This document shows, in pieces, positions 1 to 59,884 of a DNA stretch of 59,884 nucleotides. This DNA is from Coleofasciculus chthonoplastes F2-STO-03. Lineage in GTDB: Bacteria; Cyanobacteriota; Cyanobacteriia; Cyanobacteriales; Coleofasciculaceae. The stretch lies in NCBI GenBank assembly GCA_040222015.1, contig JAVJWO010000045.1, forward strand, positions 1 to 59,884, in the 5' to 3' direction. Each line of letters starts with the position of its first letter. Within the stretch, counting starts at the first letter, position 1. Under the pieces are notes generated by a model. That model saw only the letters and a list, made by a program, of their open reading frames with translations, did no database searches and was not told the origin of the DNA. A program made the position numbers and the translations under genes.

Positions 1-207
1 CTCTTCCAGAGTAGGAAAGTCTGTTGACCAAGTTCCAGCTAGGGAATGAACCAGTTCTGTCCAAGACATCTGATAATCTACCGTGTTTATTGGTTGGTTA
101 GCGCTCAGGTGCTTAGCACGAATGAATTCAGCAAAAGCAAGAATTTCGCTGGCTTGGTCTTTGGGAAGGGTTTTGGCGATTGCGTAAATTTGTTCAGCGA
201 CGGTCAT
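1..207 (-). CDS. DUF2281-like small protein (putative antitoxin), runs off the window edge
   Basis: Not in the ORF track. Manual translation from ATG at 207 gives MTVAEQIYAIAKTLPKDQASEILAFAEFIRAKH...LAGTWSTDFPTLEE, with no stop before position 1. The LP..Q..E.L.F.EF pattern is typical of DUF2281. Confidence 0.7.
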   Translation of the reverse strand, partial: MTVAEQIYAIAKTLPKDQASEILAFAEFIRAKHLSANQPINTVDYQMSWTELVHSLAGTWSTDFPTLEE

Positions 208-275
208 AATCGGGTTCTAGGGAAGGTGCTGTTTAGCTTTATTTTAGCGATAGCTTGTATATTAGGCATTATCTA

Positions 276-301
276 TAAAATACAATCAATAGTACAAGAA
301 A
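276..301 (+). repeat. 26-bp direct repeat, copy 1 (TAAAATACAATCAATAGTACAAGAAA)
   Basis: Matches 1426-1451 with 1 mismatch. Confidence 0.85.
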
Positions 302-397
302 GCCGCCGCGATCGCATCCCTAGCTGTGATGCTTCAGTTCAGCCTGGGTTGTATAATTTAACATGGAGGATAGATGAGTTTAAGGAGGAGAATCCTA

Positions 398-619
398 ATG
401 ACGTTGCCAGAATTACAAAAGCAAGCTTTACAATTACCAATTGGCGATCGCTGGAAATTAGTGCAAACTCTGCTGGAGTCTCTACAATGGGAAACTCGTT
501 CCGTGGTGAAAAAGGGTAACTTGTCTCGGCTGCGAGGTATTGCCAAAAGTACAAATAAGCTGAGTGATGAAGGAATTACCGAGAATTATATTACCTATCT
601 CACTGAGAAATATCAGTAA
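398..619 (+). CDS. Putative antitoxin of the downstream PIN toxin
   Basis: AGGAGG RBS precedes ATG 398 (MTLPELQKQALQLP...YLTEKYQ). Its stop overlaps the PIN gene start (TAATG). Confidence 0.75.
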   Translation: MTLPELQKQALQLPIGDRWKLVQTLLESLQWETRSVVKKGNLSRLRGIAKSTNKLSDEGITENYITYLTEKYQ

Positions 620-1032
620 TGCGAGTTTTAATTGATACAAATGTTGTGCTTGATTTTTTACAAGATCGAGAGCCTTTCGTGGAAGATGCAGCCAGATTGT
701 TTGAAAAAATTGATGCTGGTGAGGTTGAAGGATTTATTGCCGCCACAACGGTTACTAATATCTATTACATTATCCGAAAAGCCGCAGGTGCAATAGCCGC
801 CAATGATGCAATTGCCCAAATTTTAATGGACTTGCATATTTGCGCGGTCAATAGAGAGATTTTACAACAGGCGATCGCACTGAATTTTCAGGATTTTGAA
901 GATGCGGTGCAGTATGCTTGTGGAATAGCCTACGGGGTAGATGCGATCGTTACTCGTGATGTCTCTGGATTTGTGAACGCTGAAATTTCTGTGATGTCCC
1001 CTAGGGAGTTAGCCAATACCACTGGCAAATGA
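619..1032 (+). CDS. PIN-domain (VapC-like) toxin
   Basis: MRVLIDTNVVLD, DFEDAVQ and IVTRD motifs of the PIN fold. Confidence 0.92.
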   Translation: MRVLIDTNVVLDFLQDREPFVEDAARLFEKIDAGEVEGFIAATTVTNIYYIIRKAAGAIAANDAIAQILMDLHICAVNREILQQAIALNFQDFEDAVQYACGIAYGVDAIVTRDVSGFVNAEISVMSPRELANTTGK

Positions 1033-1058
1033 AGGAAGGGATCTGTGGATACTATAGT

Positions 1059-1115
1059 GTGAAAGACTATCAAGCTGTGTTGTTGGATGCGTGGTATGAC
1101 TACTTTGACACTTGA
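1059..1115 (+). pseudogene. C-terminal remnant of a DUF4160-type toxin gene
   Basis: Frame reads VKDYQAVLLDAWYDYFDT* and overlaps the DUF2442 start, as in DUF4160/DUF2442 pairs (LLxAW.xYF terminus). The rest of the gene is absent. Confidence 0.55.
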
Positions 1116-1401
1116 AATAGAACCAATCGCTAGCCAAATTAGCGTCACTGATGAGCGGCTGATTGTAGACCTAGCTGATGGTCGAAGTCTCAGCGTTCCC
1201 TTAGCTTGGTATCCACGTTTGATGTATGCTTCACCCACAGAACGGCAAAACTGGCAATTACTGGGTGATGGCTACGCGATCGAGTGGGCAGATTTAGACG
1301 AACATATTGGAATTGAGGGGTTATTGGCAGGTAGACGCAGTGGTGAAAGCCAGCAATCACTTGAGCGTTGGTTGGCTACACGCACTACCTCTGCTAGTTA
1401 A
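1096..1401 (+). CDS. DUF2442 domain protein (putative antitoxin)
   Basis: VDLADGRSLSVPLAWYPRL..A...ER.NW...G.G.AIEW..LDE signature. Confidence 0.88.
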   Translation: MTTLTLEIEPIASQISVTDERLIVDLADGRSLSVPLAWYPRLMYASPTERQNWQLLGDGYAIEWADLDEHIGIEGLLAGRRSGESQQSLERWLATRTTSAS

Positions 1402-1425
1402 CACCAAATGTGCTAAAGAACTACG

Positions 1426-1451
1426 TAAAATATAATCAATAGTACAAGAAA
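1426..1451 (+). repeat. 26-bp direct repeat, copy 2 (contains TATAAT)
   Basis: TAAAATATAATCAATAGTACAAGAAA; 25/26 identical to 276-301. Confidence 0.85.
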
Positions 1452-1515
1452 ATCAGCAAATGCTGTTGGAAAGCGTATTTTTATCCCATTGAGTACGGTT
1501 ATCACTACCTTGCAT

Positions 1516-1531
1516 TAGTACATTTATACTA
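1516..1531. promoter_or_regulatory. Candidate cyanobacterial LexA (SOS) box
   Basis: TAGTACATTTATACTA, one mismatch from AGTAC-N4-GTACT, about 48 bp upstream of the DUF4365 gene. Confidence 0.4.
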
Positions 1532-1578
1532 TTTAAGCTGTTAGAATCGTAAAATCATGAAGATTACTATTCAAGTAA

Positions 1579-3603
1579 ATGAATTACCAGCGTCAAACTT
1601 GGCAACACGATTTTGAAGAGAAGAGCGAGTTGCAACTCAAAGAAGCATTCGTAAGTGTTGGTTGGAGGGTACAGCGTCTGAGACATGATTATGGTGAGGA
1701 TCTTATTGGTAGGCAATTTGAGCATGGGAATCCAACAGGACATGACTTCTATATTCAATTGAAAGGAACGGATAAAATTGAGAAATATCAGCTTGCACGA
1801 AGTCAAGTACTTAGTTATTCAATTGAGCTAGTTAACTTAAAGCAATGGTATTCATATACTTTGCCTGTAATTATAATTGTGTGGGACATTACCAATCGTG
1901 TTGGTTACTGGATACATATTCAGCCATTCATTGAACAACAGTTAAAGAAAAAATCTAATTGGCTGAAAAATAATTCTAATGCCTGTGATCCAAAAAGAAA
2001 GATCCATGTATCGATGGCTCAAGTAATAAAAGAGAATTATTTGGACTCACTTAAGTTTACCATTGAAAAGGAATGGGGGAAAATTAGTAGAGGTAAAAAT
2101 CACTTTGAAATGCTGTATAAAGCATCCGAAATTCAATTAGGCAAAGAACTGGCGGGTGAGTTGTCTCCTGTTATAGAGCGTCAGGTCAAGATAACTCAGT
2201 CAAATGCGTTTGTTATTGCCAATCCTGGAAAGTTAACAGGTTGGCTAGATCTAGCCGTTTTGCACTATGATAACAGTAATTTTCATGAATCTTTGAAAGC
2301 AATTAATCAAGCTTGTAAAATTGACAATAAAGACGACAGGCTTGTAAAGCAGATTAAAGCTTGTATACTAGCTGAGTATGCATATAGAAATGGTAATCCT
2401 CCAAGTATGCTTCGTGAGGCTATTGATCTTTTTGAATCAGCGTCAGAAGAAATTGATCCATTAGCCAAATATAACATTGGTAACTGCTATTCATCGCTGG
2501 AAGAACATGAAATAGCTATTGAGTACTTTGAACAAGCTCTTAGTGAAGAATTAGAACCAGAGCAATTAGCACAAATCTGGAACAATCGCGGGAGGTCAAT
2601 GGTTAAAATTGGTGATTTAAATGCGGCAATTTTATCTTTTGATAAAGCGCTCAATTACAATCCATCATTATGGAATGTGTATTCGTCTTTGGCTCATATA
2701 AAAACGAATATGAATGATCATAAAAGTGCATGTATTCACTTTGAAAAAGCATTTCAGCTAAACCCTCATCTTGAAGCCGATGGAGATAGTCATCTTGTGT
2801 GTTACGCTTGGTCGCTATGCCAAGTAGGTCGATACATAGAAGCACTTCACAGCATTGATCAACTACTTTTCGTATATCCTTTTCACAAGTCAGGACTTGA
2901 CGCAAAAGCTCAAATTCTTGCGAGGTTACGAACCGAAGACAGTTCTTTTACTCAAGAGGCATTGAAGTTTTTTGAAAAGAGATTGCTTGATGAACCATTG
3001 GATATGTTAGCTCGTAGTGAACTAAATTTTATATATCGTGATTTAGGATATGAGAAAGAACGTAGAATGCTTATAGAGGAAACTATTAATCTTGATAACC
3101 CACCAGCTAAGGCATTCTATGATTATGCGATGCTTCTCGAACATGATGGTTTTTTAACTGAGGCAATAAACTACCTTGAGAAGGCGGCAGCTAAAGAACA
3201 AAATCATGCGATATGGCATTCCTTGGCCAGAATCTATAAGAAAATTAAAAATTATGATCAGGCGATTGAATATTATAATTTAGCCTTAATAAATACTTGC
3301 AATCCGTTAATTATACTGTCAGAAATCTCAGATTGTTACTATTTGTTGGGTGACTATAAAAATGATATTGTAGTTATCACAAAAGCATTGTTACTGAATG
3401 CAGACGAAAATTATTGGTGGGATAATTTGCTATTTGCTCTTAGTCAATTAGGCGCTGATTTAAATAATTATCTGGATTTCCTTAGTCAACTGGACTTTAG
3501 AAATGAAGATGTTACCGAAAAAGAAATCAGAATCGAAATTAACAATTTTTTAGAACATCCATCTAGATATAGCTTCCATGAGACAGGAGTTTATAATCAA
3601 TAA
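1579..3603 (+). CDS. DUF4365 (PD-(D/E)XK-like) domain plus TPR repeat protein; candidate defence protein
   Basis: N-terminal DYGED...FYIQLKGT motif, then many TPR helices (YNIGNCY, WNNRG, ALNYNP). AT-rich relative to flanking core genes. Confidence 0.8.
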   Translation: MNYQRQTWQHDFEEKSELQLKEAFVSVGWRVQRLRHDYGEDLIGRQFEHGNPTGHDFYIQLKGTDKIEKYQLARSQVLSYSIELVNLKQWYSYTLPVIIIVWDITNRVGYWIHIQPFIEQQLKKKSNWLKNNSNACDPKRKIHVSMAQVIKENYLDSLKFTIEKEWGKISRGKNHFEMLYKASEIQLGKELAGELSPVIERQVKITQSNAFVIANPGKLTGWLDLAVLHYDNSNFHESLKAINQACKIDNKDDRLVKQIKACILAEYAYRNGNPPSMLREAIDLFESASEEIDPLAKYNIGNCYSSLEEHEIAIEYFEQALSEELEPEQLAQIWNNRGRSMVKIGDLNAAILSFDKALNYNPSLWNVYSSLAHIKTNMNDHKSACIHFEKAFQLNPHLEADGDSHLVCYAWSLCQVGRYIEALHSIDQLLFVYPFHKSGLDAKAQILARLRTEDSSFTQEALKFFEKRLLDEPLDMLARSELNFIYRDLGYEKERRMLIEETINLDNPPAKAFYDYAMLLEHDGFLTEAINYLEKAAAKEQNHAIWHSLARIYKKIKNYDQAIEYYNLALINTCNPLIILSEISDCYYLLGDYKNDIVVITKALLLNADENYWWDNLLFALSQLGADLNNYLDFLSQLDFRNEDVTEKEIRIEINNFLEHPSRYSFHETGVYNQ

Positions 3604-3669
3604 GTATATATTTTAGTGAAGTTGGCAACTCATGATCAGATTTTGGGTATTCCATGTAATCTTTTACTG

Positions 3670-3865
3670 ACTGGTTGAAGCGTGCTAAAAATTCCATGAA
3701 TTCCTAATTTTGACGTAACGCCTCGACTTCAGCCGCAAAATCATCTACAACAGATAAAACAAACTCCGTACCATCTGGTTTTCTGAGAATGATAGTATCT
3801 TGTTCTGCCAATTCAATTAACTCGACAACTGTTAAATTAGATTGATCCAGATCAATTATTTTCAT
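3670..3865 (-). pseudogene. Small Phd-like antitoxin gene with a premature stop
   Basis: MKIIDLDQSNLTVVELIELAEQDTIILRKPDGTEFVLSVVDDFAAEVEALRQN*(TAG 3704-3706), then EFMEFLARF in frame; looks like CAG>TAG. Confidence 0.5.
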
Positions 3866-3924
3866 AACATGACTTCCTGACCGCAACTATAAATTATTAT
3901 CTTAATATACTATCGCCCCAAAAA

Positions 3925-3964
3925 CCTCTGCGTCCCTCTGCGTAAACCTCTGCGCCCCTCTGCG
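3925..3964. repeat. Four spaced CCTCTGCG units (cyanobacterial short dispersed repeat)
   Basis: CCTCTGCG at 3925, 3935, 3947 and 3957. Confidence 0.8.
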
Positions 3965-4048
3965 TTAAAAAAACACATCGCTTCCCAGGAACAAAACCCC
4001 AACAACAACCCAACTTCTCCTCCGAAATCTAGAAACCTGCGAAAGTCC

Positions 4049-4107
4049 GGGCGGGTTCAGTCACATCGGGGTGCAACCGAAAAGATAATCGTAAAACCCG
4101 CCCCTAC
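4049..4107 (-). repeat. REP/REPIN, GTAGGGGCGGGTTT family
   Basis: GGGCGGGTT...AAACCCGCCCCTAC arms; near reverse complement of 35236-35298, including the spacer. Confidence 0.85.
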
Positions 4108-4203
4108 AGAGGCGTACCGTAAACAGCAAAAACAACGCCCCCTCACAACCAATGGCAGAGGCAACGCTAAGATCATCAAGGACAATTACCCGCCATTGCC
4201 CTC

Positions 4204-7164
4204 ATGTCTGATCCAACCCCGATCGCTTCCAACCCAACCCCATCCCTGAATGGAAACCAACCCCCCAGCCAAAACACGATCCGCATCCGGGGTGCCAGAC
4301 AACATAACCTAAAAAACATTAACCTTGATCTCCCGCGCGATCGCCTAATCGTCTTCACAGGTGTCTCCGGTTCCGGTAAATCCTCCCTCGCCTTCGATAC
4401 CATCTTCGCTGAAGGGCAACGCCGCTACGTGGAATCCCTCAGCGCTTACGCCCGTCAATTCCTCGGACAACTCGATAAACCCGACGTAGACGCCATTGAA
4501 GGCTTAAGCCCTGCGATCTCCATTGACCAAAAATCCACCTCCAATAATCCCCGTTCCACCGTGGGTACCGTTACCGAGATTTACGACTACCTGCGCCTAT
4601 TATTTGGTCGCGCTGGAGAACCCCACTGTCCGATCTGCGATCGCAACATCGCCCCTCAAACCATTGACCAAATGTGCGATCGCGTCATGGAACTCCCCGA
4701 TCGCACCAAGTTCCATATCCTCGCCCCTGTCGTCCGAGGCAAAAAAGGCACACACAAGAAGCTACTCTCCAGTTTAGCCGCTGAAGGATTTGTGCGCGTC
4801 CGCGTCGATGGCGTGATCCAATCTCTTTCTGATCCAATTGAATTGGATAAAAATTATACCCACACCATTGAAGTGGTGGTTGATCGCCTAATCAAAAAGC
4901 CGGGACTCCAGGAACGTTTAACCGACTCCCTGGCAACCTGTCTCAAGCTTAGCAGTGGAATTGCAGTAATCCAGGTATTAAATGATTCAACCGCCGTCCC
5001 ACCCGACTCAAAGTCTATACCGACTGAGGAAAAAAATGCAACGTCTTCCGAGCAACACCTCCCCCAAGAAATCGTCTTTTCGGAAAACTTTGCCTGTCCC
5101 GAACATGGCGCTGTCATGGAGGAATTATCCCCCAGACTGTTTTCCTTTAACTCCCCCTATGGCGCTTGTCCTCACTGTCACGGATTAGGCAATTTACGCA
5201 CCTTTTCCCCCGAACTCGTTGTCCCCGAACCCAGCCAACCGATATACTGTGCGATCGCGCCTTGGTCGGAACGAGATAATTCCTATTACTTGTCCCTACT
5301 TTACAATATCGGACAAGCTTATGGTTTTGAACTGGGAACGCCGTGGCAGAAACTGAATCCCGAACAGAAACAGGTGATTCTCTATGGGGCGGATAATCCA
5401 ATTTGGATCGAAGAATTTAACGATTACCGCCGTTATCGGGGGGTACTTCCGATCCTGCAAAAGCAATATGATGAAACCAGTTCCGATACTTATAAACAGA
5501 AATTAGAGCAATATTTAGTCGATCAACCCTGTGAAGTCTGTAAAGGGAAACGGTTGAAGCCAGAAGCCCTAGCGGTACGACTGGGACAGTATCGGATTAC
5601 GGATTTAATAGAGGTTTCCATTGGCGAAAGTCGCCAACGAATTGACCAATTCCAACTCTCATCCCGTCAAGCAAAAATAGGTGAACTCGCCCTCAAAGAA
5701 ATTAAGGCACGATTGCAATTTCTCTTAGATGTCGGCTTAGATTATCTCACCCTAGATCGAGCAGCAATGACCCTTTCTGGTGGAGAAGCCCAACGAATTC
5801 GTCTGGCGACTCAGATTGGTGCAGGATTGACCGGGGTTTTATATGTATTAGATGAACCGAGTATTGGCTTACATCAACGAGATAATGGGCGGTTATTAGC
5901 CACCTTACAAAAATTGCGGGATTTAGGGAATACCTTAATTGTGGTGGAACATGATGAAGAAACCATTCGCACGGCTGACTGGATTATCGATATTGGTCCG
6001 AAAGCCGGAATTCATGGGGGCGACATTGTGGTTCAGGGAAATTTCACGGAATTACTCAATAGTGAAACATCGTTAACGGGTTCCTATTTATCCGGACGTC
6101 AGATCATTGAAACACCAGGGGAACGGCGCAAAGGGAATGGGCGTTTATTGGCTCTCAAAAATGCCCACCGAAATAACCTCAAACATATTGATGTAGAGAT
6201 TCATTTAGGTAAGTTGGTTTGCATTACTGGGGTTTCCGGTTCCGGGAAATCTACGTTAGTGAATGAACTCCTTTATCCAGCGTTGCAACATCATTTAAGT
6301 CGAAAGATACCCTTTCCAAAAGAGTTAAGTAAGGTCAAGGGATTGAATGGCGTAGATAAAGCGATTGTCATTGATCAATCCCCAATTGGCAGAACCCCCC
6401 GTTCTAATCCTGCCACTTATACTGGGGTATTTGATGTGATTCGCGGACTCTTTGCTGAAACCATCGAAGCCAAAGCCAGAGGCTATAAAGCTGGACGGTT
6501 TTCGTTTAACGTTAAAGGGGGACGCTGCGAAGCTTGTGGCGGACAGGGAGTTAATGTAATTGAAATGAATTTTCTTCCCGATGTTTATGTGCAATGTGAG
6601 GTTTGTAAAGGCGCAAGATATAACCGAGAAACCTTGCAGGTGAAATATAAGGGATATTCAATTGCTGATGTTTTAAATATGACAGTGGAGGAGGCGCTGG
6701 AGGTATTTAAGAATATCCCGCGTGCGGTGAATCGTTTACAAACTCTCGTGGATGTAGGGTTAGGCTATGTGCATTTAGGACAACCTGCACCCACCTTATC
6801 CGGAGGCGAAGCGCAGCGGGTGAAATTGGCGACGGAGTTATCGCGACGGGCGACAGGAAAGACGTTGTATTTAATTGATGAACCAACAACGGGATTATCG
6901 TTTTATGATGTGCATCATTTGTTAAATGTGTTGCAGCGATTGGTGGATAAAGGGAATTCTGTGTTGGTAATTGAGCATAATTTAGATGTGATTCGCTGTA
7001 GCGATTGGGTGATTGATTTAGGTCCTGAAGGGGGCGATAAAGGCGGAGAAGTGATTGCGGTGGGGACGCCGGAGGATGTGGCGGAGAATGAAAAATCGTA
7101 TACGGGGATGTATTTAAAGGAGGTGTTGAAGCAGTATCCGCCGCAAGTAGAAAGTGTTAGTTGA
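4204..7164 (+). CDS. uvrA: Excinuclease ABC subunit A
   Basis: Two GVSGSGKS Walker A motifs, two LSGGEAQR signatures and CxxC zinc fingers. Confidence 0.99.
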
Positions 7165-7171
7165 AGAATTA

Positions 7172-7221
7172 AGCCCTGAACTAAAGTTCGGGCTAAAAGC
7201 TTAAACCCGTTAAAACGGGTT
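7172..7221. repeat. Double-hairpin palindromic repeat, possibly also acting as a terminator
   Basis: AGCCCTGAAC-TAAA-GTTCGGGCT and AACCCGTT-AA-AACGGGTT immediately after the uvrA stop. Confidence 0.6.
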
Positions 7222-7318
7222 CAAAGAGTATTGCTGAAATAGCTATTAACAATGGTGATGGTGGTGAGATAGACATACTGTGTTACGCGGTGTAGAATAG
7301 ACCCTAAGGGAAAATATA

Positions 7319-7516
7319 ATGACAGATAAATTTGGGAATGATAGAATTTCAGAACTTTTGGCGGATAGAGAAAAAATTAATCAAGCATTGGCTAAAGCTG
7401 TGCAAGATGCTTTGTTAAAACATAAACAAGCGGGTAATCCAGTGGCTATTTGGCGTGATGGTAAAGTTGTCTGGATACCTCCAGAGGAAATTTTTGCAGA
7501 GGAAAATAATCTGTGA
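7319..7516 (+). CDS. Small conserved hypothetical protein (type usually found beside zeta-toxin-like ATPases)
   Basis: AV.DAL..HK..G.PVAIWRDGKVVWIPPEEI pattern; no partner ATPase gene adjacent. Confidence 0.65.
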   Translation: MTDKFGNDRISELLADREKINQALAKAVQDALLKHKQAGNPVAIWRDGKVVWIPPEEIFAEENNL

Positions 7517-7564
7517 ATATCTCCGTACTTCAGCACTGTTGACTGAACGCAGAAAGAATTTAAT

Positions 7565-9433
7565 ATGAACCATGAGCATCAAACAAGGGTAGAACACTTT
7601 GCTACCCTTAAGGTTAAGTACAAAGCCACCGACTATGAAGACTCATCCCCCACGAGTCTGTTGTATTTCATCCTGCGAAAAGCTGACTTGGGAATTGAGA
7701 TCATTGAGGTTGAGGTAATTTGGCTCATAGATCATCAACTTTTGCAAACACTTAAAGTGATCCGTGAGCAATACAGACAGAGAAAAAAAGAACTTAAACA
7801 ACTAGAAAATGAATTTGAAAAGTTAACATCTAAGTATACAGAAACAACGTTCCATGGTTACTGGAAATCCACGCCGCTTTACTTTATACTATTGAGACTG
7901 GATTCAGGAAATAAGCTAACGGGTTCAGAAATTAAATGGCTGCAATATTGTGGTTATACCGAGACAATTACAATCGCTCAACAGATAGAAGACTTTGCCA
8001 AATTGAAAGCCAAGTACCAGGCGATTAAATATCAAGATTTATCCCCTGATAATCGGCTGTATCGAATCTTAAAAAAACTGGAGGCAAAAGAAAGGTTACA
8101 TGATTCAGATATTACCTGGCTGAACGAACAGGAATTATTTGAAACCTTGGCAATTTTCCAGCAACAAGAAGCCGCAAAGGAAGCTGAATTTGCTCAACTC
8201 AAGGATAAGTATAAAGCGACTAAACAGTCGGATTCGTCTTTATCCAGTCCGCTGTATCCTATTCTAAAAAACATTGATACAGATCAGTCGTTAAGTCAGT
8301 CACAAATAGACTGGCTGGAGGCGCATCAACTGATTGAAACCCTTGATATTGTTCAGCAGTTGGAACAGAAGCGACACTTTGCTGAACTGAAAACAAAGTA
8401 TAAAGCTAGCCAATACGAAGATTCATCACCCTCTAGCCACCTGTACAAAGTCTTGAAAAAACTTGAATCAGAACATCCGCTAGGTGAAGAGGATATTAAT
8501 TTTCTAAAAAAGCGTCAATTAACTGATACAATTACTATCGCTCAAGACAACTACGCAGCGACGCTAAAGTCCAAAATTGAATTAGGAGATCAACTGGAGG
8601 AGTCAGAGGTAGACTGGCTAAAAGATAATGAACGGGAGAATATAATAGCGATCGCGCAAGCTAAACACTTTGCCACTCTGAAGTCTAAGTATAATGTCTC
8701 GGACTATCAAGATACATCTCCCTCTAGCCCTTTATACGCGATTCTGCAAAAGCTTAAAAAAGCAGAACGTTTGGAACCAACGGATGTGGCTTGGCTTCAG
8801 GAGAATAAAATTAAACGTCGTCAATCGAACTATGGTTATTATGGAGGGCGAGAGGAAGGATATAAACTGTTCTCTGGAAAGATTCGGAATACTTACCACA
8901 AAATTGAAGCAACCTTCTACGAACAAGAGTATCAGCGCACTAGCAACAAATGGAATTTGCCCAATGCTAGCAGTCATTGGCGTAAGGCAGATCAACCCAA
9001 ACAGGCATTAAAACTGACAGAAAACCTCAACTTTGACAAAATTAAAGAAAATAAACTTAAATCAGCATTACTAACCACTAGAGGTGGAGCATTTCGAGAT
9101 ATTCATGAATTAAATAAAGCGGAGAAGTGTGCGCTTAAAGCGATTGAGTATCAACCCAGTAGCCATCACCCTTATACCTTAATGGGTGCAATTTGTTTTG
9201 AAAGGGGGCAGTATTCAAAAGGAGAAGAGTGGTTTGACAAGGCAATTAAACGGGGGGCTTCTCCCAGAGATCAGGATGCTGAGATGAAGCGAGTGGTTAA
9301 AAATGCTAAAGATGAGAACAAGCGCCGCGAAGTTGTGAACTATTTACTGACAAAAGATCCACAACGGTATGCTTGGGCTAAGTTTTATCTGAAAAAGTCT
9401 AAAAAGAAAGGAAAAGGACAAGGTAAAAGATAG
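7565..9433 (+). CDS. Protein with about six ~60-aa helical repeats and a C-terminal TPR-like domain
   Basis: Repeated F..LK.KY....Y.D.SP...LY.IL.K......L....I.WL unit; C-terminal ALLTTRGGAFRD / AIEYQP..HHPYTLMGA TPR helices. Confidence 0.85.
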   Translation: MNHEHQTRVEHFATLKVKYKATDYEDSSPTSLLYFILRKADLGIEIIEVEVIWLIDHQLLQTLKVIREQYRQRKKELKQLENEFEKLTSKYTETTFHGYWKSTPLYFILLRLDSGNKLTGSEIKWLQYCGYTETITIAQQIEDFAKLKAKYQAIKYQDLSPDNRLYRILKKLEAKERLHDSDITWLNEQELFETLAIFQQQEAAKEAEFAQLKDKYKATKQSDSSLSSPLYPILKNIDTDQSLSQSQIDWLEAHQLIETLDIVQQLEQKRHFAELKTKYKASQYEDSSPSSHLYKVLKKLESEHPLGEEDINFLKKRQLTDTITIAQDNYAATLKSKIELGDQLEESEVDWLKDNERENIIAIAQAKHFATLKSKYNVSDYQDTSPSSPLYAILQKLKKAERLEPTDVAWLQENKIKRRQSNYGYYGGREEGYKLFSGKIRNTYHKIEATFYEQEYQRTSNKWNLPNASSHWRKADQPKQALKLTENLNFDKIKENKLKSALLTTRGGAFRDIHELNKAEKCALKAIEYQPSSHHPYTLMGAICFERGQYSKGEEWFDKAIKRGASPRDQDAEMKRVVKNAKDENKRREVVNYLLTKDPQRYAWAKFYLKKSKKKGKGQGKR

Positions 9434-9488
9434 CTTGCACCTATGGTGTTCAGTTTGTGCGATCGCGCATTATTTTTGGGCATCTTCT

Positions 9489-9548
9489 GTAGGGGCGGGT
9501 TTTACTACAAACTTATGTTACTCACCATTTACCGATATAAACCCGCCC
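9489..9548 (+). repeat. REPIN, GTAGGGGCGGGTTT family
   Basis: GTAGGGGCGGGTTT...AAACCCGCCC. Confidence 0.85.
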
Positions 9549-9686
9549 TGCTCCCATCCCAAATGTGACAGGTTTATTGTATTGGTAGGATATCCTAAAT
9601 GTGAATTAAATCCACCCTGAAAACCTGCGATCGCGTCTTTCCCTGTCATCAGGGTAGAGTTATTTTTTCCCCGATTGCGGTGGAGA

Positions 9687-9749
9687 GGGGGCGGGTTTAG
9701 ATACGTTATTCCCAAAAACCGCTACGTTGGTTGTCAAACCCGCCCCTAC
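9687..9749 (-). repeat. REPIN identical to the one inside the RAYT gene
   Basis: 63 bp identical to 10185-10247. Confidence 0.9.
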
Positions 9750-9900
9750 AGGATCTATCCTGTTGGGTAAACGTGCGATCGCGCAACTGATGTGACTTAC
9801 TATTTACCGATATAAACCTGCCCCGATTCCATCCTAGATGTGACAGATTTATTATATTGGTAGGATATCCGAAATCTTGATTAAACCACCCCTTAGATGG

Positions 9901-10575
9901 ATGATGAAATACAATCCCCAGAAACATCATCGCCGTTCGATTCGGCTCAAGGGATATGATTATACCCAAACAGGTGCTTATTTTATCACCGTATGTACAT
10001 GGCAGCGCCAATGTTTATTGGGTGAGATAATCAATGGGGAAATGCAACTGAGTCGCTATGGTGAAGCCGTCAAATTTAATTGGGATATCTTACCCAAACG
10101 TTACGACGGTGTTCGATTAGATGCTTTCATCATTATGCCAAATCATGTACATGGGATTATTTTTTTGCACGATTGGGGTGGAGAGGGGGCGGGTTTAGAT
10201 ACGTTATTCCCAAAAACCGCTACGTTGGTTGTCAAACCCGCCCCTACAGAATCTATCGCGTCGGGAAAATCCAGCCATAAACAATCGAAAATTTACGGAT
10301 TGCCGGAAATTGTTCGCGGCTTCAAAACCTTTTCATCCCGTCGCCTCAATCAACTTCGTTCCCAATCGGGTATCCCTGTATGGCAACGGGGTTATTATGA
10401 ACATATCATCCGCCACGAAGAATCTTTGACCGCTATTCGTGACTATATCCTAAAAAATCCCTGGGATTGGCATAACGATGATTTGCATCCTGAGAATCTC
10501 CATAGCTGGGAGGAATCTTGTCCTCTGGTATTTGAATTTCAGGGCAAATCTCACACTCAGGTTATTGTCAGATAA
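9901..10575 (+). CDS. REP-associated tyrosine transposase (RAYT, Y1/HUH family)
   Basis: RRSIRLKGYDY, YFITVCT, MPNHVHGII (HUH), WQRGYYEHIIR, YILKNP (catalytic Tyr); flanked by GTAG REPs. Confidence 0.92.
   Translation: MMKYNPQKHHRRSIRLKGYDYTQTGAYFITVCTWQRQCLLGEIINGEMQLSRYGEAVKFNWDILPKRYDGVRLDAFIIMPNHVHGIIFLHDWGGEGAGLDTLFPKTATLVVKPAPTESIASGKSSHKQSKIYGLPEIVRGFKTFSSRRLNQLRSQSGIPVWQRGYYEHIIRHEESLTAIRDYILKNPWDWHNDDLHPENLHSWEESCPLVFEFQGKSHTQVIVR
10185..10247 (-). repeat. In-frame REPIN within the RAYT coding sequence
   Basis: Encodes GAGLDTLFPKTATLVVKPAPT just after the HUH motif. Confidence 0.9.
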
Positions 10576-10604
10576 ATGTGCGATCGCGTATATTACATAC
10601 CTCT

Positions 10605-10703
10605 ACGTGGGATGATTTTTTGCACGATTGGGGTGGAGAGGAGGGCGGGTTTAGATAGGTTATTCCCGAAAACGGTTACGTTGTTGGTAAAACCCGCCCC
10701 TAT
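10605..10703 (-). repeat. Diverged copy of the RAYT-internal segment plus REPIN
   Basis: GGGATGATTTTTTGCACGATTGGGGTGGAGAG...AAACCCGCCCCTA matches 10153-10246. Confidence 0.85.
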
Positions 10704-10834
10704 AGAATTTACTGTGTCCGAATCAAGGTGCGATCGCGTTCTTTTCCTGTTGAACGATTTTGCTCCGGATGAGTAGCCAGTTTCCTCGAATCCTATAGTT
10801 ACGAACATCTACCCGAAGCAATCAGCATTCCACT

Positions 10835-11431
10835 ATGACTCGTATTCACCCCTATTTTATCCCCGCGATCGCAGGATTGATTATTGCTGGTGTTGGTGGC
10901 TGGGGTTGGCTAGCTGCAAACAGTAAAGGAATTCCTGACAACCCTGTCGAAACAACGTCTTCTCCGTCATCCTCTCCCCCACAAGCAAATCCTGACTCAA
11001 CCGCCTCACTTATCGCCCAACCTGATTCTTCTGTTATCCCGGAGGTGAATCCAGCCTCGACGCCTCAACCCACTGATGCGGTTGAAACTATAACCCTCAA
11101 CATTTATCGCACTGATAACCAATGTGAAACCCTTATTCCTGAACCCGTTGCTGTTGCAGCAGAAACTCCGGTAACGGCGTCTGTGGGAAACGTTGTCGCC
11201 CAAGTGAGTTCGGGGGATTTGGATTTAGCGGGTTATCGCATAAATCTCGATAATGGTGTCGCTACCATCGATTTGCGCTTATCTCCAGATTCCCAGCGTC
11301 AATTTGTCTCCCTCTCGATGTGTGAACAATTGGCATTATTTGGTGGTATCCGCAAAACTTTGTTAGAAAACCCGCGACTTAATATTAAAAATGTTCGCTT
11401 CACCGCTAAAGGACAAGATATTGTTTTTTAA
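10835..11431 (+). CDS. GerMN (spore germination-type) domain membrane-anchored protein
   Basis: N-terminal TM helix, Pro/Ser linker, then ATIDL...SLSMCEQLALFGGIRKTL..NP..IK.VRF. Confidence 0.75.
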   Translation: MTRIHPYFIPAIAGLIIAGVGGWGWLAANSKGIPDNPVETTSSPSSSPPQANPDSTASLIAQPDSSVIPEVNPASTPQPTDAVETITLNIYRTDNQCETLIPEPVAVAAETPVTASVGNVVAQVSSGDLDLAGYRINLDNGVATIDLRLSPDSQRQFVSLSMCEQLALFGGIRKTLLENPRLNIKNVRFTAKGQDIVF

Positions 11432-11479
11432 TGGTCATTCGTCTTATGTCATTTGTTGAAGATGACTTGCACTTTAATC

Positions 11480-11538
11480 GGGGCGGGTTTAGTGATATCA
11501 GGGTGAAAATCTAACGTTAATGGTAAAACCCGCTCCTA
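11480..11538 (-). repeat. REPIN (degenerate GTAGGGGCGGG family)
   Basis: GGGGCGGGTTT...AAAACCCGCTCCTA. Confidence 0.75.
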
Positions 11539-11638
11539 AGCTGTTCGGCATTTAAACCTTAATGTCAATAATGGCGAAATCTTTGTATGTAGTGTGAGCA
11601 TCTTGCTCACTACCCATTTCCAATTTAAATGCATGACA

Positions 11639-11824
11639 ACTCTCTCATCTCCCTCATCTCCCCCAGTTCTCTCATCTCCCTCATCTTCCCCAACTCTCTC
11701 ATATACCTCATCTTCCCTATCTCCAACCTCTCCCCCATCTTCCTCATCTCCCCCCTCTTCCCCATCTCCCCCCTCTCCCCCATCTCCCCCATCTTCCCCA
11801 TCTCCAACCTCTCCACCCCTCATC
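11639..11824. repeat. Pyrimidine-rich degenerate 9-mer tandem array (CTCCCCATC-like)
   Basis: About 20 units such as CTCCCCATC, TTCCCCATC and CTCCCTCAT upstream of clpP. Confidence 0.85.
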
Positions 11825-11879
11825 CGGCGTCAATCGTTACAATCTAGAAGAATATGAGCTTAAGATTACCGTAATTGCC

Positions 11880-12488
11880 ATGATTCCTACAGTTATCGAA
11901 CAATCGGGTCGCGGTGAACGCGCCTTTGACATCTACTCTCGTCTGCTGCGGGAACGGATCGTTTTTCTGGGACAACAGGTTGATTCAGATTTGGCTAACC
12001 TAATCGTGGCTCAACTCTTGTTCTTGGAAGCCGATGACCCCGAAAAAGACATTTATCTCTATATCAACTCCCCAGGCGGTTCCGTAACCGCAGGAATGGG
12101 GATTTACGATACCATGAATCAAATCCGTCCTGATGTCTGCACCATCTGTGTAGGTTTGGCGGCGAGTATGGGTGCGTTTCTCCTGAGTGCTGGGGCGAAG
12201 GGTAAACGGATGAGCTTACCCCATTCCAGAATTATGATTCACCAGCCCTTAGGCGGCGCTCAAGGACAGGCGAGTGATATTGAAATTCAAGCGAAAGAAA
12301 TCCTGTATCACAAACAACGGCTGAATCAGCTTCTGGCTGAACATACCGATCAACCCCTAGATCGAATTGCCGAAGATACAGAACGGGACTTCTTTATGTC
12401 AGCCGAGGAAGCCAAGAACTACCGTTTAATCGATCAAGTGATTGATCGACGTCCTTCTGCCGCCCGGACTCCAGTTACAGTAAGTTAA
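11880..12488 (+). CDS. clpP: ATP-dependent Clp protease proteolytic subunit
   Basis: [20 protein letters not shown] (Ser), IHQP (His), ERD (Asp). Confidence 0.98.
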
Positions 12489-12677
12489 CTTATTGCAGTT
12501 GGCAAGAGGTAAGTTCAGTCAAAACTCAGGTCAACTTTAGCTACAGCCCTCACCCCCCTTTGAAAGCAAGGGGGGAATGGGGAGAGGGGAGCAATTCCAA
12601 GTTGCGCTCGTATTTGTACCAGTGCTTCCCCTACTCTCTATCTAACCTCATCACAAGACTTATTCAGCAGTCCCTAC

Positions 12678-13574
12678 TTAATCAGGTGTGGGTTCTAATT
12701 CCAGATGATGCAAGAAATCGAGTAACTCTTCATCGGTTAACAACTGACGCGATCGCTTACCATAAGTTTCGATGAGGTAATCTCGTCCCTGTTGATTCGT
12801 CCACCCTAGCCGTTTGAGTTCCACATTGGTTCGGGCAATAATTTCGGAAAAGTCAATGGGTGTTTCGGATTTGGATTGAGTCTGACTATCGGGTTCAGCT
12901 TCCTTTTGTGCAGGTGCATCAGATGGGGGTGGTGTTGATTCTGACTCTAACGACGATTGAGTGACTCCCACTGGGGTTGGTGTCTCTTCCTTAAACAGAG
13001 GTGTCTGTGATCCTGATATGTCCTCCGTTAAGGAAGGCGGTTCAACTGTCTCAGGAAGCGTTACTGTCGGTTCAGGAGGGAGACTGGGTTTTGTCTTAGG
13101 TGGGGAAAGTGGTTCAACCGTCTCTGGGAGGGGTTCCGTCGGTTCAGGGGGTGGACTCGGTTTTGCCGATATCGGGTGGGTATCGATTGGACTAGGACTT
13201 GGAGTATCTTCAACCTCAGGTGTTGATTCTAAGCTTTTTGCCGCAAAAGCGGAAGTCGAGTTAGGAATCGACTCAGGGAATGAGGGAACCTTAGCAGCCG
13301 CCACTGACGTTTGGGTGTGACGATGAGGTGGAGATGTTTCGGTGTCCGAACTCTCCCGATCAACCGCTAAAACAAAAACAGTTATCGCTCGAAGTCTTGC
13401 TTGGTCTTCTGCTAATTCTACCGTTTGAGCCGCAGCTAGACCTGTTGATCGGGTTACGCCATCAATTTCCACACTGACGCGCACGATATACTGACCGTGA
13501 TCGATGGCTAACAGATCACTGATCAGGCTCCCTTGAGGATAAGAAACTCGGAATTTATTCAATGTAGGATTCAT
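12678..13574 (-). CDS. Conserved cyanobacterial hypothetical protein (two small domains joined by a Pro/Glu/Ser linker)
   Basis: N-terminal YP.GSLIS.LL...AEDQAR.RA; C-terminal ELKRLGW...GRDYL..TYGKRSR.LLTDEELL.FL. Confidence 0.8.
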   Translation of the reverse strand: MNPTLNKFRVSYPQGSLISDLLAIDHGQYIVRVSVEIDGVTRSTGLAAAQTVELAEDQARLRAITVFVLAVDRESSDTETSPPHRHTQTSVAAAKVPSFPESIPNSTSAFAAKSLESTPEVEDTPSPSPIDTHPISAKPSPPPEPTEPLPETVEPLSPPKTKPSLPPEPTVTLPETVEPPSLTEDISGSQTPLFKEETPTPVGVTQSSLESESTPPPSDAPAQKEAEPDSQTQSKSETPIDFSEIIARTNVELKRLGWTNQQGRDYLIETYGKRSRQLLTDEELLDFLHHLELEPTPD

Positions 13575-13674
13575 AAAACTTGACTCAACGCAGTACATGG
13601 ACAGGGTACATTTCCGACAGTTCGCATAGACAGCGACAGTAGTATTAGTACGGTGAGAGCCTGTCTGGACAAAT

Positions 13675-13693
13675 ATGTAACATAATGTTACAT
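13675..13693. promoter_or_regulatory. Perfect palindromic operator-like site
   Basis: ATGTAACAT-A-ATGTTACAT about 100 bp upstream of the hypothetical gene; regulator unknown. Confidence 0.45.
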
Positions 13694-13938
13694 TTACCCC
13701 TCAGGACAGTCCTGTGGCTTGGGAAACTCGCTAGGACAAGAATGGGAAGTGTAAGCCACCCTTTAATTAACGGGGATTTAGTACAAATTTACCAATTCTT
13801 TGCGCCTGTTGCACTTGGGCATCACAACAGACGTTTAACGCCATAAATGCATAACTTTTGACGGTTGACTTCCAAGGTAGGGGTACGAGAATCTACAATA
13901 ATGACATACTGTCCCAGTTGACTGTAACTCACCTACTC

Positions 13939-15232
13939 CGGCAAGGAAGCCCCCATTGTAATCTGTGATTCAACGCGGGGAGGAATTGCCAGTCTGTTAA
14001 AGTTTGAATTATACTCATTTTCGTGAGTTTTGGATAAACGTGAAGCAAGTATTGACAATAGTTGTAAGACTTCAACCCACCGAAGAGCAACAAAGGCTGC
14101 TCATGGAAACGGCGGGAAGTTTTGCTGCCGCTTGTAACGCGATAAATGCCACAGTTAACCCAAAGCTAACGAATCGAAATTCAATCCAGGCAGTTTGTTA
14201 CCACGACATCAAAGCCCAATGGGGGCTGACATCAAACCATGTAGTGAGAGCTTGTGCCCGGGTAGCCGCCAATCGCTTAACAGCCAAACACAAAGGCAAA
14301 AAAGTGAACGCTTTTAAGCCAACAAGTTTTGACTGTGATGCCAGAACATTTCAGTTTTTCGAGAAAGACTGGACAGTAAGCCTAAGCACAATTGGGAAGC
14401 GGGTAAGGTGTCTGCTTCGTGCCAGTAACTACCATCGGAACAAATTGACAGGAAAAAAACCAACCAGCGCCCAAGTTTGCCTGCATCGGGACGGGTATTG
14501 GTATGTGCATATACAACTCAAAAGTGAGCCGCCCAAACCGATTAAATCAAACATTGTGATTGGGGTAGACTTGGGACGCAGGGAGATAGCGAAAACCAGT
14601 ACAGATAAAGGATGGGAGGGAAAGCAACTAAACAAGACCCGAGATAAATACACTAGAGTGAGAGCTTCTCTACAAAAGAAAGCAACCCAAGGCACAAGGA
14701 CAACAAGGCGAAGATGCCGGACTGTCTTGAAACGGTTATCGGGGCGCGAGAGAAGATTTCAGAAATGGATAAACCACAATATCAGTAAATCAATCATAGA
14801 AGAAGCCAAGGCATTAAAGTCGGCGGTGGCGATTGAAGACTTAACCGGAATCCGGGAACGAACAAATGAAAAACCCAGGACAAAGAGCGAAAGAAGACGG
14901 TCAAATTCCTGGGCATTCTATCAGTTAAGGATATTCCTAGAGTACAAAGGAATAAAGGAAGGGATTGAGATGATCGCCATACCGCCAGCCTATACCAGCC
15001 AGACCTGTCATTGTTGCTTGCATATTGGACAGAGAACTAACAAGCAGTTTAAATGCACAAACTTGGTGTGTGGATGGCTAGGGGATGCGGACTTTAATGG
15101 AGCAAAAATGATTGAGTTATGGGGCTGTGCAGTAAACCAGCCTGGAGGCTCGGAACTATTGTCCTGTGCAATAGAACCAGGGCTACTAAAAGCCCACACT
15201 ATACCCGGAAGGGTTGGTGTTGGGTAGTTTAC
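13939..15232 (+). mobile_element. IS200/IS605-family element with tnpB only (no tnpA; IS1341-like)
   Basis: Left-end hairpin GGCAAGGAAGCCCCCATTGTAATC..GATTCAACGCGGGGAGGAATTGCC; right end AAAGCCCACACT...GTGTTGGGTAGTTTAC. Exact left boundary is uncertain. Confidence 0.85.
14040..15227 (+). CDS. tnpB: RNA-guided endonuclease TnpB
   Basis: RuvC I GVDLG, RuvC II AIEDL, zinc ribbon CHCC..CTNLVC, RuvC III DADFNG; all three catalytic residues present. GTG start at 14040 preferred. Confidence 0.93.
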   Translation: MKQVLTIVVRLQPTEEQQRLLMETAGSFAAACNAINATVNPKLTNRNSIQAVCYHDIKAQWGLTSNHVVRACARVAANRLTAKHKGKKVNAFKPTSFDCDARTFQFFEKDWTVSLSTIGKRVRCLLRASNYHRNKLTGKKPTSAQVCLHRDGYWYVHIQLKSEPPKPIKSNIVIGVDLGRREIAKTSTDKGWEGKQLNKTRDKYTRVRASLQKKATQGTRTTRRRCRTVLKRLSGRERRFQKWINHNISKSIIEEAKALKSAVAIEDLTGIRERTNEKPRTKSERRRSNSWAFYQLRIFLEYKGIKEGIEMIAIPPAYTSQTCHCCLHIGQRTNKQFKCTNLVCGWLGDADFNGAKMIELWGCAVNQPGGSELLSCAIEPGLLKAHTIPGRVGVG

Positions 15233-15250
15233 GCATCCTTGCCGCAACGC
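15080..15250 (+). ncRNA. Predicted TnpB omega/reRNA (scaffold overlapping the tnpB 3' end; guide from 15233)
   Basis: Inferred from established TnpB biology and the right-end hairpin ending GTAGTTTAC. The 5' boundary is approximate. Confidence 0.55.
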
Positions 15251-15397
15251 GATTAAGCGAGCGAAGATCGGCAATTATCCGTAACAGGTCGTGGGTTAAC
15301 AGGTGTCCGTCAACCTGAAACTGGATAGCTCAAACACTATCCGCTTGATCGCGATCGCGTCAGCAAAAGACGGTTTGATTCTGACAGATCCCATTCT

Positions 15398-15632
15398 GTC
15401 AGGAACCTCTCGGCTTACAGCCGTGGGCTTGAAAAAGCCCATACCTGACGAGCCTAAGACCTACATGGTGTACGTTATGCCCAAGAGTTAAAGTTCCTAC
15501 CTTAGGGTGTGTGCCAGCCCTGAGCTGCTAGAACTTCAGCATTAAACAGGTGTACAGGGTTAAGCCAGTGTGCTGGAGAAAGTACCGAGGCATAACATTG
15601 GCAAGGCAAACGTTACCCCAGTTAAATGGGAG
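15398..15632 (+). ncRNA. HEARO RNA / IscB-type omega-RNA scaffold, orphan (no iscB)
   Basis: GTCAGG..CCTGAC closing stem, CGGCT-TAC-AGCCG hairpin, GGGCTT-GAAA-AAGCCC, AGCCTAAG, TACGTT, AAGAGTTAAAGTTCCTACC, TTAAACAG..GGGTTAAGCCAGTG, AACATTGGC.AGGCAAAC.TTACCC. Paired arms GTTATGCC/GGCATAAC, CTTAGGG/CCCTGAG and TTCAGCA/TGCTGGA. Confidence 0.85.
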
Positions 15633-15704
15633 CGCCCTTCACGTGAGCGTATTGCCACTAGGCAAATTCAAGTAAACGCCGGATCAAAGAAAAAGGATTG
15701 TTGG

Positions 15705-17981
15705 ATGGAATTTTCAATCGCTACATTACTCTCCAATTTGACCGATGACAAATCAGTCGCCCCCAAAGTTTTAGAGAAGAAACTGGGGTGTCAGGACTCC
15801 GAAAGTCTGCAAAAACTCCAGATTGCTCTGGATGTGCTAGAGAAAGTTGGCATTTTGGAAAAAGAACGAGGTCGATATCGACGAGTCTATGAAGAGGATG
15901 TAGTCGAAGCCAAACTGCGCTGCTCCAGTAAAGGATTTTGCTTTGCCATTCAAGATGTTGAAGGCGCTGATGATATTTACATTCAAAAGAATCATCTAAG
16001 TAGCGCTTGGAATGGCGATCGCGTTTTGGTGAAAGTGACCAAAGAAGGGAGTCGTCGCCGTTCTCCAGAAGGACAGGTACGGTTGATTCTCGAGCGAGTG
16101 AATCCCTCGGTACTTGCACGAGTCAGACAGGCTGAAGATGGCAGTTATCACGCTGTCCCTCTTGATGACCGCCTGCTCTTTGAACTGGATTTACGACCCA
16201 ATAGCGCCCCCCTAGAAAAGGCGGTGGAGCATCTGGTTCATGTGCAAGTTATGCGCTATCCCCTGGGACAAAACCCACCCCTGGGCAAAGTGGCTCGCAT
16301 TTTGGGAAGTGATGCGGAAGACGCCGCTGATACAGATATTGTCTGTTGTAAACATGACCTCCGCCGCCAGTTTCCTGAACCTGTACTGCAAGCGATTGAA
16401 GCCTTACCCGACTCCCTCCGCAAAACCGACTTAAAAAATCGCCTGGATCTGCGGAAGCTGCTGACGATGACGATAGAAGACGAGTCAGGCTCCCCAGATA
16501 GCGCCATTGTCGAAAATGCCTTGACCCTAGAAAAAACCAAGACCGGAAATTGGCAGGTGGGCATCCATATCGCCGATGTTGCCCATTGGATACCCCTAGA
16601 TTCACCCCTGGATAGAGAGGCACGAAAGCGAGGAACGGCTGTGTATTTGGGCAATACGGTTCTCCCCCTGCTCCCGGAAAAACTCTTATCTCAGGTGTCT
16701 CTAGTAGCCGGTGAAGATCGTTTAACCCTGTCAGTACTGCTCACGTTAACGGACTCTGGACAACTGGTTGAATTTGAAATTCACAAGAGTGTCATCCAAG
16801 TGGATCACCAACTCAGTTATGAACAGGCACAGGCTCTATTGGGCGGACATGAAGAGAGCGAACCCGAACTCGCACCGATTGTAGACAAACTCAAGGAACT
16901 CTTCTTCAGCTTATCTCCAGCACTCAGAGCCGTGCGACAGCAACGGGGCGCGTTTGAATTGAATGGAACACTGCCCAAAGAAGCCATTGCTCGACCCATT
17001 CCCCACAGTAAAGATGAAGGACGCCAAGGGGCGATCATGGTTTCGGGTTCTATGCCCTTGCGATCGCTCTTAGCAGAATTGATGGTACTGGCAAATCAAG
17101 TGGTAGCGTCCCATTTGCACGCCTTATCCTTGCCAGGAATTTATTGTGTTCATCCAACTCCCGATTTAGAACAACTGGAAGATTTACTCAAGTTAGCGAG
17201 CAATTTGGGACTGGATGTCGAGCAATCATTGGAGGAGGATGTCACGTCCCAAGATTATCAGCGCTTGACCCAACTCTTGGCGAAATCAACAGCGGCTAAA
17301 GTTCTGAATCACTTACTTGAGGGAACCTTAAAACCGATCGCTTATAGTTCTAAACCCGGATTACACTTTGGTTTGGCTTTGGATACCAGCTATTGCCATA
17401 GTATCTCCCCCGTATGGCGCTATGGAGATTTATTTGTCCAACGGGTCTTAGAGTACACCTTTAGCGAAGGACGCGATCGCCGTACCACTCGGTCGAAAGA
17501 TCGGGTCAATCTCCACCACAGTAGCGCCCATGGCAATATTAACTGGAATGTTTTACCCCCTGACACTCAACAGGAGTTAGAAAGTCAATTAAGCACCTTG
17601 GTTCCCCATCTCAATGACCGGGAAAAACTCACCGAAGATGCGGAGATTGATTTAGAGGGCTTGAAAAAAGCCGAGCAAATGAAAGAACGCACAGGTCATG
17701 TCTTCAGTGGTTTGATTACAGGCGTGCAATCCTATGGCTTCTTTGTCGAAATTGAAGACTTGTTGGTGGAAGGATTGGTTCACGTCAGTTCCCTGAAAGA
17801 TGACTGGTACGAATATCGCTCTCGTCATGCTTGTTTAGTCGGTCGGAAAAACCGCACGGCGTATCGATTGGGCGATCATGTCGAAGTTCAAGTCAAGAGC
17901 GTGGATTATTACCGTCAACAAATTGACTTGGTAACCGTTAGTGGTGGTAGTGTGGCAAGTAATGAAGATTTAGAGGATTAA
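15705..17981 (+). CDS. zam: RNase II/R (RNB) family protein, Zam type
   Basis: True start MEFSIATLL at 15705. Cold-shock domains (KGFCFA), RNB domain (VGIHIADV, RGTAVY) and C-terminal S1 (GLITGVQSYGFFVE, EGLVHVSSL). Catalytic Asp cluster is degenerate. Confidence 0.85.
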   Translation: MEFSIATLLSNLTDDKSVAPKVLEKKLGCQDSESLQKLQIALDVLEKVGILEKERGRYRRVYEEDVVEAKLRCSSKGFCFAIQDVEGADDIYIQKNHLSSAWNGDRVLVKVTKEGSRRRSPEGQVRLILERVNPSVLARVRQAEDGSYHAVPLDDRLLFELDLRPNSAPLEKAVEHLVHVQVMRYPLGQNPPLGKVARILGSDAEDAADTDIVCCKHDLRRQFPEPVLQAIEALPDSLRKTDLKNRLDLRKLLTMTIEDESGSPDSAIVENALTLEKTKTGNWQVGIHIADVAHWIPLDSPLDREARKRGTAVYLGNTVLPLLPEKLLSQVSLVAGEDRLTLSVLLTLTDSGQLVEFEIHKSVIQVDHQLSYEQAQALLGGHEESEPELAPIVDKLKELFFSLSPALRAVRQQRGAFELNGTLPKEAIARPIPHSKDEGRQGAIMVSGSMPLRSLLAELMVLANQVVASHLHALSLPGIYCVHPTPDLEQLEDLLKLASNLGLDVEQSLEEDVTSQDYQRLTQLLAKSTAAKVLNHLLEGTLKPIAYSSKPGLHFGLALDTSYCHSISPVWRYGDLFVQRVLEYTFSEGRDRRTTRSKDRVNLHHSSAHGNINWNVLPPDTQQELESQLSTLVPHLNDREKLTEDAEIDLEGLKKAEQMKERTGHVFSGLITGVQSYGFFVEIEDLLVEGLVHVSSLKDDWYEYRSRHACLVGRKNRTAYRLGDHVEVQVKSVDYYRQQIDLVTVSGGSVASNEDLED

Positions 17982-17984
17982 ATC

Positions 17985-18070
17985 TTTAGTCATTGGTCAT
18001 TTTAACCGGACAAAAGACAAAGGACTAATGGCAAAGGACAACGGACAAAGGACTAATGACCAATGACTAA
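17985..18070. repeat. Heptamer STRR repeats (GGACAAA / TGACTAA type)
   Basis: GGACAAA AGACAAA GGACTAA TGGCAAA GGACAAC GGACAAA GGACTAA TGACCAA TGACTAA. Confidence 0.8.
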
Positions 18071-20843
18071 CTGGTATATTCTTAATCTTGTCGATGTTCT
18101 CAAACAGCTTAATACCGATGCCACCATCGGGTTAAGTGAGAACGAGGCTCGTCAACGTCAGGACATCTACGGACTCAATGAGTTAACGGATCGCCCCCTG
18201 GAAAGTCCCTGGAAAATTCTCTGGGAGCAGTTTACCGCCACCGTGGTGGTGGTGTTGATTGTGGCGGCGGTGGTTTCGGCGGTATTGGGTGAATATAAGG
18301 ATGCGATCGCGATTTTCGCAATTGTGGTATTTAATGCTATCCTCGGTTTTCGCCAAGAATACCAAGCCGAACGTGCGATCGCAGCGCTGAAAAAGCTGGC
18401 GGTTCCTAGGGTGAAAGTGCGTCGCGATGGCATCCTAGAACAACTGTCCGCTCGTGAACTGGTACCAGGGGACATCGTTATCCTAGAATCTGGAAACTTA
18501 GTCCCGGCTGACTGTCGGCTGCTCGAAAGTAGCAACCTTCGCACCTCAGAAGCCTCACTCACCGGGGAATCTGAACCCATTGATAAATTCGCCCAACAGA
18601 TTGCTACTGCCAATCTGCCTTTGGCAGAGCGGCAGAATATGGCGTATATGGGTACAGTAATTAGTTATGGGCGGGCTTTAGCCGTCGTCACCGAAACAGG
18701 CATGAAGACGGAACTGGGTCAGATTGCCAAAGCGATTCAAGGGATAGAACGAGACGCCACCCCCCTCCAGCAACGGTTAGACCAACTGGGATGGGTATTA
18801 GCGATCGCGATTTTAATTTTAGTCCTGGTTATCTTTGGGTTGGGGCTACTCCAAGGGGAATCAGTTCGCTTAATGTTCCTCATGGCAGTTAGTTTAGCGG
18901 TAGCGGCGATTCCCGAAGGATTACCCGCTGTCGTCACCATCGCCTTAGCACTGGGCGCTCAACGGATGCTGAAACAGCGAGCCTTGATTCGTAAATTACC
19001 CGCCGTAGAAACCTTGGGTTCAGTAACCACGATTTGTTCAGACAAAACCGGTACCCTCACCCAAAATCGGATGACGGTTACTTGCCTGGACATGATTGGG
19101 CATCAAATTGAGTTAACCCTGCCAGAATCTGATGAGTTAATGATGCCCTCAGATAAGAATGAACAGTCTAAGCTGTTAAAAGTAGAACCCACAGTCGCCT
19201 TACTACTCACGGCAGCAACTCTGTGTAATGATGCGATCGCAGAGTTTCATCTGGAGCAATCCAACCCCATTCAGGTTCTCGGTGATCCCACAGAAACCGC
19301 TCTAATTGTCGCCGCCACCCGTTTTGGCTTATGGAAAACGGATATAGAACATGTCTTTGAACGAATAACCGAGGTTCCTTTCGACGCGGAACGCAAGCGG
19401 ATGACTACGGTTCACGAACTCCCCGCCACCACGGATAAACTTCCCGATGAGCTAAGTTGGCTTAAGCCTTGGGCATTACTTTTTGATCAGACACCCTATA
19501 TTGCCTTTACCAAAGGTGCCGTTGATAGTCTCTTAGAAATTTCCAGCCAGATTTGGCTCAATGATCAGATTACCCCCTTAAACGATAGTTGGTATGAAAA
19601 AATTTCTCATGCCAACAACCAACTTGCTGAAAATGGAATCCGTGTCATCGGTATCGCCGTTCGTCCTCTAGAATCTCACCTCCTCGCCACACTTCCCCTA
19701 GAACGAGACGAAGATATTCTCGAAAAAGACCTGATTTTTATCGGTATGATTGGCATGATCGATCCGCCGCGCCCGGAAGTCAAACAGGCGGTTCTAACCT
19801 GTCAAAAAGCCGGAATTCGCCCCATCATGATTACCGGCGATCACCCCTTAACCGCTCGCCATATTGCCTCAGAAGTGGGTATTTCTACCAATGGTTTAAT
19901 GTTAACAGGTCAAGATATCGCCAAACTGTCAGTCTCCGAGTTAACCGAAAAAGTTGATGATGTATCTGTTTATGCCAGAGTTTCACCCCAGAACAAATTA
20001 GAAATTGTCCAAGCGCTGCAAAATGGGGGACATATTGTAGCAATGACAGGGGATGGCGTCAACGATGCACCCGCTTTAAAAAAAGCCGAGATTGGTGTGG
20101 CAATGGGATTGACGGGTACAGATGTGGCGAAAGAAGCAGCAGATATGGTGCTATTAGATGATAACTTTGCCACGATTGTAGCGGCGACTCAAGAAGGACG
20201 AGTCATTTACGATAACGTCCGTAAGTTTATTAAATATACATTAACCGGGAATTGTGGTGAACTGTGGGTGATTATATTAGCACCATTTTTAGGGATGCCT
20301 TTACCATTGCTTCCTTTACAAATTCTATGGATTAATTTATTGGCTGATGGATTGTTAGCCTTGGCATTAGGCGTCGAACCTGCTGAGCCGAATATCATGT
20401 CTCGCCCACCTCATAATCCCCAAGAGAGTGTCTTTAGTCGGGGAGTGGGTCGAGATATTGTTTGGATTGGGTTACTTCTGGGACTTGTTTTATTGGTCGT
20501 CGATTATCACTATTGGTTTACGGGTCAAGCGGCTTGGCAGACGATGGTATTTAGTATATTGACGTTTTCTCGCATCGGTTTAGCTGAAAGCATGCGATCG
20601 GAGCGAGAATCCATATTTCGTTTAAATTTACTGTCCAACAAGCCCTTGTTAGGCGCGGTGATTTTAACCTTTTTATTACAACTGGCGGTGGTATATGTCC
20701 CCTTCTTACAGGATATTTTTAATACCACAGGGTTGTCACTGTATGATTTAGGCATCAGTCTCGCCATGAGTACGATTGTGATTTGGGCAATGGAATTGGA
20801 TAAAGGGCTACGTCGATATAAATCCCAGAAAAACAAGATATAA
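18063..20843 (+). CDS. Cation-transporting P-type ATPase (type IIA, Ca2+ ATPase/PacL-like)
   Basis: TGES, IPEGL, DKTGT, GDPTE, KGA, TGDGVND and ILWINL motifs. Confidence 0.95.
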
Positions 20844-20857
20844 TAAAGATTAATTTA

Positions 20858-21661
20858 ATGTTAAATTTTGCCATGGAATACATCAAACATTTGCTTATTC
20901 GTACACCTTTTGAAAAACCCGCTCAGAAGCTACAAGAAATTCTGAAATTCAGGCGGCGTAGCCAGCATCCTGAACTTGGTGAAATTCACATGGAACCATT
21001 GAGGATTGAGCAGGCAATGCAGCGCATCCTCTTTGATTCTGCCAACTGTTTAGATATCGGCTGTCATATCGGCTCAATGCTCAGTGATATTCTGAGGCTA
21101 GCACCTAAGGGAGATCACATAGCCTTTGAGCCAACACCCTATAAAGCACGTTGGCTTAAACAGAAATTCCCCGAAATTGAGATTAGAGAAATAGCCCTTA
21201 GTGATACGTCGGGTGAAACAAAATTTTATGTCAATACCAGTCGTTCAGGTTTTAGTGGACTTGGTAAGCCTAATCCTAATTCTAATCCTAAGAACAACGA
21301 AACATTGTTGGAAATCAATATTCAATGTGAACGGTTAGACAACATTCTTAGTCCTGAATACCGTGTGGATTTCATTAAAATTGATGTGGAAGGTTATGAA
21401 TTAGCAGTGCTACGTGGAGCGGTAGATACACTGAAACGTTATCGTCCTGCTCTATTATTCGAGTGTACCAGGGGAGGATTATCTCGTTCTGGCTTCACGT
21501 CCACCCAAATATTCGAGTTCTTAACCCAACACCAATCCTATTCAGTCTTTCTGTTAAAAGATTTTCTGAAAGACAACCAGCCCCTTGATTATGAGCGGTT
21601 CAATAATGCTTTACAGTATCCGTTTCAAGCCTTTAACTTCATTGCAATAGCAAAAAGTTAA
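20858..21661 (+). CDS. FkbM family methyltransferase
   Basis: LDIGCHIG, AFEP, IALSD, FIKIDVEGYEL.VL.G. Confidence 0.92.
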   Translation: MLNFAMEYIKHLLIRTPFEKPAQKLQEILKFRRRSQHPELGEIHMEPLRIEQAMQRILFDSANCLDIGCHIGSMLSDILRLAPKGDHIAFEPTPYKARWLKQKFPEIEIREIALSDTSGETKFYVNTSRSGFSGLGKPNPNSNPKNNETLLEINIQCERLDNILSPEYRVDFIKIDVEGYELAVLRGAVDTLKRYRPALLFECTRGGLSRSGFTSTQIFEFLTQHQSYSVFLLKDFLKDNQPLDYERFNNALQYPFQAFNFIAIAKS

Positions 21662-21872
21662 CTAATTTTCCTTTGCGAATCAATAGAATCGAAGTCTATA
21701 GTCCCTGGTTTAGCCATTCAGGTAAGTTTGCTACTGATAACTACTCAACAAAACCAGCTCTTATTCAAAGAAAACAATAAATGCTACGCTAACAGAAACT
21801 CTAGAGCATTCTGCCTGCTTGCACTAGACTGACCGAATTATCATAGATTGTAAAGTCTTGAGGCAATACGTC

Positions 21873-22736
21873 ATGCCAATCAAACCATTCAAATACCCAG
21901 TCGAGCAAAGTGAACCACCACGTTCTCCCAGAGAAACCCTGCCCACGATGTATGATTTACCTAGCGAAAATCCGGAGGAACCTGGTTTGCCTGACGAATT
22001 CCACTACCGCCAACCCCCTTTACTCAGTCTCACCTTTTGTCCTAGTAACTACCCACCCGATGAGGTATTTAGTGCTGGGGATATGAACCTCTACTACGAT
22101 GTGCGTCACTATTCTTGGTATAAACGACCCGATTGGTTTGGGGTGGTCGGAGTGCCAAAACTTTATGATAATCAGGATTTACGATTAAGTTATGTGATGT
22201 GGCAAGAATTGGTACGTCCAACGGTGATAGTGGAATTCTTGTCACCGGGAACAGAAAAAGAAGACTTGGGTAGAACCACACGCCTGAGTAGCGAACCGCC
22301 GACGAAATGGGAAGTATATGAGCAGATTATCGGCGTTCCTTATTATATTGTATTTGACCGCTATCGCGATCGCTTAAGAGGTTTTGCCCTTACAGGGGGT
22401 TTTTACCAAGAGTTGGAGTTAACGGAACCGAGGATTTGGATTCCCCCATTAGAATTAGGTTTAGGGTTGTGGTCAGGAGAATACGAAGGAATTAATCGTC
22501 TATGGCTACGTTGGTACGATGCTGAAGGTAATTGGATTTTAACCCCAACTGAACGGGAGGCTGTTGCTCAAGGAGAACTTGAAACTGAGCGACAACGTGC
22601 TGAAACTGAGCGACAACGTGCTGAATCTGAACGACAACGTGCTGAAACCGAACGACAACGCGCTGAAACCGAACAACAGCGATCGCAGCGTCTTAAAGAA
22701 TTGTTACTTTCCCACGGTATCGATCCAGATCAGTAG
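21873..22736 (+). CDS. Uma2 family (DUF820) putative endonuclease with a coiled-coil repeat tail
   Basis: LPTMYDLPSE.PEEPGLPDEFH, RPDWF, VEFLSPGT; (ETERQRA)n tail. Confidence 0.92.
   Translation: MPIKPFKYPVEQSEPPRSPRETLPTMYDLPSENPEEPGLPDEFHYRQPPLLSLTFCPSNYPPDEVFSAGDMNLYYDVRHYSWYKRPDWFGVVGVPKLYDNQDLRLSYVMWQELVRPTVIVEFLSPGTEKEDLGRTTRLSSEPPTKWEVYEQIIGVPYYIVFDRYRDRLRGFALTGGFYQELELTEPRIWIPPLELGLGLWSGEYEGINRLWLRWYDAEGNWILTPTEREAVAQGELETERQRAETERQRAESERQRAETERQRAETEQQRSQRLKELLLSHGIDPDQ
22581..22680 (+). repeat. 21-bp coding tandem repeat (about 4.7 copies)
   Basis: GAAACTGAGCGACAACGTGCT and variants. Confidence 0.9.
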
Positions 22737-22759
22737 TGATGAGGTACAGTCTCTAAGCA

Positions 22760-22793
22760 AGATCCCCGACTTCTCCTACGAAGTCGGGGATCT
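22760..22793. repeat. Palindromic repeat AGATCCCCGACTTC..GAAGTCGGGGATCT
   Basis: Perfect 14-bp arms; related copy at about 41430-41462. Confidence 0.8.
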
Positions 22794-22977
22794 GTCTGTG
22801 TACCTCACTTACTTGCAAAGCGCTGTAAATCCAACTCTATTCAATTCTTTACATAAGACGTAGCTTGCTTCTCGCTCCCTTGAGTATGACAAATGACAAA
22901 TAACTATCCCAGATAACAGATTTATGATGTTGGTAAAATGTCCTGGTTATAAAGGGGAATATGAAATTTGAAGCACA

Positions 22978-23081
22978 TATAGCAGTAGACACATCGATTA
23001 AAACAAAGGAACTGTGGTAGAGACGTTGCATGCAACGTCTCTACCAAATGATGCGTCCTAACCGCTATGGCGGTTGCTATA
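22978..23081. mobile_element. MITE with TATAGCA termini carrying a GTAGAGACG REP hairpin
   Basis: Left TATAGCAGTAGAC..., right ...GGCGGTTGCTATA; internal GTAGAGACGTTGCATGCAACGTCTCTAC; partial second copy at 26189-26268. Confidence 0.7.
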
Positions 23082-23101
23082 ACTCTCAAGACATTCACCC
23101 T

Positions 23102-23164
23102 GTAGGGGCGGGTTTAGCCGTTAAAAAGATGGGCTTACCGATAACGTTTCAACAAAACCCGCCC
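23102..23164 (+). repeat. REPIN, GTAGGGGCGGGTTT family
   Basis: GTAGGGGCGGGTTT...AAAACCCGCCC. Confidence 0.8.
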
Positions 23165-23174
23165 TTACCTAATC

Positions 23175-24563
23175 TTAAATTGAATGAGTTAACTGTGCTT
23201 GAGTTACCCAAGTCCCATGAAACCCATAAGGAACACGTTGAGGCATCAAAACCCGCGCCACAGGTTCAGCCGTCAAATCTTGGGCATTCAAAACCACCAG
23301 TTCAGAGGTGTCTGAATTATGATCATGGACAAACGTAACTAGCCAGCCATCATCTTCAGCCGTTCCATTTGGACGCGGCGCAAATACCGCCTCACCGCCA
23401 TAACGTTTTGCCCCATAGTTGTGAACTTGAGACGTGCCATTACTAAAATCATATTTAATCACGCCCTCAAACAACGGCATCGGATTATCTGCCATCTTTG
23501 CCGTGTAACCATAGCGCATTTTACGTCCGATTAACTGTTCATTAATGCGGGGGAAATCCGAGATGCGCTCATCTAATGGCTTTTCCTGCACTGTGCCTGT
23601 GCGAAGGTTAAACCGCCACTGATACAGCCGAGGCTTATCTGAGTCAGCTTCAGGCGTAGCCTCTTCAGAGGTTAACACGCTTGTTGAATTCATCCGACAG
23701 GCAATCAGCACCACCTCATCCCCTTCCTGATAGGCATTCAGGGTATGGAAAACAAAGCAGGACGGACTCTCAAACCAACGGATACTGCTATTATCACCAT
23801 GACGGGGAACAATACCAAACCGACTGGGACGTTCAGGTTTAAACTGAAGCATTGATTCTCCCTGGGGGTTAAACACCATCGGCAGATCCATGAACAGGGT
23901 GTAATCTTGGGTAATGGCAAAATCATGCATCATTACCGGTTCTGGCAAGTCAATTGGCACAGTACGCAATAGCTCACGCGATCGCGAAACAATGCTGTAG
24001 GTTAAGAACGGTGGCTGCATGGGAGAATAGCCAAAAAACATCATTTCGCCCGTGACGGGATCAATTTTGGGATGCGCCGTAAATGGAGATGCTAACTTGC
24101 CCTCGAACGTATAAGCACCAATGGTTTCTAACTCCGGAAGCTTAATCGCGTAGGGTTCTCCCCCTTCCCACAGCGCCAGAAAATGACCCGCGTGCCAAAT
24201 AACAGATGTATTGGCAACATTTTTAAACGAGGGTGGGGAATTCTCGTCCTTGGGAGGTTCCATTAACCCTGTCCAGATAGCATGACCCGCTTCTCGCTCT
24301 TTCTCAAACCCTGGAGTCCGGACATAGCGATCGCGGTAAGATGCTGTACCATTGCTAAGAAGCACCCCATGTAACATCCCATCGCCATCAAACCAGTGAT
24401 AGTGACCGATAGGGGGAAACTGAGGATTCGGACCATTGCGGACAAACATCCCGGATAAGTCGGCGGGAAGTTCACCAATGACGGTTAGTTCATCCGCTGT
24501 GATTTCGTCCTGTACTGGGGCAAAATTCCCCGCTAAAAAAGGATTGACGGTTGTTGTACTCAT
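23175..24563 (-). CDS. Carotenoid oxygenase family protein (RPE65/CCD/lignostilbene dioxygenase-like)
   Basis: GNFAPV, RNGPNP, FDGDGM; four Fe-ligand His (TAHPK, MMHDF, VFHT, GFHG). Confidence 0.95.
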   Translation of the reverse strand: MSTTTVNPFLAGNFAPVQDEITADELTVIGELPADLSGMFVRNGPNPQFPPIGHYHWFDGDGMLHGVLLSNGTASYRDRYVRTPGFEKEREAGHAIWTGLMEPPKDENSPPSFKNVANTSVIWHAGHFLALWEGGEPYAIKLPELETIGAYTFEGKLASPFTAHPKIDPVTGEMMFFGYSPMQPPFLTYSIVSRSRELLRTVPIDLPEPVMMHDFAITQDYTLFMDLPMVFNPQGESMLQFKPERPSRFGIVPRHGDNSSIRWFESPSCFVFHTLNAYQEGDEVVLIACRMNSTSVLTSEEATPEADSDKPRLYQWRFNLRTGTVQEKPLDERISDFPRINEQLIGRKMRYGYTAKMADNPMPLFEGVIKYDFSNGTSQVHNYGAKRYGGEAVFAPRPNGTAEDDGWLVTFVHDHNSDTSELVVLNAQDLTAEPVARVLMPQRVPYGFHGTWVTQAQLTHSI

Positions 24564-24676
24564 CCTGTTCACTTAAGTTTTTACCTACAATTGAGGAAAA
24601 AATTCCCCCTATCCTCCATTGTGTCTTGCCCATCGAAACTTAAGACGAATGGCACGCTCAAAGAAGCATTGTGAGA

Positions 24677-24745
24677 TCGCCAAAACCTTTGATCTACCGT
24701 AGGGTGGGCATTGCCCACCAGCATACCAGTCAGTAAAATTCGACT
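24677..24745 (+). repeat. REP-containing element, left inverted copy flanking the TPR gene
   Basis: TCGCCAAAACCTTTG..CCGTAGGGTGGG-CATTG-CCCACCA.CATACCAGTCAGT; inverted homologue at 26106-26185. Confidence 0.85.
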
Positions 24746-24928
24746 GAAGACGGCTGATGAAGCAAGCACAAGCAACAATAAAGATTGCCATGCTAAGTCT
24801 ATAGATAGAAGAGTCTTTCTTAATTGGGTTAAAGTTATGGGTTTTCTCTGTTACAATCCTCTTTGGTCAAAATTTCTGCTCTTAAAACTGGCACTGAACC
24901 CTAACCTATGCCTCTTGAGGATGTCCTG

Positions 24929-26101
24929 ATGTCTAGCTCTGGTTGGCGTAAACCAAAACCATTACACTCAATCGCGACGAGAAGATTAGCTGTGTTCAAG
25001 CCGACTCTATTTCTAGTGAGTAGTCTATTCGTCACCGGGCTGACGATAACCCTAAGCCCTGTGGCTCACGCCAGTCAACCACAGCTAGTTAGCCAGCTAC
25101 AGCCGGAACAACAGCGGCTGCGTGAGTTACTCCGCCAAGGGCGAGACTTAGTGGATGCGGGAAATTATGCTCAGGCGATCGCAACCTATCAACAAGCGGC
25201 TAATCTAGATCGAGATAATGCCAAGATTTTCTCCGGAATCGGTTATCTCCAGGCGCGTCAGGGAAACTTCCGAGAAGCGGCTAGAGCGTATCAACAGGCA
25301 ATTGCCCTGGAACCGAATAATGCGGAATTTCAGTATGCTCTCGGTTACAGTTTAGCCAATGCCGGAGACAATGCAGGAGCGGCTGGGGCATATCGTCAAG
25401 CACTGAGACTTGAAAGCAACCATATTAATTCATATTGGGGATTGGGGGTTGTCCTCCTGCGTCAAAAGGACTATGACGGCGCCATCCAAGTTTACCGCCA
25501 AGTCATCAGTCTTCAACCCAAGAATGCTCAGGCACACCAGTTGCTGGGTAGGGTTTTTCTCCAGCAGGGGCGTCCCCAAGAAGCAATTAAGGCACTCCAA
25601 CAAGCCGAAACCTTATCACCTCTGGATAGTAATATTCAGCTTACATTGGGCATGGCTTGGTTAAGTCAGGGCGATATCGACACCGCACTGAAGGCTTTTG
25701 ACCGAGCGGCAAAATTAGAACCCAATAATAGTCAAGTTTATCTGCAAATTGGCAAAATTCTCCGAGATCAAGAAGATTTTGTCGGTGCATTGAAAGCCTT
25801 TCAAAGAGCCGTGGCGGTTCAATCAGACTTAGTTGAAGCGCAAGCCGCTATTGGTGATATTTTACTCACCGAGGGAAATTACCTAGAAGCCATTGTTGCC
25901 TATCGGCGCTTGATTGAAATTGCGCCCCAAGATGCCCAAGCCTATTACAATCTAGGATTAGCGTTAAAAGGGCGGGAGCGCATAGCAGAAGCGATTACCA
26001 GTGTAGAAAAAGCGCGTGATCTCTTCCGCCGTCAGGACAATCGCGAGGGTGTCAAGCAGGCTGAATCGTTGCTGCGAGATTTAAAGAAAGCGCGACGTTA
26101 A
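24929..26101 (+). CDS. Secreted tetratricopeptide repeat protein
   Basis: Signal-peptide-like segment ending VAHA, then about 9 canonical TPRs. Confidence 0.9.
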   Translation: MSSSGWRKPKPLHSIATRRLAVFKPTLFLVSSLFVTGLTITLSPVAHASQPQLVSQLQPEQQRLRELLRQGRDLVDAGNYAQAIATYQQAANLDRDNAKIFSGIGYLQARQGNFREAARAYQQAIALEPNNAEFQYALGYSLANAGDNAGAAGAYRQALRLESNHINSYWGLGVVLLRQKDYDGAIQVYRQVISLQPKNAQAHQLLGRVFLQQGRPQEAIKALQQAETLSPLDSNIQLTLGMAWLSQGDIDTALKAFDRAAKLEPNNSQVYLQIGKILRDQEDFVGALKAFQRAVAVQSDLVEAQAAIGDILLTEGNYLEAIVAYRRLIEIAPQDAQAYYNLGLALKGRERIAEAITSVEKARDLFRRQDNREGVKQAESLLRDLKKARR

Positions 26102-26105
26102 ATTA

Positions 26106-26185
26106 AGTTGAATGTCACTGACTGGTATGGTGGTGGGTTTCGACTTCGCTCAACCCACCCTACGGCATACCAAAGGTTTTGGCGA
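26106..26185 (-). repeat. REP-containing element, right inverted copy flanking the TPR gene
   Basis: Reverse complement reads TCGCCAAAACCTTTG..CCGTAGGGTGGG-TTGAGCGAAGTCGAAA-CCCACCA.CATACCAGTCAGT. Confidence 0.85.
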
Positions 26186-26188
26186 GGG

Positions 26189-26268
26189 CAAAGAACTGTG
26201 CTAGAGACGCGATGCAAGAAGCGTCTCTACATAAATGATGTGTCCTAACCGTCTTGGCGGTTGCTATA
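26189..26268. mobile_element. Partial MITE (right part) of the TATAGCA family
   Basis: AACTGTG.TAGAGACG..CGTCTCTAC..AAATGATG.GTCCTAACCG...TGGCGGTTGCTATA matches 23009-23081. Confidence 0.7.
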
Positions 26269-26517
26269 ATTGGCATGAATTTACTTGTCTTGACTTTTAA
26301 ATTTATCGTTTTTTCAACATACATTAAAGTTAAATTCATATTTACTTAGAATTTACAAATCCATAAGCATTGCTGAATCTTCTGTAAAATCATTCAATCT
26401 CTATAGACAAGACAATCACAGATTCAGTAAAGTAGAAAACTATAAGGGGTTACTACTTATTAAGTTCTTAAGCCAGAGTCCCCTAAGTTTTCTAAACCTA
26501 TTCCCCCTCTATTAAAC

Positions 26518-26847
26518 ATGAAACAACTACCTTTACGTCTCCTAAGCTCCAGCTTACTCGCTACTAGCATTACCCTCATGTCCGGCTTTGTTTCAGCCAA
26601 CGCGGTACAAGCCTCAGCTATTTCCTTTGATAACACCACCACATCAACAAATACACTTACCCATGACGCTTCCGCTCAAGTAAATGAGGCAAATAGAAGA
26701 TTACCCATTAGCACTATGCCTCATATTCCTGAGCATAATCCTAATCATGATGATAGTCCGACGTCCCAACCCACTATGCTAATAAGTTTTGCCTTAATCG
26801 TTGGTTCTATCGCTGCCACAGCCGCACGTTATCGGCAGTCTTGCTAA
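26518..26847 (+). CDS. Small secreted protein with a PEP-CTERM-like C-terminal anchor
   Basis: Signal peptide ending VQA; C-terminal QP + hydrophobic helix + basic tail (SQPTMLISFALIVGSIAATAARYRQ). Confidence 0.55.
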   Translation: MKQLPLRLLSSSLLATSITLMSGFVSANAVQASAISFDNTTTSTNTLTHDASAQVNEANRRLPISTMPHIPEHNPNHDDSPTSQPTMLISFALIVGSIAATAARYRQSC

Positions 26848-26903
26848 ATATTGCCATGTTTATCCGCTAGCTGATAGGGGTTAGAAGTTAAATAATACTT
26901 CTT

Positions 26904-27000
26904 ACCCCAAAAAACGCGATGCAAGGGAGCGCACGCCTCTAAGCTGATCACACACCCCCTCTCAGTTGTACTCCATCCCTGTTGCTGTCTAGTCTTAAGA
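26904..27000 (+). repeat. HIP1-anchored cassette-boundary repeat, copy 1 (degenerate)
   Basis: CCCCAAAAAACGCGAT...GATCACACACCCCCTCTCAGTTGTACTCCATCCCTGTTGCTGTCTAGTCTTAAGA aligns with copies at 27777, 28215 and 30378. Confidence 0.75.
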
Positions 27001-27060
27001 GTAATTATGTACTATACGCATACTATACGATAATCAGGTAAGTCCTCAATTGACATTCCC

Positions 27061-27100
27061 GTCAACTCAGTTGACAGCGTATTGACGATGTAAATACATC
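27061..27100 (+). promoter_or_regulatory. Putative brnTA promoter/operator
   Basis: TTGACA at 27071; palindromes GTCAACT-C-AGTTGAC and GATGTA-AA-TACATC just upstream of the toxin ATG. Confidence 0.5.
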
Positions 27101-27118
27101 CTGCTTACACTTAGAGAC

Positions 27119-27415
27119 ATGGACGTATATTTCGTACTCAACGGCATTACCTTTGTTTGGAATGAACAGAAGGCGCGGCAAAATTCTTCTAAGCATGAAG
27201 GTGTTACCTTCCAACAGGCTACAGAAGCTTTCTTCGATCCCTTTTTAGTTGTCGTTGATGCGAGTCGCAATGATGAAGCGCGAGATGCTGTCATTGGTTT
27301 GGATAAACGCTGGAATCTCCTGTATGTGGTTCATATTGAGCGGGATGATGACATGATTCGGGTTATTTCGGCTCGTAAAGCAACAAAAAAGGAGCGTGAA
27401 TACTATGAAAACTGA
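27119..27415 (+). CDS. BrnT family toxin
   Basis: F.WNEQKA..N..KH.GVTF..A...F.DP; IRVISARKATKKER..Y. Confidence 0.92.
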   Translation: MDVYFVLNGITFVWNEQKARQNSSKHEGVTFQQATEAFFDPFLVVVDASRNDEARDAVIGLDKRWNLLYVVHIERDDDMIRVISARKATKKEREYYEN

Positions 27416-27689
27416 AGCTTTGAAAAAACGATTGGATAAAAACCGTCCAATGACCAGTATCACCATTCGCATTCCAGAAGATGTGGTTGAGGATCTCAAG
27501 CGCGTGGCTCCATTACTGGGTTTTTCGGGTTATCAACCCTTAATTCGCGCCTATATTGGTCAGGGGTTACGAGCTGATCTTGAGCGATTAGAAGGAGATA
27601 CGGTTTCTGCTTTAATTGCTAGTCTAAAGCGTCGCGGCGTGAGTGATGATGTGATTCATGAAGCACTCAGCGAAGTGGCTCAAAACTGA
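27405..27689 (+). CDS. BrnA/CopG-like antitoxin
   Basis: RHH-like ITIRIPEDVVEDLKR..GYQPLIR.YI; overlaps the brnT stop. Confidence 0.85.
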   Translation: MKTEALKKRLDKNRPMTSITIRIPEDVVEDLKRVAPLLGFSGYQPLIRAYIGQGLRADLERLEGDTVSALIASLKRRGVSDDVIHEALSEVAQN

Positions 27690-27703
27690 ATCTGATTAGA
27701 GAG

Positions 27704-27845
27704 GCGATCGCACGGACTCACCCCAAAACACGCGATCGCACGGACTCACCCCAAAACACGCGATCGCACGGACTCACCCCAAAACACGCGATCGCACACC
27801 TTCTATCAGTCTTACTCTATCTGTGTTTCTATCCAGTCCAAGTTA
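27704..27845 (+). repeat. 3x 28-bp HIP1 tandem repeat followed by boundary repeat copy 2
   Basis: GCGATCGCACGGACTCACCCCAAAACAC x3 (HIP1 at 27704, 27732, 27760, 27788), then ACACCTTCTATCAGTCTTACTCTATCTGTGTTTCTATCCAGTC. Confidence 0.9.
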
Positions 27846-28166
27846 AGTTCGTGCCTGCCACGACTTGGGATCTCGCCGACTATGAAAAATTGCCGTCACA
27901 ATTACCCGACTTGATACAATCCGATAGTACACGGCATAAGGAAAACGTCGCACTACTGCCCCTGAATCGATCCTTTTTTAAGACCAGAATGCCTGTGTTG
28001 AGTATCTATGATAGCGCGATCGCACTTTAAACTGAACTTTCCCCGGTGCCGATGTACTACACCTAGGTTAAAGCCTCATCCAGTAAGGGTTTGAGAGGTG
28101 ATAGGCAAAAAGCGTAATGGGTACAACCTTCGACTCTGATGGCATACCCTCTGAATCCTATAAGGC

Positions 28167-28401
28167 TTGATGTGCGATCTCACTCTACCCCAAAACACGC
28201 GATCGCATTCTCCACCCCAAAACACGCGATCGCACACCCTCTCTCAGCCTCACTCTATCCCGGTTGCTGGCTAGTTTTGAGACACCGGATGAACTGATAC
28301 CGCCTCAGTCAATATCATCGGGTAAGTCGTTGATTGAGAGTCCCCCCTGTTCCAATAAAGCTTGTAGCCGCTTTATTTGGGAAAAAGTGAACTTAATGCG
28401 C
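28167..28401 (+). repeat. Long direct repeat left of the Fic gene (includes boundary repeat copy 3)
   Basis: Homologous to 30354-30565; the 3' ~115 bp are nearly identical. Confidence 0.9.
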
Positions 28402-28773
28402 TGATGTTGACCCTAAAAGCATCTCATCCGAATTTACACAACACGGATAGAAAAGTGAACGGATAGAAAAGTTCTGAATTTAGTGACCAAATTGGTGAAC
28501 CGCTAGAACAGGAATCCGAAGATGAATTCGTGAGACGCAGCAGCAATGCATTGAGGCAGATGCTTTATGAGAAGTTTGGTATCAAGAGTTAGGGCGATAC
28601 TCAAGCGATCCCACCTGCTGTTCACCTTAGCCAAACTTACACCACACAGGTAGAAAGGTGAGGAAGGCTTTGTGTGCGATCGCCTTTTGGGGTGTTACTG
28701 CAAGGTGATAGGTGGAGCGATTGGTGTTAAGTCGCTGTTAGACTGTTTAGTAAATTTGTGGGTATATTCAGAT

Positions 28774-30240
28774 ATGCTGTGGCAACCGATAGAAGATTTA
28801 ACATCAAACTGGCAAAATTTGGCTAGTTCTGAGTTGCCGCCCTTAGTAACTGTTTGGGATGAGCAAGCAGAACGCCTTCGCACATCTGGTGAGTTCAAAA
28901 CTTTCATGGATAGGCTACGCCGAGAGATAGCCATCGAAACTGGAATTATTGAGCGGTTATACACTATAGATCGAGGAATAACTCGCCTTTTAATTGAACA
29001 AGGAATTAACGAAGCTCTGATTCCTCATGGAGCTACAGATCGTCCTATACAACAAGTAGTGTCTTTAATTCAGGATCAGGAAGCTGCAATCGAAGGACTA
29101 TTTGATTTTGTAGGTGGACAGAGGACTTTATCGACATCTTATATAAAGCAATTACACCAGGTTCTAACTGAAAATCAAGATAGTGCAGAGGCATTAGATC
29201 CATTGACAGGAAAAATCATTCCTGTTCGTCTCATACGAGGTGACTGGAAGCGGCAACCTAACAATCCAATGAGACCAGATGGAACTATTCACGAGTACTG
29301 TCCTCCAGAACAAGTGGCATCGGAAATGGATAGATTGATTGGATTGCATCATCAACATCAAAACCAGAAAATTCCTCCTGAAATCGAGTCAGCTTGGTTA
29401 CATCATCGATTTACCCAAATTCATCCATTTCAAGATGGTAATGGTCGAGTTGCTCGATGTCTTGCTAGCTTAGTTTTTATTCAGGCTGGATGGTTTCCCC
29501 TGGTTCTTACCCGCGATGATCGTGCAGCTTACATTGCAGCTTCAGAGCAAGCAGATCACGGTAATTTACAAAGCTTAATCAATCTTTTTTCTAAGAGCCA
29601 AAAGCAAGCTTTTATCCGTAGTCTTGGCTTATCAGAACAAGTTTTATCAGAGACAAGACGTACTCAGATCATTATTGCTTCCATTGCTGAAAAGTTGAAG
29701 CAAAATCAGTCAGCATCTCTTCAAAAGCGAAATCTTAAAGTTGAAAAATTCGCTGCTAATTTATTTGACATTGCCTATATTCGTTTACAAGATGTTGCCA
29801 ATGAAATAAAACTATCTGTTCAAAATTTAGTAAGTAATGCTGATATTTTTACAATTTATGCTCCTGTTGGGGATGCTCGCTCATACTACCATCGTTACCA
29901 AATCGTAGAAACTGCTAAACAGTTAGGATACTTTGCCAATCTCCGTAGTTATCATACTTGGATGCAATTAGTTATTGATGTAGAAACATCAACGACTTTT
30001 TTGCTGTCATTTCATGTTCTGGGACATGAGTATCGCGGTTTACTTGTATGCTCTGCCTGTGCGTACCATAGAGATAATACAGAAGAAGGTGAGCGAAACA
30101 TTAGTGACATTCAAGCTTTATCAGATTCTCCATTCCAGTTCTCTTATGCTGATGATGAAGGCAATTTGATAGAGCGTTTTAAGCAGTGGCTAGAAGATGC
30201 AATTTTGACGGGTTTGGAATATTGGAACAAGAGTCTCTAA
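28774..30240 (+). CDS. Fic family protein (AMPylase) with an extended C-terminal domain
   Basis: HPFQDGNGRVAR catalytic motif; N-terminal ETGIIE autoinhibitory-like helix; start at MLWQPI preferred. Confidence 0.92.
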   Translation: MLWQPIEDLTSNWQNLASSELPPLVTVWDEQAERLRTSGEFKTFMDRLRREIAIETGIIERLYTIDRGITRLLIEQGINEALIPHGATDRPIQQVVSLIQDQEAAIEGLFDFVGGQRTLSTSYIKQLHQVLTENQDSAEALDPLTGKIIPVRLIRGDWKRQPNNPMRPDGTIHEYCPPEQVASEMDRLIGLHHQHQNQKIPPEIESAWLHHRFTQIHPFQDGNGRVARCLASLVFIQAGWFPLVLTRDDRAAYIAASEQADHGNLQSLINLFSKSQKQAFIRSLGLSEQVLSETRRTQIIIASIAEKLKQNQSASLQKRNLKVEKFAANLFDIAYIRLQDVANEIKLSVQNLVSNADIFTIYAPVGDARSYYHRYQIVETAKQLGYFANLRSYHTWMQLVIDVETSTTFLLSFHVLGHEYRGLLVCSACAYHRDNTEEGERNISDIQALSDSPFQFSYADDEGNLIERFKQWLEDAILTGLEYWNKSL

Positions 30241-30245
30241 TTTGG

Positions 30246-30325
30246 GTAGGGGCGCACCGACGTGCGCCCTCCAAGGTTGCGGTTCTAGCCGATAGTTTGA
30301 TGGGCGTATGCCAGGAAGCCCCTAC
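30246..30325. repeat. REP doublet, GTAGGGGCG family
   Basis: GTAGGGGCGCAC-CGAC-GTGCGCCC and GGGCGTATGCCAGGAAGCCCCTAC. Confidence 0.7.
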
Positions 30326-30353
30326 AGTCAGGTTGTTTTGTAATATAGGAAGA

Positions 30354-30565
30354 CTTGATGTGTGATCGCACTCTCCATCCCAAAACACGCGATCGCACTC
30401 CCTCTTTTTGTCTTACTCTATCCTTTTTGCTGTCAAGTCTTGAGACAACCCGATGAACTGATACCGCCTCAATCGATATCGTCGGGTAAGTCATTGATTG
30501 AGAGTCCCCCCTGTTCCAATAAAGCTTGTAGCCGCTTTATTTGGGAAAAAGTGAACTTAATGCGC
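30354..30565 (+). repeat. Long direct repeat right of the Fic gene (includes boundary repeat copy 4)
   Basis: Homologous to 28167-28401. Confidence 0.9.
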
Positions 30566-30777
30566 CGTCCTCAGCCTTGACATCTTCAGTATTTACGTCT
30601 TCAAATGAAGGTACAACAAGCTCTATCACATACTCGAACATAGTTTTCTTCAGACCGCTCGCTATATATAGTCATCTGTTTAGGTGCAATCTCTGTGGTC
30701 TAACTTAGTCTTTGAGAGTTACACCAATTCCTCTGTTTCAATTGCTCACAACAGTTTAAACCTAAGCTTTACTTTCC

Positions 30778-31179
30778 CTAGATAAAAAGTGCTGGAGAAA
30801 CGTGAAAAAACTCTCCCAGAGCTTTAGCTTGGGCTTTGCTAATTGACCTTTTGCCATTAACTATCTCTGAAACAATACCCTTTGAACCTATAACTCCAAC
30901 TAAATCTGACTGCTTAAGCTCTCGCGCATCCATAAGATGCAACAAAATATTCTGTGGAGATGATGGTTCTACAGGAAACTGAGAATCTTCATAAATTTCA
31001 ACAAGGATAGACAGCAATTCCAGCAGTGAATTTTCCTCTGGAGTAAGTTCTTCTCCACGTACCATCATTTGCTCTATTGATTCAATAGTATGATTGTACT
31101 CATCTTCGGAAGCAATGATTTTAGGTTGGTATGCTGCTAGGAGAGAACCGTAAGTTTTGTTGTCCAGAATGATAGCCAT
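30778..31179 (-). CDS. HigA-type HTH antitoxin
   Basis: PKII..EDEY, LLELLSILVE.YE, LKQSDL..VIGSKG.VSEIVNGKRSISK.QAKAL. Confidence 0.9.
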   Translation of the reverse strand: MAIILDNKTYGSLLAAYQPKIIASEDEYNHTIESIEQMMVRGEELTPEENSLLELLSILVEIYEDSQFPVEPSSPQNILLHLMDARELKQSDLVGVIGSKGIVSEIVNGKRSISKAQAKALGEFFHVSPALFI

Positions 31180-31259
31180 GATTGAATAAGTATTATTAGT
31201 CAAGGAAAGTTTCGACATTGTGTAGGCAGGGAGGTTAGCACTCCCCGCCAGTATCTCAG

Positions 31260-31583
31260 TTACGGGGTTTTATTAGATTGCTTTTTAAAATAAGGATCAT
31301 CTTTCCATTTTTCAGCTTCATATTCATCATGACTTAGGAGATATTTGTAATAAAATATTTGAGCTTGAAAATTAAAACCTACAATCAAGCGATATGTTTT
31401 GATATTAAAAATTAGAAAATTTTCTACTTGGTCTACGGATCTATTATAAGTTTTACGTATATCATCTAGATGTTGCCACTTGGCTTTTTGAACTACATCA
31501 CACCATGCTTTAACTGCTTCCTGTATATTTGGTGGAAATTTTTTAGAATCTTCCATAACATTCGGCCTTTTGATTAATCGCAT
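31260..31583 (-). CDS. HigB family toxin
   Basis: W...V.KAKW...DI...Y..D, IFNIK..YRLIV, L.HDEY...KW. Confidence 0.88.
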   Translation of the reverse strand: MRLIKRPNVMEDSKKFPPNIQEAVKAWCDVVQKAKWQHLDDIRKTYNRSVDQVENFLIFNIKTYRLIVGFNFQAQIFYYKYLLSHDEYEAEKWKDDPYFKKQSNKTP

Positions 31584-31611
31584 AGGCTACTATGAGTCTG
31601 TACTTCTTAAT

Positions 31612-31628
31612 GTTCTCATATTGAGAAC
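31612..31628. promoter_or_regulatory. Putative HigA operator
   Basis: Perfect GTTCTCA-TAT-TGAGAAC upstream of higB, next to a minus-strand TTGACA (31634-31639). Confidence 0.6.
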
Positions 31629-31793
31629 CAATATGTCAACCCTTACCTTATAAGAGTAAAAGGATCTGACGATCAAGCTTTTATGGAGAGGCGATCGCAC
31701 CCCACACCCCACCCAATCCCCCCTTCCCACATAACCCGGACAGCCAATAGTCTAGACTGAGAGATCGATCATCACAAAAAAGGGAACCTAACG

Positions 31794-33599
31794 ATGCGAC
31801 TCTCTCAAATGCTACTCGTCACCCTCCGGGAAGACCCAGCCGAAGCCGAAATCCCCAGCCATAAACTCCTGGTTCGCGCCGGCTATATCCGTCGCATCGG
31901 TAGCGGAATCTACGCTTATCTCCCCCTGATGTGGCGCGTCTTACAAAAAGTCTCCCAAATCGTTCGGGAAGAAATGAACGCCACCGGTGCCCAAGAATGC
32001 TTACTTCCCCAACTCCAACCCTCAGACCTGTGGCGAGAATCCGGACGCTGGGACACCTATACTAAAGCAGAGGGGATCATGTTCGCCCTCACCGATCGCC
32101 AAAACCGAGAACTCGGACTCGGACCAACTCACGAAGAGGTAATCACCACCATCGCCCGTGAAATGATCCGTTCCTATCGCCAACTTCCTCTCCACCTCTA
32201 CCAAATTCAAACCAAGTTTAGAGATGAAATCCGCCCTCGGTTTGGACTAATGCGGGGACGAGAATTCATTATGAAAGACGGCTACTCCTTCCACGCCGAT
32301 GAAGAAAGCCTGAAAAAAACCTATCAGGACATGGATCAAGCCTATCGCAACATGATCAGCCGTTGCGGTTTAGCCTTTCGCGCCGTGGAAGCTGATCCTG
32401 GCGCAATTGGCGGTTCCGGTTCCCAAGAATTTATGATTCTGGCGGATATTGGGGAAGATGAGATTCTCTACACCGAAGATGGGAACTATTCTGCCAATGT
32501 GGAAAAAGCCAGTTGCCTCCCGGCTGATCCTCAACCGTCTCCCTTTGAGACTTACGAAAAACGGGAAACCCCCAACACACCCACCATCGACTCCCTCTGT
32601 CAATTCCTCAACTGTTCGCCAACCAATGTCTTGAAAAACGTCCTCTATCAAGCCGTTTATGACAATGGGATGACAGTACTGGTAATCATCAGTATCCGAG
32701 GCGATCAAGAGGTTAACGAGGTGAAGCTGCAAAATGAATTAATTCGTTTAGCCGATCGCTATAAAGCCAACGCCCTCATCGCCCTAACCGTTCCCGACGC
32801 CACTACCCAGGCAAAATGGGCGTCTAAACCCCTCCCTGTCGGCTATATCGCCCCAGATTTAGAGGATGATTACATCCGCCCCAGTAGCGATGTAGCCCCC
32901 CAATTTTTACGCTTAGTCGATAATACAGGGGTTGACCTGAAAAAGTTTGTCACTGGGGCAAACGAAACCAATTATCACGTCGTTGGTGCGAATTGGGGTG
33001 AACCCTTCCCCTTACCTAAACAGGTGGTAGATTTGCGGACAGCCAAAGCAGGCGATCGCGCGATTCATGATTCTAGCCAAATTCTACACAGCGCCAGGGG
33101 AATTGAAGCCGGACATATCTTTCAGTTAGGCACTAAATATTCTAAAGCCATGGGTGCGACGTACACCAACGAAGCTGGCGAAGAAAATCCCCTTTATATG
33201 GGATGTTATGGTGTAGGCGTATCGCGACTGGCGCAAGCCGCCGTGGAACAATCCTATGATCAGGATGGAATTATTTGGTCACCCGCGATCGCACCCTACC
33301 ACGCGATTATTACCGTTCCCAATATCTCCGACACCAAACAGATGGAAGCCGCCGAGACACTTTACCAACAGTTATGGCAAGCTGGTGTAGAAACTCTACT
33401 CGATGACCGGAATGAACGGGCGGGAGTCAAGTTCAAAGACGCCGATCTGATTGGCATTCCCTATCGCATTGTCACTGGGCGATCGCTGAAACAGGGTAAA
33501 GTGGAAGTTGCAGTGCGGGCAACGCACCAGTCTCAAGAATTGCCCCTGGATCAGGTGGTTTCTACGCTTAAACAATGGCTTGATGCGGCATTAACGTAA
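31794..33599 (+). CDS. proS: Proline--tRNA ligase
   Basis: [39 protein letters not shown]; editing insertion domain present. Confidence 0.99.
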
Positions 33600-33619
33600 C
33601 CTCCCCGATTAATACTGAA

Positions 33620-35158
33620 ATGAATAAGGCAGCACTGACTCGATTCATCATAGTGGCGATTTATGGTTCTGCCTTTATGGGTGTAATTTTGGGTCTAGTC
33701 GGTGGATTTCAGACAGGGATTGCCTGTACTGCCATTGTTTTTTTCTCTATCCTTGCCTATAAGTATCCCCGCCTCGGATTATGGGGACTGCTAATCTATC
33801 TTCCCTTCAGCGGGAGCATTATTTATTCTATCGGTGATGTTTACCAATCCATGGGTGAGAGCATCGCCTACTCCGGGAATCATCCCCTCTTTCATTTAAT
33901 TAAAGATGCATTTTACCTTCCCGCCTTAATTGCCCTGATTCAGTCGCGGGATTCGTTCTGGAAACTGCTACCGCGATCGATTCTTAAACCTTTATTGATC
34001 GCGATCGCGGTTGTGCTAGGGGTGGCGTTAATGACGTTCCTGTTGATTAATGTACCCCAGGAGTTTGATCCCCAGCTTAAAGGAAGCCCGTTTCTGATGG
34101 GAATTCTAGGGTTAAAAGGGCTGGTGGGGTATATTCCCTTACTCTTCTGTGGGTATTATCTGATTCGCGATCGCACGGATTTATTTTTCCTAACTCGCTT
34201 GCACCTGATTGTGATCCTCATCTGCTGTAGCTTGGCGTTCCTCCAATACCTGTGGCTGGTTACTGGTTTATGTCCCAGTAGCAATAGTTTGACCGGAGAA
34301 GCTGTCTACCGAGCCAGTTTACAGGCAAGATGTTTAGTTGGCGGTTCTCTGTTATACAATCCTCAAGTCGGGTTAATTCGTTTACCCGGTACATTTGTCG
34401 CGCCCTGGCAATGGGGATGGTTTCTGATTTCCAGCGCTTTTTTCACTTATGGGGCGAGTGTTAGTGATCCGTCTCGTCGTTGGCGACTCGTGGGATGGGT
34501 GGCGATGGTTGCTGTCTTGGCAGTAGCGGTCATTTCAGGTCAACGCATTGCCCTCGCGATCGTTCCGGCGACGTTTGTTCTGTTAGTATTACTCACAGAT
34601 CAGCATAAGGTATGGCTCCCGATTAAATTAGGAATTGGGGTGCTTTTAGCGATTTGGATTACTCGAACGTTAGGGAAGGTAGAAGAACGAGTGATTAGTT
34701 TAGTTGATCGCTGGGAGGCGTCTCCACCGCCTACGTTTATGCTGGATCAATTTAAGTGGGTATTGAGTAGACAAGAGGGATTATTAGGACATGGTTTAGG
34801 ACGAGCCACTAATGCTGCCCGTCGCCTAGGAGAAACTCAACTGATTGAAACCTATTATGCCAAATTGTTGTACGAAATTGGTCCGATTGGGGTTTTGGCT
34901 TTTCTGGCGCTGGTATCTTTGCTGACGTTTCTGACGTTTAAGGCATATCGGTCAGTTCAAGATGCTTCTTTACAACGCTTAGGGTTGTGTCTTTGGGTCT
35001 TTGTTTTGTTTATTAGTTATAACACCTATTATTATCCCCTGGCTGTCGATCCCGTAGAGGTTTATTATTGGTTTTTTGCGGGGGTTTTGCTCAAGTTACC
35101 GCGACTTGATGATCCGGTAGGTTCTGAAACACTACTTTTTGATCACAAAGACGCTTAG
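33620..35158 (+). CDS. hpsL: HpsL-like hormogonium polysaccharide biosynthesis protein (O-antigen ligase/polymerase-like membrane protein)
   Basis: Multi-TM; GGSLLY.P..G.IRLPGTFVAPWQW.WFLIS and SYNTYYYPLAVDP motifs; may be a paralogue. Confidence 0.7.
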   Translation: MNKAALTRFIIVAIYGSAFMGVILGLVGGFQTGIACTAIVFFSILAYKYPRLGLWGLLIYLPFSGSIIYSIGDVYQSMGESIAYSGNHPLFHLIKDAFYLPALIALIQSRDSFWKLLPRSILKPLLIAIAVVLGVALMTFLLINVPQEFDPQLKGSPFLMGILGLKGLVGYIPLLFCGYYLIRDRTDLFFLTRLHLIVILICCSLAFLQYLWLVTGLCPSSNSLTGEAVYRASLQARCLVGGSLLYNPQVGLIRLPGTFVAPWQWGWFLISSAFFTYGASVSDPSRRWRLVGWVAMVAVLAVAVISGQRIALAIVPATFVLLVLLTDQHKVWLPIKLGIGVLLAIWITRTLGKVEERVISLVDRWEASPPPTFMLDQFKWVLSRQEGLLGHGLGRATNAARRLGETQLIETYYAKLLYEIGPIGVLAFLALVSLLTFLTFKAYRSVQDASLQRLGLCLWVFVLFISYNTYYYPLAVDPVEVYYWFFAGVLLKLPRLDDPVGSETLLFDHKDA

Positions 35159-35235
35159 CCTAGAATACAGGGTAGGGCGCACGGGGCGTGTAGCTAACTT
35201 TTCACGGTATCTGGCGCAACGTGAGTGTTACGTGT

Positions 35236-35298
35236 GTAGGGGCGGGTTTCACTACTATCTTTTCGGTTGCACCCAGATGTAACTAAACCCGCCCCTAC
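35236..35298 (+). repeat. REPIN, GTAGGGGCGGGTTT family
   Basis: GTAGGGGCGGGTTT...AAACCCGCCCCTAC; related to 4049-4107, 11480-11538 and 47796-47856. Confidence 0.85.
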
Positions 35299-35582
35299 TC
35301 AGGTTTCTAGAGTACTGGATATGATATAACTGTGAGTATTACCGGGGTTTGAAAACTTGCCAAAGAATAAAAATAGTAAAGCCGATATAGCCACACACGA
35401 CGCTCCAATCTTGCCAATTATTAGAATTTGTGAAACCGTTATTACCCATTTTGATTTTCGATTTTAGTTTGAATTAAGCGACAGGGCGACCCGAGTTTAT
35501 TGAGTGGATTGGGGCTGTTCATTGATATCAGCTGATTGTATCTAGACATTAGAACTTTTTTTGCCGCAAACTGTTTTTATAT

Positions 35583-35882
35583 CTAAAAGAAACTACAAAT
35601 AAACTCTCCAGCGCCATCTGGTTCAAATGAAACAACCACTCCATCTTGGCGAACCCGGGTGCGATCGCGACAATTATATACCTCGACTGGGCGTTTTACT
35701 CCATCAATACTCACAGCGGCTCGATACCGCCAATAATACTTAGCGGAGCGCTTGATACTTAGAATACAAATATTGTGATCCTTGATTGTGCGACACACCG
35801 ACGCCTCAGCCGGAAATGCTACAACCCACAGTATTGCAAGTATTCCCAGTAAAACACTCCATTTTACTTTGTCATTGGTCAT
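35583..35882 (-). CDS. Small secreted conserved cyanobacterial protein
   Basis: Signal peptide ending AEA; CR...ICILSIKRSAKYYW.YRA...YNCR with paired Cys. Start codon uncertain. Confidence 0.7.
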   Translation of the reverse strand: MTNDKVKWSVLLGILAILWVVAFPAEASVCRTIKDHNICILSIKRSAKYYWRYRAAVSIDGVKRPVEVYNCRDRTRVRQDGVVVSFEPDGAGEFICSFF

Positions 35883-35900
35883 TGGTCATTGGTCAAGGTG

Positions 35901-36035
35901 TAGTGGCGTGACCCACCTAAAATGGTGAAATAGATTTGGTTCGTAGTGAGGGCTTTAGCCCTCTCCAGCTAGGCGTTAAAGCACTCTTCGTGCTTACTAC
36001 AAACAAAGTCCTATTTTAACCCGGTCACGCCAGTA
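35901..36035. mobile_element. MITE with imperfect ~25-bp TIRs and TA ends
   Basis: Left TAGTGGCGTGACCCACCTAAAATGG; right reverse complement TACTGGCGTGACCGGGTTAAAATAG. Confidence 0.75.
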
Positions 36036-36172
36036 GGGTGCGTAAGCGTAACGCACCATTTCAAAAGATAGTAGTGAAACCCGCCCCTACACAATTTCCC
36101 CTATCTCCCAGACGTTCCACCGGAACGTCTCTACAACCACAGCTCCCCCTGCTCCCTCATCTCCCAGCGCTT

Positions 36173-36191
36173 TGATAGATGGGGATTATCA
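36173..36191. promoter_or_regulatory. Candidate LysR-type (NdhR/CcmR) operator
   Basis: TGATA-N9-TATCA palindrome containing T-N11-A, about 180 bp upstream of ndhF3, an operon classically controlled by NdhR. Confidence 0.5.
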
Positions 36192-36367
36192 CTTTGATTG
36201 TCAAATTGTCTAATTGCTTTGTTTGAACTTTACCCTCGACCCATTAAACTATACACTAAGCTTAGAAAACTTAAGAAAAATTAATCGTTAAGTAAAAATA
36301 CCTGTCTATCAGGGTTTCTTCAGGTTCAATACCACTGAAGAGGAAATTTGTATACCCCCACGAGGTC

Positions 36368-38236
36368 ATGTCAATGACTCAGTTTTTCCTTGACTCTGCC
36401 TGGTTAATTCCTTGCTATGCCCTATTAGGTGCAATTTTAGCCGTCCCTTGGTCTCCGGCGATTATCAATCGTACTGGACCTAGACCCGCAGGCTATATTA
36501 ATCTGTTGATGACCTTCATCGCTTTTTTGCATGGGTTGTTGGCATTACTCGCCATCTGGAATCAACCGGCTCAATCGGTTGTGATTCCCTGGCTACAAGT
36601 GGTTGATTTGGATTTATCCATTCCCCTAGAAATCTCAGCCGTCACGATTGGGGCGACAATGGTAATCACTGGGTTAAACTTCCTGGCACAAATTTATGCC
36701 ATTGGTTACCTAGAAACCGATTGGGGATGGGCGCGGTTCTATTCCTTTCTGGCATTGTTTGAAGCGGGAATATGCGCCCTTGTCCTTTGCGATTCCTTGT
36801 TTTTTAGCTACATTATCCTGGAAATTCTCACTCTGGGAACCTATCTTTTAGTCGGATTTTGGTTTAATCAATCCTTGGTGGTAACCGGTGCCAGAGATGC
36901 ATTCCTGACCAAACGGGTGGGAGATTTAGTCCTATTAATGGGGGTGATTAGTATCTATCCCCTGTCTAAAACCTGGGACTTTTCTCAATTGGCAGACTGG
37001 GCAAGTACCGCTAATCTTGATCCGAAAGTAGCCACATTGGTGGGTTTGGCATTAATTGCCGGTCCTATGGGTAAATGCGCCCAATTTCCCCTGCATTTGT
37101 GGCTAGATGAAGCTATGGAAGGACCAGTTCCCAGCACCATTTTACGGAATGCCGTGGTGGTTGGTACGGGGGCGTGGGTGTTGATTAAACTGCAACCCGT
37201 TATTGCTATATCTCCCGTTGCTGTATCCGCCATAATTTGGATTGGTGGAGTGACAGCCGTGGGTGGTACGATGGTCGCGATCGCACAAATCGATATTAAG
37301 CGTACTCTGTCCTATCTGGTAAGCGCTTATTTGGGATTGGTGTTTATTGCGGTGGGTACGGGACAAATCCAAACCGCCCTGTTATTAATGTTGACCTACG
37401 CCGTCGCCATGGGGTTATTGGTGATGAGTACAGGGGCGATTATTTGGAACAGTATTACTCAGGATGTGACTCAATTGGGCGGGTTATGGGCAAAACGCCC
37501 TGCTTGTGGGTTGTCTTACCTGGTGGGTGCGGCTGGATTGATTGCGGTTCCACCTTTGGGAGGATTTTGGGCGTTTTTACAGTTGGGAGATTCTTTGTTT
37601 ACCAATCACCCGAAACTCTTTGCCCTGTTGTTAGTGGTGAATGCTTTAGCCTCGTTTAGCCTATTCCGTGTCTTCGGTTTAGTCTTTGGTGGACAAGCTA
37701 AAGAAATGGCACAGCGATCGCCTGAGGTACATTGGCCCATGGTCTTCCCTATGATACTGCTGATGGGGTTTACGCTGCACGTTCCTTTACTCCTGGGGAC
37801 ATGGCAACTTTTACCGGAATGGGTAAGCCTGAATCCGACGGTGGCGGCTTCGCTGGTGTTGTCGAGTGCACTTGGTGGCGGTGCGGCGGCTTATATGTAT
37901 CTGAGTAGCCAGGTGGAAAAGCCGATTCGATTTGGTTCAAAGGACCTGCAAGACTTTTTTGCCTACGATTTATATACCCAAAAGTTGTATCGGGTAACGA
38001 TAGTGTTTCTGGTTGATTTGATTTCCAGAACGATTTCTTGGGTTGACCGCTATATCGTGGATGGTTTGGCTAATTTAGTCGCTTTTATGACGGTGTTTAG
38101 TGGGCAAAGCTTGAAGTATAATGTTTCGGGTCAAACCCAGTTTTATGCGTTGACTATTTTGTTGGGGGTGGCGTTATTGGGGTTTTTGTTGAGTTTGCCG
38201 ATTTTGTCGCGTCTTTCGTTGATTGTTGGTGGATGA
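36368..38236 (+). CDS. ndhF3: NDH-1 subunit F3 (CO2 uptake)
   Basis: RTGPRPAGY, DWGWARF, GKCAQFPLHLWLDEAMEGP; upstream of ndhD and cupA. Confidence 0.93.
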   Translation: MSMTQFFLDSAWLIPCYALLGAILAVPWSPAIINRTGPRPAGYINLLMTFIAFLHGLLALLAIWNQPAQSVVIPWLQVVDLDLSIPLEISAVTIGATMVITGLNFLAQIYAIGYLETDWGWARFYSFLALFEAGICALVLCDSLFFSYIILEILTLGTYLLVGFWFNQSLVVTGARDAFLTKRVGDLVLLMGVISIYPLSKTWDFSQLADWASTANLDPKVATLVGLALIAGPMGKCAQFPLHLWLDEAMEGPVPSTILRNAVVVGTGAWVLIKLQPVIAISPVAVSAIIWIGGVTAVGGTMVAIAQIDIKRTLSYLVSAYLGLVFIAVGTGQIQTALLLMLTYAVAMGLLVMSTGAIIWNSITQDVTQLGGLWAKRPACGLSYLVGAAGLIAVPPLGGFWAFLQLGDSLFTNHPKLFALLLVVNALASFSLFRVFGLVFGGQAKEMAQRSPEVHWPMVFPMILLMGFTLHVPLLLGTWQLLPEWVSLNPTVAASLVLSSALGGGAAAYMYLSSQVEKPIRFGSKDLQDFFAYDLYTQKLYRVTIVFLVDLISRTISWVDRYIVDGLANLVAFMTVFSGQSLKYNVSGQTQFYALTILLGVALLGFLLSLPILSRLSLIVGG

Positions 38237-38302
38237 TTTACGTTTTTGTCGGAGGTGTTGGTGGGGAAAGATGTGTTTTAAGTTGGGAAGTTTGACGGGA
38301 TT

Positions 38303-39820
38303 ATGCTAAGTACGCTGATTGGGTTACCTGTTGTTGGTGCGATTATTATCGGGTTTTTGCCGGGAAAGGTGGCAAAAACACGACTCCGGGCGATTGCTTT
38401 AGCGGTGGCGACGGCGATTGTTCTGGTGACGTTGTGGTTAGCTACGAAGTTTGATATCACTTATTCCGGTTGGCAGTTTCAAGAGGAGTTAACCTGGATT
38501 CCTCAACTGGGATTATCCTACAAGTTAGGTGCGGATGGTTTATCGTTTCCGTTGCTGGCATTGGGGAGTTTGTTGAATTGGGTGGTTATTTTTAGTAGCC
38601 GCATTGATGTTGAACGAGTTCGCCTTAAATATGCGCTGATTTTGTTGGTGAATGCGGGAGTTACGGGGGCGTTTCTGTCACAGAATTTGTTGCTGTTTGT
38701 GCTGTTCTATGAATTGGTGTTGATTCCCTTGTATCTGTTAATTGCCATTTGGGGAGGAAGCAAGCGCGAATATGCGGCGATGAAGTTTCTTATCTATACC
38801 GCTGTGTCCGGAATTCTGATTCTGGCGGCGTTTTTGGGGATTACGTGGCTGAGTAATTCCACTAGCTTTAATTATGAGGCGATTCACACCCAAGGGTTAT
38901 CGTTAACGACTCAGTTGGTTCTGTTGACGATTTTGTTGGTGGGATTTGGGATTAAAATTCCCCTGGTTCCCTTACATACCTGGTTACCTGATGCTTATGT
39001 GGAAGCGTCGCCTGTGGTGGCGATTCTGTTAGGGGGAGTTGTGGCGAAGATGGGAACCTATGGGTTGGTACGCTATGGGTTACAATTGTTTCCCGAAACT
39101 TGGTCGTTGGTAGCGCCGGGATTGTCGGTTCTGGGCGTCGTGAGTGTATTGTATGGTGGGTTTAGTGCGATCGCGCAAAAAGATATTAAACGGATGGTGG
39201 CGTATAGTTCTATTGGTCACATGGGGTATATTGTTGTCGCGGCTGCGGCGTTAACCCCGTTGAGTCTTTTAGGGTGTGTGACTCAGATGGTGAGTCATGG
39301 GATTATTCTGGCGATTCTGTTTTATTTGGTTGGGGTGGTGGAAACCAAGGTGGGAACTCGCGAGTTGGATGTTTTGAATGGGTTGATGAATCCAACTCGG
39401 GGTTTACCGTTGGTGAGTGCACTGCTGATTTTAGGGGGAATGGCAAGTGCGGGGATTCCGGGTTTAGTTGGATTCGTGGCAGAGTTTTTGGTGTTTCAAG
39501 GGAGTTATTCAGTGTTTCCTTGGCAAACGATTTTATGTATTTTTGCGTCCGGGTTAACGGCGGTTTATTTTGTGATTCTGCTGAATCGGACCTGTTTTGG
39601 CAAGCTGGATAATCGTCAGGCTTACTATCCGAAAGTTCTCTGGAATGAACAGGCGCCCGCGATTATTTTGGCGGTGATTATTTTCTTCCTGGGAATTCAA
39701 CCAACTTGGTTGGTTCGGTGGACAGAAACAACCACAAATGCGATTGTTTCGGCGGTGCCAACTCAGGTTGATCAAGAAAATGTGGCGAGGGCGGATTCGT
39801 CATTCGTCATTCGTCATTAG
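38303..39820 (+). CDS. ndhD3: NDH-1 subunit D3 (NuoM-like)
   Basis: IKIPLVPLHTWLPDAY, DIKRMVAYSSIGHMG, LNRTCFGKL. Confidence 0.93.
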   Translation: MLSTLIGLPVVGAIIIGFLPGKVAKTRLRAIALAVATAIVLVTLWLATKFDITYSGWQFQEELTWIPQLGLSYKLGADGLSFPLLALGSLLNWVVIFSSRIDVERVRLKYALILLVNAGVTGAFLSQNLLLFVLFYELVLIPLYLLIAIWGGSKREYAAMKFLIYTAVSGILILAAFLGITWLSNSTSFNYEAIHTQGLSLTTQLVLLTILLVGFGIKIPLVPLHTWLPDAYVEASPVVAILLGGVVAKMGTYGLVRYGLQLFPETWSLVAPGLSVLGVVSVLYGGFSAIAQKDIKRMVAYSSIGHMGYIVVAAAALTPLSLLGCVTQMVSHGIILAILFYLVGVVETKVGTRELDVLNGLMNPTRGLPLVSALLILGGMASAGIPGLVGFVAEFLVFQGSYSVFPWQTILCIFASGLTAVYFVILLNRTCFGKLDNRQAYYPKVLWNEQAPAIILAVIIFFLGIQPTWLVRWTETTTNAIVSAVPTQVDQENVARADSSFVIRH

Positions 39821-39861
39821 TAATTAGTCACTTGTATAGAACTTACGCAAAGGCTCTATAT

Positions 39862-40046
39862 GTAGGGTGTGTTAGCGTAGCGTAACGCACCATTGCCAGT
39901 GAACAACGGGCGTATTTTGTAGCGAGGCTAGGGACAACAATCAATATATATTAATCCCAAAACCCGCCCCTACAGTGAACAACGGGCGGGTTTTGTAGCC
40001 AAGCTAGGGACAACAATCAATATTAATCCCAAAACCCGCCCCTACA
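39862..40046. repeat. REP cluster with a tandem ~75-bp duplication
   Basis: GTAGGGTGTGTTAGCGTAGCGTAACGCACC, then two copies of AGTGAACAACGGGCG...GGGACAACAATCAATAT..TTAATCCCAAAACCCGCCCCTACA. Confidence 0.85.
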
Positions 40047-40086
40047 CATTCAAAATTCAAAAGCCAACACTTAAACCGTTTTAACC

Positions 40087-41409
40087 ATGGTACAAACTCC
40101 AACAAAAACAGCAACAAAATTACCACCGTCTCAGCATGAATTTGCGGATATTGTTCATCGCTTAGAAGCTGGGGGGGCGATGGTTCCCGATACGCCAGAA
40201 AATCTGATGCAAATTATTGGCATCTGGAAGGCGTATGCGGTGCCAATGGATTTCTATTGGCGAGATTTGCTTTATATTGGGGAACGAGTCTTTTTGAATC
40301 CGTTTCCCTTCTTTAAGTATTTCCTGCCCAAAGACTATTTAGAACTGCATAATCATTACGCGGGAGATGATGCGGATTTACGGATTTGGCGGGGTCAAGC
40401 AACGGCGCATCCGGAACTGATGGCGTTTATTGAGAAAGGGGAAACCCAGAAAATGCCCAAGTTATTCCATCACTTGTGGCATGACCGGATTAATATGGAG
40501 TTTGCTGAAGCCTGTATGCGGGCTATGCTTTGGCATCGACAGATGTACGCCCCGGTGAATCAGTTTGATCCGTATCTGGATACCCAGGAATATAAGGACA
40601 ATGCGAATCGGGCAATTGAGGCGTATTTTAAAGGAAATCCTGTGATGCTGGGATGGCATAAGCTGTTCCCAGAGATGTTTATCGAACAATGTCGTCAGGC
40701 GTCCTATTATAGTCTTTTGGGGCTATTCTGGGAAGTAATGGCACCGGTGTTCTTTGAGGTATCTGATCTCTACGATGAAGGAAAAATCACCTCTGTCCCC
40801 GAAGCGATGAACTTTTTGGTGAATGGCATATTCGCGATCGCGGGTCGTCCGATCTATCATCATCTGTATGTCAAAGGGGAATGCTATGAGGTGATTCCCA
40901 AGTCCAAGGGGTTTACCTGGCTGTATGAAGCGGCGCTTCCTTATGTGGAGTCGGTATTCTATCGGACTGCACCCTTTAGGGGGACGAAGTCCTATAATGC
41001 CCAAGCGGGGGAAGTACCCAGTGATCAGAAAGACTTCCATTATGGGGTGCTCTATGCGGATAAATTCCCGGTGGGTTCGGCGGGAGTTCCCCCCACATTA
41101 CTGATGCAGGATATGTTACATTTCTTACCTCCTTATCTGCAAGCCTTCTATGAAAAGCGCTGTCGCCGTGAAAGTGATATCCTGAATCAAATTGGCGTAA
41201 CCTTTCAGCGATCGATGTATTGTGTGACATCGGCGGTATTTCAGGCGTTACGAACGGCACTGTTGTATCCCTTAGATGACCCGAATCCGAAGCATTTGCA
41301 GGCGAATCGAGCCTTTTTTGAAGCGCAATTAGACCGATTCTGTCGTCCAGAGTACGGAATGCGGGATGCGGCGCGGTTAGGGTATATTCAGACTGCCGAT
41401 TATCGGTAA
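40087..41409 (+). CDS. cupA: CO2 hydration protein CupA (ChpY)
   Basis: 440 aa; RLEAGG, HHLWHDRINMEFAEAC, GTKSYNAQA, PPTLLMQDM.H.LP. Confidence 0.95.
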   Translation: MVQTPTKTATKLPPSQHEFADIVHRLEAGGAMVPDTPENLMQIIGIWKAYAVPMDFYWRDLLYIGERVFLNPFPFFKYFLPKDYLELHNHYAGDDADLRIWRGQATAHPELMAFIEKGETQKMPKLFHHLWHDRINMEFAEACMRAMLWHRQMYAPVNQFDPYLDTQEYKDNANRAIEAYFKGNPVMLGWHKLFPEMFIEQCRQASYYSLLGLFWEVMAPVFFEVSDLYDEGKITSVPEAMNFLVNGIFAIAGRPIYHHLYVKGECYEVIPKSKGFTWLYEAALPYVESVFYRTAPFRGTKSYNAQAGEVPSDQKDFHYGVLYADKFPVGSAGVPPTLLMQDMLHFLPPYLQAFYEKRCRRESDILNQIGVTFQRSMYCVTSAVFQALRTALLYPLDDPNPKHLQANRAFFEAQLDRFCRPEYGMRDAARLGYIQTADYR

Positions 41410-41674
41410 TATTGGTTTGAACAATTACCAGATCCCCGATTTCTTTGAGAAATAGGGGATCTAACTATATAAATATGCCCATAGATATAGGCAAAAAAAC
41501 TTAAAATCTGCATTTTCCAGTTTAAAACGGATTAAGGTTACTCTGAATAAGACCGAATAGTATAAGAAGAGTAGAGGGGCTGGTGTCATCCTACAGCCAA
41601 GCTTCTACAATCTAAACTAAGATACTCGCATCGAGTTTGAGTCATTACAGATTTGGTCAGAAGGAGTTAAACCT

Positions 41675-44600
41675 ATGAAAAATGAAGAAAATGAACCCGA
41701 CACCCTTCTGGCTCAAATTGTGGCATTACAACAACAAGTGGGCGAGTTGGAGGACAAGGTTAATCACTATGAACAGCAACTGGCGCAGGAACGAGAAACG
41801 CGCCAGCTTGAAGTTGGCTTACATCTGGCTAACGAAGGATTCCAATTCGCCGCCCGAGCCGTGAATGCGCTCATTTATGATTGGCAGATGACCAAGAATC
41901 GGGTAGAACGCACCGATGGACTCACCAGCATTTTAGGCTATTCCCTCAGCGAAGCCAAACCCACCTGTGACTGGTGGCGCGATCGCATTCATCCAGATGA
42001 TGTGGAACGAATGGCTCAGGAGACAGCAACAGCGTTGAGTCAGGGGGATTCCTATCAAATCGAATATCGGGTTCTGCACAAAAACAACCACTACATTCAT
42101 ATCTTGGATCAAGGACTGGTGGTTGCACGAGACAATCAAGGAAATCCGGTTCGGGTGATTGGTAGCACCATCGATATTAGCGATCGCAAACAAATAGAAG
42201 CCGCCTTACGGGAGAGAGAACAGCGCTTCAGCACATTATTTAATGGCATGGAAGATTGGGTACTCGTTTATCCCCTCACGGCTGACAATCAACCAGGACA
42301 ATTAATTGAGGTGAATGAACAAGCCTGTAAACGGTTAGGCTATAGCCGACAAGAACTCCTCACCCTATCGGTTGCGGATGTAGTGGACTTCCCCTTAGCT
42401 GATTTTAACCTCAGTTTCCAGAAATTGTTGCAAGAGAAACGAGTGGTTGTCGAATCAGTACATCGCACCAAAGACGGTCAAAAAATTCCCGTTGAAGTCA
42501 GTTCCACCCTATTTATGCTGGATGGTTTGCCCACCGTTCAATCCATCTGTCGAGACATTACTGAACGTAAACAGGAAAAGACAGCCCTACGCCGCAGTGA
42601 AGAACGATTTCGGGTTGCCCAAAATCTTTCCTTAGATGGGTTTACTATTCTAAAAAGCCTTCGCAATCCTGCCGGAAAAGTCATTGATTTTGAGTGGATC
42701 TATGTCAATCCCATGGCGGCAAAAATGCTACATCATTCGGTTTCCGAGTTAGTCGGTCAACGCCTACTTAATATCCTGCCGGGAAATCAAACCAATAGTG
42801 ACTTATTTGAGCGCTATGTCAACGTCGTAGAAACCGGAGAACCCCATGATATCGAAGTGCGCTACGAATCCGAGGTAATTGTTGGCTGGTTTCGCAACAT
42901 GGCAGTCAAGTTAGACGATAGCGTCGCCATTTCCTTTAGCGATATTACGGAACAAAAACAAGCCGAGTTAGCACTGCGGAAAAGTGAAACCGTTCTCAAT
43001 GCCTTTATTGCCAGTTCCCCCATTGGCATGGCATTTTTTGACTGTGACTTACGCTATCTCTATGCCAATGAAGCCTTAGCAACGACGAATGGCGTTCCCC
43101 TAAGTCAACATTTAGGTCGTACTCTTTGGCAGGTTGTGCCACAGATGGCATCTGAATTTGCCCCCATGCTGCATCAGATTTTACAGACTCGGCAACCGAG
43201 GCTGAACTTTGAGTTTAGTTGTGAAGTCCAACCGGGTGTTTATCGCCATGCTTTAGCCAATCACTTCCCCGTTTGCTTACCCGATGGTGAACTATTGGGA
43301 GTCGGTGTCGCGGTTATGGATATCACTGAACTCAAGCGGGTAGAAGCCGCCTTACGCATGAGTGAAGCCTTTGCCCACGCTAGAGTGCAAGAGTTAGAAA
43401 CCTTAATGGAAATTACCCCTGCGGCACTTTGGATTGCCCATGATCCCGACTGTCATCAGATGACGGCTAACCGAACGGCGTACAATTTAATGCGGATGCC
43501 ACTAGGTTCAGTGACAACTGCAACTCCTGTTGAGGGTTCCTATCCCCTGCCCTTTAAACAATATAAAAACGGACAAGAATATCTCTCCCAAGACTTACCG
43601 ATGCAGCGTGCAGCCAGAACCGGGCAAGAGGTGATTGATGAAATAGAATTTGTCTTTGAGGATGGCACAGTGCGCTTCATCTATGGCAAAGCCATTCCCC
43701 TACGACAGGAATCCGGTGAGGTGCGCGGCGTGATTGGTGCATTTGTGGATATCACCGAACGCAAACAGGCAGAACGGGAGCATGAACAACTTCTAGCACG
43801 AGAACGCGCCGCCCGTAAAGAGGCGGAGTCTGCGAACCGGATTAAAGATGAATTTCTGGCGATTTTGTCTCATGAGTTGCGTTCTCCCCTGAATCCTATC
43901 CTAGGATGGACAAAGTTACTCCGCACTCGTCAGTTCGATCCAGCCGCAACCGATAAGGCATTGGCAACCATTGAACGCAATGCCACGATTCAAATTCAGT
44001 TAGTGGATGACTTACTCGATGTTGCCCGAATTCTGCGCGGAAAAGTTGTCTTAACTCGTCACCGCGTTGATTTAGCGATCACAATTAAAGCGGCGATTGA
44101 GACAGTGCAGTTGGCGGCGGAGGCGAAATCGATTCAAATTCAGACTCATTTTATCAGTAAGGTGGGTTTGGTTGAGGGTGATTCTGGGCGGTTACAACAA
44201 GTGGTGTGGAATTTACTCTCCAACGCGGTTAAGTTTACTCCATCCGGGGGACAGGTTGAGGTGACATTGATGGCGGTGGATGATTTTGCCCAGATTACGG
44301 TAAGCGATACAGGTATCGGAATCTCTGCCGATATTCTTCCTCATATTTTCGACTATTTCCGTCAGGCGGATAGTTCCATGACTCGCCAATTTGGGGGATT
44401 AGGATTAGGACTCGCGATCGCACGTCATCTTGTGGATTTACATGGTGGCATAATCCAGGCAGAAAGCCCAGGGGAAGGACAGGGGGCAACGTTTACTGTC
44501 AGATTAGCCCTACTCCCGGATAAAAAGCAACGAATCAGACCTAACACTCATGATTGTCAGGGAACGTCCAATACCACTCCTCTGAAGGGGATACGCATCT

Positions 44601-44965
44601 TAGTTGTCGATGATGAGCCAGACACACGAGAACTAATTGGGATTATCTTACAACAAGTTGGAGCAGAAGTGATCACAATGGCATCGGCACAGGAGGTATT
44701 ATCCCAATTTAATCAGTTAACCCTGGATATCCTGGTGAGTGACATTGGTATGCCCCAGATGGATGGGTATGGTTTACTGCAACAGATTCGGGGCATGTCC
44801 TCAACCCAAGCCCAGATACCTGCGATCGCATTAACAGCGTATGCAGGGGAATCCAATCAGCAAAAAGCCCTAGCCGCCGGATTTCAGCAGCATCTGGCAA
44901 AGCCTATTGACCCCAATGATTTGATCCAAGCGATCGCCCGGTTAGTTGAACAGAGAAATAAATGA
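41675..44965 (+). CDS. Hybrid sensor histidine kinase (about 5 PAS domains, HisKA, HATPase, receiver)
   Basis: PAS/PAC ends (DISDRK, DITERK), SHELRSPL, NAVKFT, GGLGLGL, VDDEPD..SDIGMP..KP. Confidence 0.96.
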   Translation: MKNEENEPDTLLAQIVALQQQVGELEDKVNHYEQQLAQERETRQLEVGLHLANEGFQFAARAVNALIYDWQMTKNRVERTDGLTSILGYSLSEAKPTCDWWRDRIHPDDVERMAQETATALSQGDSYQIEYRVLHKNNHYIHILDQGLVVARDNQGNPVRVIGSTIDISDRKQIEAALREREQRFSTLFNGMEDWVLVYPLTADNQPGQLIEVNEQACKRLGYSRQELLTLSVADVVDFPLADFNLSFQKLLQEKRVVVESVHRTKDGQKIPVEVSSTLFMLDGLPTVQSICRDITERKQEKTALRRSEERFRVAQNLSLDGFTILKSLRNPAGKVIDFEWIYVNPMAAKMLHHSVSELVGQRLLNILPGNQTNSDLFERYVNVVETGEPHDIEVRYESEVIVGWFRNMAVKLDDSVAISFSDITEQKQAELALRKSETVLNAFIASSPIGMAFFDCDLRYLYANEALATTNGVPLSQHLGRTLWQVVPQMASEFAPMLHQILQTRQPRLNFEFSCEVQPGVYRHALANHFPVCLPDGELLGVGVAVMDITELKRVEAALRMSEAFAHARVQELETLMEITPAALWIAHDPDCHQMTANRTAYNLMRMPLGSVTTATPVEGSYPLPFKQYKNGQEYLSQDLPMQRAARTGQEVIDEIEFVFEDGTVRFIYGKAIPLRQESGEVRGVIGAFVDITERKQAEREHEQLLARERAARKEAESANRIKDEFLAILSHELRSPLNPILGWTKLLRTRQFDPAATDKALATIERNATIQIQLVDDLLDVARILRGKVVLTRHRVDLAITIKAAIETVQLAAEAKSIQIQTHFISKVGLVEGDSGRLQQVVWNLLSNAVKFTPSGGQVEVTLMAVDDFAQITVSDTGIGISADILPHIFDYFRQADSSMTRQFGGLGLGLAIARHLVDLHGGIIQAESPGEGQGATFTVRLALLPDKKQRIRPNTHDCQGTSNTTPLKGIRILVVDDEPDTRELIGIILQQVGAEVITMASAQEVLSQFNQLTLDILVSDIGMPQMDGYGLLQQIRGMSSTQAQIPAIALTAYAGESNQQKALAAGFQQHLAKPIDPNDLIQAIARLVEQRNK

Positions 44966-44980
44966 GTTTTTTACCTTAAT

Positions 44981-45096
44981 TAAGTAGGTGGACACAATAA
45001 AAGCTAAGTAGTCGGACTTTCATTAAAGTTAACAGTTGAGATTAGGCAACAGGCAACAGGCAACAGGCAACAGTAAGGGTTTGAGGTTTGTTAACA
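44981..45096. repeat. MITE-like remnant with AGGCAAC heptamer repeats
   Basis: Begins TAAGTAGGTGG (shared with 55373); AGGCAAC x4 at about 45044-45071. Confidence 0.6.
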
Positions 45097-45438
45097 TTTC
45101 TTAATAAAAAAACAGCTCTCCCTGAGGGGGAGTTTTTGTGTTTTTATGAATGATTTAACTTCACAAAAGCTTTATAGAAAGTTCATTTAAGCTTTATTGA
45201 TCTCCGAAAAAATACGGTTATAGTTAAATTGTGGTCAGAGAAAAGCAGCAAAACGAACATCAAAATCACAGTCGTTTACGCAATTTCTCGGAGACTATAC
45301 CCTAGCCAAAACTCCCAAAGGGAGACGGCGCTGATCCATTTTATACCAGCACAGTAAAGGTTTTAAAATACTTGAAAACTGGAAATTGGTCAGGATAATT
45401 TCGCCAAAAAATCGTAACCATTTTACACAAAAAAAGCA

Positions 45439-46929
45439 ATGTCTAATCCTATCAATGACAACTTTGTAGATAGCATTCAATTAAGCGGTGCTTCAGTCAG
45501 TACCACAGGAACCAGTGTGGGAGCCACTGGGGAGATAGGTGAACCCTCTCAAAGTGGAAGTACTGATTCAGTCTGGTGGTCTTGGACAGCACCTTCATCG
45601 GGTCAATTCACGATTGATACAAATGGCAGTAACTACGACACTTACTTGAGCGTCTTTACAGGTAACGCTGTTAACAGCTTAACCACAGTTGCTCAAAATG
45701 ATGACGGTGGTATTGGCTTCCAAAGTGAAGTTTTACTGAATGCAACTGCTGGCGAAACCTATCACATTGCCGTTGATGGTTTCAGCAGCAACGAAGGCTC
45801 GATTGATCTCAACATTAATGCTGTGCAACTACCAGTCAATGATAATTTTGCGGATAGAATTCGCGTCACTGGTGCCGCCGTTGCAGTTGAAGGAACGAAC
45901 GAATATGCTACTGGGGAAGCAGGTGAACCAAGTCAATCCGGTACACTCAACTCATCGTGGTGGACTTGGAGAGCGCCCGCTGATGGTGTAGTGACGATAG
46001 ATACAAATGGTAGTAATTATGATACCTATCTCAGTACCTTTACTGGCAACGCCGTCGATGGATTAACCACAGTTGCACAAAATGATGATGGTGGTATTGG
46101 TTTACAAAGCCAAGTAAGCTTTGCCGTTGAAGCTGGACAAACTTATCAGATTGCTGTCGATGGATTCAGTAGTAGTCAAGGCGCAATTGATCTGAATATA
46201 AATTTACCTTTAAACTACACCCAAGTTGGCACCTCAGCGAACGAACAACTGAATGGAACTGGCGCAAACGATATCATCGCCGGACTCGGAGGAAATGACC
46301 AAATCAACGGTAATGGTGGTCATGATTATCTTGAAGGTAACGGCGGTAATGACACCATCGCAGGCGGTTCTCTGAGTGATTATATTGATGGCGGTGCTGA
46401 TAACGACCTTCTCTACGGTAACGGCGGCGGCGATGAAATCTTCGGTAAAGGTGGCGATGATGGTTTATATGGTAGTTCTGCTACGGATTATCTCGATGGT
46501 GGTAATGGTGATGACACCCTTTACGGAAATGGCGGTAGAGATACCCTTATCGGTGGTCGTGGTGATGACTTAATCTACGGTGGTTCATGCCCTGATTATA
46601 TTCTCGGTGGCGAGGGCGACGACATCATTTACGCCAATGGTGCCAACAATGGCGCTGACTACATTGATAGTGGTGTTGGCAATGATACCATCTGGCTGGG
46701 TAACGGTGATGCCGAGGTTGTCCTCTCAGAAGGAGCTGGATACGATGTGATTAATAACTTCCAGCTTGGTCAGACTTCTCTAATCGTCAGTGATGTTAGT
46801 GCGTTGAGTTTCGCTGATAGTGCAAATGGTGCCCAAATCTATCAAGGCAGCGACTTGTTAGCCACCGTGAGTTGGCAGTCTGCTAGCACATTTGCCAATA
46901 ACACGAATGACATCTTTGTCGCCGCCTAG
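45439..46929 (+). CDS. Secreted RTX Ca-binding protein with two PPC-like beta-sandwich repeats
   Basis: Two NDNF...GEP...SVWW.W.AP...DTNGSNYDTYL...NDD...YHIAVDGF domains, then GGxGxD nonapeptide repeats; no N-terminal signal (type I secretion substrate). Confidence 0.88.
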   Translation: MSNPINDNFVDSIQLSGASVSTTGTSVGATGEIGEPSQSGSTDSVWWSWTAPSSGQFTIDTNGSNYDTYLSVFTGNAVNSLTTVAQNDDGGIGFQSEVLLNATAGETYHIAVDGFSSNEGSIDLNINAVQLPVNDNFADRIRVTGAAVAVEGTNEYATGEAGEPSQSGTLNSSWWTWRAPADGVVTIDTNGSNYDTYLSTFTGNAVDGLTTVAQNDDGGIGLQSQVSFAVEAGQTYQIAVDGFSSSQGAIDLNINLPLNYTQVGTSANEQLNGTGANDIIAGLGGNDQINGNGGHDYLEGNGGNDTIAGGSLSDYIDGGADNDLLYGNGGGDEIFGKGGDDGLYGSSATDYLDGGNGDDTLYGNGGRDTLIGGRGDDLIYGGSCPDYILGGEGDDIIYANGANNGADYIDSGVGNDTIWLGNGDAEVVLSEGAGYDVINNFQLGQTSLIVSDVSALSFADSANGAQIYQGSDLLATVSWQSASTFANNTNDIFVAA

Positions 46930-46988
46930 ATATTTCGTCTGATGTTTTAGTCTTTCTTAGTCTGCATATTAGTCTAATCGAACCAAGC

Positions 46989-47019
46989 GGGAGATGCAAC
47001 GTATCTCCCAATTTTTTTT
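46989..47019 (+). terminator. Intrinsic terminator
   Basis: GGGAGATGC-AAC-GTATCTCCC hairpin followed by a T-run. Confidence 0.65.
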
Positions 47020-47171
47020 GTCAGAGTCGTACATAGCACTTTTCATCACTCAGCAATTTCATGATTATTACTAAGATAGGCTTCCACAGCGTCTTGGTGT
47101 CGGAGATAATAAACAATTGTGGTATAAACATCAGTTGTTGTTATCACTGGCACAAAAACCTTTACTCATAA

Positions 47172-47708
47172 CAGCTTTGTCAGTATACCGGATTTCCGGC
47201 GGAATGGTTGTTTGTTGATCCAGAGGCTCAATTGCATCGCCAGCTTAACCTCTATCCTGGGTTAAATTTCAAACTTCCGGGACTCTCTACCACGCAAACA
47301 GCCTGGTTAAATCTACTTTTAATGTGTGCGGGGATTGGTAGCCCAGGTACACTCGCCGAAGTGTTTCGCGGTTATCGGGGCGATCGCAACGCACCTCAGC
47401 TTATTGGCGATGAGGAAGTTGTCAAGGCGAAACCCTTACCCCCTCTCAAAGGCTCATTTTTTCAATTCGCTGGCGGAAGTGGATATCAGCGCCCCTTTGA
47501 ACTCGCCACTTTGAGACTACGGAATATGGTAGAAGTGTTAAGCCATTGGAAAACCTATGTCCCCAATCCCGCTTATATGACACAGCGAGGTGCAACCTTC
47601 CTATTTGACGCAGACGGGAAGCTACTGTATGAACATCGCGATCGCGGAATACTCGGCTTTGCTGCCAACATGAGCCGCCCCTTATCATTTTTAGATGAAA
47701 TAGGGTAA
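47172..47708 (+). pseudogene. 5'-truncated AhpC/TSA-like (peroxiredoxin-like) gene
   Basis: Open frame QLCQYTGFPAEWLFVDP...CAGIGSPGTL.EVFRGY...RPFELATLRL.NM...TQRGATF starts directly after a stop with no start codon; N-terminus missing. Confidence 0.7.
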
Positions 47709-47795
47709 AAGGGTAAAAGGGTAGAAGGGTAGCTCGCATCGATTCCGGAATACAAGTACAGACAATTGGTGATTGAGTAAGAAAGAAAGTTTTAT

Positions 47796-47887
47796 GTAGG
47801 AGCTGGTTTTACTATTATCATTTTTTACCTCACCCAGATGTGACTAAACCCGCCCCGATGTAGAGACGTAGCATGCTACGTCTCTAC
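47796..47887. repeat. Adjacent REPs of two families
   Basis: GTAGGAGCTGGTTT...AAACCCGCCCC and GTAGAGACGTAGCATGCTACGTCTCTAC. Confidence 0.8.
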
Positions 47888-47912
47888 ACTCCTTTAAAGA
47901 TATACCTGAATC

Positions 47913-50714
47913 ATGAACTATTGTTTTCCCAAACCCAATTACCATTTCCTCTGGATTCCAAGCAATCTTCTCCTCAGCCTTCTCATCTTCGTCAGCACAG
48001 CCAATGCCCAAATAATCCCCGATAACGATAACTTTTCAACCAACACAAACATTACCAATAGTGAGATTCAAGGCGGAATCAGAACCGGAAATCATCTTCT
48101 CCACAGTTTTGAGGAATTTTCTATTCCTACCAACTCCCAAGCCATCTTTAAACTGACCCCCCAAAACCTAGACATAGAAACTATTATCAGCCGCGTCACA
48201 GGCAACAAAACATCCATCATAAATGGCATCCTTGCCGCAGATGGCACCGCTAACCTAATCCTAATTAACCCCAACGGAATTATAGTTGGCGCGAATGCTC
48301 AACTCAATATCGGAGGCTCCTTTTTAGCCAGTACCGCTAACAGTATTATCTTTCCCGATGGCAGTGAATTCAGCACCACCAATCCCCAACTCCCCCCCCT
48401 GCTCACCATTAACGTACCCATTGGCTTACAGTTTGGTAAAAATCCAGCACCAATTATTAATCAAGCCAATAGTAACTTGTCAGTAAACCCCGGTCAAACC
48501 TTAGCATTTGTGGGAGGAAAATTATCATTAAATGGAGCTAATTTAACAGCACCACAAGGACGAATTGAATTGGGGAGTGTGACCAGTTCCGGACTCGTTC
48601 ATCTAACTCCAATAACCCCAGGTTTTACCTTAGACTATTCCGATATACAACAATTTGGCATCATTGACTTAACCGATGCAACAGTTATCAAGACCAGTGG
48701 TTTAGGGGGTGGCGCAATTCGGGTGCGGGGGGGACAAGTCACCCTGACTCAAGGCTCAAACCTAGTGGCGGAAACCTTCGGTGATGTGAACGGTGGCGGG
48801 ATTGATATTCAGGCAAATCAGGTAACATTGCAACACGGTGCGTTTGCTTCGACCTCTACATTTGGTACAGGTACAGGAGGTCATCTAACTATTCGTGCTG
48901 ACCAAGTGAACGTGACTGGCACAACTCCTCTAGAACCCTCACGACAGCTTCTATTCAGAACATTTGATCCCCTTAATCCTAGTAATGGTTTATTTAGCGT
49001 AAGTCGTGGAAAGGGGGATGCTGGACATTTAACCATTGAAACCAACCAATTGATTGTGCAGAACGGCGCGGCTATTTTAACCACCGCATTGGCTGGAGGT
49101 GATGGTGGCGATTTAACCTTAAATGTTTCGGAGTTTGCTGATTTAATGGGTGGGTCTCTGTTAGCGACAGGAACCATCGCTCAAGGAAATGCAGGTGATT
49201 TGACCATAACCACAAATCAATTGCGAGTGCTAGAGGGTACATCCTTAAGCACCACTCCTGGCGATACCAGTCAAGGTGAGGGGGGGAATTTGACCGTAAC
49301 GGCTGAAGGGGTAGAACTCAGAGGAACCCCAGCCGATGCGGTTGTTCCAGGCGGTTTGTTCACAGCGACGCTAGGTGCGGGGGATGCGGGTGATTTTACC
49401 CTGAATACAGGTCAACTCATTGTTGCTGATGGGTCACAAATCTCAGCGTCAGGGGCGGGTGGGGGACGAGGGGGAAATCTGATGGTTAACGCCGATACAG
49501 TGGACTTGAGGGGAATTTCTGCTGATGGTCGGTTTTTGAGTGGGTTGTTTACCTCGTCATCGTTGTTAACCGTAGAAGGACAAGGAGGAACAGCACCCGC
49601 TGGAGATTTAATGATTACTACGCGCCGCTTAAGTGTCCAAGATGGCGCTCAAATTTCCGCCGCGACAGGGAGTGCGGGTACAGCCGGAATGTTAACGATT
49701 AATGCGACGGAATCAGTCACAGTGGCGGGTGTGGCGACGGGTGTTGATCCCGGTGTCGAACGTGTCTCCTTTGGCATCATTGGGGATGGTATCGTACCCA
49801 GTGCAATTGAAGCCAATACCAGTGGTGCAGGCGGTGCGGGGGATTTGCAGATTCAAACGGGACGGTTAAATGTGTGGGATGGCGCAGAAATTGGCGTCAG
49901 GGGGACTGCATCGGGTGCTGCTGGTAATTTGGATATTATTGCTGATTCGATTTGGCTGGACAATCAAGGGGGAATCAGCGCCGCTACAGTGGCGGGGACA
50001 GAGGGAAATATTCGACTCGACGCCTCGAATCTGTTACTGCGGCGCAATAGTCAGATTACGACGAATACCGAGAACAGTGATGGGGGTAATATCAGGATCA
50101 ATACCGATGCTTTAGTCGCGATCGATAATAGTGACATCACGGCTAATGCTCGTCAAGGTCGAGGCGGTCGTGTTAGTATTACCGCTCAAGGTATTTTTGG
50201 TACTCAGTTTCGGGATGAACTGACTCCCAATAGTGATATCACTGCCACATCAGAGTTAGGACCACAATTTAATGGTCTGGTCACTTTAAATATTCAGGGA
50301 ATTGACCCGAATCGGGGATTAGTTCGCTTACCGGAAAACTTTACTCAACCCAGTGATCAAATTGCCACAGGTTGTGTCGCTGAAACCGGAAACTCGTTTG
50401 TTGTGACGGGACGCGGTGGATTACCCGAAGACCCCAGCCAAATTTTGCGCGGCCGCACCCTTTGGCAAGATTTGCGAGCTGTAGATTTGGATGAAGAAAA
50501 TCTGGAGAAGACGGAACATGAAGACAATCGACAGCAATTTCCTTCGTCAAGAGAGGAAATACAGCCAGAGGAAAACCTGACCTCTCGCCGTTCTTCTATT
50601 GTGGAGGCTAAAGGATGGGTTATTGATGACGATGGTAATATCGAACTGGTGGCGAATATGCCTAATAATAGACTGAGGGGGCTAGAGTCATCCAGAACAT
50701 CTCATTGTTATTAA
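47913..50714 (+). CDS. Filamentous haemagglutinin N-terminal (TPS) domain exoprotein
   Basis: Signal ending ANA-QIIPD; HSFEEF, SRVTG, INPNGI, GGSFLAST; glycine-rich beta-helix repeats; GRGGLP and AKGWV..ELVA C-terminus. Confidence 0.92.
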   Translation: MNYCFPKPNYHFLWIPSNLLLSLLIFVSTANAQIIPDNDNFSTNTNITNSEIQGGIRTGNHLLHSFEEFSIPTNSQAIFKLTPQNLDIETIISRVTGNKTSIINGILAADGTANLILINPNGIIVGANAQLNIGGSFLASTANSIIFPDGSEFSTTNPQLPPLLTINVPIGLQFGKNPAPIINQANSNLSVNPGQTLAFVGGKLSLNGANLTAPQGRIELGSVTSSGLVHLTPITPGFTLDYSDIQQFGIIDLTDATVIKTSGLGGGAIRVRGGQVTLTQGSNLVAETFGDVNGGGIDIQANQVTLQHGAFASTSTFGTGTGGHLTIRADQVNVTGTTPLEPSRQLLFRTFDPLNPSNGLFSVSRGKGDAGHLTIETNQLIVQNGAAILTTALAGGDGGDLTLNVSEFADLMGGSLLATGTIAQGNAGDLTITTNQLRVLEGTSLSTTPGDTSQGEGGNLTVTAEGVELRGTPADAVVPGGLFTATLGAGDAGDFTLNTGQLIVADGSQISASGAGGGRGGNLMVNADTVDLRGISADGRFLSGLFTSSSLLTVEGQGGTAPAGDLMITTRRLSVQDGAQISAATGSAGTAGMLTINATESVTVAGVATGVDPGVERVSFGIIGDGIVPSAIEANTSGAGGAGDLQIQTGRLNVWDGAEIGVRGTASGAAGNLDIIADSIWLDNQGGISAATVAGTEGNIRLDASNLLLRRNSQITTNTENSDGGNIRINTDALVAIDNSDITANARQGRGGRVSITAQGIFGTQFRDELTPNSDITATSELGPQFNGLVTLNIQGIDPNRGLVRLPENFTQPSDQIATGCVAETGNSFVVTGRGGLPEDPSQILRGRTLWQDLRAVDLDEENLEKTEHEDNRQQFPSSREEIQPEENLTSRRSSIVEAKGWVIDDDGNIELVANMPNNRLRGLESSRTSHCY

Positions 50715-50722
50715 ATAAAACA

Positions 50723-50800
50723 GTAGGTTGGGTCGAGGTACGAGACCCAACAAACCTTGGCTTGAGACTGTTGGGTTTCACTCCGTTCAACCCAACCTAC
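50723..50800. repeat. REPIN, GTAGGTTGGG family
   Basis: GTAGGTTGGGTCGAG..GACCCAAC...GTTGGGTTTC..CAACCCAACCTAC. Confidence 0.85.
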
Positions 50801-50891
50801 ACCGATACTGAAGGGGGTGGAGTTGTCCAGAAAAGATTTCACTCCGTTCACTCCAATTTACTTAAGTAACGAATTAAATCAACAATCACCG

Positions 50892-51360
50892 ATGGACAGT
50901 TTTATTCAGCAAAAATTATTGACTTCACTTTTATTGACAGGGAATCTGCTTGTTGGTTTGCTGGCTTCAAGTAGTCTGACTCAAGCACAGGTTATACCTG
51001 ATGATACATTGCCCAAAAATACAGTTGTCACTCAGAATGGTAATCTCACTGAGATTCAACAAGGGACAAGAGTAGGTGATAATCTATTCCACTGAAAATC
51101 AATCAACTGGTGGCTTACAGGTAGATTCCCTTCAAACCTTAGGTTTAGTTGGTGGCGAACTGCAGTTTTCGGGAGGACATTTGACAGCACCCCAAGGGCG
51201 AATTGAATTAGGTAGTGTTGGTGCGAATAGTTTTGTCCAGATTACGCCAACGATTAAATGGATTATTAATTCCCAAGGTCAAGTTGAGTTAGTGGCTCAT
51301 GTTCCTGAAGTTACTCCCCACAGTTCCTGGTATAAATCAGCAATATGCTTAAATGAGTAA
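50892..51360 (+). pseudogene. Internally deleted, frameshifted FHA-family gene remnant
   Basis: Signal + QVIPD..GDNLFH*, then in another frame GLQV...TLGLVGG...GRIELGSV fused directly to the terminal WIINSQGQVELVA. Confidence 0.8.
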
Positions 51361-51432
51361 TCACATTGTTGTCATGGCGATTAAAATCGCTGCTACACTT
51401 GCCCTTGCGTCCGCCTGCGCGGACTGGATATT

Positions 51433-54153
51433 ATGACTTTTTTGCCTCGCATCAGACTGAAAAAAGTTATCAGGCGATCGCGAACTCAAAAAATAGCGCT
51501 AATCCCCTCACGCCTCAAGGTTATCAGTCGCTGTATCGGGTTAGGATTACTCACATTGTTCCTGATAACCTGGGTTTTTCCCACCCAAGCACAGCATCCG
51601 CCGATACCCCTGACGGGATCAACTCAGACTCAATTCTTGAGTAGGGAACTCTTAACAGGGAACAGGGAACAGGATATAAACTCAGTTCAGGAGAATGACA
51701 AGGCTTTAACTCAACTCGAACAAGGCAAAGCCCTCTATGCGGCGGGGCGCTTTTGGCAAGCGATTAGGGTTTGGCAACAGGCGATGCAAGGGTACCAAGC
51801 TCAAGGCGATCGCATTCACTATGCCCTGAGTTTAAGTTATCTCTCCTTAGCCTATCAAGAGTTGGGACAATGGCAGGAGGCGGAACAAACGATTACCCAA
51901 AGCTTAAATCTAGTCGCTAATCTCCTCAAACCCACCCCCACTCATCAACGCCTTCTCGCTCAACTGCTGAATACTCAAGCCAGTCTCCACTATGCCCAAG
52001 GACAAATGGAAGCGGCTTTAGAAACCTGGAAACAGGCAGAACAGGCGTATCAAGAGGCGGGGGATCAAACGGGTGTATTTGGGTGCCAAATTAACCAAGC
52101 CCAAGTTTTACAAGCGTTGGGACTCTATCGGCGATCGCAGATTACCTTAGAGCGAGTGCAAACCCAACTCCAAACTCAACCCGATTCCTTACTCAAAGCC
52201 GCCGGATTACGGAGTTTGGGCGTCACGTTGCAAGTGGTGGGTAATCTGGAAGAATCGCAACAGGTTTTGCCGCAAAGTTTAGCAATAACTCAGCGCTTCG
52301 ATTCAGCATCTGACCAAAGTGCGACGCTATTTAGCCTAGGAAATACAGCTAGAGCGTTACAGGAATTTGAAGATGCGATCGCCTATTATCAACAAGCCGC
52401 GTCAATAGCAATCAGTCCTCTGAGCCAAGTTGAAGCCCAACTTAACCAACTCAGTTTGTTGATTGAGACTCGAAATTGGACAGATGCTCAAGCTTTAGTT
52501 CCCCAAATTCAGGCTGAATTCCCCAGTTTACCCTTAAGTCGGACGGCGGTTTATGCTCAAGTGAATCTCGCCGAAAGCTTGATCAAAATGGGAATAGTGT
52601 CTCAATCTCCACCCAATTTTACCGGCGCTAAAGCGCAACTACGAGCGATCGCACAATTGTTGGCTAGAGCGATCCACCAAGCCAGACAGCTTAATGATCA
52701 TAGAGCCGAGTCTTACGCCTTGGGTCAATTGGGACATCTTTATATGGAGACACAACAGTTGTTAGAGGCGCGAGAGTTAACCGAAGATGCGTTAAGTTTG
52801 GCGCAAGGAATACAAGCCACTGAAATCGCCTATCGTTGGCAATGGCAACTGAGTCAGATACTCCAACACCAAGGGAATCTGACAGGTGCGATCGCGGCAA
52901 ATCGGGAAGCGGTTCATACCCTGCAATCCCTACGCAGTGATTTGGTGGCGATTAATCCTGATGTGCAATTTTCCTTTCGGGAAACCGTTGAACCCATTTA
53001 TCGCAATTTAGTGGAATTGCTCTTAAACAATCAGCCGACGCCAGAGCAGCTCAAAGAAGCCCGTGAAACCATTGAATCCCTGAGATTAGCGGAACTAGAG
53101 AACTTCTTTCGGGAAGCTTGTTGGCAAGTGCAACGCCAAGCCATTGATCAAATTGATCCCCAAGCTTCCGTCATTTACCCGATTATTTTGCCTGATCATT
53201 TTGCCGTTATTGTCTCCCTACCTGGAAAACCCCTGCGCTATTTTCAAACGGAGTTAACTCAAACTCAAATAGACAGCACCATTGAGCAGCTACTACAAGC
53301 CTTAAATCCAGTATGGTCCAACAAAGAACGGTTACGCCTGTCCCAACAACTTTATGATTGGTTGATCCGACCGATTGAACCGGAGTTAAAAGAGAATGAG
53401 ATTAAAACCCTGGTCTTTGTTCTGGATGGTGCGTTGCGAAATTTGCCCATGGCGGCGCTCTACGATGGACAGCAGTATCTGATCGAAAACTACAATATCG
53501 CGCTATCCGTAGGATTACAACTGATCGAACCGCGATCGCTCCTTCCCCAACAACTGAAAGCCTTAACCGCTGGACTCACCGAGGCACGGGACGGTTTTCC
53601 GGCTCTCCCCGCCGTGAAGTTGGAAGTGGAAAACATCGCTGCCCAAATTCCGACTAAGGTCTTTTTAAATCAACAGTTTACCCATCAAACCCTGCAAGAG
53701 CAAATTGAGGCAACTCCGTTTCCTATCGTTCATTTAGCGACTCACGGGCAGTTTAGCTCCAAAGCCGAGAACACATTTCTGCTCACTTGGAATGGGCGCA
53801 TCAAGGTGAAAGATTTGGATCAACTCCTGCAAGTCAGACAGCGACAGAATACCAACCCGATTGAACTGCTCGTTCTCAGTGCTTGCCAAACGGCGACAGG
53901 GGACAAGCGAGCAGCGTTGGGATTGGCTGGATTAGCCGTGCGATCGGGCGCTCGGAGTACTCTAGCAACCTTATGGTCAGTTAATGATGAATCGACGGCT
54001 CAGTTGATGGTTGAATTTTATCGACAACTCACCCAATCTCAAGTGAGTAAAGCCCAAGCCCTGCGTCAGGCTCAACTCACTCTTCTACGTCAACCTAAGT
54101 ATCAGCATCCCTATTACTGGGCGCCCTTTGTTTTAGTTGGAAATTGGCTTTGA
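51433..54153 (+). CDS. TPR-CHAT (caspase-like protease) domain protein
   Basis: TPRs, then VLDG.LR.LPM.AL, HLATHG (His), LSACQTA (Cys), TLW.V.D, HPYYWAPF.LVGNWL. Confidence 0.95.
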   Translation: MTFLPRIRLKKVIRRSRTQKIALIPSRLKVISRCIGLGLLTLFLITWVFPTQAQHPPIPLTGSTQTQFLSRELLTGNREQDINSVQENDKALTQLEQGKALYAAGRFWQAIRVWQQAMQGYQAQGDRIHYALSLSYLSLAYQELGQWQEAEQTITQSLNLVANLLKPTPTHQRLLAQLLNTQASLHYAQGQMEAALETWKQAEQAYQEAGDQTGVFGCQINQAQVLQALGLYRRSQITLERVQTQLQTQPDSLLKAAGLRSLGVTLQVVGNLEESQQVLPQSLAITQRFDSASDQSATLFSLGNTARALQEFEDAIAYYQQAASIAISPLSQVEAQLNQLSLLIETRNWTDAQALVPQIQAEFPSLPLSRTAVYAQVNLAESLIKMGIVSQSPPNFTGAKAQLRAIAQLLARAIHQARQLNDHRAESYALGQLGHLYMETQQLLEARELTEDALSLAQGIQATEIAYRWQWQLSQILQHQGNLTGAIAANREAVHTLQSLRSDLVAINPDVQFSFRETVEPIYRNLVELLLNNQPTPEQLKEARETIESLRLAELENFFREACWQVQRQAIDQIDPQASVIYPIILPDHFAVIVSLPGKPLRYFQTELTQTQIDSTIEQLLQALNPVWSNKERLRLSQQLYDWLIRPIEPELKENEIKTLVFVLDGALRNLPMAALYDGQQYLIENYNIALSVGLQLIEPRSLLPQQLKALTAGLTEARDGFPALPAVKLEVENIAAQIPTKVFLNQQFTHQTLQEQIEATPFPIVHLATHGQFSSKAENTFLLTWNGRIKVKDLDQLLQVRQRQNTNPIELLVLSACQTATGDKRAALGLAGLAVRSGARSTLATLWSVNDESTAQLMVEFYRQLTQSQVSKAQALRQAQLTLLRQPKYQHPYYWAPFVLVGNWL

Positions 54154-54196
54154 CGCAAACCCTGTTCCCTGTTGCCGATTACCTCATGTTTACAAA

Positions 54197-54238
54197 AATA
54201 AAGAATTTATGTTAATTAATAAAGAATTTATGTTAATT
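54197..54238 (+). repeat. Perfect 21-bp tandem duplication
   Basis: AATAAAGAATTTATGTTAATT x2. Confidence 0.9.
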
Positions 54239-54360
54239 GGCAAGGCTCATTACACGTTATGATACGATATTTAGTATTAAATACTAATAAGGGGTGTGAC
54301 CCTACACTCCATAATGAAAACTAAGTGTTAAACGGGGTGACACATCCAGGGTGGTAGGTA

Positions 54361-54486
54361 CTCTCTAATCTTTCCTCTCTAATCTTTCCTCTCTAATCTT
54401 TCCTCTCTAATCTTTCCTCTCTAATCTTTCCTCTCTAATCTTTCCTCTCTAATCTTTCCTCTCTAATCTTTCCTCTCTAATCTTTC
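54361..54486 (+). repeat. Perfect 14-bp tandem repeat x9 (VNTR)
   Basis: CTCTCTAATCTTTC x9 without mismatch. Confidence 0.97.
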
Positions 54487-54751
54487 AGTTGCTCGACTAG
54501 ACCAGCGCGGCGGAAGTAACTCTCCAGTTAAAAACGGTGCAAAATCTTACGGTATCAGCTTTCTCCCCTCCTGCCTCCTGCCTTCTGCCTTCTGCCTTCT
54601 TGCACTAGGGAATTGGTATGCTCACAAATAAATAGACAAATTGTCATTAGTTTAGTATAATGTCAGTCTTATTTGTTTGTCTGTTATGGGATGCCGCTTA
54701 AAATCCCTGTGATGCACTACAGCTCATTCTTCTTCACGAGGGTTTTTTATC

Positions 54752-55375
54752 ATGGCTTGGAAACATACACCTCAACCTCTTGCATTTTTGTCAGTAGGTC
54801 TTTTCCTAAAGCTGCTACTGGTTAGTAGTTTAGCCGTATCATTACATGCTGAAACCATACCCCTGTCTGAAACAGCCAGTGCGACCTTTATTCCCGACAG
54901 GAAAGGAGCACCCAAAGATTCAGCCGGGGGAGCCTCACGGGATGGTGGTGTCTGTCCCAATGACACAAGTGAACTGAGAACATCAGTCACACCGTTCCAA
55001 TTAGCCACAAATCATGGATTCACGGTAGCCGAACGTCCCACATTCTTTGTTTACATCCCACCAACAGTAGCTCAAGACGCTGTATTTATTCTCAAGGATG
55101 AAACAGAAGAGTATTTCTACCAAAAAACCGTATCACTTCCTAACCAGAGAGGTTTGGTCAGCTTTAAACTACCCATCGATGCACCAACTCTGGAAATTGG
55201 CAAGACCTATCAGTGGTCGTTTTTACTCATTTGCGGACAATCCCTCCGACCCGATAGTCCTAAAGTAGAAGGGCAGATTCAGCGCATTCAACCTGATCCC
55301 GCCTTAATCAGCAAACTTCAGCCATGGTCTCCTGTCGATAGAGCCGCTTTTTATGGAGAGGAAAGTATTCAATAA
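54752..55375 (+). pseudogene. DUF928 domain protein, probably C-terminally truncated
   Basis: GGASR..C, T..ERPTF.VYIP, Y.WSF.L.C. Ends at FYGEESIQ* where the family continues (IWYD..); the stop is supplied by a TAAGTAGGTGG repeat end. Confidence 0.7.
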
Positions 55376-55596
55376 GTAGGTGGGAAAAATTAAACTTAAC
55401 GCTGGGGATTTTCATTCTTCACACTCGCTGGCGCGAGAAGCAAGCTACGTGATTTGTCCTTAGCTTCCCCGCACCTGTGCCCCTCTGCTTCCTGTTCCTT
55501 CCCCGCACCACAACGCTTATTCAGCAAACCCTACGTAGGGCGTCCTTTGGTATAATCTTAGTCCGTCGTCTAAAGCAGTCAAACGTCAATTTGATG

Positions 55597-55630
55597 AAAA
55601 ATGCCCAAAATCTATCTGTGGGCATTTTTT
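55597..55630. terminator. Bidirectional terminator-like hairpin
   Basis: AAAAATGCCCA...TGGGCATTTTTT. Confidence 0.5.
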
Positions 55631-55783
55631 ATTAATTAATTAGATGTGAGAGCATAAGTAAGTTGTTGATGATAGCATCAATGACAATACTTTTATCATG
55701 CATGAAGCCTATACCTCTTTGAAAAAGTCTCTGAAGGAGATTTGATTAGCTAAAGCCGAATTTAAAACTAAAAAGGAGGAAAC

Positions 55784-56518
55784 TTGAACTTTGCAAAGGA
55801 GTTGACAAACCACTCATTTGAGTATTATTACTTGGTATTTTTTGGAGTCACTGTTGCCCGATACTTTCTTATCGCTGGGGGAGCCTACTGGCTCTTTTAT
55901 GTCGTTCTGGAGAAGTTTCTCGCTACACAGAGTTTGCGTCTGAAGCCTCTGATGAGTGCTTCGATTAGAAATGATATCAAATTATCAGTTCTCTCAGCAG
56001 TGATTTTTGCCTTTTGTGCAGCGCTAATCATATCAGAGTACGGTTTGGGAGTAACACTCCTTTACACTAACCCAGATGAATATGGACTTTGGTATATAGG
56101 AGTTAGCTTTGTTGCAGTGCTTATCCTTCAAGATACGTACTTTTACTTTATCCATCGCCTATTTCATCACCCTTTGCTTTTTAAGTGGATGCATTCTGGA
56201 CACCACCGTTCAGGAGAGCCAACACCATGGAGTTCCTTCGCATTTGACCTGCCAGAAGCAATTATACAGTCACTCTTCTTTGTCGCGATAATCTTTATCG
56301 TTCCGCTCCATTTTATCACCTTGGCTACTGCACTGATAACGATGACTGTATGGGCAGTGGTATCTCATTTGGGATTCGAGCTATTTCCCTCATCATTTCC
56401 TCAGCACTGGCTGGGGAAGTGGTTTATCGGCGCAACCTATCATTCGATACATCATCGCCAGTACACTATACACTACGGATTATACTTCACGTTCTGGGAT
56501 AAGCTGCTTGGTACTTAA
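55784..56518 (+). CDS. Sterol desaturase / fatty acid hydroxylase family protein
   Basis: His boxes HRLFH, HSGHH and HSIHH; YGLYFTFWDK; AGGAGG RBS before the TTG start. Confidence 0.92.
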   Translation: MNFAKELTNHSFEYYYLVFFGVTVARYFLIAGGAYWLFYVVLEKFLATQSLRLKPLMSASIRNDIKLSVLSAVIFAFCAALIISEYGLGVTLLYTNPDEYGLWYIGVSFVAVLILQDTYFYFIHRLFHHPLLFKWMHSGHHRSGEPTPWSSFAFDLPEAIIQSLFFVAIIFIVPLHFITLATALITMTVWAVVSHLGFELFPSSFPQHWLGKWFIGATYHSIHHRQYTIHYGLYFTFWDKLLGT

Positions 56519-56768
56519 CTGCCTTGGATGTCTAGCCCCCACCTCCCTAAATTGCGCGATCGCTCTCCACCTTAATGTAGCAGGGATTTCAACGGCTCTC
56601 TTGTCTAGACGTATCAGTTTGAAGCGAAACACGTAATATTTATTAAAATTTAATCGATATTTGTTAATTTTTGTATCTTTCTCTCAGCGGTTACGCTTAG
56701 CTCTGGTACGCTCAAATTTTGAGCGTATAAAAATCCTGCCAATTCATGCTGAGAATAAAGAATAACTG

Positions 56769-57908
56769 ATGAAAAAAATATTAGGTTGTTGTTTGGCAAT
56801 AATTCTGGCAATGTGGGTTGCTGCATTTCCGGCAAATGCTCAGAGTAATTGTTCGCCAAACAGCTTTTTTCACTCTCCAGTAAGCTGTAGCCAAAACTCT
56901 GGTTTGAGCCAACTAATAGCTGACGCTTCCCTCGCTCGAAAACCGCTGATTTTTGATGATGACGGTAGCCAAGATGGCATGACAGCCTTAGCTTATCTTC
57001 TGGCTAATCCTAAATTTGAGATCAAAGCGATTACCCTTTCTCAAGGCATTGCTGATCCTGCCACGTTTATTGACAATTTCGAGCGGATGCTAGGACGATT
57101 AGGGGTCAGCGATATTCCCATTGGTATTGGTCCGTCTGAACCTTTAGCCGGAAACAATACTTATCCCCAATTTATCCGTGACGGTGCGGTTACCTTTTGG
57201 TCTCCCTTTGTCACCTTACCCGATACGGCTCCCTCGTTCAAGACCAAACCAGCCGCCAAACTGATTGTAAAAACGATCAAAAAATCCCCCGAACCCGTAA
57301 CTATCTTAGCTACGGGTTCTTTAACCAATATTGCCGAAGCCCTGCGACTCGATCCGACAATTATCGATAATATCTCTGTCCTCGACATTATGGGCGGTGC
57401 CGTTTTTCTACCGGGCAATCTTGGTGTTGTTCCTGATCCACCTTTTTCCACCAATAAGGTTGCTGAATTCAACATCTGGGTTGATCCTTTAGCGGCGAAA
57501 GAAGTCTTTGAAGCTGGAGAAAAGGGATTAAAAATTCAGTTGACCTCCTTAGACACCACCCACGAAGTCTCCTTTTCCCGAGACGATCAACAAGCTTGGT
57601 TAGCGACAGGAACCCCAGAAAGCAAAATCGCAGCGGAATTTTTAGACTTCGCTTTAACCATCATTCAAAGTGGTAATGATCCTAACCCTGCCTGGGATTT
57701 AGTGGCAGCTATCAACATGGCTGAACCCGACTTTTCCCCGGAAACACCGCTGCACATAGAAGTAGATGCGACTTCATATCCTGGCGACACCCAAGGACAA
57801 ACTTATGTTGTCCCTGACTTACCGCCGAATGTTTTTGTTTCGCTAAAACCCAGTTTCGATAATTTACCCTTCAACCAGGCTCAACTTTTTTCCTATTTAC
57901 AGAAATGA
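56769..57908 (+). CDS. Nucleoside hydrolase (IU-NH superfamily) with a signal peptide
   Basis: DDDGSQDG, TG.LTNIA.A, MGGAV..PGN, AEFNIW.DP.AA, AWDLVAA; signal ending ANA. Confidence 0.9.
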   Translation: MKKILGCCLAIILAMWVAAFPANAQSNCSPNSFFHSPVSCSQNSGLSQLIADASLARKPLIFDDDGSQDGMTALAYLLANPKFEIKAITLSQGIADPATFIDNFERMLGRLGVSDIPIGIGPSEPLAGNNTYPQFIRDGAVTFWSPFVTLPDTAPSFKTKPAAKLIVKTIKKSPEPVTILATGSLTNIAEALRLDPTIIDNISVLDIMGGAVFLPGNLGVVPDPPFSTNKVAEFNIWVDPLAAKEVFEAGEKGLKIQLTSLDTTHEVSFSRDDQQAWLATGTPESKIAAEFLDFALTIIQSGNDPNPAWDLVAAINMAEPDFSPETPLHIEVDATSYPGDTQGQTYVVPDLPPNVFVSLKPSFDNLPFNQAQLFSYLQK

Positions 57909-58093
57909 GTCATTGGCGTTAGCTTTTAATCGATAACTCAAATCATCTAACCTTTTTCATGGAGAGGATGTTTGAGTCCGGCTGAACATCTAGACCAAAA
58001 CCCAAAACTATGAAATTTTAGTCCCGATGTGAAGCTACAAAAGTAACATCTTCTCCATGAGCATCACGTCAACAAAACAAGTGAGGTAAAAAA

Positions 58094-59569
58094 ATGACAA
58101 CGACAACAACAGAACGGTTGAAAAAGTTTACGATTTTACATTCCAACGATATGCACGGAGACTTTCTCGCCGAAGCTAATGCGGGAGAAGGCAATTTGAT
58201 TGGTGGACTAGCACTACTTTCCGGCTATATCAATAAAGTGCGCCAAGAAGAGAAAAACACGCTTTATGTGATTTCTGGCGATATGCTGCAAGGGTCTATG
58301 ATTGATACCGAATTTAAGGGTCTGTCAACCATAGAAATTATGAATTACCTGGCGCCAGACGTAGTAACCTTAGGAAACCACGAACTAGACTATGGATTTC
58401 CTCATTTGCTATTTCTGGAAAAGATGGCAAACTTTCCCATCGTCAATGCCAACTTGTATATCAAGAAGTACAGTAAACGATTGATGAATCCCTATCTAAT
58501 CCTCAATGTTGATGGATTTGATATCATGTTCATCGGTATTGTGACTGAAGAAGTGCTTAAAGCCTTAAAACTCGACACAAGTATTAGCACTTTTGTTGGT
58601 TTAGAAGATGCCGCTGCAGAAGTCGGAAAGATTTGCAACGCCTACAAAAATGAGGATATTGACCTGACGGTTCTGCTCACCCATATTGGTTTTGAAGAAG
58701 ATAAAAAACTAGCAGAGATGCTAGATCCTGCGTGGGGAGTAGATATGATCATTGGCGGACACTCCCATACACTGCTCGAACAGCCAGCACAAGTGAATAA
58801 CATTCTGATTTCACAAGCCGCCGTTGGTACCGATCAGATTGGACGTTTTGACATAACCGTAGATGACGATACTAACAGTATCGTGGAATGGAAGTGGCAA
58901 CTCGTTCCGATTGATAATACGGTGGCGGAGCCAGATGTTGATCTGCAAAACTTTATTGCCACTTATAAAGAAGCGGTAGATCGCAAATATAACCGAATTA
59001 TTGGTCGCCTAGCTCGTAAACTGACCCATCCGAAGCGTGAAGAAGAAACTGAATTAGGTAACTTAATCACAGATTGTTTTGCCCAAATGGATCTGTTGGA
59101 TGTCGTTTTAATCGGAAGTGGTTCAATCCGAGGAACAGAATTAGGTCCTGTGGTTACACTGGGCGATATGAAAAAGGTTTATCCTTATGATGGACCACTC
59201 TATAAAGTACGATTGACGGGGACACAGTTGCTCAAGTTATTTAACCATGTGATGAGGGCAGAAAACCGCATTCCTGGTGAAAGTAATTGTTTTCAAGTTA
59301 ACCAAGGAGTTCAAGCAGTTTACAGTGATGCTGAACAGAAGGTTGAAACTTTGGTAGTTAATGGTAAACCCGTAGAAGAAGATACACAGTACAGTGTTTG
59401 TCTCCAAGAATACCATTACAAAAATTCAGTGCAAAGTCTCAACATGACAAGTGAAGAATTAGGTAGTCCGAAGGTGGTTACAACATCTGCCCAAAATGTT
59501 CTGGAAGAATATCTGGGTTCTCATCAACTTCTTGACGCTAAAGTCGAAGGACGCTTGATTTTTAAATAA
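58094..59569 (+). CDS. 5'-nucleotidase / bifunctional metallophosphoesterase
   Basis: HSNDMHG, GD, GNHELDYG, THIG, GGHSH motifs plus a 5'-nucleotidase C-terminal domain; no signal peptide. Confidence 0.92.
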   Translation: MTTTTTERLKKFTILHSNDMHGDFLAEANAGEGNLIGGLALLSGYINKVRQEEKNTLYVISGDMLQGSMIDTEFKGLSTIEIMNYLAPDVVTLGNHELDYGFPHLLFLEKMANFPIVNANLYIKKYSKRLMNPYLILNVDGFDIMFIGIVTEEVLKALKLDTSISTFVGLEDAAAEVGKICNAYKNEDIDLTVLLTHIGFEEDKKLAEMLDPAWGVDMIIGGHSHTLLEQPAQVNNILISQAAVGTDQIGRFDITVDDDTNSIVEWKWQLVPIDNTVAEPDVDLQNFIATYKEAVDRKYNRIIGRLARKLTHPKREEETELGNLITDCFAQMDLLDVVLIGSGSIRGTELGPVVTLGDMKKVYPYDGPLYKVRLTGTQLLKLFNHVMRAENRIPGESNCFQVNQGVQAVYSDAEQKVETLVVNGKPVEEDTQYSVCLQEYHYKNSVQSLNMTSEELGSPKVVTTSAQNVLEEYLGSHQLLDAKVEGRLIFK

Positions 59570-59666
59570 GAATGCCGAAAGTTTGGTGGATGAAATACTA
59601 CCTGTTGAATCGATAACAGAAAAGAAGTAACCTAGAGAACTGCACATTTTATGTGTCAATTCTGAT

Positions 59667-59731
59667 GTAGGGGCGACCCGCTTGCACCAATTAACAACTC
59701 TCGTCCACTCAGTTGGGTCGGGTCGCCCTCT
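59667..59731. repeat. REPIN-like palindrome, GTAGGGGCGACCC family
   Basis: GTAGGGGCGACCCG...CGGGTCGCCCT. Confidence 0.7.
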
Positions 59732-59884
59732 CCTCAAATTTAACGGTTCTTCCGGAGTTACTATGCTAAACTATCAGTTTAAACAATCAAAAACCAAGCC
59801 CCATAATAATTGTAGCGCCTCAGCTATTCAAAATTGAGAAAAACATCCAGATAACGCCCAAACCTTTTGTTATATAAAGGCTTT

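Follow-up and report, generated by a model that had tools for sequence, protein, structure and literature searches.

An orphan HEARO RNA in the zam leader of Coleofasciculus chthonoplastes: a putative stranded element end in a tract nearly identical between species

The DNA analysed here, referred to throughout as the window, is the whole stretch of 59,884 nt from contig JAVJWO010000045.1 of Coleofasciculus chthonoplastes F2-STO-03. Its genome is labelled G000 and was compared with eight congeneric genomes, G001-G008 (nine in all). The window carries zam, a gene for an RNB-family protein whose leader is interrupted by two insertions: a TnpB-only insertion sequence (TnpB IS) and a HEARO RNA (Rfam RF02033, the IscB omegaRNA). 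The features of the locus are listed by position, with a slash at insertion junctions.

13894..13899 (+): TACAAT, a -10-like hexamer conserved in IS-free relatives, where the native zam leader of about 540 nt starts
13929..13932 (+): TCAC, the TAM of the TnpB IS; the empty site of G005 reads TCAC/GCATCC, and a related left end on contig C47 also follows TCAC
13933..15232 (+): TnpB-only IS605-family (IS1341-like) element, 1300 bp; empty-site comparison, Pfam PF07282 and PF01385
13933..15745 (no strand): minimal near-identical tract common to G000, G001, G002, G003, G006 and G007, reaching further to the left in five of these genomes
15233..15249 (+): native leader DNA predicted to serve the TnpB omegaRNA as guide; TCAC plus guide equals the empty zam allele
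15233..15397 (+): 165-bp spacer of native zam leader that separates the two insertions; BLAST matches of 85-89% with IS-free relatives
15379..15404 (+): predicted 10-bp hairpin in which the IscB-type guide folds back on the first bases of the element; pair probabilities 0.97-1.0
15398..15616 (+): HEARO / IscB omegaRNA scaffold; Rfam RF02033 covariance match
15617..15643 (+): element-derived tail, a terminal hairpin and CGCCCTTCACG, ending at the deletion joint; aligns with the G000 copies on C165 and C33, which continue
15644..15704 (+): what remains of the native zam leader at its 3' end, including the ribosome-binding site; aligns with G005, G004 and G008
15705..17981 (+): zam, RNB-family protein; Pfam RNB, OB_RNB, CSD2 and S1

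The name zam, taken from the initial annotation, is consistent with PMC9145284, where loss of zam has a phenotype in Synechococcus. Orthologues were found in 60 of the 61 genomes searched. In IS-free relatives the gene is preceded by a non-coding leader of about 540 nt that can be aligned across 14 family genomes, and TACAAT lies 538-543 nt before the zam ATG in three of these relatives (L038, L040 and L046) and 1812 nt before it in the window. This hexamer is upstream of both insertions and, judging from the sequence, is likely the zam promoter. The consensus fold of the leader family is weak (-15.7 kcal/mol, covariation term +0.39), too weak to claim a structure; it has a helix that pairs onto the AAGGATTGTTGG end of the retained leader, and in IS-free leaders such as L038:2197-2750 (-) it comprises one helix at the 5' end and another at the 3' end that covers the ribosome-binding site. 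A search of eight IS-free leaders against Rfam at E<=1 gave only a HEARO stub in G005 and a chance snoRNA match, and the IS-free leader may be a cis-regulatory RNA not yet described. The G008 leader contains an ORF of 50 codons, which was rejected as a gene because it is frameshifted in G004 (by eye).

The Rfam scan of the whole window gave a single match, HEARO RF02033 at 15398-15616 (+), which reaches 127.1 bits where the gathering score is 83 (E 5.7e-26) and covers the model completely, from 1 to 211. The initial annotation had described a full-length scaffold 165 bp downstream of the TnpB IS, ending about 70 bp before the zam start with no iscB or isrB ORF behind it, and in all of this it was right. 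The distance of 165 bp is exact, because empty-site comparison places the end of the IS at 15232; the zam ATG at 15705 lies 72 nt past the terminal hairpin of the element (15632) and 88 nt past the end of the HEARO model; and neither an iscB/isrB ORF nor any tblastn similarity was found in the 900 nt downstream. A 62-aa ORF at 15303-15491 has no Pfam match and was rejected as a gene, and no terminator was found on the + strand between the TnpB IS and zam.

The same annotation called the HEARO intact, which the sequence comparison bears out for the RNA scaffold and not for the element, which is truncated. Alignment follows sister copies up to about 15643-15644 and then passes into the native leader; the far end of the element, its ATGA and 260-272 nt of host zam leader are lost from the window copy. 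The copy starts with GTCA. At the same site G008 reads ...ATTCTATTTCT and then ATGA, G004 has a variant lacking ATGA (both carry 6 extra nt before the site), and G005 has a 70-nt HEARO stub followed by ATGA and an intact native leader. The G005 stub has its junction in common with the window copy; over 66 nt the two differ by 12%, where the spacer differs by 7%, and the stub is similar to the C33/C216 subfamily. The subterminal (near-end) hairpin of the zam copy carries two substitutions (15408 and 15410) when compared with the G005 stub and with three sister copies. Excision by TnpA needs both subterminal hairpin ends, and the far one is absent.

Cyanobacterial ISC transposons such as ISC1-1_MA have the termini GT..CG at an N/ATGA target (Kapitonov, Makarova, Koonin 2016, PMC4810608). 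Complete orphan HEARO copies in our genomes run GTCA...TTTTCG and then ATGA, and the copy on C215 has a precise empty N/ATGA site in four relatives with no target duplication. The zam copy has the GTCA start of this type, and sister copies end CG/ATGA and have empty sites without duplication; unlike the type, the zam copy has no ORF and no far end, and its ATGA was deleted together with host DNA. By these comparisons, the zam HEARO appears to be the stranded front end of a gene-less ISC-type (IscB-family, IS200/IS605) element, a one-ended, immobilised remnant. The earlier suggestion of a non-autonomous element is thus supported, with the qualification that the remnant is presumably immobile.

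We found 35 HEARO matches in G000, 26 of them above the cut-off, along with 18 RRXRR (IscB/IsrB) matches, 17 Y1 transposase matches and 75 TnpB-domain matches. The genome search for iscB that the initial annotation proposed thus had a positive outcome, which includes four full-length IscBs (427-452 aa); other IscBs, whose omegaRNAs are most like the zam copy (C5 and C95), are broken. Among the 26 strong HEARO matches, the next 900 nt show no iscB similarity in 16, at least 716 nt of similarity in six and fragments in two, and run into contig ends in the remaining two. Across the nine genomes, 59 of the 116 matches examined are orphans (these 116 comprise all 35 from G000 and 81 listed from relatives, namely those over the cut-off in G001-G007, with the copies at zam set aside, plus three weaker matches and just 3 of the 34 in G008). 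The orphan status of the zam HEARO is therefore not unusual. The tandem arrangement of two OMEGA RNAs, earlier presented as unusual, is also a weak argument: from the 35 HEARO and 75 TnpB-domain matches we calculated by hand an expectation of about 0.14 pairs within 200 bp if they are uniformly placed, and about 0.7 if they are confined to non-coding DNA, assumed to be one-fifth of the genome.

Standalone omegaRNAs have been described (PMC10691335). The zam copy resembles these and the PATE-like minimal IS200/IS605 elements (PMC10691335; Meers et al. 10.1101/2023.03.14.532601) in being a protein-free omegaRNA, one of many such copies in a genome that also encodes IscB and Y1 transposase. The known examples, so far as these texts describe them, keep both ends or act in trans, whereas the zam copy is one-ended and predicted to be misfolded. 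As an orphan omegaRNA the zam HEARO is ordinary, a decayed, gene-less ISC derivative; what adds interest is the cross-species tract in which it lies.

In sequence the zam HEARO resembles other IscB omegaRNAs, being a full-length match (127 bits) that sits where an element ends, so that its guide position falls in the 5' flanking DNA; unlike them, it lacks a downstream iscB and its guide is predicted to pair with its first stem. The initial annotation had foreseen such a fold-back, and the predicted hairpin is longer than it stated, 10 bp. In the folding prediction the hairpin abolishes HEARO stem 1 (P = 0.0; without the flank the stem forms at 0.93), and forcing stem 1 is predicted to cost 9-12 kcal/mol relative to the fold-back structure. 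Among the 29 of 35 G000 copies that have a recognisable 5' start, each folded with 20 nt of flank, the zam copy alone has a fold-back probability of 1.0, the next highest being 0.55; these are equilibrium predictions for RNA free of protein and pseudoknots, and binding of IscB could shift the fold. The 5' arm of the hairpin is already present as host sequence in the empty alleles of G004 and G008, so the hairpin is probably a by-product of where an element starting with GTCAG happened to land.

No target for the HEARO guide was found in any of the sets searched. In G000 there was no match to the exact guide (8-16 nt) followed by ATGA, one match to 10 nt of guide with RTGR, which is the chance level, and none to 16 nt with up to three mismatches and RTGR. 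BLAST against 50,697 phage records gave no match, and a pattern scan of IMG/VR viral contigs gave none. Among the eight congeneric zam alleles none offers guide plus ATGA: in G008 the guide sequence is 5 nt off the motif, G004 has no ATGA, and in G005 the site is occupied. The matches in phages and empty alleles for which the initial annotation suggested a search are thus missing. Its idea of a trans-acting guide RNA, directed against a phage, a plasmid or another gene, draws on a scaffold score (127-135 bits) within the range of iscB-linked copies (115-136 bits). The guide is, however, ordinary host leader DNA that already exists in empty alleles, and the lack of a target together with the strong predicted fold-back argues against a working trans guide. 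We regard that role as highly improbable, and the zam HEARO as likely inactive as a guide.

The TnpB IS is identified as an IS605/IS1341 member by its RuvC triad, its zinc finger, the TAM at its left end and a precise empty site, the last also contained in contigs of sequencing run X4, which skip the 1300 nt. The tnpB ORF (14040-15227) encodes 395 aa from a GTG and is open from 14004; D177, E266 and D351, which we take to be the catalytic RuvC residues, are present. Against the predicted guide the empty allele of G005 has one mismatch (position 11), and the mismatches of the G004 and G008 alleles fall at positions 2, 4 and 5, in the seed. Each carrier genome holds one near-identical copy of this IS, always at zam, with none elsewhere in the nine genomes, and no parent copy of more than 83% identity was found away from zam in 52 family genomes. 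The IS is thus not spreading by transposition: it is the locus that moved, not the transposon.

The tnpB gene is full length with its D-E-D triad in G000, G002 and G007, and the IS has suffered independent, different internal deletions in G001, G003 and G006. Two deletions of the G001 type recur in contigs of three independent runs from separate studies (X9, X10 and X13) and are therefore real. In the G001 type (L065) one deletion skips 15188-15432 of the window and removes the first 35 nt of the HEARO; it arose at a 9-nt microhomology and joins the 3' region of the TnpB element to the HEARO body. Three RNA-library runs contain it, as does one further run. The RNA-library data consist of contigs from four runs, and these do not show transcription, because with some contigs of up to 78 kb DNA was probably present. 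In run X6, the contigs that match the window exactly span 13922-15273, ending 41 nt beyond the IS and leaving the spacer and most of zam uncovered (one run, in which absence proves nothing).

Six of the nine genomes (G000, G001, G002, G003, G006 and G007) carry the IS, the spacer and the HEARO in a tract of about 1.8 kb that differs by 0-1.4% among them, whereas the flanking genes differ by 4-14%. Relative to G000, the IS differs at 5 of 1300 positions in G007, 6 of 1300 in G002, 4 of 957 in G001, 4 of 607 in G006 and 0 of 507 in G003; the spacer differs at 1 of 128-164 positions and the HEARO at 2-3 of 184-219. The upstream gene differs at 41-128 of about 910 positions (4.5-14%), and positions 301-900 of zam (codons 101-300) at 25-65 of 600 (4-11%). 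The spacer is 0-0.8% different among carriers and 7-13% different from non-carriers. The HEARO upstream of zam, whose conservation the initial annotation wished to see checked, is near-identical among the carriers, and this reflects recent transfer rather than constraint specific to the RNA, because the near-identity also covers tnpB and the native spacer.

The left crossovers, placed by informative sites, are nested: after 13884 in G000 (at most 48 bp from the IS), at 13825-13843 in G002, and at about 13592-13614 in G001 and G007. The last two genomes group with G000 in clpP (3.7-4.4%) and yet have a left intergenic allele of the G003/G006 type (0.5-2.7% from those, about 10% from G000). As read from the alignments, the nested crossovers and left alleles point to a G003/G006-like donor and to several independent acquisitions. 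Some crossovers could be assembly chimeras, since all six named Coleofasciculus records returned are metagenome-assembled. A G002-like allele was reproduced in independent contigs (X2), and run X4 contains a G005-type IS-free allele (depth 122) alongside an IS-bearing one (depth about 5-7). Two JGI metagenome pattern scans for further zam alleles returned none.

Such a tract might simply be background recombination of the genus, or partly a chimeric assembly, with neither drive nor benefit. Background tracts do exist: 463 kb of aligned sequence contained nine of 416-1133 nt at about 98.8% identity, including one of 1133 nt in G003, and 21 of 1837 windows of 220 nt were at least 99% identical. 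The G004 leader is mosaic too, and many of the relatives are metagenome-assembled. None of the background tracts, however, reached 1.8 kb, or 99.3% over that length. In sampled regions (20 for G003, 10 for G006 and five each for G001 and G007, not whole genomes), 500-nt windows at least 99% identical to G000 numbered 0/356 in G003, 0/180 in G006, 0/41 in G007 and 1/107 in G001. Six genomes carry the zam tract with at least three different left endpoints, and independent contigs reproduce the G001-type (X9, X10 and X13) and G002-like (X2) alleles, which speaks against an artefact. We consider neutral exchange or artefact distinctly unlikely.

The G004 mosaic is a second one at this locus: its zam leader (L062) is IS-free and G008-like (4-8% different, as against 13-18% from G000), lies within G000-like genes and carries the mismatched TnpB seed.

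Alternatively, the allele may owe its spread to a benefit that the host draws from altered zam expression, through a promoter in the IS or through the HEARO acting as a structured UTR in place of the 3' half of the leader, with TnpB as a passenger; the domesticated 5'-UTR regulator of the initial annotation belongs here. About 246 nt of inserted RNA replace a similar length of leader conserved across the family, the 3' part of the HEARO is kept in all six carriers (tnpB is deleted in three of them), the IS contains a promoter-like site (13986-14015; 10/12), and loss of zam has the phenotype mentioned above. The promoter scan, however, gave three sites against 2.7 expected, and retention of the HEARO may reflect its closeness to the ribosome-binding hairpin. 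The carriers' HEAROs differ by only four substitutions, too few to show selection, and one of them, at 15470 in G000, breaks a pair. We found no positive support for domestication; identity is equally high in tnpB and the spacer, and the 5' stem is lost with the first 35 nt in G001. Host benefit thus seems unlikely.

The reading that we prefer, with a probability of about 0.5, is that the zam HEARO is a likely inactive remnant, likely carried along by a 1.8-kb allele whose spread between species was probably driven by homing of the TnpB element next to it. Comparison of alleles suggests that an ISC element inserted at an N/ATGA-type site of the zam leader and that a deletion then removed its far end with 260-272 nt of leader; a TnpB-only IS sits 165 bp upstream at TCAC/GCATCC; and IS, spacer and HEARO are near-identical in six genomes with diverged flanks and differing crossovers. 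When carrier DNA enters an empty-site relative, TnpB, guided by the right flank of the IS, would cut the empty site, and repair would copy the IS and continue through the HEARO into zam, since the 165-bp spacer is short and about 7% diverged. Once no empty target is left, tnpB would decay. The HEARO is predicted to misfold on its own guide and, its far end missing, would not be excised.

Element and co-converted flank are common at one locus far above background identity, as TnpB homing would leave them; any homologous transfer produces this too, and a similar tract would be expected under host benefit or neutral exchange. Against homing, G005, which is closest to G000 and G002 in the left flank, remains IS-free despite a nearly perfect TnpB target. 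Nor did the alleles sampled include a TnpB-only one, which homing resolved within the spacer would produce. Crossovers were not always near the TnpB cut, as the tract extends about 340 bp to the left of the IS in four genomes.

The orphan omegaRNA could instead drive homing, by itself or alongside TnpB, if an IscB provided in trans cut the HEARO-free allele. Standalone omegaRNAs do act in trans when the effector is compatible (PMC10691335), four full-length IscBs are encoded in G000, and other orphan copies lie at the same site in different species. In that respect, 120 HEARO matches (the 116 above plus four zam copies of relatives) fall into 93 sites, 19 with more than one member, and several orphan and iscB-bearing copies common to different species show 0-1% divergence with identical flanks of 60-550 nt. 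G003:C78 and G008:C119 have no differences over 245 positions of HEARO in flanks about 10% different, and G001:C129 and G007:C21 have their first upstream mismatch at 550 nt; other same-site copies differ by 3-8% or are different elements. The sharing of orphan copies fits trans homing, and also homologous transfer or RNA constraint, so it is only a lead. At zam itself the guide is predicted to be sequestered, no sampled allele offers guide plus ATGA, and the IscBs with the most similar omegaRNAs are broken. In G005 the IscB site is occupied by the stub, with no ATGA beside the guide, and the TnpB site is open, which favours TnpB over IscB as the cutter; we consider a role for IscB here improbable.

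Homing endonucleases pass through a life cycle of drive, resistant alleles and later decay of the nuclease. If the spread was TnpB-driven, the zam locus would be a natural chromosomal case of OMEGA homing between species, with co-conversion, target-resistant alleles and nuclease decay, the full life cycle. It would also be a warning that a near-identical orphan omegaRNA across species can mean recent drive and not domestication. The presumably sensitive G005-type and mismatched G004/G008-type alleles are matched substrates for a direct test.

Cutting of empty sites by TnpB and IscB with repair by recombination is established (10.1101/2023.03.14.532601), and TnpB-driven fixation without TnpA has been shown for plasmids (10.1101/2025.02.20.638934; PMC13565253). 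A 2026 review describes cutting of orthologous sites as theoretical beyond one plasmid experiment (PMC13565253). The zam case resembles this 'non-restorative homing', or IS605 plasmid gene drive, in its TnpB-only element, in a TAM and guide that equal the empty orthologous site and in spread at one locus without transposition. It differs from the plasmid case as described in being chromosomal, between species, co-inherited with a 470-bp flank that holds a second element, followed by decay, and deduced from sequence. No chromosomal case of TnpB homing between species was found in the literature searched; related cyanobacterial examples could be contained in article supplements.

Put at its broadest, and tentatively, the zam leader may record a natural chromosomal gene drive across species, in which a TnpB IS homed into at least four recipient lineages, dragging along a dead omegaRNA and a 260-nt leader deletion, and then decayed, alleles with a mismatched seed being immune. 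The gene-less omegaRNA mini-elements of the genus may home in the same way with a borrowed IscB, which would explain their near-zero divergence at shared sites.

Several smaller observations concern the orphan elements and the window. Further same-site orphan pairs with 0-1% divergence and short identical flanks are G001:C86/G004:C18, G002:C30/G003:C27, G000:C216/G002:C45 and G000:C177/G002:C34. The orphan element at G000 C30:62170-62590, before an ndhK-like ORF, is 98% identical in G001, G004, G005 and G007 (flanks 94-96%), absent from G002, G006 and G008, and partial in G003. The end of a gene-less HEARO element often coincides precisely with a host ATG(A) start codon (G000 C215:33427, C30:62366, C177:6622, C33:40884, C71:28046, C5:35164 and others), so that it becomes the translation leader of that gene; the ORFs that follow resemble ndhK, trigger factor and others. 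Downstream of many orphan HEAROs a common module of about 100 nt replaces iscB (G000 C215, C33, C216, C48, C49, C120 and C139). In the window, a tandem low-complexity repeat region lies upstream of clpP (11536-11857), and an ORF at 9877-10575, which we take to resemble a REP-associated tyrosine transposase, is flanked by repeated sequence.

Follow-up and report, generated by a model that had tools for sequence, protein, structure and literature searches.

We analysed a stretch of 59,884 nucleotides (the window) in which repeated units and short genes are stacked upstream of proS, the prolyl-tRNA synthetase gene that forms the conserved right anchor of the array (31794..33599, plus strand). The left flank carries a PEP-CTERM-like secreted gene (26518..26847, plus strand; 95% identity in G001, G002, G005 and G007) that is kept at the array edge in most genus members examined. 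HIP1, a common cyanobacterial 8-letter palindrome, recurs throughout. Unit copy 1 (26904..27059, plus strand) consists of an CCCCAAAA arm, a HIP1 site split by an insert of about 27 nt and a promoter relic, and its minus-strand XRE last codons are fused to the brnTA upstream region. The brnT gene (27119-27415) and a brnA-like antitoxin gene (27396-27689), together 27119..27689 on the plus strand, have a HIP1 site 14 nt past the stop. Tandem 28-bp HIP1-CCCCAAAA repeats with four HIP1 sites (27704..27797, plus strand) lead into unit copy 2 (27788..27842, plus strand), a diverged short form joined to the stop of parE. This toxin gene is present as a 3' end (27843..27961, minus strand), being intact in G003 and G005 (97-98% identity), and beyond it lies the parDE operon upstream region, with the intervening genes deleted (27976..28186, minus strand; 98% to G005).

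Unit copy 3 and its HIP1 repeats (28174..28343, plus strand) overlap the 3' half of a type A XRE repressor gene (28305..28413, minus strand; 97% to P0002 residues 47-81), which is followed by the 3' end of a 107-aa cargo gene (28473..28592, plus strand) that occurs whole in G026, of another genus (98.6% over 141 nt). A HIP1-bounded spacer (28605..28695, strand unassigned) separates this from a gene for a Fic-domain protein (28774..30240, plus strand), 86-87% identical to cargo of G003 and G005, where it precedes parE, whereas in the window it comes after. A GTAG-type REP pair with its tail, which in intact modules follows the Y gene (30239..30361, plus strand), is succeeded by unit copy 4 with a HIP1 arm (30362..30507, plus strand), a second type A XRE 3' stub (30469..30565, minus strand) and a minus-strand block (30565..31690) of higB (31260-31583), higA (30778-31218) and a truncated downstream gene. 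The higBA block is 94.4% identical to that of G029, which belongs to another genus and whose proS is only 79% identical. A HIP1 site and the proS upstream/promoter region (31691..31793, plus strand), a homologue of the unit 5' half, complete the array, and we infer that this is its growth point. The window holds a decayed copy of a stack that relatives keep upstream of proS.

The original prediction had described an integron-like cassette array delimited by a HIP1-anchored repeat; its observations are partly confirmed and its interpretation is partly supported. The four plus-strand copies stand (tails at 26946, 27790, 28228 and 30391 match the consensus at 49, 42, 50 and 48 of 55 bases), as do the brnT, Fic, higB and HTH higA assignments by Pfam (brnA is below the cut-off) and the paired occurrence of GAGAGGCGATCGCAC, which starts at 27699 and 31686 and has four copies in the genome. 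What had been called gene fragments are indeed fragments and could be identified as the parE 3' end, the parDE upstream region, two type A repressor 3' halves and ends of cargo genes whose whole copies are found in other genera. An inverted short form of the unit is present at 28672-28695 (79% over 24 nt) but is actually the right end of the spacer, a HIP1-bounded element of about 85 nt also found in arrays of at least eight other genomes. The extended HIP1 context claimed for the RAYT locus was not recovered: five HIP1 sites lie nearby, none with an CCCCAAAA arm. CGCGATCGCAC occurs 843 times in the genome. The prediction overlooked the proS-promoter origin of the unit, the repressor/operator/Y module and the proS-anchored growth.

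A profile of the unit matched exactly four sites in the 7.7-Mb genome (E 5e-33 to 4e-5), namely the four window copies, with none scattered, and blastn of the unit matched no other contig of the genome. The conserved stretch is about 150 nt long, not 68 nt as first proposed, its right half being the stop and last codons of an XRE gene on the minus strand. The unit can be described as HIP1, a proS-promoter relic and the 3' end of an XRE repressor gene read from the minus strand. With HIP1 removed, the 5' half matches the proS upstream region in one register (4/30, E 1e-4 to 5e-3), and among its best non-unit matches in 507 kb of loci, eight of nine are proS promoters or displaced copies of them. 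Seven XRE copies at loci away from proS are without the proS-promoter half of the unit; two full units were found at non-proS loci (G003:C152 and G007:C44). The TAGACT box upstream of proS is altered in the unit. The minus-strand TTGACA that had suggested a portable promoter is present in 1 of 47 full units and is not part of any promoter-like site. The relic is disabled, and the unit is not a working promoter. A reading frame conserved past the XRE stop was rejected, as genus and family forms differ in frame, and so was a known RNA, for which an Rfam scan gave one chance-level match.

Intact modules in relatives consist of the unit, an XRE repressor, a type-specific operator, a divergent 160-aa protein (Y) and a REP pair, and stand in tandem upstream of proS. 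We identified repressors of seven types, which are common to several genera and each of which has a palindromic operator of its own; they provide a ready set to probe orthogonal regulation in cyanobacteria. Because repressor type and operator co-vary strictly, it is most likely that each XRE uses the type-specific operator to repress its own divergent promoter. Protein Y, inspected as a candidate recombinase or nuclease, matched no Pfam, NCBIfam, PADLOC or PHROG family, and Atlas placed it in unnamed cyanobacterial clusters only, with no match for its C-domain. Structural comparison gave KA1-like folds as the best, tentative match for its N-domain (Z 8.7, rmsd 3.3, 82 aligned) and a best Z of 5.3 for its C-domain, which also weakly matches small uncharacterised phage proteins (E >= 0.008). 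Cargo co-oriented with Y was considered and is unsupported (10 plus, 6 minus, 16 without an ORF of at least 160 aa). A related XRE gene elsewhere in the genome (C46) lies within about 5 kb of a DnaB-like helicase gene and a tyrosine integrase gene.

Toxin-antitoxin (TA) and defence genes sit between the modules, in line with the cargo enrichment that had been predicted, and their content and order differ between genomes. Upstream of proS, nearly every array-bearing genome has different cargo, cargo crosses genus boundaries, and what comes after one particular cargo end is the proS promoter in one strain and a unit in a different strain. On the right the array is always flanked by proS; on the left the flank varies between genera and in G003 and G008. 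A fast-changing TA/anti-phage stack beside the essential proS gene is a trait of a filamentous cyanobacterial family, and the arrays are a source of candidate anti-phage genes. As had been stated, no integrase or transposase lies inside the array (12 window ORFs scanned, no family match). The scan across arrays covered 60 of 124 listed ORFs, with some others searched separately and the remainder judged shadow frames or duplicates; among scanned ORFs, it returned no integrase or transposase apart from an ISAZ013 fragment in the G029 flank and, in G003, an RRXRR-HNH insertion, and no relaxase or replication family.

Array joints concentrate at HIP1. Fifty units fall into 24 classes by their upstream (left) neighbour, and in most the joint lies at the first HIP1. 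Class representatives share 0.21-0.54 identity on the left side of HIP1 and 0.42-1.0 on the right, but because the classes, which are not independent events, were set by their dissimilarity and a three-letter filter was applied to the right arm, only the edge position is informative and not the identity levels. Three full units have no intact HIP1 nearby, in nine partial or left-truncated units the joint falls within the unit, and cargo beside proS often joins between HIP1 and a -10-like box. Indels between this genome and G002 or G007 served as a control: over about 390 kb, 4 of 102 outer indel ends lie within 12 nt of HIP1, against a background of 2-3% per sequence, and HIP1 as a genome-wide breakpoint was rejected on this count. 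HIP1 use at array joints is far above that in the rest of the genome. Units are not scattered beside core genes, cargo order is not invariant between strains and breakpoints do not avoid the unit, so that none of the three outcomes named in advance as contrary was encountered. A 621-nt metagenome contig joins 31282-31690 to 28199-28410 through nine shared letters at HIP1 and could represent either a circle or a chromosome with a different order. Four sequencing runs did not show the deletion joints of the window itself, which may be assembly artefacts; no run contains this strain (best share 0.28).

In 8 of 32 genomes the arrays contain displaced pieces of the proS promoter or 5' part, which end at -28, -25, -20, -19, +51, +66, +75, +160, +231, +233, +238 and +887; this count omits matches that overlap a unit or a HIP1 insert, the start of proS at a contig end in G004, a G009 local repeat, a weak match in G025 and a short cargo-end match in G014. 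Where compared, the pieces are 86-93% identical to the resident gene, and such divergence would imply exchange. Duplication of a proS 5' piece is not the usual outcome of a simple double-crossover replacement. Elsewhere in this genome there are 23 5' and 27 3' candidates for displaced gene ends, and the trait is therefore not unique to proS.

On balance, we think it probable that the array is a proS-anchored, family-wide hotspot that grows and is shuffled by host recombination, without a resident integrase. Incoming DNA, from transformation or from a second allele in a polyploid cell, would pair by homology on its right, the arm being proS, a unit or a Y repeat. Joining of the left end at HIP1 would give a clean insertion in front of proS, and joining at a microhomology in the proS promoter or 5' part would leave a displaced piece behind, one old event of this second type having presumably created the unit. 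Unit and Y repeats could then act as homology arms through which cargo and repressor types are gained, lost and swapped. Such a scheme implies a host factor that recognises HIP1. The evidence for this growth is wholly comparative, and the events are inferred from the arrangements of present-day arrays. The competence gene comEC is present in four of five genomes; the exception is G001, a genome with a long array, in which it was not found. On a bolder and less probable reading, the arrays might constitute a HIP1-directed cassette platform, a cyanobacterial counterpart of integrons in which a host factor recombines HIP1-centred sites and so inserts TA and defence cassettes in order before the proS promoter, each module bearing an orthogonal repressor-operator switch, of at least seven such switches, for control of Y and the cargo behind it.

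A dedicated site-specific recombinase that acts in trans on HIP1-centred sites, removing cassettes and inserting them at the HIP1 ahead of the proS promoter in the manner of IntI at attI, is an unlikely explanation, although several features recall one. The HIP1 edge is sharp, and cargo stops lie within 40 nt of HIP1 in 6 of 24 classes, compared with 53 of 2749 long ORFs (by family, 9 of 111 for Uma2 and 4 of 22 for PIN). There is a weak consensus upstream of HIP1 at unit left edges and a partial symmetry around HIP1 (2.6 of 7 pairs versus 1.7, above all 5000 simulations), which together could point to a site-specific enzyme, and the 9-bp metagenome joint would suit such activity. The available text of one study (PMC13756078) reports a recombinase family protein that correlates with HIP1 abundance, which may be a different protein from our candidate. 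That candidate is a conserved chromosomal Resolvase/Recombinase/Zn-ribbon protein of the serine-recombinase family (440-460 aa), found in all five genomes tested. No recombinase gene is linked to any fetched array and nothing connects the conserved protein to the proS locus. There are 12 different end points among right-hand joints and displaced proS pieces, and the genome has about 6000 HIP1 sites, yet 98 of 102 indel ends are without such use.

Still less probable is that each module is the left end of a small integrative element resembling a prophage, satellite or ICE, such elements having accreted in tandem at the proS promoter and lost the integrase, with the repressor types serving as immunity groups. 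Tandem-accreted cis-mobilizable elements provide a precedent for such repressors: in ICE/CIME arrays and phage immunity regions, tandem elements occupy a core-gene site, each beginning with an XRE repressor and operator of its own specificity. The seven repressor types with their own operators fit this picture, as do the C46 XRE and its neighbours and the phage-like resemblance of the Y C-domain. Types also seldom repeat within a genome (once versus 5.0 expected, P=0.008), but deletion between identical neighbours would likewise thin repeated types. The scanned array ORFs lack the families expected of such elements, and a fixed att core is absent at element boundaries, the displaced pieces varying in length from -28 to +887. 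No cognate integrase appeared in the loci fetched, several of which are cut by contig ends. A further difference from ICE/CIME arrays is that the flanks are conserved and the repressor block between them is swapped. Y tracks the host genus and the repressor types do not, a mismatch that fits such swapping rather than the movement of whole elements.

Peel-and-paste movement of module and cargo by REP/RAYT (HUH) elements is very improbable. A GTAG REP pair does follow Y in intact modules and the genome has 17 Y1-transposase matches, but these REPs are common genome-wide (25-fold blast depth), the sharp joint lies at HIP1 and not at REP ends, and the arrays contain no linked RAYT gene or Y1 transposase. 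The window's own Y1 match (9877-10575) is weak (23.3 bits against a cut-off of 23), 16 kb from the array and without a unit.

The array is very probably not an integron, and the strict form of the original claim was not borne out. Paired attC cores (RYYYAAC...GTTRRRY) are absent from all 47 full units on either strand, and right-hand joints are not fixed. Five folds on the minus and plus strands gave no long bottom-strand hairpin (z -1.4 to +1.0) and a sixth (z -2.4) rests on HIP1 pairs, the six folds of window copies showing HIP1-HIP1 pairing and short stems only. The best match to the integron integrase model (TIGR02249) in the genome scored 27.5 bits against a cut-off of 265; PF00589 has four matches, none on this contig, and a single match in G003, which has the longest array seen. 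Same-strand sites with variable, shuffled cargo are present, as expected of integrons and CALINs, and the gene-then-site layout with TA-rich cargo recalls sedentary integrons, but these results and the altered promoter box largely refute both a portable promoter repeat and a true CALIN, in which attC sites form an array that lacks an integrase; this is the least probable of the readings considered.

Complex class 1 integrons with ISCR1 grow by homologous recombination into a conserved segment and duplicate variable lengths of it. The proS array resembles them in this variable-length duplication and differs in having no rolling-circle transposase or fixed origin end and in the differing sequences after displaced proS pieces. 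We found no description of the array locus in the full-text literature searched, which was mostly outside subscription papers. In the sections available, Oliveira et al. (2017, PMC5635113) describe hotspots without mobility genes that diversify by recombination at flanking core genes; the proS array shares with these an accessory and defence gene content that turns over rapidly next to a core gene, the lack of a mobility protein and the presence of competence genes. Unlike the hotspots as described there, its additive growth leaves relics of the anchor's promoter and 5' end, a module is repeated inside it and its joints favour an 8-bp sequence. Similarly, the portions consulted of Cury et al. 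(2016, PMC4889954) on sedentary integrons and CALINs suggest likenesses in the one-strand site array, TA/defence cargo, a site often just past the stop and apparent one-end insertion, and differences in that the proS array lacks attC cores and a hairpin, its genome has no IntI, its site includes coding sequence and its right-hand joints vary.

The function of HIP1 has been without agreement for three decades, according to the available text of two papers (PMC13756078, PMC5861425), the second of which states that SDR-like repeats were found only in Nostocaceae. HIP1-flanked excision and HIP1-site recombination are documented in the accessible parts of PMC13756078 and PMC4390886, and the cases cited in these and PMC5861425 include smtB excision, PCC 7002 plasmid recombination and an SDR5 insertion. 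The proS array is like these cases in its joints and small inserts at GCGATCGC, the copy 1 insert lying within HIP1, and unlike those described there in that HIP1 is used repeatedly at one natural locus and joins kilobase cargo. This natural locus has many HIP1 joints while indel ends elsewhere do not fall on HIP1 in this way, and a role for HIP1 as a recombination joint for gene capture is thus testable with defined sequences. In the part available of a recent preprint (bioRxiv 10.1101/2024.09.10.611283), transformation is raised 7- to ~100-fold when a short homology arm ends in HIP1.

The repeated unit, about 150 nt long, is present in the window in the four predicted copies, with tails at 26946, 27790, 28228 and 30391 that share 42-50 of the 55 bases in the originally proposed consensus tail. 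A profile of the unit run over the whole genome returned solely these copies, every one on the plus strand of one contig. HIP1, the common cyanobacterial 8-letter palindrome, has 6058 sites in this genome and its extension CGCGATCGCAC is also frequent (843), and a genome search found the CCCCAAAA-HIP1 arm to be almost restricted to the proS-array locus. Copy 3 as a query matched 28/61 genomes (24/36 in the family, 8/8 in the genus), mainly in same-strand clusters of ~150-nt copies.

Read on the minus strand, the right half of the unit is the end of an XRE helix-turn-helix gene (81 aa), comprising its stop and final codons. The left half, HIP1 aside, matches the stretch upstream of proS (prolyl-tRNA synthetase; 31794-33599) from HIP1 to the TAGACT box in 4/30 upstream regions (E 1e-4 to 5e-3, single register), a likeness that comes from the family-form profile, the genus-form profile being too drifted to give any. 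Across the 507 kb of loci fetched, the nine best matches outside called units comprise another partial unit, which ranks first, and eight proS promoters or copies displaced from proS; seven XRE homologue sites away from proS lack a promoter-like left half. The proS match, the XRE end and the missing left half away from proS together show that the unit is a repressor gene end fused to a proS-promoter relic.

Displaced proS promoter or 5' pieces occur in the arrays of 8/32 genomes, with twelve end positions from -28 to +887, or about nine displacement events after shared joints are merged. Where compared, their identity with the resident gene is 86-93%; the one in G002 runs into a Y fragment (the module's second gene), with five bases common to both at the joint. 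These variable ends disfavour a fixed attachment site. Displaced gene ends of a similar sort are found elsewhere in the window's genome, and the process thus looks general, with the proS locus an amplified instance. In one relative (G029, locus L033, oriented 15593-15667) the last 25 codons of proS are duplicated 3' of the gene, and this side may also accept insertions. Short gene 3'-end duplicates lie downstream of long genes on seven contigs of the window's genome (C12, C47, C134, C160, C207, C208, C216), where accretion of a similar type may occur at other core genes.

We found that 50 HIP1-bearing units fall into 24 upstream-neighbour classes, with likeness beginning at the first HIP1. HIP1 lies ≤40 nt after a stop in 6/24 array classes versus 53/2749 long ORFs; Uma2 (9/111) and PIN (4/22) genes are also enriched. 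A 621-nt marine metagenome contig joins higB-side sequence that ends at 31690 to the unit that starts at 28199, the two sides having nine letters in common at HIP1, at a point where the window genome carries the proS promoter. The joints are inexact: three units lack an intact HIP1, nine are joined internally, right-hand joints fall at many different points within the repressor gene, and in cargo adjoining proS the joint is frequently between HIP1 and the promoter box. Among 51 control indels against two congeners, 4/102 ends lie ≤12 nt from HIP1, near background, one of them at the proS-array locus.

We have modest confidence that host recombination is the most economical reading of array growth. 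Homology in proS, the unit or Y would serve on the right, and the left joint would favour HIP1, at times using the proS 5' region instead. Published work links HIP1 to excision, to recombination of plasmids and to increased transformation when it sits at the end of a homology arm (PMC4390886, PMC13756078, bioRxiv 10.1101/2024.09.10.611283); hotspots without an integrase beside core genes are also documented (PMC5635113). comEC was found in 4/5 genomes. A site-specific enzyme acting in trans is rather unlikely given the variable ends. One candidate is a serine-recombinase-family gene of 440-460 aa found in 5/5 genus genomes tested (contig C26, L076:1128-2447 in the window's genome), whose N-terminal catalytic motif looks atypical by eye; PMC13756078 places a serine-recombinase-type family among HIP1-correlated genes, a family-level listing not tied to the proS locus. 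None of the window genome's four tyrosine-recombinase-family genes is on the window's contig, and G003 has a single gene of this family.

Relatives carry an intact module, ordered HIP1 repeats, unit, XRE (minus), operator, ~70-nt segment, HIP1, Y (plus; 155-160 aa) and REP pair. The window retains stubs alone, namely two 3' halves of a single repressor type, and Y is absent. In G001 the tandem array amounts to five repressors and four Y genes. Fold comparison gave Y no recognisable catalytic fold. An origin of the arrays as relics of tandem integrative elements is quite improbable. Unit and proS share one fetched stretch in 17 genomes; nine fetched family genomes (G009, G017, G022, G028, G032, G034, G036, G071, G073), two as short stretches, have no unit, XRE or Y at proS. 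Close Y homologues (E ≤ 1e-45) occur in 6/251 genomes of the order, each within the Coleofasciculus family, and distant XRE-Y pairs are dispersed in the window's own genome. There, nine distant Y homologues (C7, C16, C69, C101, C117, C120, C126, C157, C178) include several that diverge from an XRE gene, and others adjoin genes that by eye are DUF262-like or ATPase; XRE-Y pairs may be markers of variable islands across the genome. Five non-proS loci (L077, L078, L079, L083, L085) pair Y with other XRE types bearing other recognition helices, without the promoter relic.

Seven repressor types, distinguished by recognition helix, are each near-invariant between genera, whereas Y groups by host genus. 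Across the genus boundary, four-fold sites differ at 33% (326/981) in same-type repressors versus 53% (1910/3592) in proS, the pairs not being independent. A type-specific palindrome is centred ~20 nt 5' of the repressor start codon in 37/37 modules examined, one weak, and we infer that the repressors act on their own genes through type-specific operators (autorepression). Within the proS arrays of 11 genomes, not counting the two stubs in the window, a type recurs once versus 5.0 expected (P=0.008). The conserved ~70-nt segment directly after the operator in 37 modules (L016, L017, L022, L025-L035), absent from the window's genome, has inverted-repeat character and is possibly a small RNA, an attenuator or a right homology arm for repressor swaps. 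In L033 (oriented ~8141-8230) a clean deletion between the unit tail and this segment has removed both repressor gene and operator.

Assignments of brnT, Fic, higB and proS were borne out, and Pfam and PADLOC identify among the cargo BrnT, ParDE, HigB, PIN, MazF-like, DUF433/DUF5615, Uma2, Fic, XRE-M78, TIR, AbiTii, Schlafen-RecG, Macro, ADP-ribosylglycohydrolase, a C5 methyltransferase, XisI and IetAS. Cargo order varies between strains as anticipated: Fic comes after parE in the window but before it in G003 and G005, and brnTA is first in the window and third in G001. Between the window and another genus, identity is 94.4% in the higBA block and 79% in proS; a cargo end of 141 nt has 98.6% identity with a third genus. 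Full-text literature searches, with most subscription papers outside their reach, found no description of the proS-array locus. In G049, of another family, tandem 27-30-bp HIP1 repeats like the unit's left arm lie either side of a mazEF-like pair (L086:4654-4800 and 5554-5813), where unit tail, XRE and proS are absent; this suggests that TA cassettes bounded by HIP1 repeats exist outside the Coleofasciculus family.

RAYT activity is very improbable as the source of the arrays: the window does hold a weak Y1 (RAYT-like) transposase gene (9877-10575) flanked by five HIP1 sites, but no unit lies nearby, and the proposed sharing of extended HIP1 context with this locus fails. As originally proposed, the array at 26904..31700 is somewhat integron-like. 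Defence cassettes would accrue from one side at repeated sites, but the checks for attC cores and IntI were negative, no integron integrase being among the genome's four tyrosine-recombinase-family genes; a CALIN is hardly credible, as is the portable promoter, which fell to sequence checks. Inverted repeat pairs of 32-35 nt (24677-24748 and 26103-26185) lie either side of a TPR gene and are multi-copy and REP-like. HIP1 is interrupted by short inserts of about 14-27 nt at 26916-26950 and at equivalents in G001-G005, G014, G016 and G024, recalling SDR5; according to PMC5861425, repeats of this kind were known from reports in Nostocaceae alone.
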